DNA of 63,910 nt, filler included, from an uncultured bacterium (lineage in GTDB: Bacteria; CAZSTA01): NCBI GenBank assembly GCA_964609495.1. It is 8 parts of 8 records of this genome, joined end to end, with 100 filler letters (N's around TTAATTAATTAA, not from the genome) between each part and the next. Parts side by side here need not be neighbours in the genome. Positions count along the whole stretch, not along the records: positions 50,563 to 58,563 come from CAZSTA010000172.1; 7 more parts are not named here. One strand, 5' to 3'. The notes under the pieces are model-generated. The model had not been told where the DNA came from. It was given only the letters and a program-made list of their open reading frames with translations, and did no database searches. This document shows, in pieces, positions 1-63,910 of the stretch (within the stretch, counting starts at the first letter, position 1; the number at the start of each line of letters is the position of its first letter). The position numbers and the translations under genes are program-made.

Positions 1-73
1 TCGGACTTAGGCTGGTCAATCAGGCTTGCAGTTTCCCCTACAAGCCCACGACCTTTAGTCGTGGGTCGTTGAC
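1..73 (-). ncRNA. 5' part of an IscB/IsrB-associated omega RNA (HEARO-like) at the end of an IS200/IS605-superfamily element, truncated by the window start
   Basis: Minus strand reads GTCAAC-GA-CCCACGAC-TAAAG-GTCGTGGG-CTTGTAGGGGAAACTGCAAGCC-TG-ATTGAC-CAGCCTAAG. This gives a perfect 8-bp stem with a TAAAG loop, a GGCTTG/CAAGCC stem and a GTCAA/TTGAC closing stem followed by CAGCCTAAG, the layout I recognise for HEARO/omega RNA 5' ends. Confidence 0.7.
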
Positions 74-402
74 CTTAATTTATATTTCTCATCTTTAGGA
101 AAGATCAATTCGAATCTCGGCACTTCCTCATAATTATCAAAGTCATCCACAATAGTTAGAGGAACCACAGCCACGCCAGTTATAATGTCGCCTGCCTCAA
201 GTCTTACCCCTTCGTTGAGTATCATATCAGCTACATCATTTAATAAAGCCGCTGATTTTTGATCTACCTGACGTATAACTAATTCCCTAAAGCCGAATTT
301 ATTCAGGCCATGAGTATGAGCCTCCGTCCTCCCGCTTCTAGGATAGAATACATAGTGGATGATAATCTCCTTCTCCACATCTATCCATTTCTGATCATCC
401 AT
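55..402 (-). CDS. Hypothetical protein (HTHGL-xx-FG-xx-E motif, DUF4261-like)
   Basis: ORF 55..483, with a better start at ATG 402 preceded by GGAGG. The last codons and the stop lie inside the omega-RNA element. Confidence 0.6.
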   Translation of the reverse strand: MDDQKWIDVEKEIIIHYVFYPRSGRTEAHTHGLNKFGFRELVIRQVDQKSAALLNDVADMILNEGVRLEAGDIITGVAVVPLTIVDDFDNYEEVPRFELIFPKDEKYKLRSTTHD

Positions 403-530
403 AATAATCCTCCATCCAATGAATTTAAAATATCTCCATCTCTCCCAATCAAACCCAAGATAGGCAATCAGTAGAGAGATCATAGACTTGAGTGAGATGA
501 CTGAGCTTACTTACCATCTTTATTGATCTA

Positions 531-559
531 ATTATATTTAATATATACTAAGAAGTCAA
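531..559 (-). promoter_or_regulatory. Sigma70-type promoter
   Basis: TTGACT-17 bp-TATAAT on the minus strand, upstream of the 402 start. Confidence 0.55.
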
Positions 560-601
560 GGCTATTTTACCAGATTTAGGATAAATATCAGGAAGTTAAG
601 C

Positions 602-700
602 AGTTTCAAAAAGATAACTTATTATTCTTAGTTCTTCGCTAGCGAGTTCAAGACCCATCTCGAACATCTCCGACAGAATAGCCAGAAACTTTTTTGAAAC
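602..700. repeat. MITE-like repeat family B, copy 1
   Basis: Inverted ends GTTTCAAAAAG...CTTTTTTGAAAC. Its core TTATTCTTAGTTCTTCGCTAGCGAGTTCAAGAC...ATCTCGAACATCTCCGACA recurs at 49176-49268 and partly at ~33914-33945. Confidence 0.65.
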
Positions 701-716
701 GACTACTTAATTTTGT

Positions 717-745
717 TTGACAAATAATTATATTTAAGTTAAAAT
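717..745 (+). promoter_or_regulatory. Sigma70-type promoter of pspA
   Basis: TTGACA-17 bp-TAAAAT. Confidence 0.55.
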
Positions 746-934
746 TAAGGTTGAAAAGTTAATTTAGCCTGGAAGGGAATCTCAATTTATCGCTTGGAGA
801 GCTTTATAAACCTAGGATAGGGATAAAAGGATTGTTAAAAAATGAAACTTTTTAGCTTAATTCCTATATTTATAGTTAGAATATCGAATTCCGTCAGAAT
901 CAGTTAAGATATTAAAATTAGGAGGGATAACAGA

Positions 935-1612
935 ATGGGATTAATAGACAGAATCAAGACCCTGGTCAAGGCTAACTTAAATGATCTCATCAGCCGTGCT
1001 GAGGATCCTGAGAAGATCCTGAATCAAGCCCTGCAGGATATGCATCAGAATCTATACGAGGCTAGAATAGAGGTAACTAAGACTGCGGCTGAGGAGAAGA
1101 AGCTGGAGAGGGAATATCGAACCAATAAAGCTCTAGCCGAGGAATGGGAGAAAAAAGCTGAGTTAGCGGTTAAGAAGGGAGATGAGTCCCTGGCTAGAGA
1201 GGCGCTTCGCAGGAAGAGAGGATATGATAACCTAGCTGAGAGCTTCAAGGAGCAGTGGGAGGAGCAGAAGAAGATCGTCGCTTCCTTAAAAGTGCAACTA
1301 GCCGCGCTTGATGCCAAGATCGATGAGGCAGAGCGAAAGCGAAGGGTACTAATCGCTCGTCAGAAGAGAGCTGCTGCTCAGAAGGTCATACATGAGGCTA
1401 TGGCTGAAGTAGCCGATACTACCGCCTTTGAAGCTATGGATAGGATGGAGGCGAAGGTATCCGATATAGAGGCTAGAGCTGAGGCGGCGGCAGAGATAAG
1501 CGTTGATGAGTTAGAGGACGAATTCGAGAAGATGGAAGAGGACAGCGAGATCGAAAATGAGTTGAAGAAGCTTAAAGCTAAGGTAGAAGATGAAGCCGCT
1601 TCCGAAGGATAG
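935..1612 (+). CDS. pspA: PspA/IM30 family phage shock protein
   Basis: Starts MGLIDRIKTLVKANLNDLISRAEDPEKIL; contains A-V-x-x-G-D-E-x-L-A-R-E-A-L and FEAMDRME motifs; 225-aa coiled coil; AGGAGG RBS. Confidence 0.93.
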   Translation: MGLIDRIKTLVKANLNDLISRAEDPEKILNQALQDMHQNLYEARIEVTKTAAEEKKLEREYRTNKALAEEWEKKAELAVKKGDESLAREALRRKRGYDNLAESFKEQWEEQKKIVASLKVQLAALDAKIDEAERKRRVLIARQKRAAAQKVIHEAMAEVADTTAFEAMDRMEAKVSDIEARAEAAAEISVDELEDEFEKMEEDSEIENELKKLKAKVEDEAASEG

Positions 1613-1731
1613 TTTATAGAATATGGCTTGAAATCCTTTAGGCTTTGGGCTAGGAGATTGATTTGCCACTTTATTGAATAAGCGTCAATGTTTACATAAC
1701 TGTGTAGTATATAAATTCACTCTCTTGGGCC

Positions 1732-1760
1732 TTGACTCTCTTTCAATACTTTGGTATAAT
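1732..1760 (+). promoter_or_regulatory. Strong sigma70 promoter with no downstream CDS
   Basis: TTGACT-17 bp-TATAAT with an extended -10 (TGgTATAAT). Confidence 0.55.
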
Positions 1761-1790
1761 TAAGCTAGCCTCCACTTGAGTGTGACCACA

Positions 1791-1832
1791 GGGATTGGAG
1801 TTGTAGTTTTTAGCTCCAGTCCTTATTCTTTT
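1791..1832 (+). terminator. Intrinsic terminator-like hairpin
   Basis: GGGATTGGAG (1791-1800) pairs with CTCCAGTCCT (1814-1823), followed by TATTCTTTT. Confidence 0.55.
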
Positions 1833-1941
1833 AGGTAATAGACACCTCTAAACTTTGTCTTATCTCCCCCGAAATAAAGCTATGTTTTTGCCCTTAAAGG
1901 TATTTCCCTAAACTCCCCCTAGAATCAAGGAGCTATGACTT

Positions 1942-4014
1942 CTACCTTCCTAAATCAGCTCCTTGTTGGAGCAAAGTCTTCTGTAATAGAGGGACATCCA
2001 AGGAACGAGGGGTCGAACCAGTCTTAATGCATAGAGCGGCGGCTACTCCGGCCGCTTCTCCAGTAGCAGTGCAAACGGGCATTATGCGGGTAGAACCATA
2101 AGCGATGTGCGTGACGGATATATCTCTTCCTGCGACCAGTAAATTATCTATCATCTTGGGAACGAGACAGCGATAGGGTATATCGAACGATTCGCCTGGC
2201 TCTAGCTTCAATCCCGCTACTCCTCCCCCTCCACAGCCATCAGCGCAATGGATATCTATCTGGAATGCGCTTCTAGCGATCACATCAGGAAATTTTCGAG
2301 CGCTGAGGACATCCTCCCCAGTTAAGATATATTCCCCTATGATCCGCCTGCTCTCTCGAATCCCCACTTGAGTGGCGGTCGTCATAAGATAGGAGTTGGA
2401 GAAGCCGGGGATGTATTTCTTCAACACCCTCATCAAAGCCATAACTTGCTTTCTACTCTCTATCTCAGCATAAGTCAGATCTTCGATTTTAGTCGGATTC
2501 ACCCATTCCACCTGGGTGGCATTTATGGATACTACTCCGGGAAGGGGAGTAACATCAATATATACGTTATAGATCGGCATATCCGTAGGGAAATCCCCAT
2601 TCTTAACCGCAGTCTTGAAGATATCGCTGAATCCTCGGTGGAGATTCTCATAACGGAGATGGCGATTCTGATACTTCATCACCTTGTCCATATCCACATT
2701 TCCCACACGAAACATAAGGGTCATCGCTTGAGTTAGTTCATCTAAGCCCCTTCCTTGCTCAAAAGGGGCGCCTGCGGAAACCGCTATATCTCCATCGCCC
2801 GTAGCATCGATAACGATATCAGCGATAATAACATATCTACCAGCTTTCGTCTCGACCACAACCCCCTTTATAACTCCCTCCTTGACTATAGCCTCGGTCG
2901 CCAGAGTATGAAACATAAGTTTAACCCTGGCTTCCTCTACCATCTGATTTAGCACATATTTCAATATCTCTGGATCGAACTCATAAATCCCTAGCTCATA
3001 CTTATTCTCAATAACCCCTCCCAATTGCCTCAACCTTCCAATTATCTCCAGAAAGATCCCCTTGATGATCTGCTCTCTACCTGCTTTGGAGGACATAAAG
3101 GGATATACTAAGCCCGCAGTCGCCATCCCTCCTAGAAATCCGTATCTTTCTACTAACGTTACCTCCACTCCATTGCGGGCCGCAGCCACCGCGGCGGCAG
3201 TTCCTGCTAACCCGCCTCCGATAACCGCTACCTGAGTCTCTATAACCCCGGCGATGCCCTCTTGTAATTCTATCTCCTCTAAACTATATCCCTCTTTTAC
3301 AACTTCGGGAAGATAAGAGGCGGATACACCCTTTTTATCAGGGAAAAACTTCCTCTTCCGCTCACTATCCTCCTTCTCCTTAGCTCTTCTTATCTCAGGA
3401 TTAGTCCCCTCCAATCTGATATTATCGAAGAAAAGGGTGTTAGAGCTTCGCATCTCCTTGAAGGTCTGCCAACAGCCGATCCTGATTATATTTTTGGTAT
3501 CCATCCCCGCCGAAGTGAAGGAGGTGATGGGGATCTTAAGCTGATTCCATTTTCCAGGTATCAGATCGAATATCTGGGTTAAGGTAGTAGTTCCATCCTC
3601 GAATCTCAGATGCCACTTGATAAGATAAGATTGGGGATTATAAACATCCATCACGAAGCGATCATATTTAGACCAATCCTTATAGGGATAGCCTCTTTGG
3701 TGGTAATAGGAATATATTCCAGATCTCTTATCATCTTCGGAATATCCCTTGAAGAACTTTATCTTTAAGGAATGAGTCCCTTGCGTCCGGTGTTCTCCTG
3801 ACCACTCCAGATAAGTATTCACCAGCATAGAGACGAAGTTCCCCACCTCCTCCTTCTCCTCGAAGTAGTTGAGTTCGGTGAGTATCCATTGGCTAGATTC
3901 TTGGCAATAGCCTAGCTCAATATCAGTTGTTGAGATATAGAAGACGGAAAGTAAAAAGCAGAAGATAAAAAATAGAGAGCAGAAAAATTTCGATCCCCAA
4001 TCTCCGATTTTCAC
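1942..4014 (-). CDS. Exported or membrane-anchored FAD-dependent oxidoreductase (FAD_oxidored type) with an N-terminal carbohydrate-binding-module-like domain
   Basis: Motifs VAVIGGGLAGTAAAVAAARNG, ERYGFLGGMATAG, IDATGDGD, GIRESRRIIGEY, IPYRCLVP and STRIMPVC. N-terminal hydrophobic segment and a DWSKYDRFVMDVYNP beta-sandwich. GTG 4014 has a GGAGG RBS. Confidence 0.85.
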   Translation of the reverse strand: MKIGDWGSKFFCSLFFIFCFLLSVFYISTTDIELGYCQESSQWILTELNYFEEKEEVGNFVSMLVNTYLEWSGEHRTQGTHSLKIKFFKGYSEDDKRSGIYSYYHQRGYPYKDWSKYDRFVMDVYNPQSYLIKWHLRFEDGTTTLTQIFDLIPGKWNQLKIPITSFTSAGMDTKNIIRIGCWQTFKEMRSSNTLFFDNIRLEGTNPEIRRAKEKEDSERKRKFFPDKKGVSASYLPEVVKEGYSLEEIELQEGIAGVIETQVAVIGGGLAGTAAAVAAARNGVEVTLVERYGFLGGMATAGLVYPFMSSKAGREQIIKGIFLEIIGRLRQLGGVIENKYELGIYEFDPEILKYVLNQMVEEARVKLMFHTLATEAIVKEGVIKGVVVETKAGRYVIIADIVIDATGDGDIAVSAGAPFEQGRGLDELTQAMTLMFRVGNVDMDKVMKYQNRHLRYENLHRGFSDIFKTAVKNGDFPTDMPIYNVYIDVTPLPGVVSINATQVEWVNPTKIEDLTYAEIESRKQVMALMRVLKKYIPGFSNSYLMTTATQVGIRESRRIIGEYILTGEDVLSARKFPDVIARSAFQIDIHCADGCGGGGVAGLKLEPGESFDIPYRCLVPKMIDNLLVAGRDISVTHIAYGSTRIMPVCTATGEAAGVAAALCIKTGSTPRSLDVPLLQKTLLQQGADLGR

Positions 4015-4031
4015 TATTTTGACCTCCAATT

Positions 4032-4119
4032 AAAGGGAACTTTTTTACCTTGATCTCTATTTGTGTAAGAGAGGTTGAGAGGAGAATCTCTCTCCCAATT
4101 GCCGGCAAAAGTTCCCTTT
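4032..4119. repeat. MITE-like repeat family C, copy 1
   Basis: Perfect 13-bp terminal inverted repeat AAAGGGAACTTTT/AAAAGTTCCCTTT; a related element lies at 60341-60443. Confidence 0.6.
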
Positions 4120-6326
4120 TACCTTACCTTCACAACAGATAGAGTATTATCCTTGCTATCGGATACATATACATATCTTCCATCAGGGGTAATCGCTACC
4201 TCCAAAGGATCACGACCAACAGGGACGGTTCTTATTACCCTTCGTCTCCTAGTGTCGATAATCATCAGTTTATCCTCCGAGATGCTAGTAGAATAAATAT
4301 ATCGATCATCAGGAGAGGTCGCTATTCCACAAGGTATCCCTCTAGTTCTTATAGTTCCGATAACTTCATCAGCCTGAGTATCAATTATAGATATCCTATC
4401 ATCATTTATATTCGTTGCATAGAGATAACGACCATCAGAGGATATCGCTAAATTATAAGGATCACCGATGGTATTTACACTACCTATCACTTGATCTCGC
4501 TCGGTATCTATAACCCAAATTCTATCGCTATAGTAGTTACTGGCGTAAAGTTTCCCTCCCTCCGGGGTTATCTCCAAATCCTGAATATAATATCCAACCT
4601 TTATCTCCCTTTCCGCTACTTTATTTATAGTCGCCTCGTTTGCTGATATAACGGAGATAAAATCACTGCTATAATTTGCCACATATATCTTGCTCCCATC
4701 TGGTTTCACTGCGATCCCCGTGGGATAATAACCGACTCGGATCGTATTATCTACGATCCCCGTCTCCACATCTATAACCGATACGCTATCCCCTCCGTAG
4801 TTGGTTACATAGAGCCATTTACCATCGGGGGAAAGAGCTAAGCTATAGGGCATCTCTCCTACCTTGATTATATTAGTTATCGTGTTGGTTATAATATCTA
4901 CAACAGATATCCTTCGCCCTCCATAATCAGCTACATATACCTCATCTGGGGAAGAGCCATCTCTCTCATAAGGATGGACAATTAATCCGGTGGGGCGAGA
5001 GCCAACTAATACTTTAGAGGAAGGAAGCTTCCCCTCCTCTACATCTAAAAGGGAATTTAATAGTTTCTCTAATTCTCCTTCCCCAGCTTTATCCAAAATA
5101 TCCTTTTGAATAGGACTAAACCCTTTTTGGCCTTCAGCTATTAGGGAGTTTAACTCCTGGAGAGCGACTCTAGCCTCCTTATATCTCTTATCCGCTAGCA
5201 AACTTTTGGTCAACCAGTAATGAGCTTTTATAAGTCGAGAAGAACCTCGGATTTGTTTTCTATATATCTCGCTTGCTCTCTGATAATCTCCCTTTGTATA
5301 AGCAGAATCTCCAGCTTCATACAGATATCTACTTAAAGCATTATAGATATCATTATCATAAGGATCAGCCTCCAGAGCCGATGTTAATTCCGCTTCCGCT
5401 TTTCTATAATCTCCGGTTTTAAGGGCTATCCTACCCAGCCAAAGATGAGCCTTCTTCGCGATATATAAACTTCTGATATCGACCTCTGATATCTCTTCTA
5501 TCCATCTTATCGCCTCTTCATATTGGCTTTGATGGAAGAGAGTAGCGATATATTCGAAGGGCCAAGCTGAGATCTCCTCGGCTGAATCGGCATCGAGTCG
5601 CAAGGCCTCCTTGAACTCCTCCAGAGCCTCTTGATATCTTCCCATCTCTCGATAGGTTCTTCCTAACCAATAGTGGGCTTTGGAGAAATCAGGCTTTAGC
5701 TGGGCTGATTTTTTATAGTATTCGGTTGCTTTCTCATAATCCCTTCGGCTATAGCTCTGATAACCAAGTTTATAATATCGCTTATATAGATCTTTTGCCT
5801 CTCTCGATATCTCGCCTATATCTGATTGACCTATCTCCGATTTCTTTATATAGCTCCACTCAAGCATATCGCGAGCTTTAGTGAAATTTGGATCTAATTC
5901 TAAAGCTTTCTCATAGAAGGCGATAGCTTGGTCATAATCTCCCCTACTGTAATACTCATATCCCTGCTGGTTATAGAAATCAGGACTATCAATGAGTTCG
6001 AGGAGAAGTTTTGCCTCGGAGTAATTGGGATCAACTTTCAAAGCCTCGATAAAGCTCCTCTTAGCTTTAGCGAAGTCAAGGAGGCGGATATAGGTCTTTC
6101 CGAGCCAGAAATATGCTTTAGCGAAGTCGGGATTTAAAGCGATAGATTTCTCCAGAGAATCCACAGCTTGTTTGAAATTACCCTGGCTATAGTGACCATA
6201 TCCCTTCAAATAGTATTGTTTATTATCGGCAGGATTTGAGTCGGAGGCGAAAGAGGCGAGGGTAAAATTATATAAAATCCCCAGGATGATAATAGCTAAT
6301 GTTGTAATTCTCCTTCTAGTTATCAT
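4119..6326 (-). CDS. Exported TPR-repeat protein with a C-terminal YVTN/YncE beta-propeller
   Basis: Signal-like N-terminus (MITRRRITTLAIIILG), about 9 TPR motifs (e.g. AYFWLGKTY, AHYWLGRTY), then repeats such as PDGKWLYVTNYGGDSVSVID. Confidence 0.85.
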   Translation of the reverse strand: MITRRRITTLAIIILGILYNFTLASFASDSNPADNKQYYLKGYGHYSQGNFKQAVDSLEKSIALNPDFAKAYFWLGKTYIRLLDFAKAKRSFIEALKVDPNYSEAKLLLELIDSPDFYNQQGYEYYSRGDYDQAIAFYEKALELDPNFTKARDMLEWSYIKKSEIGQSDIGEISREAKDLYKRYYKLGYQSYSRRDYEKATEYYKKSAQLKPDFSKAHYWLGRTYREMGRYQEALEEFKEALRLDADSAEEISAWPFEYIATLFHQSQYEEAIRWIEEISEVDIRSLYIAKKAHLWLGRIALKTGDYRKAEAELTSALEADPYDNDIYNALSRYLYEAGDSAYTKGDYQRASEIYRKQIRGSSRLIKAHYWLTKSLLADKRYKEARVALQELNSLIAEGQKGFSPIQKDILDKAGEGELEKLLNSLLDVEEGKLPSSKVLVGSRPTGLIVHPYERDGSSPDEVYVADYGGRRISVVDIITNTITNIIKVGEMPYSLALSPDGKWLYVTNYGGDSVSVIDVETGIVDNTIRVGYYPTGIAVKPDGSKIYVANYSSDFISVISANEATINKVAEREIKVGYYIQDLEITPEGGKLYASNYYSDRIWVIDTERDQVIGSVNTIGDPYNLAISSDGRYLYATNINDDRISIIDTQADEVIGTIRTRGIPCGIATSPDDRYIYSTSISEDKLMIIDTRRRRVIRTVPVGRDPLEVAITPDGRYVYVSDSKDNTLSVVKVR

Positions 6327-6346
6327 CGTTATTGATAATTCACTCC

Positions 6347-7549
6347 TTATAACTCGACGCTGACTGAGAGAAGCCAATCGCTCTTTTCACTTTTATTAAC
6401 GGATTTGTCGCTTTTTAGCTCACTTATCTCAAGAGAAGGCAACAGCATATCAATATTGAAATCCCCGGCCTTATATCCCATACCAGTAGTTATAAATAGA
6501 GTCGCGTTGTAGCCCTCTTCTGGCTTTCCCTGAGCGCGGCGGGAAGTGAAAATATAATAACTAGGTATTAGTCCTATGCGAAGTGCCAAATTTTTGGAGG
6601 CCCAACTTTCCACCCCTAATCTACAAGCTATATTCACCCCTTTTATAACCCACCAATTATCTTGAGAAAAGCTATATTCTCTTCGGGAGGATAAAATCTC
6701 TCCAGTTAAAACTAATAAGGTCCTCTCCTCTATCTTGAAATTTGTGCCGAGTCTGAAGATCAACTCGGTATAATCTTCCTCAACTTCCTCGCTATCAGCG
6801 GATCTTTCGGAGTTCCAATCTATAGAGCCGATAAGGATCGAAAATCCGTATAAATTTCGGGGATGATATCTCAATCTCAAGGAAGCCCCTAAATCGATCT
6901 GAACATAACCATAATTCGAGGTGTTGCTATTAAAATAATTCCCATAGTTGAGGATTAGAGCTATATCTTTTGCGGCATCAAACTGATAACTACCTCCAAG
7001 TATTAGACCCACCTCAGAGCTATTCCATTCGGTCTCTTGAGACGATGGTAAATTATGAAATCGACCAGAGTTAGAGCTAATATCTAAGCCCAAACCACAG
7101 GAGAGCTTAGAGGTGAGCCTCGTCCCTCCCCGGAGACCGAATCCCCACAGAGCATCGCTTGCCCCTCCCCCTGTTAGAAATTCTCGCTCTGTTCCCTCAA
7201 ATTCTGTATAAGCACAGACTCCCACCTCTCTTCCTCCGATGTTCAGAGGGATAATCCCTCCAAGTTGTAAGAGCAGATTCGAGGTGGAATCCGTATTCGA
7301 TCCTGTAGAAGAGCGGGATACTTCTCCGAGATAAGCGATATTATATATCCTCATCTCCTCCATATAATCCACTAAACCAGCGGGATTGAGAGTTATATCA
7401 GTTTCCCAATCCTCAATCATACCTCTTATCCCTCCCAGCGCTTCTATTCGAACGGAGGAAGATCTTGAGCCTAGCGCGTAGGAGACGATAGGATAAGAGA
7501 TGAAGATAATTAGCAATTGAGTTAGAAATATAGCTCGCAACTTTGGCAT
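6347..7549 (-). CDS. Outer-membrane beta-barrel protein, FadL/PorV-like
   Basis: Signal peptide; N-terminal motif SVRIEALGG...DITLNPAGL; alternating amphipathic strands; GVESW...LALRIG near the C-terminus. Confidence 0.6.
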   Translation of the reverse strand: MPKLRAIFLTQLLIIFISYPIVSYALGSRSSSVRIEALGGIRGMIEDWETDITLNPAGLVDYMEEMRIYNIAYLGEVSRSSTGSNTDSTSNLLLQLGGIIPLNIGGREVGVCAYTEFEGTEREFLTGGGASDALWGFGLRGGTRLTSKLSCGLGLDISSNSGRFHNLPSSQETEWNSSEVGLILGGSYQFDAAKDIALILNYGNYFNSNTSNYGYVQIDLGASLRLRYHPRNLYGFSILIGSIDWNSERSADSEEVEEDYTELIFRLGTNFKIEERTLLVLTGEILSSRREYSFSQDNWWVIKGVNIACRLGVESWASKNLALRIGLIPSYYIFTSRRAQGKPEEGYNATLFITTGMGYKAGDFNIDMLLPSLEISELKSDKSVNKSEKSDWLLSVSVEL

Positions 7550-7630
7550 CTTTGAGCAATTAATATGGTCGTTAGATCCTCTGAGCTAACGACCGATATT
7601 TATATCTCCACCTAAAAATTTTGGGAAGGA

Positions 7631-8074
7631 TTAACCATCCTCCGGGATTTCGGTAGGTAAGATGGGTAAGGAGGCTTGGGGAGCGCCGGATAGAGCTACG
7701 CTATTCCAGGTCAACTTGAAATTTCCCCGAGCTTTCTCCATATATAGGTTCACACGCCATGTCCCCATTTCGGCATTTGCTACCTTTATCTCGTCATACC
7801 AATTCCCAGGCTGATTTACCTCGGCATCATATATAGGTTTTTCACTAGGATTTAGAACAGTTATTCTACATAGACCTTCTTGAAGATTAAGGGTATAATT
7901 TATATCTAACTTAGCTGGAGTACTAAGGCGGATCATTCGGCTATATGTCATAGTTCTATTATAAAAATATAAAGGGGAAGTAGGAGGATAACCAATATAT
8001 ACTCCAATAGTGAAAGCCATAACTACTATAGCTATAATAACTATTACGATCAATGCTAGACACCCTTTATACAA
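7631..8074 (-). CDS. Hypothetical membrane-anchored protein
   Basis: 147-aa ORF with an N-terminal TM helix and a beta-rich soluble part; GAGGAGGGG RBS before the TTG start. Confidence 0.65.
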   Translation of the reverse strand: MYKGCLALIVIVIIAIVVMAFTIGVYIGYPPTSPLYFYNRTMTYSRMIRLSTPAKLDINYTLNLQEGLCRITVLNPSEKPIYDAEVNQPGNWYDEIKVANAEMGTWRVNLYMEKARGNFKLTWNSVALSGAPQASLPILPTEIPEDG

Positions 8075-8584
8075 AATACATCCCCTCCTCTGGATTTACA
8101 GTTAGTATGATCTATCTACTCTATTATACAACTTTCTAGTCAAGTTGACAAGTTTTTTTACTTTAAGTCAAAGCAATGTAAACTTTGTTTGTGCTGGGGA
8201 ATGTGATTCTCCCCCTCACCCCATCCCTCTCCTACGAGGAGAAAATAGTAAATTATAAGAGATGATAGATAGATCACTGTTAAAGAGGTCTCAAGACTAT
8301 CAAGCTTGCACCTATCCTAAATTAGATGATCAGTTAAGAAATATCACTTAAAACAGAGATATAGTAAGACGAGGAAAGACAAAAACTGCTACTTTCTCGA
8401 TCCGAAATTGGGCGAACTTAAGCAGGGTAGAGGGCAGGAATCGGGAAAACTATCTAAATCAGATGAGCAANNNNNNNNNNNNNNNNNNNNNNNNNNNNNN
8501 NNNNNNNNNNNNNNTTAATTAATTAANNNNNNNNNNNNNNNNNNNNNNNNNNNNNNNNNNNNNNNNNNNNGGGGAGAGGGGGAG

Positions 8585-11500
8585 GTGAGATGGGATAGAG
8601 GAGGGAGATACAGGATAGAGGTAGGGTTTGCTAGTGCTGATATAGGGGGATTAGTGAGATTAGGGGGATATGAGCTAGGAGAGGATATAGGAGGGGAGAT
8701 AAAGGGGGAGCTAAGAGCGAGGGGGGATTTGTCATCTCCTTGGGAGAGTATCGATTCGAACATTGATATTAAAAGTTTAAGCCTAACATTAAAAAATAGC
8801 AAGTTAATAAATGAAGATGATATAACTTTAAGAATAAAAAACAAGATCATACACTTTGATAATCTGAGATTAATCGGATTAGGGGGAGGGCTATTAGAAC
8901 AACTGAATGTATCAGGCTTTGCAAGAATAGATAAATATATCAATTTGTTAATTCACTCTGAAGGAGTGGAGATCGGGAGATTATTATCTGATTTGGGATA
9001 TGAGGAACAAGTTGAAGGCAAAGGAGATTTTGACCTTAAAATTAAAGGGGACTTTTTTAATCCAATCTATAATGTAGCCCTGAATATATCAGGGTTAGAA
9101 GTAAGAGGAGAGAAATTGGGAGTATTATCTGGTTCGGCTTCATATAAAGATGGGATGCTATCTATAGCATCCCTGGTATTGAATAAAGATGAATATAAAG
9201 TGGAGGCTGAGGGAGAGATACCACTAGACTTAATTTCAGGTTTCTTTAATATAGAAGGGGTAAAGGGGAAGATTCCTCCCTTTAGAGTGGGAAAAGATTG
9301 GCATCTAAAACTAAAGGGAGATTTGGATTTAAATGTGTTAGAGGTGATATTACCTGAATATATAGATAGTGCCTCTGGGAAAATAAAAATATTCGGAGAG
9401 ATAACAGAAGATAACTTGTCCAAGAAACTTTTGTTAAAGGGAAGAGGAGAGTTAATAGGAGGAAATCTGAAGTTAAGAGTATTGTCGGAGGAATTTAGCG
9501 ATATATCAGGAGAATTCGGTATAGATAATTCAGAGATATTATTGGAGAGAATTGACTGTGAATTGGCAGGGGGAGTTATCACCACTTCAGGACGAATAGG
9601 ATTAGCAGAGATATTGCCAGAGAACATTAGTAGGTATTTGGGTATGAAAAAGGGAATATCTGGAGATGTAAGGATAGAAGGCGTTAATCTAAATTTAATA
9701 GATGAGATAAGAGGGGTAGGGGGAAGCTTGGAGGGTGAACTTCAACTAAGCGATAATAGGAATATATTAAATTGTGTGGGGGATGTGATTTTAAGGGGAG
9801 TCAATTATAATGAGGTGGATATAGCGGATAGAGTGGAGGGAGAGTTAGAGCTAAGTTATAATAGAGTTGCAGATAAAGGAGAATTGAAAATAGAAGATGT
9901 TCGGATAGGAGAGGGAATAAATGGGTATGGAGGTCTTAGTTGGGACCGGGAAATAGAAGGAAAATATAGCATAGGACTTATATTGAATAACATCGAATTA
10001 GAAAAATTGGCGAGTTGGGCGGGATATGAATTACCAAAAGATATATGCGGAATTTTAACAGGAGAGGTTCAGATAGCTGGAGAAATATCTGATCCCCTCG
10101 ATAGTCTGAAACTGAGTAGTTCGTTGTCTTCCCTCCAGATAAAGGTAGAAGATGTTATGTTATTAAACGATGAGGATATAAAGTTAAGTTTAGTTGAAGA
10201 TAAATTAGAGTTAAAAGGGGGAAAATTAATAGCATATAAAGCCGAAGACAGGATTGGTAAAATTAACTTATCAGCCTCTATAAATTGGGGGAGAAAATCT
10301 CCCCTCAACCCCTCTATATCTATAGATAGTGGAGATATAAATATAGATATCGCTGGCGACCAAATAGAGATGGGCGCGCTATCAAAGTTGATAGGATATG
10401 AGGAAGAAATAGGAGGAAAGGGGAGTTTCTCTCTTAAAGCAAAGGGAAGTTTAAATGATCCTGAGTGTGATATATCGGTTGATATTTCCGATCTGGGATT
10501 AAGGGGGAGAGATATAGAGCTAGGAGATCTAACTGGTAAGGGTATATATCGAGATGGGAAACTGATTATATCCTCTCTAGTTGTGAAGAAAAGAGGATAT
10601 ATGGGAGAGATAAAGGGAGAGATCCCTATAGATTTGGGAAGGTTGAGTATAAGAGAGGAAGAGAAGTGGCGATTGGAATTAGAGGGCTATTTGGACTTAG
10701 CAATTTTGGGATTAGCATTTCCTAAGTATATAGAGTCTGCATCTGGTGAATTCAGGGTGTCAGGTGAGATAAGAGGCCGAGGATTTCTGGAAGATTTGGA
10801 ATTGAAGGGAAGAGGAGAAATATCACTGGGGAAGCTAAAACTAGCTATATTATCCGAACCTATAAAGTATATATCGGTAAGAGTAAATATAGAGAATAAT
10901 AGGATAGTTCTACATAGATTAGTTGGATTGATAGGAACTGGGAGGGTGTTGTTATCAGGAGAGATGTCAGATTATATGAGTAGTTCAGTGATATCTGGAG
11001 ATCTGAGTTTGCGAGGAGTGGAGTTAGACGCTTTAAAGATGATATCCGATCTAGGTATAAGAGGAAGTATTAACAGCGACTTGAAGATACAGGGGGATTT
11101 AAGCAGACTGACCTGTCAGGGAGATTTGAAACTCAAGGGATTAGATTATAAGGGGATGAGGATTAGAGAGGGTGTGAGTGCCGAAATCGAGATGGATTAC
11201 GATCTCACCGAAAAGGTTGGGAACTTGCATATCGGAGAATTGGAGATAGGTGATAGATACAGAGGAGAAGTGGCTCTAAATTGGAGCGGTGAGGGGGGGG
11301 AATATAAGGCAGGTATAGGGTTTACCAAAGTCGAATTAGGACAGTTACTAGAGCTAGGAGGATATGATTCTCCAGACTGGATATCAGGAGATTTATCTGG
11401 GGAGATAAGGATAGATGGTGAATTATCAGATCCCATTGGTAGCTTGCAGTTAGAGGGCGAACTAGATAAAGTGGATTTACATATTCTAGATATGAGGGCT

Positions 11501-13438
11501 ATAAATGAGGAAAAGTTCTCATTCACTCTAAGTAAAAATAAAGGGGGAGGAATCCTTTCCTCTACCCCTCCTATTTTAATGTTGAGCGTTCGAGATGAGG
11601 AACTGATATTCTATGAAAGAGAGGGCGGGAAGATAGGGAAGATATTGATTTCAGGAACGATCGCCCTAGATGGCACTATGGATATTATTTTAAACGGTGA
11701 GGAGGTAGATTTATCCCTCATAGAATATTTAAGAGAAGCATATAACTTGGAATTATCAGGATATACAGATTTTACCTTATCTGCTAAAGGAAATCTAAAA
11801 TCTCCGCTATATAAAGGACAATTCCTTGGCAGGGATATAAAACTCGGTGGTTTTGAGTTGTTGGGAAAGAGAGTCTCCGCAGAGGTGGAGTATAAGGAAC
11901 AAAGCTTGCGCCTAGAGGCAAAAGCGGAGGTGTCCTCAGGAGACGATATCGTAACTAAGTCTGCATATCTTACGGGGAATATACCTTTGGATTTATCCCT
12001 AACTAGCGTTGAGCAGAGATGGTCAACCGATAAAGACAAAAAAATAGGAGGAGTAGAGGGTGGAATCCCTCCCCCTAGAAATATTAAGCTTGTATTAGGC
12101 TCTCAAGATATATCTCTCGATATATTGAAGATGATTGGTGAGGGGGTAGAGAGCACTGAGGGAAATGGTTCTCTATTAATTAATATAGAAGGTGTCCCTG
12201 GCAATCTTTTAGTGAATGGCAAATTATCCGTATCCGAGGGGGCAATTAAGTTGGCGACATTGAACAATAGCATTACTATTTCTAGAGGTCTTGCCACTAT
12301 AAGCAATAGTTCGATTGTTATAGATGAATTAAGAGGAAAGTTGGGGGCAGGAGATTTTGAAGTTCAAGGAGATGTTGGCTTAAATGGGTTATCGTTCACC
12401 GATGTCGATTTGAGAGTTACAGCAACGGGTGTTGATCCTAGTTCTCCCCTCTTCTACATAAAGGAAAGCAAAGCGGACTCGGAGTTATATATAAAGGGAA
12501 TATGGCCCTCTCAGCTATCAGTGAACGGAGAAATCAAAATAGATAGCGCTTCCTTAATCTTCCCTCAGGGCGGTGAACCACCTAAGGAGAAACTTCCTCT
12601 GGAATTACTTCATCCGATATGGAAAACGAAGTTGGACATTAAGATAAAAGCGGATAATAATATTCGATTTAAGAGCAATGTGGCTGATGCCGAGATGAAA
12701 TGCGATTTCGGTCTGACGGGGACCCCTTACGAGCCTAGACTGATGGGTCAAATCGAAGTTATTAAAGGGAGATTTAATTTTAAGGATAACGAGTTCAAGA
12801 TCAACGTGGGGAAGGCTGAATTCCATAAATTTAACGGGACTTCTCCTCGTCTAAGATTGGAGGCTGAGACAAGGATAGGGGAGGTGAAAATTTATCTTTC
12901 GGTCGAGGGATATTATCTGGAGGGATTGAAGCTGGAGGAGGTCAAGTTCTCCTCTCTACCTCCTCTTTCCGAAGGTGATATCTACTCTCTCCTCACTTTA
13001 GGTCGTCGGAGGGAGGATATCACCATTAAAAGTGCTGGAGATATATTATCTCAGGAAGTAGCCTCCACTCTGGTCGATTATTTCTTCGTTGGGGAGTTAG
13101 AGAAAGAGGCGGCTCAAGCGTTTAAGTTAGACACGGTTAGACTAAAAGGAGATATTCTTGGCTTGAATGGTGAAGAGGGGACTAGCTTGTCTCTGGGGAA
13201 ATACCTAACTCCTGATCTATATATCAATTATTCTAAATCACTTACCTCAGAGGCATTCCAGATATTAGTAGAGTATCGGTTGAAAAGCGATATTTTGCTC
13301 AGTGCCGAGGTCTCGGAGAATGATAATTATAAACTCCGAATAGAGCAGAGATTGAGTCCCTCCAGTCTTGTGGGCGGGCATATAATAATCGGTGAAGATG
13401 AGACTTTATTTGGGGTGGGCTTTAGAATAAGATTCTAA
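8585..13438 (+). CDS. tamB: TamB/AsmA-like translocation-assembly module protein (DUF490 C-terminus), 5'-truncated by the contig edge
   Basis: More than 1600 aa of repeated Gly-rich beta-taco modules; C-terminal motifs L-x-G-T-P-x-x-P-x-L-x-G, S-x-P-P-L-S-E-x-D-I-x-S-L-L and LSLGKYLTPDLYINY. Confidence 0.88.
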   Translation: MRWDRGGRYRIEVGFASADIGGLVRLGGYELGEDIGGEIKGELRARGDLSSPWESIDSNIDIKSLSLTLKNSKLINEDDITLRIKNKIIHFDNLRLIGLGGGLLEQLNVSGFARIDKYINLLIHSEGVEIGRLLSDLGYEEQVEGKGDFDLKIKGDFFNPIYNVALNISGLEVRGEKLGVLSGSASYKDGMLSIASLVLNKDEYKVEAEGEIPLDLISGFFNIEGVKGKIPPFRVGKDWHLKLKGDLDLNVLEVILPEYIDSASGKIKIFGEITEDNLSKKLLLKGRGELIGGNLKLRVLSEEFSDISGEFGIDNSEILLERIDCELAGGVITTSGRIGLAEILPENISRYLGMKKGISGDVRIEGVNLNLIDEIRGVGGSLEGELQLSDNRNILNCVGDVILRGVNYNEVDIADRVEGELELSYNRVADKGELKIEDVRIGEGINGYGGLSWDREIEGKYSIGLILNNIELEKLASWAGYELPKDICGILTGEVQIAGEISDPLDSLKLSSSLSSLQIKVEDVMLLNDEDIKLSLVEDKLELKGGKLIAYKAEDRIGKINLSASINWGRKSPLNPSISIDSGDINIDIAGDQIEMGALSKLIGYEEEIGGKGSFSLKAKGSLNDPECDISVDISDLGLRGRDIELGDLTGKGIYRDGKLIISSLVVKKRGYMGEIKGEIPIDLGRLSIREEEKWRLELEGYLDLAILGLAFPKYIESASGEFRVSGEIRGRGFLEDLELKGRGEISLGKLKLAILSEPIKYISVRVNIENNRIVLHRLVGLIGTGRVLLSGEMSDYMSSSVISGDLSLRGVELDALKMISDLGIRGSINSDLKIQGDLSRLTCQGDLKLKGLDYKGMRIREGVSAEIEMDYDLTEKVGNLHIGELEIGDRYRGEVALNWSGEGGEYKAGIGFTKVELGQLLELGGYDSPDWISGDLSGEIRIDGELSDPIGSLQLEGELDKVDLHILDMRAINEEKFSFTLSKNKGGGILSSTPPILMLSVRDEELIFYEREGGKIGKILISGTIALDGTMDIILNGEEVDLSLIEYLREAYNLELSGYTDFTLSAKGNLKSPLYKGQFLGRDIKLGGFELLGKRVSAEVEYKEQSLRLEAKAEVSSGDDIVTKSAYLTGNIPLDLSLTSVEQRWSTDKDKKIGGVEGGIPPPRNIKLVLGSQDISLDILKMIGEGVESTEGNGSLLINIEGVPGNLLVNGKLSVSEGAIKLATLNNSITISRGLATISNSSIVIDELRGKLGAGDFEVQGDVGLNGLSFTDVDLRVTATGVDPSSPLFYIKESKADSELYIKGIWPSQLSVNGEIKIDSASLIFPQGGEPPKEKLPLELLHPIWKTKLDIKIKADNNIRFKSNVADAEMKCDFGLTGTPYEPRLMGQIEVIKGRFNFKDNEFKINVGKAEFHKFNGTSPRLRLEAETRIGEVKIYLSVEGYYLEGLKLEEVKFSSLPPLSEGDIYSLLTLGRRREDITIKSAGDILSQEVASTLVDYFFVGELEKEAAQAFKLDTVRLKGDILGLNGEEGTSLSLGKYLTPDLYINYSKSLTSEAFQILVEYRLKSDILLSAEVSENDNYKLRIEQRLSPSSLVGGHIIIGEDETLFGVGFRIRF

Positions 13439-13446
13439 GCAAATAT

Positions 13447-13486
13447 GTTCCCTCTCCCCTCGTGGGAGAGGGATAGGGTGAGGGGG
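13447..13486 (-). repeat. REP-like palindromic repeat (CCCCCTCACCCTATCCCTCTCCCACGAGGGGAGAGGGAAC family)
   Basis: Reverse complement of the copies at ~19312-19352, 22660-22688 and 33952-33990; partial copy at ~8211-8241. Sits between convergent genes. Confidence 0.8.
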
Positions 13487-13530
13487 TAATACTAAGTATA
13501 GACTATTATATCTTGTAGTTTTATTTATAC

Positions 13531-14184
13531 TTAGGAGTTCCCTAAATCCTTAGCACTGTGAATTATTTTGTATCCCTTTCCCTTCAATTCCGAGGTCAGT
13601 TCATCTATATCGGTCACTCTTAATCTCATCACTACCATCCTTTTATCCTCTGAGAAAGAGTAGCAGCTAACTAAGCTTAGTATGTTAATATTATATTTTT
13701 TAATAATACTTACAATCTCTCCTAGCGCTCCTGGCTTATGTTCCAGTTCAAAAGCGAGACGAATACCTCTCTCCTTCAGACCCATAACTTCAATGAATAT
13801 CTCGAATATATCGGTCTCCGTGATTATTCCCACTAATTTATCTTTATCCATTACCGGAAGACCGCTTATTTTATTATCGTGCATTATCAAGGCGGCTTCT
13901 TCCACGGTGGTCTCTGGAGTGACATAAAGTGGGTCTTTGGTCATTATATCTTCCACTTTTACCTTATCCCATAAATAATTCAACTCATAAACACTCAGGG
14001 AGGTGGCATCGGAGGGGGAAGCCTCCTTTAGATCTTCTGTAGTTACTATCCCTACTAATCCTCCTTCGCTCATAACAGGTAATCTTCTTATCCCATTCTC
14101 CTTCATCAATTTTTGGGCTTTGGATACGGAGGCATCCTTATCTATAGTTATCGGATTCTCGGTCATCCACATCTTAACGAACAT
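13531..14184 (-). CDS. acuB: CBS-domain pair plus ACT domain protein (AcuB family)
   Basis: MFVKMWMTENP start; IRRLPV, ASPSDATSLSVYELNYL and GIITETDIF motifs; ACT motif HKPGALGEI. Confidence 0.85.
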   Translation of the reverse strand: MFVKMWMTENPITIDKDASVSKAQKLMKENGIRRLPVMSEGGLVGIVTTEDLKEASPSDATSLSVYELNYLWDKVKVEDIMTKDPLYVTPETTVEEAALIMHDNKISGLPVMDKDKLVGIITETDIFEIFIEVMGLKERGIRLAFELEHKPGALGEIVSIIKKYNINILSLVSCYSFSEDKRMVVMRLRVTDIDELTSELKGKGYKIIHSAKDLGNS

Positions 14185-14369
14185 TTCATCTTACCTCCTT
14201 CCTTCATCTTCGGTTATAAGTATTATACATAATCTAACAATTTATGTCAAGGAATGTTCTACTAGCTAAGTATGTGAAAATCTATTGAAAAAATCACCGT
14301 TTTTTGCTACAATTACTATAGGTTTTTTCTATTCGAAATAATATATGACATAATTAAGGAGGGATTCAA

Positions 14370-16953
14370 GTGAGGAAGAGAATCCTTCAGACAGTTCTAA
14401 TTATCCTTTTTCTGCTAACCTTAGCAGTCTCAGCCGAAGCCGCTACGATCACGGTGGGGCCAGGTGGCGATTATGCAACAATTCAAGCGGCGGTCAATAA
14501 TGCCATCAGCGGGGATATTATCAGTATCGACCCTAGTGTATCCTATAGTGAGAATGTGAGCGTGGTGAATAAATCGCTGACCTTCCAATCCGCTATCCCA
14601 GGAACGCTAGTAGCTGTAAATGGCTCTGGTGGTAACTGCTTCGATCTCGATGCTGGTGGTGGAGATCACACTGTAACCTTCTTTGATATCGAGATATATG
14701 GAGGCTCCAATGGTATCTATGCTTACACTATATCCTCAGGGAATATGGCGATCGAGGTCTATAATTGCGATATTCACAACAACTCCGGTGATGGGATAGA
14801 GTTGAATGGCGTGAATGGTAGTATTATAGGTGATATTGATAACGGAAACACCATCTATGAGAATGGTAATGGGATTGAGGTGAGTTTTTCGGATTCCAAT
14901 ACCTTCGAATTCAACACCATCTATGGTAATGATTCGGAGGGGATTGTTGTGGGGGATTCGTCTTTCAATACCATTGCCAACAACACCATCTATGGGAATG
15001 GTTGGGGAATTCGTGTGTTGTTTAATTCTGATTCCAGCACCATTGCCAACAACACCATCTATGGTAATGATTGGGAGGGGATTTATGCGGGGTGGAGTTC
15101 GGATTACAATACCATTGCCAACAACACCATCTATGATAGTGGTGATAATGGGATTTATGTGGTGTATTCGGATTACGATACCATCGCATACAACACTATC
15201 TATGGTAGTGGTGATGATGGGATCTACCTCCACGACTACTCAGATTATATCACAATTGAGGGAAATTTCATTGTTGAGAATGCAGGTAATGGTATTTACC
15301 TCTTTCCTACTTCCACTAATATCACTGTTAATGAGAATGTTATCTGTGGTAATATCGCTTATGGTGTCAATAACACCACAGGTGTTCTTCTTGATGCCGA
15401 AGGAAATTGGTGGGGAGATGACAGTGGTCCTTACCATCCTACAACCAATCTGGGGGGGCTTGGCGATGCGGTCAGCGATAACGTAGATTATGATCCCTGG
15501 CTACAGATGTCCCTCACTGCCAATCCTCCATCTCTCGGTGTTGGGGACACCTCTACTATTACCGCTAAGATAAGCGGAGGGGGATATAATGCCCCTGATG
15601 GAACTTCTATTGTGTTCTCTACTACTTTGGGAACTATCGATCCTATTACCGCTGATACTGTTGGGGGAAGTGCCAGCTCTCTTCTATCCAGCACAATAGC
15701 AGGGACTGCAACTGTTTCCACTTGTGTAGAGATCTGCGGCTGTCCTATGGTTACGCCAGTTACCATAGATGTTGTTATCATTGTGACTCAGATAGTCTTC
15801 ATCACTCCGCAAAGGATGACTTATCCTGGTATTCCAACCGAAGTGATAACTATTCAACTTCAGGATGTTTCTGGCAATCCCCTTAATGCAATCGCGGATA
15901 TCACTATTAATCTCTCCTCCCTCTCCCCAACTGGGGAATTCTCATTGACCCAAGACCCGTTTAATCCTATCACTTCAGTTGTCATTTCTGCTGGCTCTAA
16001 TAGTGCGAGCTTCTACTACCGAGATACAACGGTGGGAACAACAACGATAACCGCAGCAGAGACTCCTGATCAGGGATGGACCGATGGGACTCAAGATGTA
16101 GTTATAACTTTAGTTCCTCAGCCTACTCCACCTACTCCTACTCCACCTCCAACTGCAAATATCTCCTCTCCTCCTGATATGCAGATCATCAAGGGAGTAG
16201 TTCAAGTAATAGGAACAGCCTTCAGTGAGATCCTTGAAGAATATATCCTAGAGTATGGAGAAGGAGAAGATCCGAGCCACTGGACACTTATTAACACCTC
16301 CTCTCAGCCAGTAACAGATGATATACTGGGGAACTGGGATACCTCCTCTCTTCCCGATGGCACTTACACTGTCCGCATCACCGCCAAAGACACCGAAGGG
16401 AGAAACGCAGTCGATAAGGTAACGGTGGTAGTAGATAGCACTCCTCCCCAGATGAGTGGCTTAGGAGTAGAGAATAAATTCATGGAGACCTACTGCGGTA
16501 GAGCGGAGTGGAAGATAACAGCTAAGGTTACCGATAAGACGAGTGGGATAGACAGGAAGAGCTTGAAGATAACGATCTCCTCCAAGGGAATGAACGATAT
16601 AGTGATCGATTGGAATAGGATAGGTTATGATGAAATCACTGGAGATATCTTCTACACCCTCAAGGCAAACTTGAAGAGAGGGGAATACACAGTAGAGGTG
16701 GAGGTGAAGGATAAGGCTGGTAACAAGACCGAGATGATGACTGACTTCACCGTAGAAGCTATTTTAGGGATGCACAATGTTATGAATACCCCTAATCCTA
16801 TGGTGAATCAGACTACTTTCACCTTCAACTTGTGTATGTCTGCGGATGTTAAGATAGAGATTTACACGACAGCGGGAGAGTTGGTGAGGGTATTAGATGA
16901 GATAGCGGGAGAGATGGGGTATAATGAGGTAGAGTGGGATGGATTAGACGAGG
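14370..16953 (+). CDS. Secreted multidomain protein: right-handed beta-helix (NosD/CASH-like), Ig-like/Big_1 domains, Pro/Thr linker and FlgD-Ig/T9SS-type C-terminal domain; 3'-truncated
   Basis: Signal peptide; GDYATIQAAVN motif; 23-aa NTIANNTIYGN repeats; NWWGDDSGP; C-terminal NTPNPM...VKIEIYTTAGELVRVL...VEWDGLDE at the contig end. Confidence 0.8.
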
Positions 16954-17053
16954 NNNNNNNNNNNNNNNNNNNNNNNNNNNNNNNNNNNNNNNNNNNNTTA
17001 ATTAATTAANNNNNNNNNNNNNNNNNNNNNNNNNNNNNNNNNNNNNNNNNNNN

Positions 17054-17197
17054 AAAACCGAAACCTGTGGATCTACCTGTCTTATGATCGATTATGATTC
17101 GGACATCCTCCACCTCGGTGTAAGGATCAAATACCTCTGCCAACTCATCCCTGGTAATGGACCAGGGCAGATTTCCTACATACAAAGTCTTACTCAC
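17054..17197 (-). CDS. RRM RNA-binding protein, partial
   Basis: LYVGNLPW (RNP2) and TGRSTGFGF (RNP1); truncated by the contig edge. Confidence 0.85.
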
Positions 17198-17824
17198 TTA
17201 GGGCTCATCTCCTTCTACATATAGCTTATTTTTATTAATATAACTCTCTACACCCTCAGGGACTAAATAACGAACCGTCCTTCTGTTCCTGACCCGCCAA
17301 CGGATATCGGTAGAGGAGACGGCCATCGCTGGAACTTCGATCAGGTGAAAACGGCTCAGATATCTCTTATCCGCCCTCGCCAGGTCATACCCTGGTCGAG
17401 TAGCGGCTATGAATTCACACTTCTGAAGGAGTTGCTCTGGCTCCTTCCAACTAAGTATCTCCAGCACCGCATCTGCCCCGGTAATAAAGAAGAGCTTGGT
17501 CTCCTTATACATCTCCCTAAAAGCCTCTATCGTATCTATGGTATAGGAAGGGCCAAGCCTATCTATCTCTATACGAGATGTCGCAAAGAAAGGATTAGTA
17601 ACTGTTGCTATGATCGTCATCATCAAGCGATGCTCCGCATCCGTGACCGTATAATCCTTCTTGTGAGGAGGATGTCCAGAAGGGATAAAGATAACCTTAT
17701 CCAAACAAAATTCCTGACGAACTTCCTCCGCCGTTACCAAATGACCCCAGTGGATGGGATCGAATGTCCCTCCCATTAATCCTATTCTATTACTATTCCT
17801 TATAGTCGAATTCAAGATCTCCAA
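17198..17824 (-). CDS. nadD: Nicotinate-nucleotide adenylyltransferase
   Basis: [29 protein letters not shown] and SSTDIR motifs; exact start codon uncertain. Confidence 0.95.
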
Positions 17825-19067
17825 TTCTTATAAGATCTCCATCCTTAGCTCCTTCGCTACGAAGACTATCGATAAGCCCCATTCGCTCTACAGAAAGGTG
17901 AAATCTCCTTAAATCCTCATCTCGATCGAGATTAAGCTCTGCTAATAGGCGCTCGATCCTATGTCCAGACACAATATAAGATCCCTCCCTCTCCTTGATT
18001 ATTATAAAAGGAGGGGATATCTTATGCATCCGTGTTACCCTTTCAGGGATCTCCTTCTTCTTTCGGAGCGGAAGTTTCTTTAAGATATCGACTATAGCTG
18101 AGGCTAATTCCCCAACTCCTTCTCCATTTAAAGCGGAAAGAGGAAACACCTGATAGTCCTGAGCTTCCAATTTCTTGCGGACTCTCTCATAGTTATCCTT
18201 GGACTCGGGAAGATCCATCTTGTTGGCAATCACTAATTGAGGTCGTTCAAGAAGGCCAGGATTATACAATTTTAACTCCTCATATAAATTGTAGAAATCC
18301 TGTAAGGGATCTCTTCCCTCGCGTCCTGATATGTCTATGATATAGACTATCACTCGCGTTCGCTCTATATGTCTTAAGAATTGGTATCCCAATCCTACCC
18401 CTTCATGGGCCCCCTTGATCAGGCCGGGCATATCCGCAATAGTGAAATTCCCATCTTCCTTGGGATATACGACCCCTAAATTAGGAATAAGCGTAGTAAA
18501 AGGATAATCAGCTATCCTAGGATGGGCAGATGAGAGACGGGAAAGCAGGGTTGACTTACCTGCGTTAGGATAACCTACCAGCCCCACCTCGGCTAGTATC
18601 TTTAATTCCAACTCGATCCAGAACTCCTCCCCTGCTTCACCCTGTTCGGCAAAACGAGGAGCGTGATTTACAGAGGTAGCAAAATGGGTATTACCTCTTC
18701 CTCCCTTTCCTCCTCGAGCTACTACTACCTCTTCGGCAGGTTCGGTTAAATCGGCGACTAATTCTTGAGATTCGGCTCTTCTAACTATAGTGCCCGGAGG
18801 AACATAGATGATTACATCCTCTCCGTCACGGCCATCTCGGTTCTTACCGCGACCATTTCCTCCTCTTTGAGCTCGATAATGGCGCTTCTTTCCCAGATGG
18901 GAGAGCGTATCAAGACCTCTATCCACCTTAATTATCACGCTTCCCCCATCCCCTCCATCCCCTCCATCAGGGCCACCTCTAGGCACAAACTTCTCTCGCC
19001 GAAAGCTTACCGCTCCATCGCCTCCATCTCCACTTTTCACGAATATCTTGATCTCATCGATAAACAT
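17793..19067 (-). CDS. obgE: GTPase ObgE/CgtA with C-terminal OCT (DUF1967) domain
   Basis: Gly-rich Obg domain [39 protein letters not shown] and NKMD motifs. Confidence 0.97.
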
Positions 19068-19265
19068 AGAACCAATTTACATTATTAAAAAGCTAATTTC
19101 TCTTCGAAAAGAGAGAACTAGCCTCACCCTCTACCTCTCTAATATAGATATTAACGAAGCATCTTTTATCACCCATATCATCATACCTATTATTCTCTTC
19201 CTCCTTGATTTTCTTTATTATAACATAATCTATAAAGTTTGTCAATTGTGTTTCTCTTCTGCGAT

Positions 19266-19447
19266 GCATATAAAATCGAGGATCAAAATGATTTTAGATC
19301 GAATTATAATTCCCCCTCACCCTGTTCCCTCTCCCACGAGGGGAGAGGGAACATCGAGATAGAGCTGATCTCTTTAGCTCCCCCCTCCCTCGATGGGAGG
19401 GGGGTAATACAAAGTAAATTAGATCTCAGATCCCAGATTTTATATGC
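19266..19447. mobile_element. MITE family A (182 bp) enclosing a REP doublet
   Basis: 19-bp terminal inverted repeats GCATATAAAATCGAGGATC / GATCCCAGATTTTATATGC (2 mismatches). The same ends occur at the contig termini 42070-42132 and 50444-50462. Confidence 0.7.
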
Positions 19448-19577
19448 TTTCTTTATAAAGAAAGTAATTGACATTAGATAAAATGATATGTTATAATACC
19501 AGAGAATATTAAGCGATCCACAAACTATTAATTCTACATAATAGTGATCATAGGAAGCCTTAAAGGGGTGAAGTGCT

Positions 19578-22500
19578 TTGAAAGTTGATTGGCAGGCGGA
19601 GTGGATTTGGTGTAAAGATCGACAAGTAGTGGAAAACTTTTATATATATGCGCGAAAAGTAGTGAACATCTCAGAAGAGATCATTGATGCTAAGGCGTAT
19701 TGCACCTGTTCTGGTGAATATAAACTTTATATAAACGGGCATTATATAGGACGAGGTCCTAATCCCTGCGATCCCAGATATCAATATTATGATGAATATG
19801 ATATTGCCGATCACCTTCAAATAGGGGATAATGTGATCGCCGTTTTATGCTACAATATTGGAGTTACCACCCACAGCAAACCGGGAGGTCCCGGGGGTTT
19901 CCTCTTCGAAGCTGACCTAAAAAGTTCTGGAGCTAAACAGAAGATAGTAACTGATAGTTCTTGGAAAGTTACTCAAGCTTATCCCTACGCTCAAAATTCC
20001 CCTCGTATTATGTGGTCCACCTCCTTCGAGGAGATATATGATGAGCGCAAGGAAGCGATCGGCTGGAATAAACCTGACTTCGATGATTCCTCCTGGGAAT
20101 CAGCGGAGGCTCTGGGTAAACCACCTCTTGCGTCATGGAGCAACCTGATAGAACGCCAGATACCGAAATTTCGGACTGTAAATGTATCCCCAGTGAGCAT
20201 CAAGAGGGTAGGAAAATGTATAAGAAAGCCGGGCTTATCCTTTGTTAATTTCACCTCGCTTTTCAGTTCCGAGGAACATAACATCGCTTATGCTTTAACT
20301 TATGTGCGCTGTGCTGATTGGATAGAAGCTACTCTACGTGTAGGTTGTGATGATGGAATAAAGGCTTGGTTGAATGATGAGAAGATCTTGGAATATCATT
20401 GGCATCGGACTTGGGGATTAAAACCAGATAGCGTTGATGTAACCTTAATTAAAGGGTGGAATAAGCTCTTAATCAAGGTGGATCAGGGACCAGGAGGCTG
20501 GGGTTTCTCCTGTCAGTTGACGGATAGAAAAGGACAAAAATTATCTGATGTTTTCTACGCGGCTCACCCGGGTCGCATAACGGATAAAACTCCCTGGCTC
20601 ATCATCGGTCCTTTCGATAGTATCACCGATTATGAGCGAAGCAATATCTTTGACGATAGCTATCCTCCTAGCTACAAGCACTGCGCCGGTTTTGATAAGA
20701 TATATCCTCCCGAGAGGGGAATCAATGTCGGCCGTTCTTACAAGGGGAAAGGGGGAAAAGAAGTAGGTTGGCAATCCTTCTCCGAAGAATCGGAGATACT
20801 AGATGTCGCGACTTTGTTGAGGTGGGAGGATAAAGTTGAAGGGGATAAAGAAATTGTAATAGATGAGGAAGCTCTTCTCAAAGACGATGAAAGAGCTACA
20901 ATTATCGCTCCTATATCCGAGGGGGGAACTTTCCTCATCATAGATTTTGGACGAGAGGTTGTTGGATATCCCAGAATAACCCTTGAGGCCGAGAGAGGCG
21001 GAATTATGGATATAGGTTATGATGAGGAGTTAGATGAGAATGGATATATCGATCCGATGCGCCTGGGGTTAAGATATGCAGATAGGGTTATCCTTAGAGG
21101 GGGAGAACAGGAATGGATCGCCTTTAATCGACGTGCTTTTAGATATATGCAATTGACCTTTCGCTCTTGTCCCAGAGCAGTTAAGGTGAAGTCAGTTAGC
21201 CTGGATTTCGTGAGTTACCCAGTGGAGTATAAAGGCTCATTCGAGTGCTCAGATGAACGGCTGAATAAGATCTGGGATATAGGAAGATACACCTTACAAC
21301 TGTGTATGCAAGATCACTTTGAGGATTGTCCTACTAGAGAACATGCTCAATATCCGGGAGATGGACGAGTGGAATCGTTGGAGAACTATTATGCCTTTGG
21401 AGATGCCAAACTGACTGCTAAGGGATTATGGCAGTTAGTTCAATCGCAAGAGAGCGATGGTTGGTTTCATGGACAATATCCCAGTGGAACTAGACATAAC
21501 CTTCCTGATTATTGCGCGGTATGGGTATTATGGCTTTATGATTATTATCTTTATACTGGAGATACATCACTAGTCGAAAAGCTTTACCCCAATTTAAGGC
21601 TCCTTATGGATTGGTTCGTTCGCCAGAGCAATGAATATGGATTGATCTGCGATGCCGATAAGAAACCTTGGTGGGTCTTTATCGATCACGCTCCCCTCGA
21701 TAAGAGGGGAGAGGTTACCGCTCTTCAGTGTTTCTATCACGAGGCTCTTAGAAAGGCAGCTCTACTGGCTTCCGCTGTAGGAGATAAGAAACAAGCTGAG
21801 ATATATATAGAGAGAGCGGAGAAGGTTAGAGGGGCGATCAATGATCGCCTCTGGTCGAAGGAGAAAGGCGTGTATGTGGATTGTCGAGCAGAAGAGGGAC
21901 TGAGTAAGAATGTGAGCAGGCAAACTAACTTTTTAGCGATTCTCTTTGGAGTTGCCGATCCTAAGAACTGGCCTAGAATATATTCCTACATATATGGAAG
22001 AGCTGATGTAATGATTATCACTAATCCCTACTTCAACTTCTATGTATTAGCTTCCCTGTTTCACACTGAGCGATACGAAGAAGCCCTGGAGTTGATCCGC
22101 AGTTATTGGGGGAAGATGCTAGATATGGAAGTTACTACTTGGTGGGAGTGCTTAAATCCTGCTCATGATAAATACCCTCTGCCAAGATGGAGCTTATGCC
22201 ATGCCTGGTCAGGGGCACCAACCTATTATCTATCAGCCGAGATCTTGGGAGTAAAACCTACTAAGCCAGGTTTCGCTGGATTCTGTGTCCATCCTAAGCC
22301 CTTGGATTTGGATTGGGCTAGGGGAATAGTTCCTAGCCCTCGAGGAGACATAAGCGTATCTTGGGCTAATGATAAAGAGAGGTGTATCTTCGATCTAGCA
22401 GTTAATATTCCCGATAATTGCGAAGTGGATATAATAATGCCCTCCTTAGGATACCCTGCTAATGAGATATCCTTCGATGGAGAACTAGCTTGGAAGGACG

Positions 22501-22607
22501 GCCAGATAGTGACCCCGAAGGTTAGATGGGCGGAGGTTAAGGAGATCGAGGCAAAGATTCACTTCTTTACTAAAGCCCCAGGTTTGCATGTATGTGATAT
22601 ATCTTGA
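19578..22607 (+). CDS. Alpha-L-rhamnosidase-like glycoside hydrolase (GH78) with an inserted beta-sandwich domain
   Basis: YKLYING, IIDFGREVVG, FRYMQL, FECSDERLNKIW, DCPTRE and TTWWE...SLCHAWSGAP motifs. Confidence 0.9.
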   Translation: MKVDWQAEWIWCKDRQVVENFYIYARKVVNISEEIIDAKAYCTCSGEYKLYINGHYIGRGPNPCDPRYQYYDEYDIADHLQIGDNVIAVLCYNIGVTTHSKPGGPGGFLFEADLKSSGAKQKIVTDSSWKVTQAYPYAQNSPRIMWSTSFEEIYDERKEAIGWNKPDFDDSSWESAEALGKPPLASWSNLIERQIPKFRTVNVSPVSIKRVGKCIRKPGLSFVNFTSLFSSEEHNIAYALTYVRCADWIEATLRVGCDDGIKAWLNDEKILEYHWHRTWGLKPDSVDVTLIKGWNKLLIKVDQGPGGWGFSCQLTDRKGQKLSDVFYAAHPGRITDKTPWLIIGPFDSITDYERSNIFDDSYPPSYKHCAGFDKIYPPERGINVGRSYKGKGGKEVGWQSFSEESEILDVATLLRWEDKVEGDKEIVIDEEALLKDDERATIIAPISEGGTFLIIDFGREVVGYPRITLEAERGGIMDIGYDEELDENGYIDPMRLGLRYADRVILRGGEQEWIAFNRRAFRYMQLTFRSCPRAVKVKSVSLDFVSYPVEYKGSFECSDERLNKIWDIGRYTLQLCMQDHFEDCPTREHAQYPGDGRVESLENYYAFGDAKLTAKGLWQLVQSQESDGWFHGQYPSGTRHNLPDYCAVWVLWLYDYYLYTGDTSLVEKLYPNLRLLMDWFVRQSNEYGLICDADKKPWWVFIDHAPLDKRGEVTALQCFYHEALRKAALLASAVGDKKQAEIYIERAEKVRGAINDRLWSKEKGVYVDCRAEEGLSKNVSRQTNFLAILFGVADPKNWPRIYSYIYGRADVMIITNPYFNFYVLASLFHTERYEEALELIRSYWGKMLDMEVTTWWECLNPAHDKYPLPRWSLCHAWSGAPTYYLSAEILGVKPTKPGFAGFCVHPKPLDLDWARGIVPSPRGDISVSWANDKERCIFDLAVNIPDNCEVDIIMPSLGYPANEISFDGELAWKDGQIVTPKVRWAEVKEIEAKIHFFTKAPGLHVCDIS

Positions 22608-22659
22608 ACTCAGATTTAATCGGATGATGTGTAGTATCAGCCGATTCTTACGAACTCCT

Positions 22660-22800
22660 TATCCCTCTCCCACGAGGGGAGAGGGAACGCTGAGATCGAG
22701 CTAAAGCCATTTAGTCCCCCCTCCCTTGATGGGAGGGGGTTAGGGGGAGGGTGACAATTAACAAGATCTCTGATAGCCTTATTAATTCAGCAAAAACCAA
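22660..22800 (+). repeat. Composite REP-doublet repeat (~141 bp)
   Basis: Nearly identical to 33963-34103: two hairpins followed by AATTAACAAGATCTCTGATAGCCTTATTAATTCAGCAAAAACCAA. Confidence 0.85.
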
Positions 22801-22885
22801 TTTTGGCCAATGATTACACCACACTGGTACAGATACATCCCTACATTATATATTTTTTCTTTTTAAAGGCGGGGTTCGGAATTTC

Positions 22886-22964
22886 ATATAACGTTTCGTG
22901 GCTATGTGAAGCCCATAAGGGTTTGGGTGAACACAGAGTGCGAACCGCATACCTGCTGTTAGGC
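22886..22964 (-). mobile_element. Integron attC site of the msrAB cassette
   Basis: Minus strand: R'' GCCTAAC ... inner inverted boxes GGTATGCG / CACATAGCC ... R' GTTATAT. Starts 34 bp after the msrAB stop. Confidence 0.75.
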
Positions 22965-22998
22965 GAAGTTATTAACAAGACACCTTTCCTGCTCATGG

Positions 22999-24141
22999 CT
23001 ATCTTTGTTTTCCCTCATATAAACTCAGGTAAGCACCATATCCCTCTTTCACAAGCTCTTCCTTTGGCATAAAATACAAAGCCGCTGAGTTTATACAATA
23101 TCGGAGTTTCGTTGGTGGTGGCCCGTCATGAAAAAGATGCCCCAGATGAGAATCTGCATGCAGGCTTCTCACTTCAATTCTGGTCATTCCAAGAGATTTA
23201 TCACTTCTCTCAACTAAATTTTCGGGTTCAAGAGGTTTTGTAAAACTTGGCCAACCTGTTCCCGAATCAAATTTATCTAGGGAACTGAATAGAGGTTCTC
23301 CCGATACTATATCCACATATATACCTTCTCTATGATTATCCCAGTATTCATTCTTGAATGGAGGTTCAGTGTAATTATCTTGAGTCACACTGTATTGTAA
23401 AGGGGTTAAAGTATTTTTCAATTCTTCCTTTGAAGGCTTCTCATAACCGAGCCAATAACTCTGCCTCTCAGGGAAAAGTCTAAAATGCTTATGAAGCTCC
23501 CATGCCTTTAATGTGAACCTGTCCCTCCCGGACGCTTTGTGATAACTTTCAAACTTCACGGAATATCTCTCATAATAATTCTGATGGTAATCCTCTGCAG
23601 GATAAAATTCTTTAGCAGGAAGAATCTCGGTTGCAATTTTAGACTCAAATATATTTGCTAATTCTATCCTGTTCTTTGACTCCTCTGCAAGGTAGCGCTG
23701 TTCATCATCAAGATAAAATATCGCTGTTCGGTACTGGGTTCCTTTATCATAGAATTGTCCACTCGGGTCTGTTGGGTCTATATTTTTCCAGAAAACTTCT
23801 AGTAATCTCTCATAAGAGAGCTTTGTGTTATCATATTTCACACGGATAGATTCATAGTGTCCGGTGTTACCTTTAGAAACTTGCTCATAAGTTGGATTTT
23901 TTACCTTACCACCTGTATAACCAGATACCACTTCTATAACTCCTGGCAGTCTCTCAAATACGTATTCCATGCACCAGAAACAACCACCCGCGAATATCGC
24001 CATTTTAACCTCCTTCTTAATCAATGGTTTAGCGCTGTTTTTTAGATTCTTACTGTTATTAAATGAAAGTAAAAGCACACTAAGGATAACAAAAGCAACA
24101 ATTATTATTATGCTAGGTTTGAAAATTCTATTCCAGCCCAT
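22999..24141 (-). CDS. msrAB: Bifunctional peptide-methionine sulfoxide reductase MsrA/MsrB with an N-terminal membrane/signal segment (cassette-borne)
   Basis: MsrA motifs [10 protein letters not shown] and AEDYHQNYY; MsrB motifs [22 protein letters not shown] and RYCINSAAL. Confidence 0.93.
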
Positions 24142-24172
24142 ATCACACCACCTCATCATTACAAGTAATTTC

Positions 24173-24257
24173 GCCTAACGTTTCGCGAATAGCCGAAGTT
24201 GCCGTAACGAGGTGAGGGTAATTTGAGCGAAGCGGAGCCAGCTATTCGCTGTTATAG
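24173..24257 (-). mobile_element. Integron attC site
   Basis: Minus strand: R'' CTATAAC, then GCGAATAGCTG pairing with CGGCTATTCGC, then R' GTTAGGC; 85 bp. Confidence 0.8.
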
Positions 24258-24272
24258 GCAGTAAATTGCCTT

Positions 24273-24412
24273 TTAATTTGTTAATTTATCTGTAATTTTT
24301 TGCAAATGGCCCTATAATTAATCCTGTAGGGATGGAAACAACTAAACCTAAAAAAATATCTGAAAAAACCTATGTTAACATAAGTCATAACTAGAGACAT
24401 AAAGAATCCCAT
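24273..24412 (-). pseudogene. Decayed small membrane-protein cassette (DUF2798-like)
   Basis: Reading across two frameshifts gives MGFFMSLVMTYVNIGF/SDIFLGLVVSIPTGLIIGPFAK/ITDKLTN, immediately before attC 24173-24257. Confidence 0.4.
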
Positions 24413-24500
24413 AAATCTTGACCCAGATACAAATTGTTATGCGATGTAGTGACTGCGGTTTAGCAAGAAGAACGTCTTATTCAGAAATGAAAATTACTTT

Positions 24501-25349
24501 TTAAATTACTAAACCGTCATAGGCTATCTCATATCCATGCTTTTTGCCATATTCAACTAAATTTGAATGTATGGGATTTCCTTCATGTGATATATGAGTA
24601 GCAAATAATCGAGTATTCTCTTTTAACAGATTTTCTTTTTTCATCCTTTGTACATGTTCGATAAATTGATTAGCATTCAGATGTCCATCCCCATCTATAT
24701 TCGGACCATAGGTATGATCAAGCACTACAATATCAAATTGAAGCTTCTTTTCATGAAAACCTTTCCATGTTTCTTCTGGGATAATATCAGTATCAGCACC
24801 ATAAAAAACAGTATAACCGTTTTCTGTAATGGTATATAAAAGTGAATCGACTGATTTATCGTGATTTGTGGGAAATGCTGAAATTTGATATTTTCCTGCT
24901 TTAAAAGATTGGAAATGTTTTACAGGATAAACACTTAGATTCATGCGTTTCTGTTCTTTTTGATCAAGAAGATCATTCACATAACCTTCGTTTCTTAACA
25001 TCTCTGACATCTTTTTGAGCGTTGCATTTGAAGCATAAAGTTGAAGATGGGGGATATTTACCACGGCATATTCTGATATACGAGTACTAAAATGTGATGC
25101 GTCAAAATGATCTGAATGCGAGTGAGTTTGTAAGCAATATCGGACATCTGCAATAGAAATGCTATGCATAAAAGAAGCAGTCATGATATCAGGTCCAAAA
25201 TCAATCAATAAGTCTCTGTTGATAAGTAGAGAAGATCTTTTTCTAAAATCTTTACCGCCAATTTTACGGGCTTGTTCGCATACTTCACATCGACAAAAGA
25301 CTAAAGGACATGAAGTCGCTGCTGCTGTTCCTAAAAAAGTAATTTTCAT
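24501..25349 (-). CDS. Metallo-beta-lactamase-fold hydrolase, PhnP-like (cassette-borne)
   Basis: FLGTAAA, CPLVFCRCEVC zinc motif, RKRSSLLIN, THSHSDHF, DGHL and ATHISH; AT-rich codon usage unlike the flanking host genes. Confidence 0.85.
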   Translation of the reverse strand: MKITFLGTAAATSCPLVFCRCEVCEQARKIGGKDFRKRSSLLINRDLLIDFGPDIMTASFMHSISIADVRYCLQTHSHSDHFDASHFSTRISEYAVVNIPHLQLYASNATLKKMSEMLRNEGYVNDLLDQKEQKRMNLSVYPVKHFQSFKAGKYQISAFPTNHDKSVDSLLYTITENGYTVFYGADTDIIPEETWKGFHEKKLQFDIVVLDHTYGPNIDGDGHLNANQFIEHVQRMKKENLLKENTRLFATHISHEGNPIHSNLVEYGKKHGYEIAYDGLVI

Positions 25350-25511
25350 ATTTTTTATTCCTTATTTAAGTTGATTATAGATAAAACGGAGCAGTCACTA
25401 TTTCGTATAACNNNNNNNNNNNNNNNNNNNNNNNNNNNNNNNNNNNNNNNNNNNNTTAATTAATTAANNNNNNNNNNNNNNNNNNNNNNNNNNNNNNNNN
25501 NNNNNNNNNNN

Positions 25512-25673
25512 GAGGGCTTCGTTCGTTTGGGAAGGCAAGCGGGAAAGGTAAGGATGCGGGATATAGCCAACTTATACTTTAAGAGAGCTGTGGAACTTGA
25601 TCCAGAAAGGGTTTTGGAGGTAAGGGAGATAGCGAGGAGGGCGGGAGTATCTATGGGAGGGTGGTGGGGCTAA
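25512..25673 (+). CDS. 3' fragment of a TPR-like protein
   Basis: Open frame from the contig start, ...ANLYFKRAVELDPERVLEV..., ending at TAA 25671. Confidence 0.4.
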   Translation, partial: EGFVRLGRQAGKVRMRDIANLYFKRAVELDPERVLEVREIARRAGVSMGGWWG

Positions 25674-25703
25674 ATCGCTTAGCTGGGAAGCTGGTGTCGA
25701 AAT

Positions 25704-26774
25704 ATGGGGAAGCTGAGATTAGAGAGGGAACTGGATAAATTAAGGTTCTTTATGCAGGAGCTGGAAGAGATTAGAATTAAGGAGATGATAACGGAGGAAC
25801 AATATCAGAGCATCAAGGAGGAATATGAAACTAGAATAACTCAGGTGGAGGAACAATTAATTCGAGATGGACCAATATTAACTTGGAAGAATATCTCCCG
25901 AAAGTGGGAGAGGATAGCCCTCTATCTAGGAGCATTCCTTATTTTATCGGCACTTCTTATATTTATAGGTGGAAAGTGGTCTTATTTCTCTAAATATACT
26001 AAAACCTTTCTCCTTTTAATGCTTAACTATATCGCTTATGCAGGTGGATACCTAATTTTGAAGAGAAAGGGAATGCGCAATACTGGTTTAGCTTTGATGA
26101 TCATAGCCTCGATATTGAGCTATGGTTCATTAATATATCTTGCTGATCAATACTTTGGATTTTTGAGTAACTCGGAGCAAATGGATGTTCTTGTCATCAT
26201 TAGTTTAGTCTGCTCCATTATCTATTCTGCCTTAGCTTATATTGTAGACTCGAAAGTATTTATGTATATATCCTCTCTAACTTTAACTATATCTTACCTC
26301 GTTTTTATAATAAGGATAAACGATCTCCTTAGGATGCAGAATATACCGTTATTCTTTGCCTTTTATCCCTATGGATTACTTGGACTTGGTTTAGGTCGGA
26401 CTCTCCAACGTTATTCTAATAAATCGTTTGCGACCCCTTTCTATTTCCTAGGGCTATTATCTATCTTGGGAGCTACTTTGGTTCGATGTATAACCCCCGG
26501 TTATACAGGCTCGGAAACTTTGCCCTACCTAGCTTTGCTGATCGTCATATCCTCAATAGCTATCGGAATCGGATTAAGATATCGTCTGAAATCATTCTTA
26601 ATATTTGGTGTCTCTTTCCTCTTCCTTAGCATAATAACTGTATATGTTAGCTATATAGGTCCCCTTATTCCCGTAGAGCTCTCCCTCATCATCGGAGGAA
26701 TAATTTTATTGATGATAGGAGTAATTTGGAGAGGGAAGAAGGGGAAGATAAGGGAAGGCTTGAGAGGATGGTAA
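25704..26774 (+). CDS. DUF2157-like multi-pass membrane protein
   Basis: N-terminal MITEEQYQSIKEEY motif, then LYLGAFLILSALLIFIGGKW and about 10 TM helices. Confidence 0.7.
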   Translation: MGKLRLERELDKLRFFMQELEEIRIKEMITEEQYQSIKEEYETRITQVEEQLIRDGPILTWKNISRKWERIALYLGAFLILSALLIFIGGKWSYFSKYTKTFLLLMLNYIAYAGGYLILKRKGMRNTGLALMIIASILSYGSLIYLADQYFGFLSNSEQMDVLVIISLVCSIIYSALAYIVDSKVFMYISSLTLTISYLVFIIRINDLLRMQNIPLFFAFYPYGLLGLGLGRTLQRYSNKSFATPFYFLGLLSILGATLVRCITPGYTGSETLPYLALLIVISSIAIGIGLRYRLKSFLIFGVSFLFLSIITVYVSYIGPLIPVELSLIIGGIILLMIGVIWRGKKGKIREGLRGW

Positions 26775-26797
26775 ATGACTTTTGTCTCAAAAATTCC

Positions 26798-26826
26798 TTG
26801 ACAAGTGGATAACCGTCTTGTATAAT
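26798..26826 (+). promoter_or_regulatory. Consensus sigma70 promoter of the cmk operon
   Basis: TTGACA-17 bp-TATAAT. Confidence 0.75.
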
Positions 26827-26859
26827 TTGATAGACATTTGGATGGGCGAGGGGGTAATT

Positions 26860-27552
26860 TTGGGCGCTTCTAAACTTACCATAGCTATCGATGGGCCAGC
26901 CGGAGCGGGGAAGAGCACTATAGCAAAGTTAGTAGCCCAGAGATTAGGCTATCGCCACCTCGACACCGGGGCTATGTATAGAGCTGTGACTTGGAAGGCT
27001 ATACAAGAGGGGGTCTGCATCTCTTCGGAAGAAGCTTTAGGAAAATTAAGCGAGGAGATAAAGATCGAGATCGGGAATGATTCTAGGATATTTATCGACG
27101 GAGAAGATATAACCGAGAAGATAAGGAGCCCCGAGGTAGATAGGGCTGTTTCTCCCGTATCTAAGGTTGCCGAAGTTAGGGAGGAATTAGTAGCTCAGCA
27201 GAGGAGGATGGCTCTTGGCAAGGCGGTAGTGATGGAAGGAAGGGATATCGGGACCGTTGTTCTTCCGCAGGCTGATGTCAAGATATACCTAACGGCTTCC
27301 CTGGAGGAAAGAGCCAGACGCAGGGTTAAGCAGTTGAAGGAGAAGGGGATTTCAGTTGATCTGGAGACGGTAATAGCTGAGATAAAGAGACGGGATAGTA
27401 TGGATAGCGAGAGAGCGCTTGCTCCTTTACGCAAGGCAGATGAGGCGGTGCTTATTGATACCACTTCTATGTCCATTGAGGGGGTCGTCGAGGCTGTGCT
27501 TGAGCAGGTGGAAAGGAGAGCGGAAAGTTGTTCTACCGCTTCGCCAAAATAG
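26860..27552 (+). CDS. cmk: Cytidylate kinase
   Basis: IAIDGPAGAGKST, DTGAMYRA and MEGRDIGTVV motifs; TTG 26860 follows GAGGGGG. Confidence 0.96.
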   Translation: MGASKLTIAIDGPAGAGKSTIAKLVAQRLGYRHLDTGAMYRAVTWKAIQEGVCISSEEALGKLSEEIKIEIGNDSRIFIDGEDITEKIRSPEVDRAVSPVSKVAEVREELVAQQRRMALGKAVVMEGRDIGTVVLPQADVKIYLTASLEERARRRVKQLKEKGISVDLETVIAEIKRRDSMDSERALAPLRKADEAVLIDTTSMSIEGVVEAVLEQVERRAESCSTASPK

Positions 27553-28160
27553 TGATGTTCATACTCTTCAAGCTCCTCTTCCGAGTGAAGGTGGAGGGGA
27601 GGGAGAATATCCCTGCGAAGGGTCCAGCTATTTTCGCCTCTAATCATACGAGTTATGTAGATCCTATAGTGATCGGGATATCAGTGAAGCCCCAGGTGAC
27701 ATTCTTGGCGAAGAGGGAACTTTTCTCGGTGCCGATATTAGGTAGCATTATCAAGATGCTGGGAGCTCTTCCGGTGAGGTCAGGAGTAGCTGATAGGGAA
27801 TCCTTGCGAAAGATCCTTGAGGCTTTGCAGGATGGCAAGTTCGCTGGTTTATTCCCAGAGGGGACGAGAAGCAGAGATGGAGATCTTCTTCCTCCTCGTA
27901 TGGGAGTAGCTATGATAGCTCTTAAAACTAATTCTCCTATTGTTCCTACCGCTATTAGCGGCACTTATAAGGTGCTTCCAGCGGATGCCCACTTTATACG
28001 CCTCGCTCCTGTCAAAATTCGCTTTGGTCCTCCTATATATCCCGAGGATTTTGCGGATAAGAGGGATAGAAGGCAGTTGATAAGTGAGCAGATTATGGAG
28101 GAGATAAGAAGGTTGTTGGAAATTAATAAAAGGAGTGAGGAGAGAAAGCAAGCTGGGTGA
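27528..28160 (+). CDS. plsC: 1-acyl-sn-glycerol-3-phosphate acyltransferase
   Basis: NHTSYVD, FLAKREL and FPEGTRS motifs. Confidence 0.93.
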   Translation: MFYRFAKIVMFILFKLLFRVKVEGRENIPAKGPAIFASNHTSYVDPIVIGISVKPQVTFLAKRELFSVPILGSIIKMLGALPVRSGVADRESLRKILEALQDGKFAGLFPEGTRSRDGDLLPPRMGVAMIALKTNSPIVPTAISGTYKVLPADAHFIRLAPVKIRFGPPIYPEDFADKRDRRQLISEQIMEEIRRLLEINKRSEERKQAG

Positions 28161-28183
28161 TCTCAATTAACGGAGTGGAATTT

Positions 28184-29040
28184 ATGGAAGTTATACTGGC
28201 TGAATGTGTCGGTTTCTGTTCAGGGGTAAAAAGGGCGATACAAATGGCTTTAGATATCGCAGAGGAAAATAAGGGCCGGAAGATATATACCTTGGGGGAT
28301 ATCATTCATAATCCCCCTGAGATAGAAAGGCTTAGAGAACAGGGGATCGAGAAAGTAGAAGATATATCCTTGGCTAAGGACGGGATCTTGATGATTCGCT
28401 CTCACGGCGCTCCTCCTGAAGTTATAGAAGAGGCTCATAGGCAGGGGATAGAAGTGATAGATACTACCTGCTCGAAAGTGCGAACTGCTCAGAACTTAGC
28501 TGCCTCCCTGAAGAGGGAGGGATATAAAGTGGTGATAGTGGGCGATAAAGCACATCAGGAAGTAATAGGAATTTTAGGATATGTGGGTGGAGAAGCAATA
28601 GTGATTCAGAATGAGGAGGAAGCTCGTCAACTGCCTAGGATGAAGAGGGTAGGGGTTATCGCTCAAACTACCCAATCTCACGATGATTTCGAGAGAATTC
28701 GGAAGATTTTAACGGAGAAGGCTGGAGATATAAAGGTATATAACACTATATGCTATGAGACTGTAAAGAGGCAGGATACTGCAAGAGAACTAGCAGGACA
28801 GGTAGATATAATGATCGTAGTAGGCGGACATAATAGTGCCAATACGAAACGCCTGGCTGAAGCCTGTCGCCGAGCAGGGGTTGAAACCTATCATATAGAG
28901 GATCCTAGTGAGTTAGAGGAGAAATGGTTCATCGGCAAGAAGAAGGTTGGTATGACCACCGGAACTTCGACTCCCGACTGGATGATAACGAAAGTTAGAG
29001 AGGCAATAGAGCATATCCCTGGAAGAAACCGTATAGAAGT
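28184..29040 (+). CDS. ispH: 4-hydroxy-3-methylbut-2-enyl diphosphate reductase; 3' end falls in an assembly gap
   Basis: GFCSGVKRA, IIHN, RSHG, DTTC, AQTT, NTIC, SANTKRL and GTSTPDW motifs. Confidence 0.95.
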
Positions 29041-29216
29041 NNNNNNNNNNNNNNNNNNNNNNNNNNNNNNNNNNNNNNNNNNNNNNNNNNNNNNNNNNNN
29101 NNNNNNNNNNNNNNNNNNNNNNNNNNNNNNNNNNNNNNNNTAAAGGCGAGGAAAATTAAGAAGACCTCCAGCTCTTAGGCAGCGAAAGAGAGGAGGCCGA
29201 TCAGGAGGTAATAGTT

Positions 29217-30923
29217 TTGGATGAAGAGGTGAAGTTTGAGCAGATGGTTGATAAGGACGATCTATCAAGGGAAGAGAACGAACAGTCAGAAACTGAGGAG
29301 GTGAAAACGGAGAAGGATTCGGAGTTTGAACCATCTACGGCGGAGGAAGATGAGATGGAGACTGAAGAAGAACTTCAGGAGGAAGTTATCCAGACAGAAG
29401 AAGATGTTGAGCAATCTGAGAGTGTAGAATCCAGCTTTCTTGCCTCGGGGGTGGAAGAGGAAGCGGAGACTCAGGAAGAACCTCAAGGGGAAGTTATCGA
29501 AGAAGATGAGGAAGAAGAGACTCCTCCCATAGTCGATTATGAGAGGACCTTTAAGGTCTTCAAGGAGGGCGAGATAATCAGAGGATCGATAGTCCAGATA
29601 GGCCTAGAGGAGGTTCTAGTGGATATAGGATATAAATCCGAGGGGATCGTCTCCATAAATGAGTTCAAGACCAAATCGGGAGATCTAGAGGACTGCGAAG
29701 TTGGCGAAGAATTAGATGTAATGATTGTGAGGGTCGAGGATGAGGAGGGCAACATGATCCTCTCGAAGCAACGAGCGGAATATGAGAAAGCCTGGCAGAT
29801 GCTCACCGAGGCTGATATTGAGGACAAGGTTATCGAGGGAGCTGTAGATAGGGTAGTCAAAGGGGGATTAATAGCAGATTTAGGTGATATCTCAGGCTTT
29901 ATTCCTGCCTCTCAAATAAGCCAGCGGAGAGAGAGTAATCTAGATAAGTATATAGGAGAGACCTTGCGACTGAAGGTCATCGAATTGGATAGAGGTAGAA
30001 ATAGAATAATCCTTTCTCGCCGAGTGGTATTGGAGGAGGATGAGACTCGTCGTAGGAATGAACTCTTCGCTAGTTTAGAGGAAGGACAGGTGAGAAAGGG
30101 TGTAGTAAAGAACTTAGCAGGATTTGGAGCCTTCGTTGATCTGGGCGGCATCGATGGTCTCATTCATATATCCGAGTTATCCTGGGGGAGAATTAGACAT
30201 CCTTCAGAGAAAGTCTCGGTAGGAGATGAGATTGAGGTCAAGGTCCTCTCAGTCGATGAGGAAAACGGAAGGATATCCCTCTCCTTGAAACAGATGGAGC
30301 CAGATCCTTGGAGCACCGCGGCGGAGAAATATCCAGTGGGTTCTATCATTATCGGAAAGGTGAAGAACATCGTGGACTTCGGCGCATTCATCGAGTTGGA
30401 GGAGGGATTAGAAGGGCTCCTCCCTATATCCGAGATGTCCTGGACTCAACGCTTGAATCATCCCTCGGAGATGATATCGAACGGAGATACGATCAAGGTG
30501 GTCGTTCTGGATATCAATCAGGATAGGAGGAGGATGTCACTTGGCTTAAAGCAAATAGAGCCCGATCCCTGGATGACGGTAGATGAGGAGTTTCCGGTAG
30601 GCTCGATAATAAAGGGTAGGATAGTTCGCTTGGTCAGCTTCGGAGCTTTCGTGGAGCTTAAACAGGGGGTAGAAGGTCTGATCCATATCTCTCAGCTATC
30701 TCAAGAGCGAGTGGAGAAGCCAGAGGATGTGGTCTCCGTAGGGCAAGAGGTTAAAGCTGAGGTGGTCAAGGTTTATCCCGCAGAGCGAAGGATAGATCTA
30801 AGCATCAAGAGAGTGGAGCAGGATGATTTAAAACAAGATATGCTTCAGTATCTACCTAACAAGGGTAAAGGTGATATGAAGTTGGGAGATCTAATCGGAG
30901 ATCTAAAGGATATAATAGGTTAG
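29217..30923 (+). CDS. rpsA: 30S ribosomal protein S1 (five S1 domains, ~105-aa acidic N-terminal extension)
   Basis: VDIGYKSEG, GFIPASQ, FGAFVDLGGIDGLIHISELSW and two further FGAF repeats; AGGAGGT RBS before the TTG start. Confidence 0.95.
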   Translation: MDEEVKFEQMVDKDDLSREENEQSETEEVKTEKDSEFEPSTAEEDEMETEEELQEEVIQTEEDVEQSESVESSFLASGVEEEAETQEEPQGEVIEEDEEEETPPIVDYERTFKVFKEGEIIRGSIVQIGLEEVLVDIGYKSEGIVSINEFKTKSGDLEDCEVGEELDVMIVRVEDEEGNMILSKQRAEYEKAWQMLTEADIEDKVIEGAVDRVVKGGLIADLGDISGFIPASQISQRRESNLDKYIGETLRLKVIELDRGRNRIILSRRVVLEEDETRRRNELFASLEEGQVRKGVVKNLAGFGAFVDLGGIDGLIHISELSWGRIRHPSEKVSVGDEIEVKVLSVDEENGRISLSLKQMEPDPWSTAAEKYPVGSIIIGKVKNIVDFGAFIELEEGLEGLLPISEMSWTQRLNHPSEMISNGDTIKVVVLDINQDRRRMSLGLKQIEPDPWMTVDEEFPVGSIIKGRIVRLVSFGAFVELKQGVEGLIHISQLSQERVEKPEDVVSVGQEVKAEVVKVYPAERRIDLSIKRVEQDDLKQDMLQYLPNKGKGDMKLGDLIGDLKDIIG

Positions 30924-30953
30924 TCCTTCGCAACTAGAGGAGAAGGTGCTGAG

Positions 30954-32294
30954 TTGAGGAGTTCTAAAGGAGTGGTCGTAGCAGCGGTAGCCAAGGGAAG
31001 TATCGCCAGCCGAGCGGGGATCGCGGTGGGAGATCACCTCCTCAGCATAGATGGTCAGTCTATAAAAGATATTATAGATTATAGATACCTCATCGCGGAA
31101 GAGGAGTTAGAATTATCTCTTTTAACTGAAGAGGGAAGAAGAAGGGTATCCATAGAGAAGGGTTATGATGAAGATCTGGGTATCTCCTTCGCTTCTCCCA
31201 CGATCGATCGCCTCAGGCGTTGCACGAACAGGTGTATATTCTGTTTCGTTGATCAACTTCCTCCCCATCTACGTTCTACTCTATACTTTAAGGATGAGGA
31301 TTACAGATTATCATTCTTAGAGGGTAGTTATATAACCCTTACGAGTATTACGAAGGCTGATCTGGAGCGAATAATAAGATTTCGCTTGAGTCCTCTATAT
31401 ATATCGGTTCATGCTACTGAAGGGAAGCTCAGGGAGATGATGATCGGTAATCCGAGAGCTTCTCTGATTAAGGAACAGTTGAGGTGTTTAACTGAGGCTG
31501 GGATCGAGCTTCATACTCAGGTGATAGTTTGTCCAGGGATAAATGATGGTTCTCATCTGGAGCGAACGATATCAGATCTCGTTTATCTATCTCCTCCCCA
31601 AATTCGTTCTCTAGCGATAGTTCCCGTGGGTTTGACCCGTTTCCGCCAAGGACTCTTTCCTCTGCGCAAGGTAAACAAGGAAGAAGCCGAAAGGATTATA
31701 GAGCAAGTATCCTCCTGGCAGAGATCTTTCAGACGAGAGTTGGGGTCGAATTTCGTCTTTTTGGCTGATGAATTCTACCTGATGGCTCAGGAGGATGTCC
31801 CAGATTATGAGCATTACGAGGACTTCCCCCAGGTAGAGAATGGAGTAGGGATAACTCGCCTATTCTCGGATGAGTGGAGGAAGGTGGAGAAGGAATTACC
31901 AGGCGAGATAGAGATGCCGATAAAAGTGGCGGTAGTTACTGGGGAGTCGGCAAGCGGTATCCTGAAGATGGTGGCTGATAGACTCAATCTTATCGCTGGG
32001 TTGGAGGTAGATCTTCTGGTGGTGAAGAATAGATTCTTTGGGGATACGGTTACCGTAGCTGGCCTCCTCACTGGTCAGGATATAGCGGAAGCCGCGAACG
32101 ATCGGGATTTAGGAGATCTGCTCTTGATACCAAAGGTAGCCCTGAAGAGAGATGAGGATATATTTTTAGATGATCTAAGCCTTGAGGATTTAGAAGGCAG
32201 GTTAAACTTATCTCCCCAGAGGAAGGGAAAAAAGGTGAAGGTGAGGGCAGTTCCTCCCACTCCTAGTGGATTGCTTCATTATTCGATAGGATAG
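30954..32294 (+). CDS. PDZ plus radical-SAM Fe-S protein (DUF512/TIGR03279)
   Basis: N-terminal PDZ; CTNRCIFCFVDQLP...RSTLYFKDEDYRLSFL; PQVENGVG; VTVAGLLTG. Confidence 0.9.
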   Translation: MRSSKGVVVAAVAKGSIASRAGIAVGDHLLSIDGQSIKDIIDYRYLIAEEELELSLLTEEGRRRVSIEKGYDEDLGISFASPTIDRLRRCTNRCIFCFVDQLPPHLRSTLYFKDEDYRLSFLEGSYITLTSITKADLERIIRFRLSPLYISVHATEGKLREMMIGNPRASLIKEQLRCLTEAGIELHTQVIVCPGINDGSHLERTISDLVYLSPPQIRSLAIVPVGLTRFRQGLFPLRKVNKEEAERIIEQVSSWQRSFRRELGSNFVFLADEFYLMAQEDVPDYEHYEDFPQVENGVGITRLFSDEWRKVEKELPGEIEMPIKVAVVTGESASGILKMVADRLNLIAGLEVDLLVVKNRFFGDTVTVAGLLTGQDIAEAANDRDLGDLLLIPKVALKRDEDIFLDDLSLEDLEGRLNLSPQRKGKKVKVRAVPPTPSGLLHYSIG

Positions 32295-32307
32295 TGGATT
32301 AAGAGCG

Positions 32308-33640
32308 ATGATAAAGACGATAAATAAACCGCTAGTAGCGATAGTAGGCAGACCCAACGTCGGTAAATCCACCCTCTTCAATCGTTTGATGGGCCGGAGC
32401 ATGGCGATAGTAGATGATCAGCCAGGGATAACCCGAGATCGTCTCTATGGCGATTGTGATTGGGCGGGAAGGGATTTCGTGCTCATCGACACAGGAGGGT
32501 TGGAGGGCGAGGTCTCCGATTCTCTGAAGGGAAGAGTTAAAGAACAGATAGAATTGGCGATAGCGGAGGCTGATCTCATACTTCTCCTAGTTGACGCGAT
32601 AGATGGATTAGTCGCTGATGATGTGGAGGCCGCTTCTTTGCTTCGTTCGAGTGGTAAGGAGATTCTCTTAGTTGTTAATAAGGCGGAGGGAGAGAGATTC
32701 GANNNNNNNNNNTTTCTACTCCCTCGGTTTAGGAGAGCCGTTTCCTATCTCAGCTATTCAGGGGATAGCGACAGGTGATCTTCTGGATGAGATAGTGGAG
32801 CGATTGCCCGAAGTTGAGGCGGAGGAGAAGGAGAGGGAAGCGATAAAGATAGCGGTAGTAGGAAGACCGAATGTTGGTAAATCATCGCTCGTTAATAAGA
32901 TACTGGGAGAAGAGAGAGTTATCGTTCATAGTTCTCCAGGAACCACCAGAGATACTATCGATACCTACCTCTCTCGAGATGGAAGGGAATTTATATTGAT
33001 CGATACTGCGGGAATAAGACGCCGAAAGAGGGTAGAGGAGGGAGTGGAGAAATATGGAGTGAATCGCTCTTTAAGAGCGATAGAGCGTTCTGATATAGCC
33101 CTATTGATGATCGATGCCACCGAGGGGGCGACCGATCAGGATCAACAGATAGCTAGATTTATAGATGAATCCGGAAAAGGATGTATAATCCTCGCTAATA
33201 AATGGGATTTAGTGGATAAGGATAGCTACACCGCTATATATTATGAGAAACAAATTGCGGAAAAATTTAATTTCTTGAATTCCTCTCCTATAGTCTTCAT
33301 CTCCGCTCTCACTGGGCAGAGGGTAGTGAAGATATTACCTCTGGTGGAAGCTGTAGCGGAGGAGAGAGCTCGTCGCATCTCAACTGGAACGCTCAACGAT
33401 TTCATAACCAAGGTGGTTGCTAGAAGACCGCCTCCTGTTCGGAGAAGGGGAAAGCGGGTTAAGATCTACTATGCAACTCAAGCCTCAGTAAATCCACCTA
33501 CTATCATCCTCTTTGTCAACGACCCGGAGCTATTGACCGAACCTTATAAAAGATATCTGATAAACCGATTGCGAGAGACTTATGGCTTCATAGGGACTCC
33601 GATAAGATTGGTGGCTAGGAAGAGCAAAGGGAGGGCTTGA
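32308..33640 (+). CDS. der: Ribosome biogenesis GTPase Der/EngA (one gene; apparent split caused by a 10-N gap)
   Basis: Two GRPNVGKS P-loops, DTGG/DTAG, NKA/NKWD and a KH-like C-terminus. The frame change coincides with the N gap at 32703-32712. Confidence 0.95.
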
Positions 33641-33713
33641 TCTCTAGAGATCAGAAATTTTCAGAAAAACTCTTGCCAAAACAGAAAATTTATGGTAAAA
33701 TAGAGAAGAAGGT

Positions 33714-33790
33714 CGGGGCGTGGCGCAGTCTGGTAGCGCACTAGCATGGGGGGCTAGTGGTCGCTGGTTCAAATCCAGTCGCCCCGACCA
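33714..33790 (+). tRNA. tRNA-Pro (GGG)
   Basis: Acceptor stem CGGGGCG/CGCCCCG, anticodon stem CTAGC/GCTAG with loop ATGGGGG, GTTCAAATC T-loop, encoded CCA; promoter TTGCCA-17 bp-TAAAAT at 33673-33701. Confidence 0.96.
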
Positions 33791-33913
33791 TTTCTATGCC
33801 NNNNNNNNNNNNNNNNNNNNNNNNNNNNNNNNNNNNNNNNNNNNTTAATTAATTAANNNNNNNNNNNNNNNNNNNNNNNNNNNNNNNNNNNNNNNNNNNN
33901 ATCGGGGGTATCA

Positions 33914-34130
33914 TATTCTTAGTTCTTCGTTAGGGAGTTAAAGACTAATTCCCCCCTCACCCTATCCCTCTCCCACGAGGGGAGAGGGGACGCTGAGATT
34001 GAACTAAAGCCCTTTATTTCCCCCTCCCTTGATGGGAGGGGGTTAGAGGGAGGGTGATAATTAACAAGATCTCTGATAGCCTTATTAATTCAGCAAAAAC
34101 CAAGATGGGAGGGGTTAGGGGAGTTCAAAA
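33914..34130 (+). repeat. Family-B core fused to the REP-doublet composite repeat
   Basis: TATTCTTAGTTCTTCGTTAGGGAGTTAAAGAC followed by a copy of the 22660-22800 repeat. Confidence 0.7.
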
Positions 34131-34304
34131 CCGCTAGCACAATATTCTACATACTTACTAAGTTTGACAGTTGGCTGAGGCCTACAGAATCAAGGATCTG
34201 AATTGAAGTCACCTTAAAATCTGCCGAATAAAGGGGGATGTTAACTCGATAAACCCAGCGAGTTCAACAAACCACCATAAAGAGGACCCTGGAGATGATC
34301 AAGA

Positions 34305-37181
34305 ATGTTTAAAAATATGAAGCTTAGCACCAAACTTTTGGTAGCTTTTTTGGCTGTGGGCATAATCCCCTTTGCCATTATTAGTGTTATCTCTCTAAGC
34401 CATTCCAATCGCACCCTTTTAGATCATTCTTTTGATCAGCTTCAAAGTGTGCGGGAAATCAAGAAAACCCAGATCGAAAGTTATTTTGCCGAGCGTAAGA
34501 GCGACATGGACGCTCTTATAGAACTCGTAGGAACGTTCAGGGAACAAGCCTTTGACAAGCTCAAGGCCGTGCAGACGATCAAAAAGAAGCAGATTGAAGA
34601 GTATTTCAATATAAGGCTGGTAGGCATATCGCTCCTATCGAATAACGATACCTTAGTGGTAGCGAGGGAGGCTTTTGAGCAAGCCTTTCACCTAGCTGGA
34701 GGCGAAGAGACGGGTGATACGCAATGGAACGCTGTTGCAGCCAAGTATGGTCCCTGGCTGGAGCAGTTCAAGGAGGAATTGGGCCTCTCCGACCTTCTCC
34801 TGATTACCAAAGATGGCGATGTGATTTACACCGTGGGCAGAGGGTCCAACCTGGGGCAGAATCTAATCGAGGGACCGTTGAAGGACAGTCCCCTTGGCAA
34901 GTGCTTCGAGAAAGCCCTGAACGGTTTGACGCTGGCCGATTTTGAACCCTATGCACCCCACAACAACGAACCCTCCGCCTTTATAGGTGCACCAATCAAG
35001 AAGGATGGTGAGACCGTCGGCGTGGTAGCGCTGGAGCTCTCCATTGATGGGATCAATGAGATCATGCCCGAGCGCACCAGCCTGGGCAGGACTGGAGAGA
35101 TCTACCTGGTGGGGCCTGACAAGCGCATGCGCTCCGCCTCTTTTTTGGATCCCGAAACCCATTTGGTCAAGGCTTCCTTTGCCGGCACCATTGAGGAAAA
35201 CGGCGTGGATACCAAAGCCAGCCGCGAAGCTCTTGCCGGAAAAAGTGGGGTTGAGGTGATGGAGAACTACAACGGCAAGCTGGTGCTTTCAGCATACGCT
35301 CCCCTCAAGATTCAGGATCTGAACTGGGCTATCATTGCCGAGATCGATATGGAGGAGGCCTTTGTCCCTGTGGACGAGGAAGGCAATGAATTTTTTGCCA
35401 GGTACAAGGAAAGATATGGTTACGACCTGCTCCTGACAGATTCGGCCGGCTATGTCTTCTATACGGTGGAAAAGGAGGCCGATTACCGGACCAACCTGGT
35501 CAGCGGCAAATACAGCAGCTCCAATCTAGGGAGACTTATCAGGCAGGTTTTGAATTCAAAACAGCTCAGCATGGTTGATTTTGAACCTTATGCGCCCAGC
35601 AATAACACGCTCTCTGCCTTTATCGCTCAGCCTTTGGTTCATGGTGAAAACATAGACGTCGTGTTAGCTCTCCAGATTCCCATTAAAGCGATCAATAGTA
35701 TCATCATGCAGCAGTATGAAGGTATGATTAAGACTGGGAAGATCTATCTGGTGGGTAGCGACAATCTCATACGCTCCGCTTCTTCTCCCGATCTCACTGA
35801 TCCCTCTTTTGCTAATCCAGACAAGGGTAGTATTGACANNNNNNNNNNCGATGCCAAGGTTATCAAGGATTACAGGGACAACCAGGTGCTTTCAGCTTAT
35901 ACCCCCTTGAAGGTGGAGGGTATAACCTGGGCTCTGTTGGCTGAAATCGATAAAGCAGAAGCCTTTGCTGTGGTCAATAAAGTAAAATGGATGATAGGTA
36001 TTATTGCTATCATCGGTGTTGCCGCCATCATTGCTATTGCCATTTTGATCACCCGTTCTATTACCCAGCCCTTTAAAGAGATATTCAAGGGATTGAAAAC
36101 CTTCAGCGTAATTGAATTCCAAGAAACCGGGGTAAACTTCAATAGAGTCATCGAGGGGATGAGCGAGAGCGCCGAGCAAGTCTTTTCAGCCTCGGACCAG
36201 ATGGCGCAGTCTAGCCAACAGATGGCCGGGAACGCCAATGAGCAGGCTTCAAGCCTCGAGGAAATCTCCTCCTCGCTCTATGAGATGGTCTCAATAACCA
36301 GACAGAACGCTAACAACACCAAGCAGGCCAACACGATGGCCGATAATGTGCGTAGCTCCGCTGAGCAGGTCAACATGGTGACTGGCGAAGTGCGCGTCTC
36401 TGCCGAGAGGAGCAGGGATGCTATGGTGCGGATGTCCGAGGCGGTTTCGAGGATCAAGACCTCCTCGGACGAGACAGCCAAGATCGTCAAGACGATCAAC
36501 GAGATCGCTTTCCAGACGAACATATTGGCTCTGAATGCGGCAATCGAGGCCGGTCACGCTGGGGACGCTGGCAGAGGGTTTGCGGTGGTAGCTGGAGAGG
36601 TTCGCAGATTGGCTCAACGTAGTGCCGAGGCGGCTGAGGATACCGCGGCGCTCATCGAGGAATCCCAGAAGAATGCTGAGAACGGTGTTGCGGTGTCGGG
36701 CGAGGTGGCGGACATCCTCAGGCAGATCATCGAGGGGATCCAGAAGGTGACGCGGCTCATCGGTGAGGTTTTCGCGGCTAGCGACGAGCAGGTGCGGCTC
36801 ATCAGCGAGGTCTCCGCTGCCAGCGACGAGCAGGCGCGGGGTATCGAACAGGTCAACATAGCAGTAGCCCAGATGGATGAGGTCACCCAGTCTAACGCAG
36901 CCAGCGCTGAGGAGATAGCCTCAGCTAGCGAGGAACTCTCTGCTCAGGCCAGGGAGCTCAATGAGATAGTCAGCGTCCTGTTGAGGATAGTGGGAGACAG
37001 CAAAGCAGATGAGAGCGGAGGAGGCTTAATGGAACATACCTTGGAGGACAAGCAAATTCGTATGGCACTGATCGAAGAGCGTAAGGACTTCCGTAGCCAA
37101 GTACACGAATTGCTTCACAGAGATGTCAAACCAGAGGAGGTCATTCCTCTGGAGGAAGATGAGGAATTTAAGGATTTCTAG
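34305..37181 (+). CDS. Methyl-accepting chemotaxis protein with repeated Cache-like periplasmic domains
   Basis: Two TM helices; duplicated DFEPYAP...SAFI and G-x-IYLVG modules; signalling hairpin [16 protein letters not shown]...[20 protein letters not shown]-terminal pentapeptide EFKDF. Confidence 0.93.
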
Positions 37182-37252
37182 GTAGAAAGATCAATCACCG
37201 ACTTTCTGATACCGGGGTTGAGCAATGTAGTGGTGCTCAAAGTTCATAGGAT

Positions 37253-38056
37253 ATGGACAAAGCGACGTTCGACAAACTTAGAAAGATCATATATGAGAAG
37301 AGTGGCATCTCATTGAGAGCAGATAAGGAGGCTCTGGTCTGTGCGCGGATTGGCAAACGGATGCGCTCCCTCGGTATCCATGACTACCGAACCTATCTCT
37401 GGTACGTGATGCAGGACAAGAGCGGAGAGGAGACCATTTACCTGATTGATGCCATCTCGACTAATGTGACGGGCTTCTTCCGTGAAGCCGATCATTTCGA
37501 CTTCCTGAGAGAAGCCGTCTCGGAGTGGTTGGCTCAAGGACAGAGGCGATTCCGGTTCTGGTCGGCAGCCTGCTCGACTGGAGAAGAACCCTACTCGCTC
37601 GCCATGACGCTCCTTGAGACTGTCAACAACCCAAACATAGATATAAAGATTCTCGCCACGGATATCTCCACGCGCGCTCTGGATAAGTGCCGGAGGGGAA
37701 CATACGATGAAGAGAGGATGGAGCCTGTTCCTCCAGCTCTCAGGGAAAGTTACTTCGATCGGCATCGCGATGAGCAGGGCATCTACTACACGGCTAAGGG
37801 TGCTCTGAAGAATTTAATCGTCTTCAAGCGGCTCAACCTATCCACCCCGCCGTTTCCCATGCGCGGCCCGCTTGATGCGATCTTCTGCCGTAATGTAATG
37901 ATCTACTTCGACGACAATGTCCGGATAAATCTCCTCGCTGATATGTATCGCCTTCTCAAGCCTAGTGGATATCTGATGGTTGGTCACGCCGAGAGTTTGA
38001 CGGACATAGTGAGCGATTTCAAGGCTGTGAAGCCATCGATATACGTCAAGAGATAA
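37253..38056 (+). CDS. cheR: Chemotaxis protein-glutamate methyltransferase
   Basis: STNVTGFFRE, WSAACSTGEEPYS, ATDIS, IFCRNVMIYFD and GHAESL motifs. Confidence 0.96.
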   Translation: MDKATFDKLRKIIYEKSGISLRADKEALVCARIGKRMRSLGIHDYRTYLWYVMQDKSGEETIYLIDAISTNVTGFFREADHFDFLREAVSEWLAQGQRRFRFWSAACSTGEEPYSLAMTLLETVNNPNIDIKILATDISTRALDKCRRGTYDEERMEPVPPALRESYFDRHRDEQGIYYTAKGALKNLIVFKRLNLSTPPFPMRGPLDAIFCRNVMIYFDDNVRINLLADMYRLLKPSGYLMVGHAESLTDIVSDFKAVKPSIYVKR

Positions 38057-38133
38057 GGGGTGAGCACATCTTTGCCAGGCTGTCAAATATGGAGCGAAAG
38101 GCAGAAAGCTTCTGTCGTAATGGAGCGTAAAAC

Positions 38134-38606
38134 GTGAACCACACCGTTGGCATATCGGAGATGAAGATCTCGAACCAGGTGGATGATGTTCTGGTCACCT
38201 ACTTCCTTGGTTCATGTATTGGGCTATCGCTCTACGACCCTATCGTCCACGTTGGTGGCTTGATCCACTGCATGCTGCCGCTGTCGAAGATCGATCCTGT
38301 GAAGGCAAAGTCCAATCCTCAGATGTTCATCGACACCGGGGTGCCTGCCCTCCTGCAAGCCGTCTTCGAGCTGGGTGCCGAGAGAAGGCGCCTGGTAGCT
38401 AAGGTAGCCGGCGCCGCGATGTTGCTCGACGATAAAAGACTGTTCAAAATCGGGGAGCGGAACTACACCGTCCTGCGAAAGCTCCTCCGGAAGAACAACA
38501 TCTCGATTGCCGCGGAAGACGTCGGTGGGATGATCACGCGGACGATGTATCTATACATAGCGACAGGACGAACCATCATCAAGTCAGGGGGATGGGAGAC
38601 GGAACT

Positions 38607-38610
<4 letters not shown>
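38134..38610 (+). CDS. cheD: Chemoreceptor glutamine deamidase
   Basis: LGSCIG, GGLIHCMLP, IGERN and AEDVGG motifs. Confidence 0.93.
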
Positions 38611-39923
<1,313 letters not shown>

Positions 39924-40113
39924 GGCAGGGGATACAAGACGCTCTCCCACAACGCCTCCTTTCAGATCATCCGAGAGCCTTATTCACAGTACCCATCTCC
40001 AGATGATGACCAAGTTCGGCCACGCGTTCTCTCATCGAGTTTCTTGACAATAAGTTCATTAGTCCTAGAATACGATATATTTAACTAAACTTGTGAGGAG
40101 GATATAGATATAT

Positions 40114-40575
40114 ATGCAGATAGTAGTCATCGGAGCAGCAATTTGTGGATTAAGAGTCTCAGCCATAGCTGAGCGGGTGGGTTTTCTTCTGGCTAAGGAG
40201 GGAGCCATTTTAATTTGCGGAGGTCTGGGAGGAGTTATGGAGGCCGCCGCGCGAGGAGCTAAAAACGCAGGAGGTACTACCATTGGGATCCTCCCAGGTT
40301 TCTCTGCAAGTGAGGCTAATGATTATATAGATGTAAAGATAGTGACCGGATTAGGTCACGCTTGCAATGTTTTGGTAGTTCGCTCGGCAGATGCAATCAT
40401 CGCTATATCTGGAGGATATGGAACTCTTTCGGAGATAGCTTTGGCTTTGAAGATGGGTGTTCCGGTGATCGGATTGGATACCTGGGAGCTTGAGGAAAAC
40501 TTGATAGAGGTAGCTCGAGATCCAGAAGACGCGGTGCAAAAAGCGATAAATGTTGCAATAGGGGGATTTATATGA
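40114..40575 (+). CDS. TIGR00725 / LOG-SLOG family protein
   Basis: CGGLGGVMEAAARGA, TIGILPG and GGYGTLSEIALA motifs. Confidence 0.88.
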   Translation: MQIVVIGAAICGLRVSAIAERVGFLLAKEGAILICGGLGGVMEAAARGAKNAGGTTIGILPGFSASEANDYIDVKIVTGLGHACNVLVVRSADAIIAISGGYGTLSEIALALKMGVPVIGLDTWELEENLIEVARDPEDAVQKAINVAIGGFI

Positions 40576-41276
40576 GGAGATATCGAGCGATCTTCTTCGA
40601 TATGGGAGGCACCTTAGTCCACGTGGATGTTGGAAAATCTTTAGCCCTTCTGGGTGCTAAATATGGCTTGGAATTTGATGAGGAGAAGGTTAGAGATGCC
40701 TGGGAAAAAGCGAATGAACACTTCAGGGATGATTATATCAATAGCTTCCCTTATATGTCAAATGAGGAAATATACAATTTTACCTTGGAATTTAATGAAT
40801 TTGTTCTAAGGTCGCTTGGGATAGAGGATAATTTAAGGTTTTATGCTCTTAAAATATATGAAGAGCTTGACGAATTCATAGAATTAATCACCTTTCCAGA
40901 GGTCGAGGAGGTATTAAGTTATCTCGAACAAAAGGGATATATTCTCGGTATAATATCGAATTGGAGCGATATTCTAAGTGAATGTTGTTCCAGGTTGGGC
41001 CTCTCTCGTTACTTCAATTTCATCTTATCTTCGGCTGTAGAGCGAGCGCAGAAGCCCGATCCCGTTATCTTCCAACGAGCATTAGCTCTAGCTGGAGTTA
41101 AGCCTGAGGAGGCTATTCATATAGGAGATTTCTACGAGGCAGATGTATTAGGAGCTAGAGAGGTGGGAATAACTCCAGTTCTCATAGATAGAGATAGTCG
41201 ATATGATGACGAGTTGGATTGCGTAAAGATTAAATCCTTGACTGAGCTTAAGGGTATTCTCAATGAAGATCTATAA
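40572..41276 (+). CDS. HAD-IA family hydrolase (REG-2-like)
   Basis: FFDMGGTL, IISNW, KPDPVIF and HIGDFYEADVLGA motifs. Confidence 0.9.
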   Translation: MRRYRAIFFDMGGTLVHVDVGKSLALLGAKYGLEFDEEKVRDAWEKANEHFRDDYINSFPYMSNEEIYNFTLEFNEFVLRSLGIEDNLRFYALKIYEELDEFIELITFPEVEEVLSYLEQKGYILGIISNWSDILSECCSRLGLSRYFNFILSSAVERAQKPDPVIFQRALALAGVKPEEAIHIGDFYEADVLGAREVGITPVLIDRDSRYDDELDCVKIKSLTELKGILNEDL

Positions 41277-41303
41277 GCGACTAGAGGGAGAGGTCATAGG
41301 ATA

Positions 41304-42020
41304 ATGAAGTATAAAGCGATATTTTTCGATATGGGGCACACCTTAGCATATAGGGAGCCTCCTCGAGAGGACATCTTCGCCCTTATATGTGCCAAATATG
41401 GCTTGGAAAATCTTGATAAGGATAGACTTAGAAAGGCTTTCCCTATCTCCGAGGAATATTTTGAGCTTAACTATTCGGAGAGATGGGATTTGATCTCCGA
41501 GGAGGAGAGAGAGAAAGTCTACTTAGAGTTGAATAGGATGATCTTACGAGAGGCAGGAGTTGATGAGGATAAGATCAACTTTCTTGCCACTAAAATACAT
41601 GAGGAATTCAAGAATTATCGGAGGTGGGTGGCTTTTCCTGATGCTAAACAGGTTTTGGCAGAGCTTGAGAGAGACGGATATATCTTAGGAATGGTATCGA
41701 ATTGGGACCGGAATTTACCAATATTATGTGAGGAGTTGGGATTAGCAGATCATCTGAGATTCATCTTAGCTTCCCGAATAGAGGGGGTTAGAAAGCCCAA
41801 TCCCGTTATCTTCCAACGAGCGTTAGCTCTAGCTGGAGTTAAGCCCGAGGAAGCCCTTCATCTAGGAGATTCTTATAGAGCAGATGTAATTGGAGCGAGA
41901 GAGGTGGGGATCACTCCAGTGCTTATAGATAGAGATAGTCGATATGATGACGAGTTAGATTGCATAAAGATCGAATCTTTGAGAGAACTGAGGAGTGTAT
42001 TGAACAGGGTCACATCGTAG
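41304..42020 (+). CDS. HAD-IA family hydrolase (REG-2-like), tandem paralog
   Basis: FFDMGHTL, VSNWD, KPNPVIF and HLGDSYRADVIGA motifs. Confidence 0.9.
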   Translation: MKYKAIFFDMGHTLAYREPPREDIFALICAKYGLENLDKDRLRKAFPISEEYFELNYSERWDLISEEEREKVYLELNRMILREAGVDEDKINFLATKIHEEFKNYRRWVAFPDAKQVLAELERDGYILGMVSNWDRNLPILCEELGLADHLRFILASRIEGVRKPNPVIFQRALALAGVKPEEALHLGDSYRADVIGAREVGITPVLIDRDSRYDDELDCIKIESLRELRSVLNRVTS

Positions 42021-42572
42021 AGATGCTCCATTCCGAATTAGCGACCTAATGATGATAAAATCCGTGGATGCATATAGAATCTGGGATCTGAGATCTAATT
42101 TACTTTGTATTACACCCTCCCCCTATCCCCCTNNNNNNNNNNNNNNNNNNNNNNNNNNNNNNNNNNNNNNNNNNNNTTAATTAATTAANNNNNNNNNNNN
42201 NNNNNNNNNNNNNNNNNNNNNNNNNNNNNNNNAAAGTTTCATAGAATTCAATTTCATATTCACAATTCCCTCCTTATGATCTTAATTCGTGTTAATTCGG
42301 GTGTTTCGTGGACAATATCCTGTAGCTACTCCCTTTCCTTCTTGCAGTTTTGTATTACTCTCACCCCCTTTTAATCTTATTATCATATTATAACATAACT
42401 TTAAAATCTGTCAACTCTTCTTTTTTGGGCTCGAAGAAGTTAAGCGCTTTTGCTTAGTTGCTTTGGATTTAGTTCTTTTCCTTCCGCTTAAGAGTCGCAC
42501 GAAATTGCCCCAAAAACCCATTGCAATAAAGTTGGCAAAGTTTTGCATCTCTACTCATCTCCTCTTAATATA

Positions 42573-45320
42573 TTATAGTTGTTGCCGCCTCCTTTGGGAA
42601 TCATACTCGGAGAACAACTGCTCTAGTTCACTTCGTTCGGAAGGGGCGAGAGTATCGTAGAGGGATTTACTATTCACTAGACGCTTTAAGTTATTATAAG
42701 TCGATTTGATATAAGGGCTATCCGAATTGAGAAACAACTTTAAGGCTTGGCGATAGTTCTCATAAGCGTTTCTTATATCCTCCATCGTCTCATATACCTT
42801 CCCGATATTGTTTAGATCGCTAGCCTCTATTTCGGTATTTCCTAATAGCTGATTTATCTTTCGAGAGCTCTGATAATAATTTAGAGCCTCTTCATATTTC
42901 CCCTCAGCGCTATAGATAAGACCGAGATTGCCCAGAGTGATAGCTTCCCCATATAGATTGCCCGATCGACGTATTGTCTCCAGGGCTTGAGATAAATAAA
43001 CTTGAGCGCTCTTAAGATCCCCTAGATCTCGATAGATAAGACCGATATTACTGAGATCCGCCGCCTGTCCTTCTAAGAATTCAATATCGCGGTGTATCTG
43101 CAAGGCGGTATTATATAACTTAAGAGCATCCTCTATATCTCCTTTTCTCCGATGCAATACGGCCATTGCCACCAGATCGCGAGCCTCTCCCTCCCGATTT
43201 CCAATCTCTTGATCGACCCTAAATGCCCTCTGATAGTAGTTTATAGCTTGATCGGCGTCTCCTAGACCGCTGTAGATCTCTCCAAGGTTGCTTAGATCAT
43301 CCGCCTCCGCCCGTTTATAGCCAAATTTATGGTGAAGCTCAAGCGCTTTTTTATAGTATCTCATCGCTTCCTCTAATATTCCTAGATTTACATAGACACC
43401 TCCAATATAGCCCAAGATGTCCATCTCTCCTTGCTGATAACCAAGTTGATGGTGGATATCCAAAGCTCTTCGGTAGTAATTCAAAGCAGAGTTGAGATCT
43501 CCCAGCGCAGAGGAGACTCGTCCGATATTGGTTAGATCATCCGCCTCCGCCTGGCGATATCCATTTTGATGATCTATCTCAAGCGCTTGCTCGAAGTATG
43601 ATTTTGCCTCCCTCAGTTTCCCTAAGGCACTTAAGATAAGGCCAATATTTCCGAGATTGTCAGCTTCCTCCTGCCGCTGGTTGATTTTATGATGCAATTC
43701 TCTTGCCTGTTTTAGATGTTTCAAAGCCTCTTCTAAATTGCCCATTGCGACGTTCATCATCCCGAGGTTAGTCGATTGGGCCGCCTCTCCCTTCTCATAT
43801 CCGATCTGACGAGATACCTCCAGTGATTCCTCGAAATAGGATTTTGCCTCGTTTATCTCTCCCCTATAGCGATAGATATTCCCGATATTGCCAAGCTGAT
43901 TAGCCTCTCCCTCCCAATATAGGCTCTCGCGATCTATCTTTAACGCTTGCTCGAAGTAGGAGAGGGCTTCGTCCAGATGCCCCCGATCGGTGTGAAATAT
44001 CCCTAGCTGGTCATATATTCCGCTTAATCCTCTTTGATAATTGTGCCTCTTGTAAATACGTAAACTCTTATTATATACTTCCTTCGCCTCTTCATATCTG
44101 CCTTGTATCTGATATATCATTCCTAACCAGTGATACATTGTGCCTTTCAACCAGCCCTTGCTCTTCTCCGCAGTTCGCTTCAGCAGTTTCATCCCCAGCT
44201 CAAGATATCCCCAGTCGCGCAGATTTCGAGCTATGACATTGAGCATATTGGCAGCATCGTCGAACTCCTCAGCTCGTAGATAGTGATAATGTGCTTCCAA
44301 CCATTCCCTCAGATCGGAGGGATTCTTTCTGGCCTTTTTTAACCTCCTATGATAGAATCTACCCACTTGTTTGTGCAGACTTTTCTTTTCCTCCTTCTCA
44401 AGTTTATTATGGATATATCTTTTGACTAGATGATGCTCATAATATAGCCCGTATATATCTCTATCTAGAAGATATTTGCCCGATAATATATCTACCTCGC
44501 TATCGGAGGGAGATAAGGCTTTTAGTTCCTCTTCAGGTAATGGTTTTCTCACAATCGCCAACTGATTCAGCAGTTCTCTTTCCGATAAGCTCAACTCTCC
44601 ATAGATCTTATCTATCAAATAGGTCTCCGATTTTTTGGGATCTTCTATATCCTTCAGAAGTTCTTCGATTGAGCTGACTTGGGCTAGGGCGGAGAATAGC
44701 AGAAGAGAGAGGGGGTGTCCTTTAGTTCGCTTATGGATGTTAGGCAGAATTCCCTCGTCAACTTCGAGACTCAATCCTGATAATAGCTCCGAAGTTTCTG
44801 AGAGAGTCAATCCTCTGAGGGAGAGCTTATACTTCCCCTCTATTTGATGATAGAGAGCAGGAAGACGCTTACTTATGATTATAATCCTAGATAGGAGATC
44901 GGACTGAAGGAGCGAGGAGAAGAAATTATCCAAAGCTTCGTCCTTTATCTCGCCATTTCCCCCGAGAAGTGCTTCGAAATCATCAAAGATCAAGAGATAT
45001 TTTCTATTTAGGCTGTTAGTAAGGGTATTTATCTGATATTTAAGGGTAAGATGAGAATTTAAGAGACCTGTCAAAGATCTATCATTATATCGAGATACAA
45101 ACTGCTCGAACTCGTATATTAACTCCTCGGAAGTGGGCACATAGAGAAAAGTTTTCCAGAAGACTCCTTCAAATTGATCTTCCGTCTCCTCAACGATCTT
45201 CTTGACCAAGGAGGTCTTACCTATACCAGGCGCCCCAGTTATTACTATGATCCTAGAGCCAGTCATCTGCCACTTTATATCCTTTATATATTTTTGTCTT
45301 CCGATAAACATATCAGCCAA
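42573..45320 (-). CDS. STAND (NB-ARC-like) ATPase with a long C-terminal TPR array and no N-terminal effector domain
   Basis: FIGR, Walker A GAPGIGKT, Walker B LLIFDDFE, GHPLSL, HHLVKRY; about 12 TPR units of 40 aa. Confidence 0.85.
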   Translation of the reverse strand: MADMFIGRQKYIKDIKWQMTGSRIIVITGAPGIGKTSLVKKIVEETEDQFEGVFWKTFLYVPTSEELIYEFEQFVSRYNDRSLTGLLNSHLTLKYQINTLTNSLNRKYLLIFDDFEALLGGNGEIKDEALDNFFSSLLQSDLLSRIIIISKRLPALYHQIEGKYKLSLRGLTLSETSELLSGLSLEVDEGILPNIHKRTKGHPLSLLLFSALAQVSSIEELLKDIEDPKKSETYLIDKIYGELSLSERELLNQLAIVRKPLPEEELKALSPSDSEVDILSGKYLLDRDIYGLYYEHHLVKRYIHNKLEKEEKKSLHKQVGRFYHRRLKKARKNPSDLREWLEAHYHYLRAEEFDDAANMLNVIARNLRDWGYLELGMKLLKRTAEKSKGWLKGTMYHWLGMIYQIQGRYEEAKEVYNKSLRIYKRHNYQRGLSGIYDQLGIFHTDRGHLDEALSYFEQALKIDRESLYWEGEANQLGNIGNIYRYRGEINEAKSYFEESLEVSRQIGYEKGEAAQSTNLGMMNVAMGNLEEALKHLKQARELHHKINQRQEEADNLGNIGLILSALGKLREAKSYFEQALEIDHQNGYRQAEADDLTNIGRVSSALGDLNSALNYYRRALDIHHQLGYQQGEMDILGYIGGVYVNLGILEEAMRYYKKALELHHKFGYKRAEADDLSNLGEIYSGLGDADQAINYYQRAFRVDQEIGNREGEARDLVAMAVLHRRKGDIEDALKLYNTALQIHRDIEFLEGQAADLSNIGLIYRDLGDLKSAQVYLSQALETIRRSGNLYGEAITLGNLGLIYSAEGKYEEALNYYQSSRKINQLLGNTEIEASDLNNIGKVYETMEDIRNAYENYRQALKLFLNSDSPYIKSTYNNLKRLVNSKSLYDTLAPSERSELEQLFSEYDSQRRRQQL

Positions 45321-45487
45321 TTTTTATATCCTCCTTTTAGTCTATACTTCGTATTACCAAGTGACCTCACTCGTTCGGCTGTCTAAATAGCTCATCGCTT
45401 CTTCTATAAGAACGTTAAATATTAAAAGCTCCATCTCAATCCAACCTCCTGCTAAAGGAACAATCCGTTCTCAATCTCATCTCCCTA

Positions 45488-46342
45488 TCATCCCTTCATT
45501 CCAGTTAGGGCTATTCCTTTGACGTAATACTTCTGAGTGAAGAAATAGACTACGAGAACTGGAGCGATGACGACTACTGAGGAGGACATCATCATTGGCC
45601 AGTCGGTGATATACCAGCTTAAATGCCTCTGTTTAAGAACCATTAGTCCTACCTCCAGCGTTCTCATCGACTCGGAATTAGCCATTAATAGCGGCCAGAG
45701 GAAATCGGTCCATACTCCCATAAAGGTGAAGACCCCCAAGGTAGCGATAGCAGGCTTCGAAAGAGGCACAAATATGCGCCAGTAGATGCTGAACTCCGAG
45801 CAACCGTCTATCCGAGCCGCATCCTCCAACTCCTTAGGGATGGTGAGGAAGAATTGGCGAAGAAGAAACATACCATAGACACTGGAGAGTCCAGGAACGA
45901 TCAAGCCCCAGTAAGTATCTATCCAATTCAAGTAGTGGGCGATCAAATAAACGGGAATTAGGGTAACCGTTCCAGGGATCATCATCGTCGCTAGATAAGC
46001 GATGAAAAGCTCATCTCGACCGATGAAATTAAGACGAGCAAAGGCATAAGCGGCTAGTGAGCATATAAACAACTGCCCCAAAACGATAGATGTTGCCACC
46101 ACAGTGCTGTTGAAGAAGAAACGTCCGAAGCGCTCTAATTTGAATACGTTAATATAATGCTCCCAGTGAAATTCTTCAGGAATTAGTTGGGGAGGAAAGA
46201 TGAAGACCATATCGGTTTCCTTCAAGGAGGTAGATACCATCCAGATGAAGGGGAAGAGCATCGTGAGGGCTACCAAGCACAAGATCGTGTAGAAGACAGT
46301 CGTCTTGATCGCCCGCCATATAGAGAAAGGTTTCTTATCCAT
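45488..46342 (-). CDS. Carbohydrate ABC transporter permease (MalG-like)
   Basis: PFIWMVSTSLK, AAYAFARL and the EAA loop ELEDAARIDG. Confidence 0.93.
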   Translation of the reverse strand: MDKKPFSIWRAIKTTVFYTILCLVALTMLFPFIWMVSTSLKETDMVFIFPPQLIPEEFHWEHYINVFKLERFGRFFFNSTVVATSIVLGQLFICSLAAYAFARLNFIGRDELFIAYLATMMIPGTVTLIPVYLIAHYLNWIDTYWGLIVPGLSSVYGMFLLRQFFLTIPKELEDAARIDGCSEFSIYWRIFVPLSKPAIATLGVFTFMGVWTDFLWPLLMANSESMRTLEVGLMVLKQRHLSWYITDWPMMMSSSVVVIAPVLVVYFFTQKYYVKGIALTGMKG

Positions 46343-46378
46343 TAGTTCACACCTCCCGCTCTAATTACTAAACTATAA

Positions 46379-47278
46379 CTACCATTGAAGCATAGATCTT
46401 CTCATATATCTAACTTGGATTAGAGTTATCACGAAAATTACGGCGAACAATACATAAGCTTGGGCCGAAGCATATCCCATAGTGAAGCGTTCGAATGCGC
46501 TTTGATAGATGTGATATCCCACCATATCGGTACTCTTGAGAGGTCCTCCCTCAGTCATAGCATAAACGATAGTAAAAGCTTGTAATGAGCCAATTACGGA
46601 GGTTATTGCCAAGAAGAAGGTAGTGGGCCTCAGAAGAGGGAGGGTGATATTCCAAAAGCATCTCCAATTACTCGCCCCATCGATTCTGGCGGCCTCGTAA
46701 TATGTCTCAGGAATTCCCTGTAAGCCAGCTAGGAAGATAACCATCTGATAGCCAGCTCCCTTCCAGGTATTCACTATAATAAGGGCGTAAAGAGCCCAGC
46801 GAGGGTCGCCCAGCCAATTCACCCCGGGGATATGGAACCAACTCAGAAAGTAGTTCAGAAGTCCGAAATCAGGGTCGTATATCCAGGTCCAAACTATGGC
46901 GATCGCGACCATCGATACTATCACCGGAAGGAAGAATATCGTTCTGAACCAGGTAACGCCTTTGAGCTTTTGATTCATAACGAGAGCGATGATGAGACTT
47001 ACAGTCATCCCTAAGGGGACGCCTACCCCGGCGAAGATAATAGTGTTCTTCATAGCATTCCAGAAATCACCATCGGTAAAGACCCAGATATAATTTCTCA
47101 ATCCCACCCAAGGTTTACTACGACTGATGATGGACCATTTGTGGAAGCTAAGATATAGGCTCCAGAAGAGGGGAATAGCCGCGAAAACTATTAGATGGAT
47201 AAAAGAGGGTAGGATGAAGAGGTATCCCACTTTCTTATTCTCACGGCTACGAAATCTATGAATGAATCCCTTTGTCAT
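46379..47278 (-). CDS. Carbohydrate ABC transporter permease (MalF-like)
   Basis: WVGLRNY, RTIFFLP and LAGLQGIP...YEAARIDGA motifs. Confidence 0.93.
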   Translation of the reverse strand: MTKGFIHRFRSRENKKVGYLFILPSFIHLIVFAAIPLFWSLYLSFHKWSIISRSKPWVGLRNYIWVFTDGDFWNAMKNTIIFAGVGVPLGMTVSLIIALVMNQKLKGVTWFRTIFFLPVIVSMVAIAIVWTWIYDPDFGLLNYFLSWFHIPGVNWLGDPRWALYALIIVNTWKGAGYQMVIFLAGLQGIPETYYEAARIDGASNWRCFWNITLPLLRPTTFFLAITSVIGSLQAFTIVYAMTEGGPLKSTDMVGYHIYQSAFERFTMGYASAQAYVLFAVIFVITLIQVRYMRRSMLQW

Positions 47279-47329
47279 CAGAAACACTCCTTCACACACT
47301 AATCGAAAGATGGCCGATTCATATCTCTA

Positions 47330-47358
47330 ATTATACTTCATTTATAGAGTTGTGTCAA
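47330..47358 (-). promoter_or_regulatory. Sigma70 promoter, shared-motif copy 1
   Basis: TTGACA-CAACTCTATAAATGAAG-TATAAT. Confidence 0.65.
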
Positions 47359-47497
47359 TTGGATCCGAGGCGTGAAAATCGAGAACCTCATCCCCAGCTT
47401 CTCTCCTTCAAGGAAAAGCATATAGAAGATAGGCGTCGAGCCTTTTCAACCCGACGCCCTAATATAGTTCCGAACGAGTCTATTAAGGGAAACTCCT

Positions 47498-48784
47498 CTA
47501 CTTAGCGAATTCCCTATCGAGCTTCTTAGCCGCATCATCCAAAGCTTTCTGGACCGGAACGCCTCCGATAGTTATCTGCTCGACAGCATCGCTTAAGATA
47601 TCCGAGAGCTGATCGGCTTTGGTGATCTTCGTTCCCCAAGGGGCACGCATATATTGGACCTCGTCGTTGAAGATCACCTCGTTGGGATGTTGAGTTTTCA
47701 ACTCCTCAGCTACAGGGATGACGCCAGGGATAGCGATTCCGGAGAGGAGTGCCGACTTTTGAACCTCGGGGCCAGTCCAGTACTTGATGAACTCGTAGGC
47801 TTCCTTAGGATACTTAGTGGTAGCGGGGATGGAGTAGTTCGACTCGTAGAAGACGGTTACCCTCTTCTTATTCTGAGGTAATCCGACCACTCCAACCGTC
47901 TCCAAATTGAAGTGCTTGGAGAGCTGGAGCCCGACCATTGACCAGTGACCGCTGAGGACCATCCCTACTCTACCGGTTAAGAACTTATCCCAAGTGCCAC
48001 CAACCATCGCCGTCCAGTCGGTAGGAGTAGGTGCTACCTTATGCTTGAGGAGAAGATCGGTAAAGAAGGTGATCGCTTCTACGGTCTCAGGGCTGTTGGT
48101 ATATCCCTCCGCCTTAGCTCCATCAGGACTCAGGACATCAGCATCGTTCTGCCAGACCCAAGGGATCCACTGATAGAACCACTTGCTGAAGAGGAAGCCA
48201 TACTGATCGATCTTCCCATCACCATCAGTGTCCCTAGTTAGACCTTTAGCGGTGGCGAGGAAATCTTCCCAGGTCCAGCCATCCTTCGGATAATCTAGCC
48301 CAGCCTCATTGAACATATCCTTGTTGTAATAGATAACCAAAGGAGTGAAGTCGTTGGGAAGTCCATAGAGCTTATCATCGAACTGATGGATAGCGAGGAG
48401 CTTCGGGAAGTAGATGCCGAGATCCATATCGGGGTCTTCCTTGACCAGCGGCATTATATCGAGAAGAGCTTCATTCTCGATAAAGAGAGGTAGCCTCTCG
48501 AAATCAGCATTGAAGACATCAGGAGGAGTTCCTGCAGCGATCGTAGCGAGTAGCTTCTCGATTCCCCCGGGTAAATCATCCATCTTCAACTTAACATCAG
48601 GATGCATCTCCTCGAACTTCGCCAGGTTCCTCTCCCTTTCCTTGCACAGCTCTGATTCCTTCTCATCGGGGCTGCACCCAAAGCCGAGAATCCATATCTC
48701 GGCCTTGGCTTTCGCCTGCCCTGTCCAAAGTATGGATACAGCGAGCAAGCATACTGCTGAGATCAATAGTAACTTTTTTAACAT
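47498..48784 (-). CDS. Carbohydrate ABC transporter substrate-binding protein
   Basis: Signal peptide; IAAGTPPDVF, YYNKDMF and WTWEDFL...DGDGKIDQYG motifs. Confidence 0.93.
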   Translation of the reverse strand: MLKKLLLISAVCLLAVSILWTGQAKAKAEIWILGFGCSPDEKESELCKERERNLAKFEEMHPDVKLKMDDLPGGIEKLLATIAAGTPPDVFNADFERLPLFIENEALLDIMPLVKEDPDMDLGIYFPKLLAIHQFDDKLYGLPNDFTPLVIYYNKDMFNEAGLDYPKDGWTWEDFLATAKGLTRDTDGDGKIDQYGFLFSKWFYQWIPWVWQNDADVLSPDGAKAEGYTNSPETVEAITFFTDLLLKHKVAPTPTDWTAMVGGTWDKFLTGRVGMVLSGHWSMVGLQLSKHFNLETVGVVGLPQNKKRVTVFYESNYSIPATTKYPKEAYEFIKYWTGPEVQKSALLSGIAIPGVIPVAEELKTQHPNEVIFNDEVQYMRAPWGTKITKADQLSDILSDAVEQITIGGVPVQKALDDAAKKLDREFAK

Positions 48785-48982
48785 AGTTAATTCCCCCCTT
48801 AAAATAATTTTGGCGAATTTTTATCGTTACTTGAGCGTCCATATTATCTCTGAAATCCTTGAAATCCCCCCTTTCCTATCCGAGATAATCCCCATATATC
48901 TTTATCAGACTATCCTCTAAGATAGATATTGATGATGATCACCAGTCGTAGCGAGAAAAGCAGAGAATAGCCAATTATGTTA

Positions 48983-49011
48983 ATTATACTCTATTTATTG
49001 AATTGTGTCAA
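48983..49011 (-). promoter_or_regulatory. Sigma70 promoter, shared-motif copy 2
   Basis: TTGACA-CAATTCAATAAATAGAG-TATAAT. Confidence 0.65.
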
Positions 49012-49110
49012 TTCTATCTTTTCACAGATTTTGAAAAATTCGGCATTCATAAGGCTTCTTGTATAGAGTATTGTCGTCTCAAATGCTTGTAATTATTAGA
49101 AGAGCAAAAG

Positions 49111-49147
49111 AAAAAGTGCTTGTAACTAGAGATAGGCTACAAGCACT
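49111..49147 (-). terminator. Intrinsic terminator after the dehydrogenase gene
   Basis: Perfect 10-bp stem AGTGCTTGTA/TACAAGCACT followed by a T-run on the minus strand. Confidence 0.65.
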
Positions 49148-49175
49148 CGATTTATCGGAAAACAGATAGAATATT

Positions 49176-49268
49176 TAGTTTCAAATGAATTGTTATTCCT
49201 AGTTTTTCGCTAGTGAGTTCAAGACCTAATCTGATCTCGAACATCTCCGACAAAAAATTTTGAAACTA
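49176..49268. repeat. MITE-like repeat family B, copy 2
   Basis: Perfect 10-bp terminal inverted repeat TAGTTTCAAA/TTTGAAACTA; core shared with 602-700. Confidence 0.7.
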
Positions 49269-49269
49269 C

Positions 49270-50217
49270 TTAAAACAGGATCGCTCCCTTTATATATCCT
49301 TCGGGATGTTGCATCGCCACCTCGAAAGCCTTCTGAGCTTCGGTATAGGGAAAGCTATGAGTAATAAGGGGCTTCTGATCGAAAGTTCCTTTTATCATTA
49401 ACTTGGTCGCATCCTGCATATCTTTGATAAAGTTACGAGAGATGCTAGGAGCGGTGTTAAGAACTTCTAGTGACTTCATATGCCAAACTCCAGTTGGAAT
49501 CTTTTCCTCTCCTACATGAAAGCCGAATATGCATAATCTTCCTCCAGGTCTGGTTATCTTCGTTGCTGTCTCTAAGGTGCCTGGCACTCCTGTCGCTTCG
49601 ATCACTATATCCGCTCCCCTTCCCTTCGTCAAATCTAATACCTCCTTCACTATATCTACTTGAGAGGCATTAAGAGTGAGATCTGCTCCGAATCTCTTCG
49701 CCAACTTCAGAGGGCTTTCCGCGATATCTACCGCGATCGTTCTCTCCGTCATATTAATCGGTAATCCTTGCAAATTCAGTAATCCCATATATCCGCAACC
49801 GATAAGAACTACGGTATCACCAGGCTCCACTCTAGTATTGCGGATGTTATTCACCGCACAAGCTACTGGCTCTGATATCCAGTACTGATATTCCTCTACA
49901 TCCGCTGGAATCTTCGCTACGCGAGTGCGATCGAGCTTGTGATACTCAGCCATAGATGGATGTCCAAGCGTTGTCACCTTATCCCCTGGCTCGAAACCCT
50001 CGACGAATTCTCCGACCTCCTCTACGATCCCCACCCCTTCGTGTCCAAAGAAGGAGGGGAACTTTCCAAACTTTCCAGATAGGATATAGACATCGCCCTT
50101 ACAGATCCCGCAAGCCTTAGTCTTCACCAATATCTCCCACCCTTTTGGCTTTGCTATCACTGTCTCCACAATTTCGACTTTACCTATCGCTACTGGTCGG
50201 ATAGCCTTGATCTTCAT
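49270..50217 (-). CDS. Zinc-binding (MDR family) sugar/polyol dehydrogenase
   Basis: CGICKGD, GHEGVG, EPVAC, IGCGYMGL and DIVIEATG motifs; lacks the structural-zinc lobe. Confidence 0.9.
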   Translation of the reverse strand: MKIKAIRPVAIGKVEIVETVIAKPKGWEILVKTKACGICKGDVYILSGKFGKFPSFFGHEGVGIVEEVGEFVEGFEPGDKVTTLGHPSMAEYHKLDRTRVAKIPADVEEYQYWISEPVACAVNNIRNTRVEPGDTVVLIGCGYMGLLNLQGLPINMTERTIAVDIAESPLKLAKRFGADLTLNASQVDIVKEVLDLTKGRGADIVIEATGVPGTLETATKITRPGGRLCIFGFHVGEEKIPTGVWHMKSLEVLNTAPSISRNFIKDMQDATKLMIKGTFDQKPLITHSFPYTEAQKAFEVAMQHPEGYIKGAILF

Positions 50218-50394
50218 AGATTATTATTCCTCCTCTAGTTTGAAAATTTGAAGATGAAAAGCAAAGATTGAATCAATCATAGACCTTCTCGTATCTCTTA
50301 TTCTCACGGCTGCGGAATCTGGAGATTAATCCTTTCATTATCAGAAACCTCCTCTCGTAACGAGGGAAGCAGAGAACAGCTAATTATATTTTTA

Positions 50395-50423
50395 ATTATA
50401 CTCTATTTATTTAATTATGTCAA
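50395..50423 (-). promoter_or_regulatory. Sigma70 promoter, shared-motif copy 3
   Basis: TTGACA-TAATTAAATAAATAGAG-TATAAT. Confidence 0.65.
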
Positions 50424-50594
50424 TTTTACACTTTCGCAGGGATGCATATAAAATTGGGGATCNNNNNNNNNNNNNNNNNNNNNNNNNNNNNNNNNNNNNN
50501 NNNNNNTTAATTAATTAANNNNNNNNNNNNNNNNNNNNNNNNNNNNNNNNNNNNNNNNNNNNCACCATTCTCTTGTCTTATATTCAATCTTATG

Positions 50595-50651
50595 TTATAC
50601 TTTAAGTAAATAATCTTAGAATTTTGTATATTAACCTTACTTAAAGTATAA
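50595..50651. promoter_or_regulatory. AbiEi-type autoregulatory inverted repeat
   Basis: Perfect 15-bp inverted repeat TTATACTTTAAGTAA-27 bp-TTACTTAAAGTATAA ending 2 bp before the abiEi ATG. Confidence 0.7.
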
Positions 50652-50653
50652 TT

Positions 50654-51487
50654 ATGGATAAGCAGAGTGGTCTAAGTAAGACTGAATATCGTATCTTAGC
50701 CAAGCTTTCTAAAGCAGGAAAGCAAGTTTTTACTGCCTCTGAATTCGACGAAGTATTTCCCGATATGAAGGAAGACACCAAGTATGTCTATCTAAAGAGG
50801 TTAGCAGACAAGGGTAGCCTTATTAGGTTTGAGCGGGGTAAGTATATAATAGTTCCTTTGGAAGCTGGCGTTGATAAGGAGTGGACTGAAGATAGCTTCT
50901 TACTCGCTTCAAAGTTGGTTGACCCCTATACCATCGCTTATTGGACAGCCTTAAATTACTGGGGATTTACTGAACAAATTTCTAATACTACCTTTGTTCA
51001 AACGACCAAGAAGAAGGAAAAGAGGAAAATAAAGATATTTGATGATAAGATTGTTTTTGTGCAGATAAAGGAGAAGAACTTTTTTGGGATAACTAAAATC
51101 TGGTTTCGCAATAGAGAGATAAATATAACTGATAAGGAAAAGACGCTCCTTGATGCTTTGGATAAGCCCCAATATTGTGGTGGTTTGCAGGAAGGCATTA
51201 AGGCTCTTTGGAATGCAGCTCAAGACGAGGAGTTTGATTGGGATAAGCTCTCAAGATATGCTTTAAGGTTTTCTAACCGAGCGGTGTTAAAGCGTTTAGG
51301 GTATCTTTTAGAATTTATTAATGTGCCAAATAAAGAGAATTATCAAAAGATATGGCAAGAGAATTTATCTTCCGGTTTTATTTGGCTTGATCCCATATTA
51401 AAGGAAGGAAAGATAAAGCATAATACCAAGTGGCGAGTTAAGGTCAATATCCCCGTAGCCAAGTTTATTAGCACTTTAGTCTATTAG
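50654..51487 (+). CDS. Type IV toxin-antitoxin AbiEi family antitoxin
   Basis: wHTH with L-x-x-KG-x-L-x-R-x-x-RG-x-Y; IAYWTALNYWGFTEQ, TDKEKTLLD and KRLGYLLE motifs. Confidence 0.88.
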   Translation: MDKQSGLSKTEYRILAKLSKAGKQVFTASEFDEVFPDMKEDTKYVYLKRLADKGSLIRFERGKYIIVPLEAGVDKEWTEDSFLLASKLVDPYTIAYWTALNYWGFTEQISNTTFVQTTKKKEKRKIKIFDDKIVFVQIKEKNFFGITKIWFRNREINITDKEKTLLDALDKPQYCGGLQEGIKALWNAAQDEEFDWDKLSRYALRFSNRAVLKRLGYLLEFINVPNKENYQKIWQENLSSGFIWLDPILKEGKIKHNTKWRVKVNIPVAKFISTLVY

Positions 51488-51646
51488 ATAATCCAACCTG
51501 AACTGATAAGGAACATTGATGAGGGTCATCTGAAGCGTTTCGGCAGATATTGGGAAGCTCAGCTTTCCCATCAAGTAGCTAATCTTCCCGACTTTGAGGA
51601 AGTAGGAGAAGATTTCTTAACAATTATTGACACCTATTTTAGATAG
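51488..51646 (+). pseudogene. Internally deleted AbiEii nucleotidyltransferase toxin remnant
   Basis: Directly after abiEi: IIQPELIRN joined to ...YWEAQLSHQVANLPDFEEV, which resembles an AbiEii C-terminus. Only 52 codons, no ATG, no catalytic KGG/SEDxD motifs. Confidence 0.55.
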
Positions 51647-51712
51647 CCAAATTTGGGGTTCAATTCCCGGTAGATTCCAAAGGAATTTGTCAGTGAATAA
51701 AATCTTGACTTT

Positions 51713-51807
51713 GTGATCTACTGAGACTCGATTAAGAGAGGGTTGAAATTGAAACGGTTCACTACATAAGTGTCGCCAGAAAAAGGGAATACAGATAGAC
51801 TCGATTA
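51713..51807 (+). CRISPR. Degenerate single-spacer CRISPR unit
   Basis: 37-nt repeat-like GTGATCTACTGAGACTCGATTAAGAGAGGGTTGAAAT, a 36-nt spacer, then a partial repeat sharing AGACTCGATTA at an exact 73-bp period. Confidence 0.55.
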
Positions 51808-51970
51808 TAATTATAAAGTTACTCAGAAAGCTCTAATAGTTTAGAGAATAAAACGTTTGAGTTAGTAGAACAGATGCTAAGGGAGATGTTTATGTAATGA
51901 AGAATCATGGGGACTGTTGAAAGTAATTCAATAGTCCCTTTCTTAATCTTGTAGGAACATTGAGAGGAGA

Positions 51971-52963
51971 TTGAAGGTGAATAAAGAAGCATTTTTGCGG
52001 AAATTAGCTATGATTTATTATCTGATGCTTCATCCTAAAGGAGCTGATAGGTATGATCTTTTAGAGTGCATTAGAGATTTAGATTTAGAGGAAAGAGGTG
52101 AGAGAACTTTCTATAGGGATATCCGTGAGTTGAGACAAATTGGAGCTAATATAGAGTGCCGAGATGGGAAATATTACCTCTTAGATGAACCAAATATCTT
52201 TAAGCAGAAGCCTAGCTTAGAGGAGTATAAAGTTCTATTTACAAGCGTTTACTTTTTATCTAAACATCGTAATACCCCTTTTGAGAAGCCAAGCCTAAAG
52301 CTATTAGATAAGATGTACCTAGAGATTCCTAAGCATCTTAGAGCTAGGATGAAACAAATAATAAAATGGATATCTATCGGACCAGATCAGATAGCCGATT
52401 ATAACGGAGTAAGTAAATCTTTTAAATTGATCGAATGGGCTATATCTGAAAAAAGGAGGTTAGAGGCTAAGTACTTCTCCTTCTATGAGAATATGACCTA
52501 TCAATTTTTTCTTGATCCCTACGGATTAAAATTTGATAAGCACTGGTATGCTATAGGATATGATCACTACCATCAAGATATAAGGACATTTAAGATTAAA
52601 CGTTTTAGGGAGGTAAGATTAACTAAGGAGAGCTTCAAACATCCTGTGGATTTCTCTTTAGATGATTTCTTTGGTCCAAGTTGGCGAATTTTCCGAGAAA
52701 AGGATATAGTCAAAGTCAAAGCTAAATTTTCAGCTAGGGTGGCTCCTCTGATTAAGGAAAGAGCGCCTCACCCAAGTCAGAAGATAGAGAAATTCCCTGA
52801 TGGAGCGATTATCTTTACCGTTTCGGTCAGTGGGATGAAGGAGATATCATTGTGGTTACTAACATTTGGAGCTGAAGCTGAGGTATTAGAGCCGCAAGAG
52901 CTACGTCAAAAGATGATAGATACAGCTAGGGAGATGCTCAAGCTCTATGACGAGGAAAAATAA
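51971..52963 (+). CDS. HTH-WYL-WCX transcriptional regulator
   Basis: ERTFYRDIRELR HTH; DPYGL...HWYAIGYDH...IRTFKIKR WYL domain; WLLTFGAEAEVLEPQELR. Confidence 0.93.
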   Translation: MKVNKEAFLRKLAMIYYLMLHPKGADRYDLLECIRDLDLEERGERTFYRDIRELRQIGANIECRDGKYYLLDEPNIFKQKPSLEEYKVLFTSVYFLSKHRNTPFEKPSLKLLDKMYLEIPKHLRARMKQIIKWISIGPDQIADYNGVSKSFKLIEWAISEKRRLEAKYFSFYENMTYQFFLDPYGLKFDKHWYAIGYDHYHQDIRTFKIKRFREVRLTKESFKHPVDFSLDDFFGPSWRIFREKDIVKVKAKFSARVAPLIKERAPHPSQKIEKFPDGAIIFTVSVSGMKEISLWLLTFGAEAEVLEPQELRQKMIDTAREMLKLYDEEK

Positions 52964-52975
52964 ATTTTAAAAAAG

Positions 52976-53016
52976 ATCCTACTGACAAAAGAGATGTCAG
53001 TAGGATTTGGTATAAT
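52976..53016 (+). promoter_or_regulatory. cas operon promoter with a WYL-type operator
   Basis: Perfect 12-bp inverted repeat ATCCTACTGACA-7 bp-TGTCAGTAGGAT over the -35 position, then an extended -10 TGgTATAAT (53011-53016). Confidence 0.75.
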
Positions 53017-53058
53017 ATAGAAGGACAGGAAACATTATATCGGAAAGGAGAAAATATT

Positions 53059-55848
53059 ATGAGATCTGTTGAAAGGGACATCTTGCTTGAATTTGGATTG
53101 ATAGATGAGCCATTGAGCAGAATTTATATCGAGGAAATAGCCAATAAGAAGCTAGTTAGATATAAGGATATCATTCACGATACTGGACCTAAGAAGGGAG
53201 AGAGCCTCTTCACTCACGTCATTAACGGGGTATTCTTGATCGAACGCTTGCGTGATGTTCTTCCTATATCTGATATCGAAGCCGAAGTGCTATTTACCGC
53301 TTATACTATCCACGATATAAATAAGCTTCCCGAGTATGGTGGTCAAAGATATAACGATATAGCCACAAAGGAAAATATTGCAAGAGAGTTGGGAAACTTG
53401 GAGATGGAGTTATTCTTCCCGGAATATGAGGATTATCTCGATGATATTAGAATCCTAGCGCGCTCTCATTCTGGACATTACCACTCTGATGGAGAATCTC
53501 TAAAAAAATCATATAATCCTTACAAATTGGGAAAGAATAGAATAGATCAGCTTAAACACATTATTCGGGCGGTGGATGCAGTAGATCTATCACAGGAATT
53601 AGAGGAGAGAAGTGAGAAAAACAAATTCCTCTCCGAAATAAACATTTTCTCGGATACTCAATATACCTTCTGCCATCATAAGCTGACCGAACATCGTGGG
53701 ATATTAACCAATATCATTCATAATGAGATTGTCTCTTATCTAGAAAACGAGCTTGATCTATTACCTCTCCTATTCTATCCCGATGGAGTAGCCTATCTGG
53801 TGGAGAAGAATAGAGAGTTATCTCTATCTAAAGACGATCTGGAGAATATCGGAGAGAGGGTGGCAGAGCGAGTGGCGGATATGACTAGGGCAAATTACAC
53901 AGATTTTATCAATCCTGCTAGTACCGGGATAAGGATCGATCCTAAATGCCTGAGCTTGAATATTTCCCCAAAGAAGATCATTAAGGAAGTGTATAATATC
54001 ATTTCCAGAAGAAAGTTTAGGATCGCTTATATGGAGGAGGGCTGTAAAAAGCGAACTCTTAGGAATATCCAAAAACTTAGGAAGAAAGCCAAAGATGAAT
54101 CTCTTAGAGTTCAGTTGGATAAAGTGGAAAGAGAGATTTCGAGCAGTTCCTCTCTACTCCCTAAAGATGAGGATAAATTGAGAATGGGAGAGCTACTGAA
54201 GACCTATTATATCTTCATCAACGACGAATATTTCAATAAAGATATTGAGCAATCGTGGAAGTATATCTACGATCTTCTAAGCATTGATGAGGATAAAATA
54301 ATCGCTCTTGAGTATTTCGATGCTCGCTATGATCGAGCCTTCCTGGTGGTTAAAGATCTAGAGAGCAATTTTGAGGATCTATATGAGGTGATTGTCGAGG
54401 ATAGCCAGCAATTATTCGGTGAAATCTCCTCCGAGAAAGATAATCAATTCAGCGCTCTAAAGGAGTATGTCAAGAATTACACGGATTTCAGCTTCGCCTT
54501 CGAGCGAGAGATAGATTTTACTCGATATCTTCAGAACTACACTCAGAGCAATCATAAACAATGTTGCTATTGTGGCTCTGAATTTCCTACAGATGAGTGG
54601 ATGACTGCTGATGTTCCTAAAGGCATAAAAGTGCAAAAATTCTCCAATCGTCTTCTAGGAGGACAAGGAGATCCTAATCGTAATATATGCGATATCTGTA
54701 AGATCCAATTTCTAGTGGAGAAGCTGAATTACGATATCTTAGGTGGAACCAATGTATATCTACACCTATATCCTTACTCCTTCCATCCCGACATATTCCT
54801 TAAAGCTCTCAACAATGAGCTTAAAAATATTATAGCTCAGGATATCAGCGCAATCCTACTGAAGACAGAAGCCTCTCTGCAAGAGTTCGTCAGCGAAAAC
54901 AGAATCAAACTGATCTACTCACCTACTAAGATCAACGGTAATCCCCTCCCCAAATTCGCTGATATTTTGGGCAATAACTTCATCTTTCCGCTAAATTGCG
55001 TAGGGGGTAACGACTCCGAAAGGTTTCTCTTCGCCCTAGAAAATGCACTCTTCTTGCAAAAATACCTTGGATGTAAAGTGTTGCTGACCGATTCCGCAGT
55101 TCCTATATTGGCTAAGCAGGAATTCAACGATGTCTTCATCGATAATATCCCCGCCTCGTTCCGAGGATTATTGCAGTTAAATGATCTATCCAAATCTGAA
55201 TTAGGGGAGGTCTGGCGTAAAATTAAGATCCTTTATAGCCTCAAAAGTATAGTTCACGATCCGAAATCGAAGAGGAACGAGTTTCTCACCCTCATCCGGA
55301 GCCTAATCGGAGATGAGCTTCAGATATACTATGTCGTAGATCGCCTCTTGGAGAATAAGTTGAGGAATATGAGGGATCAGGGTAGAAGAGAGGGATTGAG
55401 TCTAAATCTTTCCAAAAAACTGATCACTTTAATAAATGATCTGATTAAAGGAGGGGAAAAAGTGCAGGAGCTTAAAACTTTAGCTCAAATAGCATGGGAT
55501 GCTAAAATTAAAGGAGAGACACTCAGAAGAAATTCGCTCTTAAAACCCTTAGATATGATCCTCGAGAAACTCTCTCATCGAAGTGAAATGCTCGATTTAG
55601 AGGTGATTAAGGCAGCCCTGGTAGAGGATATCTTCGCCCATCTAGAACGTATTGCCTCTGAGCAATATAAACCAGGAGCAACTAAGCGAGAAAGAATAAA
55701 ACAATATGTGGATCAGTTCTTCACCGGAGTTCTAGATAAAGGTTTCAAGGGCGATATAAACAAGTTGCTAGCTGATGAAAAAACTATAAGATCCGCTTAC
55801 CTGTTCTATGTTAAAGAGCAGATAGGTAGCAAGGAAAAGGAGGTCTGA
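53059..55848 (+). CDS. cas10d: Type I-D CRISPR large subunit Cas10d/Csc3 with N-terminal HD nuclease domain
   Basis: SLFTHVING, TIHDINK, HSGHYH, RGILTNIIHN, PLLFYPDGVAY; zinc finger CCYCG...CDIC; FSNRL. Confidence 0.92.
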   Translation: MRSVERDILLEFGLIDEPLSRIYIEEIANKKLVRYKDIIHDTGPKKGESLFTHVINGVFLIERLRDVLPISDIEAEVLFTAYTIHDINKLPEYGGQRYNDIATKENIARELGNLEMELFFPEYEDYLDDIRILARSHSGHYHSDGESLKKSYNPYKLGKNRIDQLKHIIRAVDAVDLSQELEERSEKNKFLSEINIFSDTQYTFCHHKLTEHRGILTNIIHNEIVSYLENELDLLPLLFYPDGVAYLVEKNRELSLSKDDLENIGERVAERVADMTRANYTDFINPASTGIRIDPKCLSLNISPKKIIKEVYNIISRRKFRIAYMEEGCKKRTLRNIQKLRKKAKDESLRVQLDKVEREISSSSSLLPKDEDKLRMGELLKTYYIFINDEYFNKDIEQSWKYIYDLLSIDEDKIIALEYFDARYDRAFLVVKDLESNFEDLYEVIVEDSQQLFGEISSEKDNQFSALKEYVKNYTDFSFAFEREIDFTRYLQNYTQSNHKQCCYCGSEFPTDEWMTADVPKGIKVQKFSNRLLGGQGDPNRNICDICKIQFLVEKLNYDILGGTNVYLHLYPYSFHPDIFLKALNNELKNIIAQDISAILLKTEASLQEFVSENRIKLIYSPTKINGNPLPKFADILGNNFIFPLNCVGGNDSERFLFALENALFLQKYLGCKVLLTDSAVPILAKQEFNDVFIDNIPASFRGLLQLNDLSKSELGEVWRKIKILYSLKSIVHDPKSKRNEFLTLIRSLIGDELQIYYVVDRLLENKLRNMRDQGRREGLSLNLSKKLITLINDLIKGGEKVQELKTLAQIAWDAKIKGETLRRNSLLKPLDMILEKLSHRSEMLDLEVIKAALVEDIFAHLERIASEQYKPGATKRERIKQYVDQFFTGVLDKGFKGDINKLLADEKTIRSAYLFYVKEQIGSKEKEV
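55462..55848 (+). CDS. cas11d: Cas11d small subunit translated from an internal start in cas10d
   Basis: AAAGGAGGGG RBS then an in-frame GTG (codon 802), giving a 128-aa helical C-terminal product. Confidence 0.7.
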   Translation: MQELKTLAQIAWDAKIKGETLRRNSLLKPLDMILEKLSHRSEMLDLEVIKAALVEDIFAHLERIASEQYKPGATKRERIKQYVDQFFTGVLDKGFKGDINKLLADEKTIRSAYLFYVKEQIGSKEKEV

Positions 55849-55849
55849 A

Positions 55850-56827
55850 ATGAGTATCCTAGAGAAATATCAAGATAAGGTGTTAGAAGCTTATAGCAAT
55901 TTCCCTAAAGGTAGATATGCAAGTATAATCTTGGTGCGTAAGACGGAATCAGAGGTGATATTTCGCACTGAGGGAAGCGGGGAGAAATTAAGCAAAGAAT
56001 TAGTCCGCGCAGGGGCAAAAGACGGTGAGTCTATTCCCAGAGTAGTGATCAGCAAGAGAAAGCAGGTGGCGGTCGAGAGGCGCACCGGAAGGGAATTGCT
56101 GAGAAGGAATAGTTTACTTTTCGGTAAAACCGAAAAAGAAGAGGATATCTGTGCCCTCAATCGCAATAACCCTTGTGGAAGGTGTATAGATTGTATGTTA
56201 TATGGCTATGCGGTGGGAAAAGGTGAAGAAATTGGAGCGCAGAAGTCAAGGGTGATCACTGATGATGCCTTCAGTATTCTACCAGCTTACTCGATCACAG
56301 CCAATAAAACCTTCAATGCCCTTTACGAGAATGGAACTATGCGCGATCCGTTTACCGGAAAACCTTCCACAGGTATCAACGAGGATGAGTATGTCAAGCC
56401 AGAAGCGCATTTCCTCGATATCGAGACCCTGAAGGATGTTACTTTAGGAGAGATCAAGTATGTCTTGGGGAATATTCTGCGAAGCACCCGCTATGGAGCG
56501 ATCTCCTCCCGTTTAGGTCGTGTTAAAAATCTGATGGCGGGTATGATCTTCAGCGATTGCGAGATCTTCAGCAATTTGGAGTTGACTCAGAGAGTATATG
56601 ATCTCCTGCAAGGAGATGGAGGGAGTGATTTCCCCTTAAAGAGTCAGGATGTCTTAGAAGCTGTGCACCAGGCCATAGGGGAATTAATAAGACAGGTTGC
56701 CGGAGAGATCACTATAGTTCCTCAAGAAGAGGTAGAGGGAATCATAAAGGAGATAATCGAGTTATATGGAGATGCCTCTGGGGTTCGGAGTATGCTTCAG
56801 GAGATCACATCTATGTATGAAACTTAG
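55850..56827 (+). CDS. cas7d: Type I-D backbone subunit Cas7d/Csc2
   Basis: IFRTEGSGE, VISKRKQVAVERRTGRELLR, CGRCIDCMLYGYA, QKSRV and RYGAISSR motifs. Confidence 0.93.
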   Translation: MSILEKYQDKVLEAYSNFPKGRYASIILVRKTESEVIFRTEGSGEKLSKELVRAGAKDGESIPRVVISKRKQVAVERRTGRELLRRNSLLFGKTEKEEDICALNRNNPCGRCIDCMLYGYAVGKGEEIGAQKSRVITDDAFSILPAYSITANKTFNALYENGTMRDPFTGKPSTGINEDEYVKPEAHFLDIETLKDVTLGEIKYVLGNILRSTRYGAISSRLGRVKNLMAGMIFSDCEIFSNLELTQRVYDLLQGDGGSDFPLKSQDVLEAVHQAIGELIRQVAGEITIVPQEEVEGIIKEIIELYGDASGVRSMLQEITSMYET

Positions 56828-56918
56828 AAGAGGAATGAGGGGGAAAAGCTGAGTGGGATGAGCGGATATCTCTTATCCCACTTATAATCCCATCTTCATG
56901 AAAAGGAGAGAGTTGATT

Positions 56919-57500
56919 ATGTCTTTACATATATATAGCTGTTCACTGAGTTTGATGGAAAANNNNNNNNNNNNNNNNNNNNNNNNNNNNNNNNNNNNNN
57001 NNNNNNNNNNNNNNNNNNNNNNNNNNNNNNNNNNNNNNNNNNNNNNNNNNNNNNNNNNNNNNTCGGATACCTATTGGTATAAGTTCGTTCAGAATGCCAT
57101 CTCGGTATATAGAAATGAAAGGACAAGGGCAGTCAATTTTCCCCAATTCGGCAAGATCAAATCCCTGGCTTTAGGCAATGAGGCGGTATTCTACATAATC
57201 AGTCGAGAGGATATAAGGGATGATATTCCGAGTTATATTCGTCTGGGGAAGTTTATGAGCAAGGCTAAATTGGATGTGGAGGAAAGCGAATATAAAGAGG
57301 TTGAGGAGGAAGAAATAACGATCGATATCATTCTCAATCCCAATGATCTTTCCCATCCTGAGCAGTTGCGTATCTTCCAGATGTATAATATTCATCCTTC
57401 TCCCCTCATCAGATATGCGGTGCTAAGCGGGAGATTTTATAAACTTAGGAGAGGAACGTATCTACCGGTGGAGATGAGATTCGGGGTGAGCGGATTGTGA
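56919..57500 (+). CDS. cas5d: Type I-D Cas5d/Csc1 (spans a 100-N gap)
   Basis: Position between csc2 and cas3; NFPQFGKIK and PSYIRLGKFMSKA motifs. Confidence 0.85.
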   Translation: MSLHIYSCSLSLMEXXXXXXXXXXXXXXXXXXXXXXXXXXXXXXXXXXSDTYWYKFVQNAISVYRNERTRAVNFPQFGKIKSLALGNEAVFYIISREDIRDDIPSYIRLGKFMSKAKLDVEESEYKEVEEEEITIDIILNPNDLSHPEQLRIFQMYNIHPSPLIRYAVLSGRFYKLRRGTYLPVEMRFGVSGL

Positions 57501-58563
57501 AAATAAGGATAAAATCTCAGTATGAAAAGGTGAATCCGACCAATCCCTTTCCCTCCATAGTCGATAAGCTCCTATATCACCAATATCGAACTTATGAGGC
57601 ACTCAAAAACCGTGATTTGGTGATAAATACTTATAACACTGGCACGGGAAAGACTAAGGCGGCTCTATTTCATCTATTCGATCTTCAGGATACAAATATC
57701 CTCTTCATCGCTCCCACTAATGAGCTAATTCATCAGCATGTAGAGGATGTTCAAAAGTTCATTGATGATGGGGATTTAGATTTTAGGGTTCTGGAGGTCA
57801 ATGCCTCACTTATAAGAGAACTTGATATAGACCGCAATTATCTGAGGAACGGGGAGAAGCTCTATCGTTTGCTTGAGAATCCCTTGGAGTTTGCGGAGGA
57901 ACTACAAATCGATCCTGATGATTATGTGAAGAAACCGATAATTATGGTGGTCAATCCTGATATCTTCTACTATGGATTATACTCCACCTACAACTCCCAC
58001 GATCGGCGAAATATATTCGAAAAATTTCTCACAAGCTTCGATTACATCATAATTGATGAGTTCCACTACTATAATGCTAAACAATTAGCGAATTTCCTTT
58101 TCTTCTTCTCTATCTCTAAGGAGTTCGATTACTTCGCTTATGGACGAAAGATATGTCTTCTCTCTGCTACTCCTGGAAATATCGAGGGATATCTGGATCG
58201 TTTGGAACTCGATTATGAATTGATCTCCCCCGATAATGAAGCTCCCGAAAGCGATAGCTATGAGAAGATGAAATCCCTGACCGATCTTGAACTTGAACTC
58301 TCGGCGATTACATTGGAGAGGCTGGTAGAAGAAAAAGGGAATCTAATCAGGGAATACCAAAGGGATAAGGGACTCGATGGAGCGATAATCAGTAGCGCGC
58401 TTTGGCGAATCAATTTGATAAACCAGTATTTAACTGATCTATCTCCTAAGCGGATCACAGGGCGGAGAGCAAAGAGAATAGAAGATTGGCTAGGAGCAAT
58501 CCTCTGATCCTAGCCACGCCCACAGTTGATATCGGGTATAACTTCGATAAGATGAACAAGAGG
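57497..58563 (+). CDS. cas3: Type I-D helicase Cas3' (frameshift at ~58460; truncated by the contig end)
   Basis: HQYRTY, NTGTGKT, APTNEL, IIDEFHYY and LLSATP motifs; motif ILATPTVDIGYNF continues in another frame after 58462. Confidence 0.88.
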
Positions 58564-58663
58564 NNNNNNNNNNNNNNNNNNNNNNNNNNNNNNNNNNNNN
58601 NNNNNNNTTAATTAATTAANNNNNNNNNNNNNNNNNNNNNNNNNNNNNNNNNNNNNNNNNNNN

Positions 58664-59283
58664 ATCTCTTCTCCTGTAACTTGAGCGAAATATTGACGAT
58701 GTTCGTTGCTACGATGGTCGGTTGGCCCTTGCCCCTGCTTCCCTTACAAATCCTGTGGATGAATCTGATCACCGATGTCTTCCCCGCGATGGCTTTAGCT
58801 ATGGAGGGACCGGAAGAGGGGATTATGAAACAATCCCCTCGAGATCCAAACGAGCAGATTCTAACTAGAGGATTTCAATTTATGATCTTGAGGCAGGGGA
58901 TAGTCTTAACTGCGGTAACCTTGCTCTCTTACCTATGGGGACTCAATCAATATGGACCTGGTCATAGAGCTATAACGATCTCCTTCATGACTCTGAGCTT
59001 ATCCCAACTTCTTTTTGTTTTTAACTGTCGTTCTGCTTATTCGAGCATATTCAAGATGGGACTCTTCTCTAATCTATATATAGTGGGGGCATCAATATTG
59101 ACGATAGGACTTCAACTGCTGGCGGTCTATCTTCCAGTGCTTCAGTTGGTCCTCAAGACTGTTCCTCTCGGCCTACTCGATTGGGAGGTGATATTGATCG
59201 CCTCCTTGACCCCGCTAGTTATAGGAGAGATTTATAAGATAGGGCTGAGAATAAAGGTCCCGCTTGAGGAACGAAGGATATAG
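58664..59283 (+). CDS. Cation (Ca2+-type) transporting P-type ATPase, C-terminal fragment
   Basis: PLLPLQILWMNLITDVFPAMALA, PRDP and FNCRS motifs; 5'-truncated by the contig edge. Confidence 0.9.
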
Positions 59284-60330
59284 ATGAACTTGTTAGATTA
59301 TAAAACTCTTAAAGCCTTGCCAAAGGTAGAACTTCATCTCCATTTAGATGCTTCCGTTCGTCCTTCTACCGTGAAGGAGTTAGGGGAGGAGTATAATATC
59401 CCAATGCCAGATGATATCGAGAATGGTCTTATCGCCCCTCCGATATGTGAGAATCTAGCTGATTATATCTCCCGAGTTGATCTAGCCCTTACCGTTATGC
59501 AGGAGGCGGAGGCTCTAACTCGCATCGCTTATGAATTAGTGGAGGATATCGCCTCGGAGAACGTGATCTATGCTGAGGTGAGGTTCGCTCCTCAACTTCA
59601 TACGCGTAGCGGACTGACGAAGCAGGAGGTTATCAATGCTGTAAGAGAGGCGTTAGAGGAGGGAGAGCGAGTTCATCGAGTAAAGACTAACTTGATCCTC
59701 TGCTGTCTCCGACATGAACCAGGGGAGGTCAGCATTGAGGTAGTGAAGCTAGCCATAGCCAATCGAGAGCGAGGGAATAAGGTAGTTGGAATCGATCTCG
59801 CCGCTGATGAAGCTAATTTCCCTGCTCATCTTCATCAGGAAGCTTTCCAATTGGCGATTGAAGCCGATCTACATCGCACTGTTCACGCCGGAGAGGTAGC
59901 TGGAGCGGAGAGTATCCGTCAAGCTTTAGACCTACTCAAAGCCGAGCGATTGGGACATGGAGTGAGGTTGAAAGAGGATCGCTCCCTTATGAGAAGGGTC
60001 AAGGAGGAGAGGATCGCCTTAGAGATGTGTCCCACCAGTAATTATCAAACTAGGGCGATTGATAGCTTCGCCAACTATCCGATAAGCGATTATTTAAAAG
60101 AGGGAATTATGGTTACTGTCAATACCGATGCGCGAACTATCTCCAATACGACCTTAACTGGTGAGTATCAATTATTAGTCGATAATTTCGGGTGGGCAGA
60201 AGAGGAGATAATGAGGGTTACTCTGAATGGTATAGAATCAGCGTTCATTGAGGAAGAGATAAAAAAGGAGCTAGTGGATAAATTTGAGATGGAATGGATA
60301 GCCGATATCCCTCATTTTCCCCTCCCTTGA
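59284..60330 (+). CDS. add: Adenosine deaminase
   Basis: PKVELHLHLD, YAEVRFAP, TVHAGE, RLGHG, EMCPTSN and VNTD motifs. Confidence 0.93.
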   Translation: MNLLDYKTLKALPKVELHLHLDASVRPSTVKELGEEYNIPMPDDIENGLIAPPICENLADYISRVDLALTVMQEAEALTRIAYELVEDIASENVIYAEVRFAPQLHTRSGLTKQEVINAVREALEEGERVHRVKTNLILCCLRHEPGEVSIEVVKLAIANRERGNKVVGIDLAADEANFPAHLHQEAFQLAIEADLHRTVHAGEVAGAESIRQALDLLKAERLGHGVRLKEDRSLMRRVKEERIALEMCPTSNYQTRAIDSFANYPISDYLKEGIMVTVNTDARTISNTTLTGEYQLLVDNFGWAEEEIMRVTLNGIESAFIEEEIKKELVDKFEMEWIADIPHFPLP

Positions 60331-60340
60331 CAGGAGGGTG

Positions 60341-60443
60341 TAAAGGAAACTTTTTAATTCTGGTAACTTTCTAACCTTATATATTTTTGTCTGCGAAAGT
60401 TACCAGAACACTTGAGTTTTGTTACCGGCAAAAGTTTCCTTTA
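60341..60443. repeat. MITE-like repeat family C, copy 2
   Basis: Perfect 14-bp terminal inverted repeat TAAAGGAAACTTTT/AAAAGTTTCCTTTA, plus an internal 14-bp inverted repeat TTCTGGTAACTTTC/GAAAGTTACCAGAA. Confidence 0.65.
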
Positions 60444-60473
60444 TTTAAGATGAGTTCAAATAGGAGGAAAATT

Positions 60474-62123
60474 ATGTTCAAGAGAGCCTGTAGTATCTTT
60501 CTATTTTTATCTTTATTCCTTATAATCTTCTCTCTATCACTGCCCAATGCATTTGCGATGGAAGGGGAGGAAAAATACGGAGGCATCTTATATCGAGATC
60601 TAGGGGCCTCAGATATCCTCACTCTAGATCCAGCCCATATCGTCGATACCTCCTCAGCAGAGGTAGCCCGCCAGATATTCGATGGATTAGTGGAGTATGA
60701 TTTCGATGGCAACGTGATCCCAGCTATCGCCGAATCCTGGGATATCTCTGAGGACGGGTTAACCTGGACATTTTATCTGAGGAATGATGTTCACTTTCAG
60801 GATAGCTATGGAGATGGAACTCCCACTAAGAATGGAGGACGAAAGGTTACTGCCCAAGATTTCGTATGGTCATGGAATAGGGTGATCGATCCAGCTACTC
60901 GCTCGGAGAGGGCGAACTTCTTCTATTATGTCGCTAACTTCGAAGCGGTGGATGACTTCACCTTTAAGGTTACTTTGAAGCAACCCTTCANNNNNNNNNN
61001 ATTCTTGGCGATGTTAGCCTATTCCTGCTTCTATGTTTTGCCGAGAGAGGATGTTCAATCCCTTGGTGATTTCGCTTTCCTTCCGGTAGGAACTGGTGCT
61101 TTTAAGCTCAAGGAGTGGAAACGCGGGAGTTATATAAGGTTAGTGGCAAATGAGAAGCATTTCAGAGGAAGGCCCTACTTAGATGAGCTTCACTTCGGCA
61201 TCGCGGAAGCGGGAGTAAGTATCACGATGGTTCAAAGAGGACTGCTAGATTTTAACGAGATATCAGATAGTCTTTGGAATGCGATTAAGGAGATGTTTCC
61301 CGATGCTGATAAATGGCTTGTGGCAGGGACGGGCTTAGGGATATATTATATCGGCTTCAACGTGACGAAAGAACCTTTCGCTGGCGATAAGGGGAAATTG
61401 GTTAGGCAAGCGTTTAACTACGCCATTAATAAGGATTTCATCACTCAAGTGCTTAGGGAGGAGAGAGCTGCTAAAGCCTATGGTGCTCTTCCTCCAGGGA
61501 TGCCTGGACATAATCCCAATCTGGTAACTTATGATTACGATCCGGAGAAAGCTAAGAGACTCCTAGCTGAGGCAGGATATCCGAATGGCGATGGATTGGG
61601 GACTATAGAGCTTTGGTGTAACATTGAGGGAGATCAGATCGTCGAGGCAGTTCGTGAAAATCTCGAGGCCATCGGATGCGATATTGAGGTCAAGGTTCTG
61701 AATTGGGCGGATTTTATTAATGGGGCAGGAGAGGGGAAATTTCAGATCTTCAGGTTGAGTTGGTTGGCGGATTATCCTGATCCAGAGAATTTCTTGACGG
61801 TGCTATTCCACTCTAAAAACCGGGGTTCTAAGGGAAACCTTTTCTTCTATAGCAATCCCGAGGTAGATGCTCTGCTCGATGAGGCGGATACCAGCACCGA
61901 TGCTTATGCGAGGGTCAAGCTCTATCGCCAAGCGGAGAAGATGATTATGGATGATGCTCCTTGGATCCCTCTCTATTTTTATAACCTCTCGTTCTTCGTA
62001 AATACTTGGGTGAAGGGTTTCAAGATACCAGCGATGGGGATTCAAGATTTCTCGTATAGGCATCTGTGGATAGATCGGGAGGAGAAGGAAGAGTGGATGA
62101 AAGAGAGATATATCTCAAGTTGA
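60474..62123 (+). CDS. ABC transporter substrate-binding protein, family 5 (peptide/nickel)
   Basis: Signal peptide after AGGAGG; TLDPA, IFDGLV, AESWDISEDGLTWTFYLR, PVGTGAF, VRQAFNYAI and WLADYPDP motifs. Confidence 0.92.
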   Translation: MFKRACSIFLFLSLFLIIFSLSLPNAFAMEGEEKYGGILYRDLGASDILTLDPAHIVDTSSAEVARQIFDGLVEYDFDGNVIPAIAESWDISEDGLTWTFYLRNDVHFQDSYGDGTPTKNGGRKVTAQDFVWSWNRVIDPATRSERANFFYYVANFEAVDDFTFKVTLKQPFXXXXFLAMLAYSCFYVLPREDVQSLGDFAFLPVGTGAFKLKEWKRGSYIRLVANEKHFRGRPYLDELHFGIAEAGVSITMVQRGLLDFNEISDSLWNAIKEMFPDADKWLVAGTGLGIYYIGFNVTKEPFAGDKGKLVRQAFNYAINKDFITQVLREERAAKAYGALPPGMPGHNPNLVTYDYDPEKAKRLLAEAGYPNGDGLGTIELWCNIEGDQIVEAVRENLEAIGCDIEVKVLNWADFINGAGEGKFQIFRLSWLADYPDPENFLTVLFHSKNRGSKGNLFFYSNPEVDALLDEADTSTDAYARVKLYRQAEKMIMDDAPWIPLYFYNLSFFVNTWVKGFKIPAMGIQDFSYRHLWIDREEKEEWMKERYISS

Positions 62124-62275
62124 TAGAACTTAGAGAGTTCATAAATTTGATATTGGAGGAGGGATTTTCAAGAGAAGATGTGCTTAAGTGGAGTGAAGAT
62201 ATAGATAATAAGTTAAAAGCTCAGGTCGAATATCTCCTTGAAGTAGGAGAGTTGACTGAGGATGATTTTGTATGA
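62093..62275 (+). CDS. Small acidic hypothetical protein (60 aa)
   Basis: GTG start with purine-rich RBS, overlapping the end of the upstream gene; host-like codon usage. Confidence 0.45.
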   Translation: MDEREIYLKLIELREFINLILEEGFSREDVLKWSEDIDNKLKAQVEYLLEVGELTEDDFV

Positions 62276-62473
62276 TCTTTGTGGATAAAGATGTGCTCTT
62301 TGACTATGCTTATAAATTTAGCGTTGGGGTCATAAGAACCTCGACGCTATTTTTTGTGATTCACTTGAATAGATATTATACTTGTGATATAATAGAGCTA
62401 GAATTGTTGACCTCATTCTATTATTTGGAATCCTCTCTCAGGGAATAGGGGTGAGGATGCAGGAGGAATCCCA

Positions 62474-63910
62474 GTGGAAAGTCCAGAGTCCAAAACCGAG
62501 CTAAAATTCGTAGGACGAGAGAAGGAGAAGCAGATATTCCGTAACTTTCTAGCGCGAGAGAAGGGCGAAACGTTGCTCGTCATCGGAAGAGGAGGGATAG
62601 GTAAGTCGCGCTTGCTGCAGGAATTTGCGGATATCGCTAGTAGTGAAAGTGATAGTTGGGTTTTCTTCTATGATGATATTAATTCTACCGATAAGCCTGA
62701 AGAATATCTATTGAAGATGTTGGATGATTTCAGAAATGGGAAATTTTTCTGGAGAGAGGGGAGGGAGGGATGGGTAAAATTTCTGGAGGGGCTTCCCCAG
62801 GTAGGGAAATTGCTTGCTGCTTTGGTTGGTGAAGACAAGAGAGCTTTGAGGGAAAGATTTATCGATGCTCTCGAGACTTTAGCGAAAGAGAGAGCTGATG
62901 AGAAGAGGCTTATCTTCTTTGTTGATCCGATAGAGAGGCTTGATACGAGAGAGCACCTCGAGACTTTTCGGTCTATCGCTATGAGATTACCTGATCATAT
63001 CAAGATGATTATAGCTCAGAGAGAAGACGATATTATAGCTCAAAATGTTAAATTCCGCCAGCTTCCGAACGTAACTCAGATCGATAGGCTGGGATGGCTC
63101 ACCTATGAGGAAACTAGGGAGTTGCTGATGTCCTCTCCGCTCAGACCTAGATTGAGAGTAGATGTGATAGAGGCCTTCTGCAACAAGTATGCCGGAAGCC
63201 TCGGTGAGCCCCAGGGATATCCGCTGGCGATAGTCTCTGCTATTAAGTTGTTGGAGGAAGCCGATGATCTGGAGGAAGCAATCAAGAATTTGCCCGAGGA
63301 TATCGAGATGTTAGCGGAGGAGTTATACGAGGGCCTGAACAGGGAGCAGATGAGGATAGCTAACTATCTCTCCTGTGTATATGCCTATGTGGATATCCCC
63401 TTCATTGCGATGATGACGAAGTTGGAGCGAGAGTTGATCGCCGATGAATTTATGAAGTTTGAGCTCAAGCGAGTTATTGAGGAGAAGAGTGAGGAGAGAG
63501 CTAAATATAGGCTCTATCATCGTATATTCACTGATTATGTGAGGCAAAGGTTAGAATTGCAAGGTGAAGATTTCCAAGAGATGCATAGCACGATAGCAAG
63601 CTGTTATGAACGAGTCTTTGAGAAGAACAAGCGAGATTTGGATGCCTTGAGCTATTGGCCTCAACATCTACTTGAGGCAGAGGATAAGAAAGGCTTCGTT
63701 GAATGTATGGAGAATATATTCGAGATAAAATATAATCTGGGGATTATATTCTCCCTTAGAGATGAGATGCTCAAAGCGATAGAATTCTGTGACGAATTGA
63801 ACTTAGGTTCATTAGATAGAGCGAAATTATTAGGTAATATCGGGCTAATCTATAGCGATCTAGGAGAGAATGAGAAGGCGCTGGAGTATTTTCAGGAGGC
63901 GTTAAAGATA
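62474..63910 (+). CDS. STAND/AAA ATPase with TPR repeats, 3'-truncated (not in the ORF track)
   Basis: AGGAGG then GTG: MESPESKTELKFVGREKE...VIGRGGIGKSRLL (Walker A), LIFFVDPIE (Walker B), GYPLAI, YHRIFTDY; ends in the TPR LGNIGLIYSDLGENEKALEYFQEALKI. Open for 479 codons to the window end. Confidence 0.85.
   Translation, partial: MESPESKTELKFVGREKEKQIFRNFLAREKGETLLVIGRGGIGKSRLLQEFADIASSESDSWVFFYDDINSTDKPEEYLLKMLDDFRNGKFFWREGREGWVKFLEGLPQVGKLLAALVGEDKRALRERFIDALETLAKERADEKRLIFFVDPIERLDTREHLETFRSIAMRLPDHIKMIIAQREDDIIAQNVKFRQLPNVTQIDRLGWLTYEETRELLMSSPLRPRLRVDVIEAFCNKYAGSLGEPQGYPLAIVSAIKLLEEADDLEEAIKNLPEDIEMLAEELYEGLNREQMRIANYLSCVYAYVDIPFIAMMTKLERELIADEFMKFELKRVIEEKSEERAKYRLYHRIFTDYVRQRLELQGEDFQEMHSTIASCYERVFEKNKRDLDALSYWPQHLLEAEDKKGFVECMENIFEIKYNLGIIFSLRDEMLKAIEFCDELNLGSLDRAKLLGNIGLIYSDLGENEKALEYFQEALKI

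Follow-up and report, generated by a model that had tools for sequence, protein, structure and literature searches.

A degenerate repeat-spacer-repeat element upstream of a WYL-headed type I-D cas operon, perhaps a decayed CRISPR relic

The DNA analysed here, which we refer to as the window, is a stretch of 63,910 bases made up of individual draft contigs, each about 8 kb long, ordered by falling length and joined by N44-TTAATTAATTAA-N44 linkers (8471-8570, 16954-17053, 25412-25511, 33801-33900, 42133-42232, 50463-50562 and 58564-58663); runs of 100 and 10 N within it are scaffold gaps. Since the window is a concatenation of contigs, genes that flank a linker are not neighbours, as is the case for cas3' and the cation-ATPase fragment at 58681. 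The repeat-like element that is the subject of this work is located in the contig at 50563-58563 (8001 bases), where all genes are on the plus strand.

This contig carries an intact abiEi antitoxin gene (50654-51487, 277 aa; PADLOC AbiEi, E 1.8e-77; Pfam AbiEi_1), followed by a 52-codon C-terminal stump of the abiEii toxin gene (51488-51646; PADLOC AbiEii, E 1e-5). The PADLOC match of the stump is limited to the last 42 profile positions (217-258 of 260), with about 216 N-terminal residues gone, and a 40-aa piece of it had no match in Pfam. An earlier interpretation of this DNA, to which we refer as the sequence-only reading, had called the two genes an orphan antitoxin and a dead toxin, and the profile matches bear out both descriptions. 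Directly 5' of the abiEi start there is a perfect 15-bp inverted repeat (50595-50609 and 50637-50651, 27 nt apart), which we take to be the type of site at which AbiEi antitoxins reportedly autoregulate. The stump is separated by 324 nt from a gene for a WYL/WCX-domain regulator (51971-52963; Pfam WCX 8.1e-23, WYL 7.3e-14; PADLOC CRISPR-associated WYL 2.4e-35), and it is in this gap that the repeat-like element is found. Between its first unit and the WYL start, at 51909-51939 on the plus strand, a terminator-like hairpin of 13 pairs followed by a T-rich tail is a candidate operator, attenuator or terminator, and, at about 51880-51925, tiny reading frames are seen together with a strong ribosome site, AAGGGAG.

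Downstream of the WYL gene, after a 95-nt gap that holds a perfect 12-bp inverted repeat (52976-53006; again a candidate operator, attenuator or terminator), are cas10d/csc3 (53059-55848; TIGR03174, 1.4e-42; 166 homologues), csc2, also called cas7d (55850-56827; Pfam Csc2, 1.9e-96; TIGR03157), csc1, also called cas5d (56898-57500; TIGR03159, 5e-21), with a 100-N scaffold gap inside at 56963-57062, and the helicase gene cas3' (57497-58563; TIGR03158, 3.4e-42). The type I-D gene set is thus complete for cas10d, csc2, csc1 and cas3', and the type I-D operon with a WYL gene that had been proposed is confirmed by the Pfam and TIGR profiles. In cas3', whose product is about 760 aa in relatives, the reading frame switches near 58460 at a short G run, and the other frame continues with a conserved LILATPTVDIGYNF motif to the contig end. 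The suggestion that cas3' is possibly disrupted is thus borne out by the frame switch, which may itself be an assembly error, as metagenome contig depths are only about 3-7. The apparent truncation of the operon at 58563, in contrast, is an assembly edge. The genes cas6, cas4, cas1 and cas2 and the CRISPR array are located past the contig end, and a scan of the window for a CRISPR array showed none to be present.

The element consists of a 37-nt repeat-like unit (unit 1 or psiR1, 51713-51749), a 36-nt spacer-like segment (psiS, 51750-51785) and a second repeat-like unit (unit 2 or psiR2, 51786-51822), all on the plus strand. Unit 1 is made up of a hairpin remnant, CTCGATTAAGAG, three extra nucleotides and then GTTGAAAT. 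The sole support for unit 2, inside which a TATAAT is found, is the 11-mer AGACTCGATTA, which occurs twice, at 51724-51734 and, 73 nt further on, at 51797-51807. In these letters and coordinates, including the 37-nt unit that ends in GTTGAAAT and the 36-nt spacer, the sequence-only reading was exact. The two units agree at 18 of 37 positions (49%) and, outside the 11-mer, at 7 of 26 (~27%); unit 2 is the more degraded one, which is a weak criterion when taken alone. There are two units only, fewer than the at least three near-identical repeats of an ordinary array. Unit 1 is located 222 nt 5' of the WYL gene, which directly precedes cas10d, and lies on the same strand.

For the comparison with known repeats, 37 distinct 37-nt I-D repeats, taken from 39 loci with a downstream array, were used to derive a consensus, GTnnnAAnnAnAAGAATCTCGATTAnGAGATTGAAAC, and a covariance model. 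In this consensus, a 5-bp hairpin stands directly 5' of the handle ATTGAAAC, and the repeat ends in ...AATCTCGATTAnGAGATTGAAAC. Unit 1, which reads ACTCGATTAAGAGA, GG and GTTGAAAT, resembles by eye the consensus TCTCGATTACGAGA-TTGAAAC; its core is CTCGATTA..GAG..TTGAAA, with AGG as a 3-nt insertion, and its ATTA loop and CTC/GAG stem are identical to those of the clade consensus. The stem has 3 bp and is separated by the 3 extra nucleotides from the GTTGAAAT handle, an arrangement short of a Cas6-type hairpin. The unit folded no better than shuffled sequences (z +0.28 and +0.66), and no hairpin was obtained for unit 2, while the units of relatives form a hairpin of 4-7 bp. A scan of the plus strand 5' of unit 1, which covered consensus matches only, detected no promoter-like site, and, given also the strong terminator-like hairpin downstream, any transcript of the element would in the simplest case form the 3' end of the abiEi message.

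To place the element among related loci, we took advantage of Cas10d, whose nearest counterpart among 5.8 billion proteins is 88% identical (on a 3.2-kb contig) and the next one 46%. A scan with the single Cas10d protein found no loci, and an alignment of 25 Cas10d proteins led to 80 loci from species-representative genomes, mostly of Poribacteria and Chloroflexota, plus one Cytophagia MAG; the WYL protein, when used to scan metagenome contigs, had no match. Csc2 and Cas3' are both encoded 3' of Cas10d on the same strand in 65 of the 80 loci, and in about half of the loci a WYL gene is present upstream. When 39 loci were scanned outside their arrays with their own repeat cores, 46 matches were obtained, against 0 with shuffled cores, most of them forming a second, upstream array in locus L070. 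A scan of all 80 loci with 32 cores gave matches in 36 of them; with shuffled cores, the number was 6.

Solitary units or clear mini-arrays upstream of cas10d were found in at least 17 of the 80 loci (L001, L014, L016, L024, L027, L028, L031, L039, L040, L042, L043, L044, L057, L059, L061, L066 and L073). Typically, they consist of a near-canonical first unit, often with a GAAAA or GAAAT end, about 25 nt, and a second unit that keeps the hairpin and has lost the handle, with a period of 48-66 nt. In 15 of the 17 relatives, the first 11 bases after unit 1, base 6 being ignored, match a GTN-flanked seed target no more than 600 nt away, with GTT, GTG or GTC as the flanking bases on its 5' side, compared with 1 of 340 shuffled-spacer trials. 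The one in L073 results from a tandem duplication and is an artefact; 14 of the 17 are credible, at a distance of 106-230 nt (L001, L014, L016, L024, L027, L028, L031, L039, L040, L042, L043, L044, L057 and L066); base 6 is mismatched in 11 of these 14. The target sites overlap -10-like boxes just 5' of the next gene's ribosome-binding site. This gene belongs to DUF3800 in 4 of 10 cases tested and is without a Pfam match in 5 of them; it is sigma-70-like in L001 and is cas10d in L042. Pseudo-spacers are similar between species (for example L016, L039 and L059). These results show that the mini-array concept, on which the sequence-only reading had drawn, is valid for the class: related I-D loci do have, close to WYL or cas10d, mini-arrays whose pseudo-spacer seeds pair with GTN-flanked promoter sites.

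The same kind of search was less productive for the window's own spacer. With registers from 51745 to 51761, no GTN-flanked seed target at ≤1 mismatch was found in the 8-kb contig, in which the sequence-only reading had likewise seen no convincing target. Nor did the wider search for a PAM-flanked seed that it had put forward reveal a target at the spacer start in the contig or in the 64-kb window: all starts from 51600 to 51971, on both strands, were compared with the 4812 GTN sites of the window and gave 5 matches, where about 3 are expected by chance, with 0 at the spacer start and 0 in the locus. The ATTGAAAC at 51748-51755, considered as an alternative handle register, was also without a target in the contig. 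Comparison of the region and of the spacer with phage and plasmid collections returned no match, or matches with E ≥ 1. A target could be present in the unsequenced remainder of the genome.

Parts of the stretch were found in 20 metagenome runs, none of them an RNA run, which come from salt marshes, marshes, marine sediments and similar sources, and contigs of four runs (sediment or marsh metagenomes) were aligned to 50563-58563. In runs X2 and X4, respectively, 51573-51951 and 51591-51869 are unchanged, and the carriers are probably the same strain. Run X3 holds a diverged strain: one of its contigs matches 51498-51728 with 29 differences and is unlike the window from there on, and another matches 51817-52391, so that the unmatched part, 51729-51816, begins in unit 1 at the hairpin and reaches through unit 2. 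An exact 20-mer of unit 1 had one match in metagenome contigs (L081), which was taken as chance; this match falls in the last part of a coding frame, in a sequence otherwise unlike the window.

Taking into consideration the anatomy of the element, the absence of a target in the DNA searched and the contrast with the related loci, we favour, with some reserve, the reading that it is a decayed CRISPR-derived repeat-spacer-repeat relic that does not work as a guide. Its ancestor would be either a former upstream array, of which the trailer end remains, or a regulatory mini-array like those of related I-D loci, and in its present form the element would probably provide no guide RNA that the I-D Cascade could use. 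We infer this loss of function from the 3-bp hairpin, displaced 3 bases from GTTGAAAT, from the reduction of the second repeat to 11 bases and from the lack of a nearby PAM-flanked target. The full-length spacer and the 73-nt period argue for an ordinary repeat-spacer-repeat piece rather than for an evolved regulatory mini-array. The sequence-only reading had proposed a candidate regulatory guide RNA, with a decayed array end as an equally possible alternative. The class that it invoked is real in related loci, but this copy lacks a target, a proper hairpin, a shortened spacer and a match in the diverged strain; its alternative is the better supported of the two.

The main competing explanation, which we consider unlikely, is that the element encodes a functional cr-like RNA, comparable to CreR/CreA or to the I-D mini-arrays, which would regulate a promoter beyond the available sequence. 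The steps that this would involve, namely transcription, maybe by read-through from abiEi, an end at 51909-51939, a cut by Cas6d, loading onto Cas10d-Csc2-Csc1 and repression of a GTN-flanked promoter, are doubtful in the same degree. It is clear that such elements are common in the I-D clade, given the 17 of 80 loci and the 14 of 17 with credible targets in the promoter of the gene that precedes cas10d, and mini-arrays of this kind are described for I-D in PMC10120712. The place and strand of the window's element fit, as does its handle-like GTTGAAAT, several relatives' first units also ending in GAAAT or GAAAA and not in GAAAC; the WYL regulator gene downstream is like the 'cargo' regulators of published I-D clades, and the cas3' frameshift, if real, would leave a Cascade that can only bind. 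Against a working guide stand the lack of a seed target in the 8-kb contig and the 64-kb window, the weak and displaced hairpin, the lack of a promoter-like site 5' of the unit and a spacer of 36 nt, which is full length, whereas those of relatives are shortened. Moreover, 51729-51816 is unmatched in the diverged strain, and the five relatives that have WYL directly before cas10d, as in the window, show no clear mini-array.

A further explanation, which we likewise hold to be unlikely, is that the CRISPR likeness is accidental, the letters of unit 1 belonging to some other short conserved non-coding element (about 40-60 nt, 51675-51734) and the second copy of the 11-mer being a chance duplicate. 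The similarity scores give this explanation some weight. The covariance model of the 37 I-D repeats found no match at E ≤ 10 in the whole window; when the search was restricted to the 489-bp intergenic stretch, the best match was the hairpin part at 51726-51739, with 8.2 bits and E 0.12. In searches of equal size, the first units of relatives reach 10.4-23.4 bits and their degraded second units 8.1-13.5 bits, and it is the latter that the window's unit resembles. In a gapped comparison with 32 repeat cores, unit 1 scored 27, which ties it for rank 3-7 in the window, the score being equalled or exceeded at 6 other places, and shuffled sequences reach 27-30; its absolute similarity scores are about those of the best chance matches in 128 kb. 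Independent 11-mer pairs at a spacing of 45-100 nt number ten in the 64-kb window, with two besides that of the element at 73-74 nt. The two units agree little outside the 11-mer, as given above, and Rfam, searched with 51480-51980 at gathering thresholds and at E ≤ 10, returned no CRISPR-DR, tRNA or other family. The look of a tRNA 3' end that 51655-51679 has by eye was dropped in the light of this search. Taken alone, the repeat likeness is at the edge of noise, and the 11-mer pair is not beyond chance.

The metagenomes also bear on this point. A segment at 51686-51728 (in one case 51675-51734) is common to several otherwise different contigs of the four sediment and marsh metagenomes; loose contig ends pile up before 51675-51690 and behind 51724-51734, and the depth at this segment of about 40 nt is 28, 16 and 17, compared with about 4-10 nearby (2-4 times). 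The segment includes the first 16 nt of unit 1 and spans the first copy of the 11-mer; neither the rest of the window nor loci L001-L081 contain another copy of it. Since comparable short pile-ups are seen at conserved motifs within abiEi and csc2, the shared segment may be a conserved non-coding motif of other organisms. Half-sites of the 52976-53006 palindrome were considered for it and set aside, 2 of 10 positions being mismatched, as at about 15 other places in the window.

What makes chance unlikely is the coincidence of a repeat-like core with a duplication at the modal period, on the cas strand and at a position 5' of the cas operon. In 39 arrays of relatives, which provide 785 canonical spacings, the period ranges from 68 to 83 nt and is most often 73 nt, the value also found for the window's element; the best repeat-like match of the intergenic stretch thus falls on the very 11-mer that is duplicated at this period, where relatives have their mini-arrays, and the ATTA loop and CTC/GAG stem are letters of the clade consensus. 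From the pair counts, the gapped scores and the period, the joint chance of these coincidences can be put, as a rough estimate, at about 1e-4 to 1e-3, to be set against a mini-array prior of about 0.15-0.2 per I-D locus, as far as Table 1 of PMC10120712 and our 80-locus scan indicate. When the likeness is combined with where the element lies, its strand and its 73-nt period, descent from a CRISPR appears likely. The organism's own I-D repeat could resemble unit 1 far more than do the repeats of relatives compared here.

A live I-D cr-like RNA with a 3-nt expanded linker, a GAAAT end and a full-length spacer, steering a Cascade made binding-only by the frameshifted Cas3' to a distal promoter, would, if true, mean a CRISPR system wholly converted to a transcription regulator under WYL control, and is very unlikely. 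Against the decayed relic, which we prefer, stand also two observations: a simple relic leaves unexplained the segment of about 40 nt found in multiple contexts, and X2 and X4 keep the element unchanged, which is persistence, though in what is probably the same strain.

Elements of this class are already known, and that of the window could at most be counted as a new, poor example of it. In the account of Shmakov et al. 2023 (PMC10120712), I-D mini-arrays target the promoter of cas10d or 'cargo' genes located between the mini-array and cas10d, and two Cas3 clades are described; Liu et al. report creA-like elements found by hand for I-D (10.1101/2023.03.10.532045). The bench tests presented in the available text of these two works concern I-F1 (PMC10120712) and I-B, I-E and V-A (10.1101/2023.03.10.532045), with none there for I-D. 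The window's element shares with the I-D mini-arrays, as PMC10120712 presents them, two units of which the second is the worse, a place upstream of the cas10d operon, a regulator gene in between and adjoining toxin-antitoxin genes; it differs from them in that its hairpin is broken, its spacer measures 36 nt, its first unit is only doubtfully close to the cognate repeat, and a partial target next to a PAM is missing from the DNA searched. With the CreR and CreA RNAs of I-B, I-E and V-A it has the concept in common, a degenerate mini-CRISPR next to cas genes that directs the effector, through partial pairing, to a promoter, but targets and expression are shown for those RNAs in the text of 10.1101/2023.03.10.532045, whereas no target was found here. 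Phage solitary repeat units and RNA anti-CRISPRs (PMC10651486) are, in the description given there, also isolated repeat-like sequences outside an array; the window's element, in contrast, is chromosomal, stands beside its own cas genes and has no phage match.

If functional, the element would add another CRISPR effector that regulates genes via a degenerate guide, which is predicted in print for I-D (PMC10120712, in the part that deals with this type). If it is the relic that we favour, it would illustrate the decay of such elements where a protein regulator, WYL, heads the operon. A more useful by-product of the analysis is the set of clean mini-arrays paired with GTN-flanked seed targets in the cas10d-first I-D clade (Poribacteria, Chloroflexota and others), and these pairs are better bench subjects than the element of the window.

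As regards the possible source of the relic, three relatives have large arrays 5' of cas10d and on the cas strand, namely L053 (47-8701), L055 (41-5753) and L070 (6582-8813), the last with an I-D-type repeat and a degenerate final unit, and the occurrence of such arrays in relatives makes one of this kind a possible ancestor of the window's remnant. Degenerate trailer ends of ordinary arrays resemble the element in the 73-nt period, in a decay that is worst on the last unit's 3' side and in the cas strand, the strand of the upstream arrays of L070 and L055; they differ from it in that the window has two units only, no intact repeat adjoining and abiE genes in the place of the array. In L018, a degenerate repeat-like stretch at about 8340-8366 has a gapped score of 27, equal to that of the window's unit, and is located about 550 nt upstream of a WYL gene that stands directly before cas10d; this stretch is perhaps another such relic.
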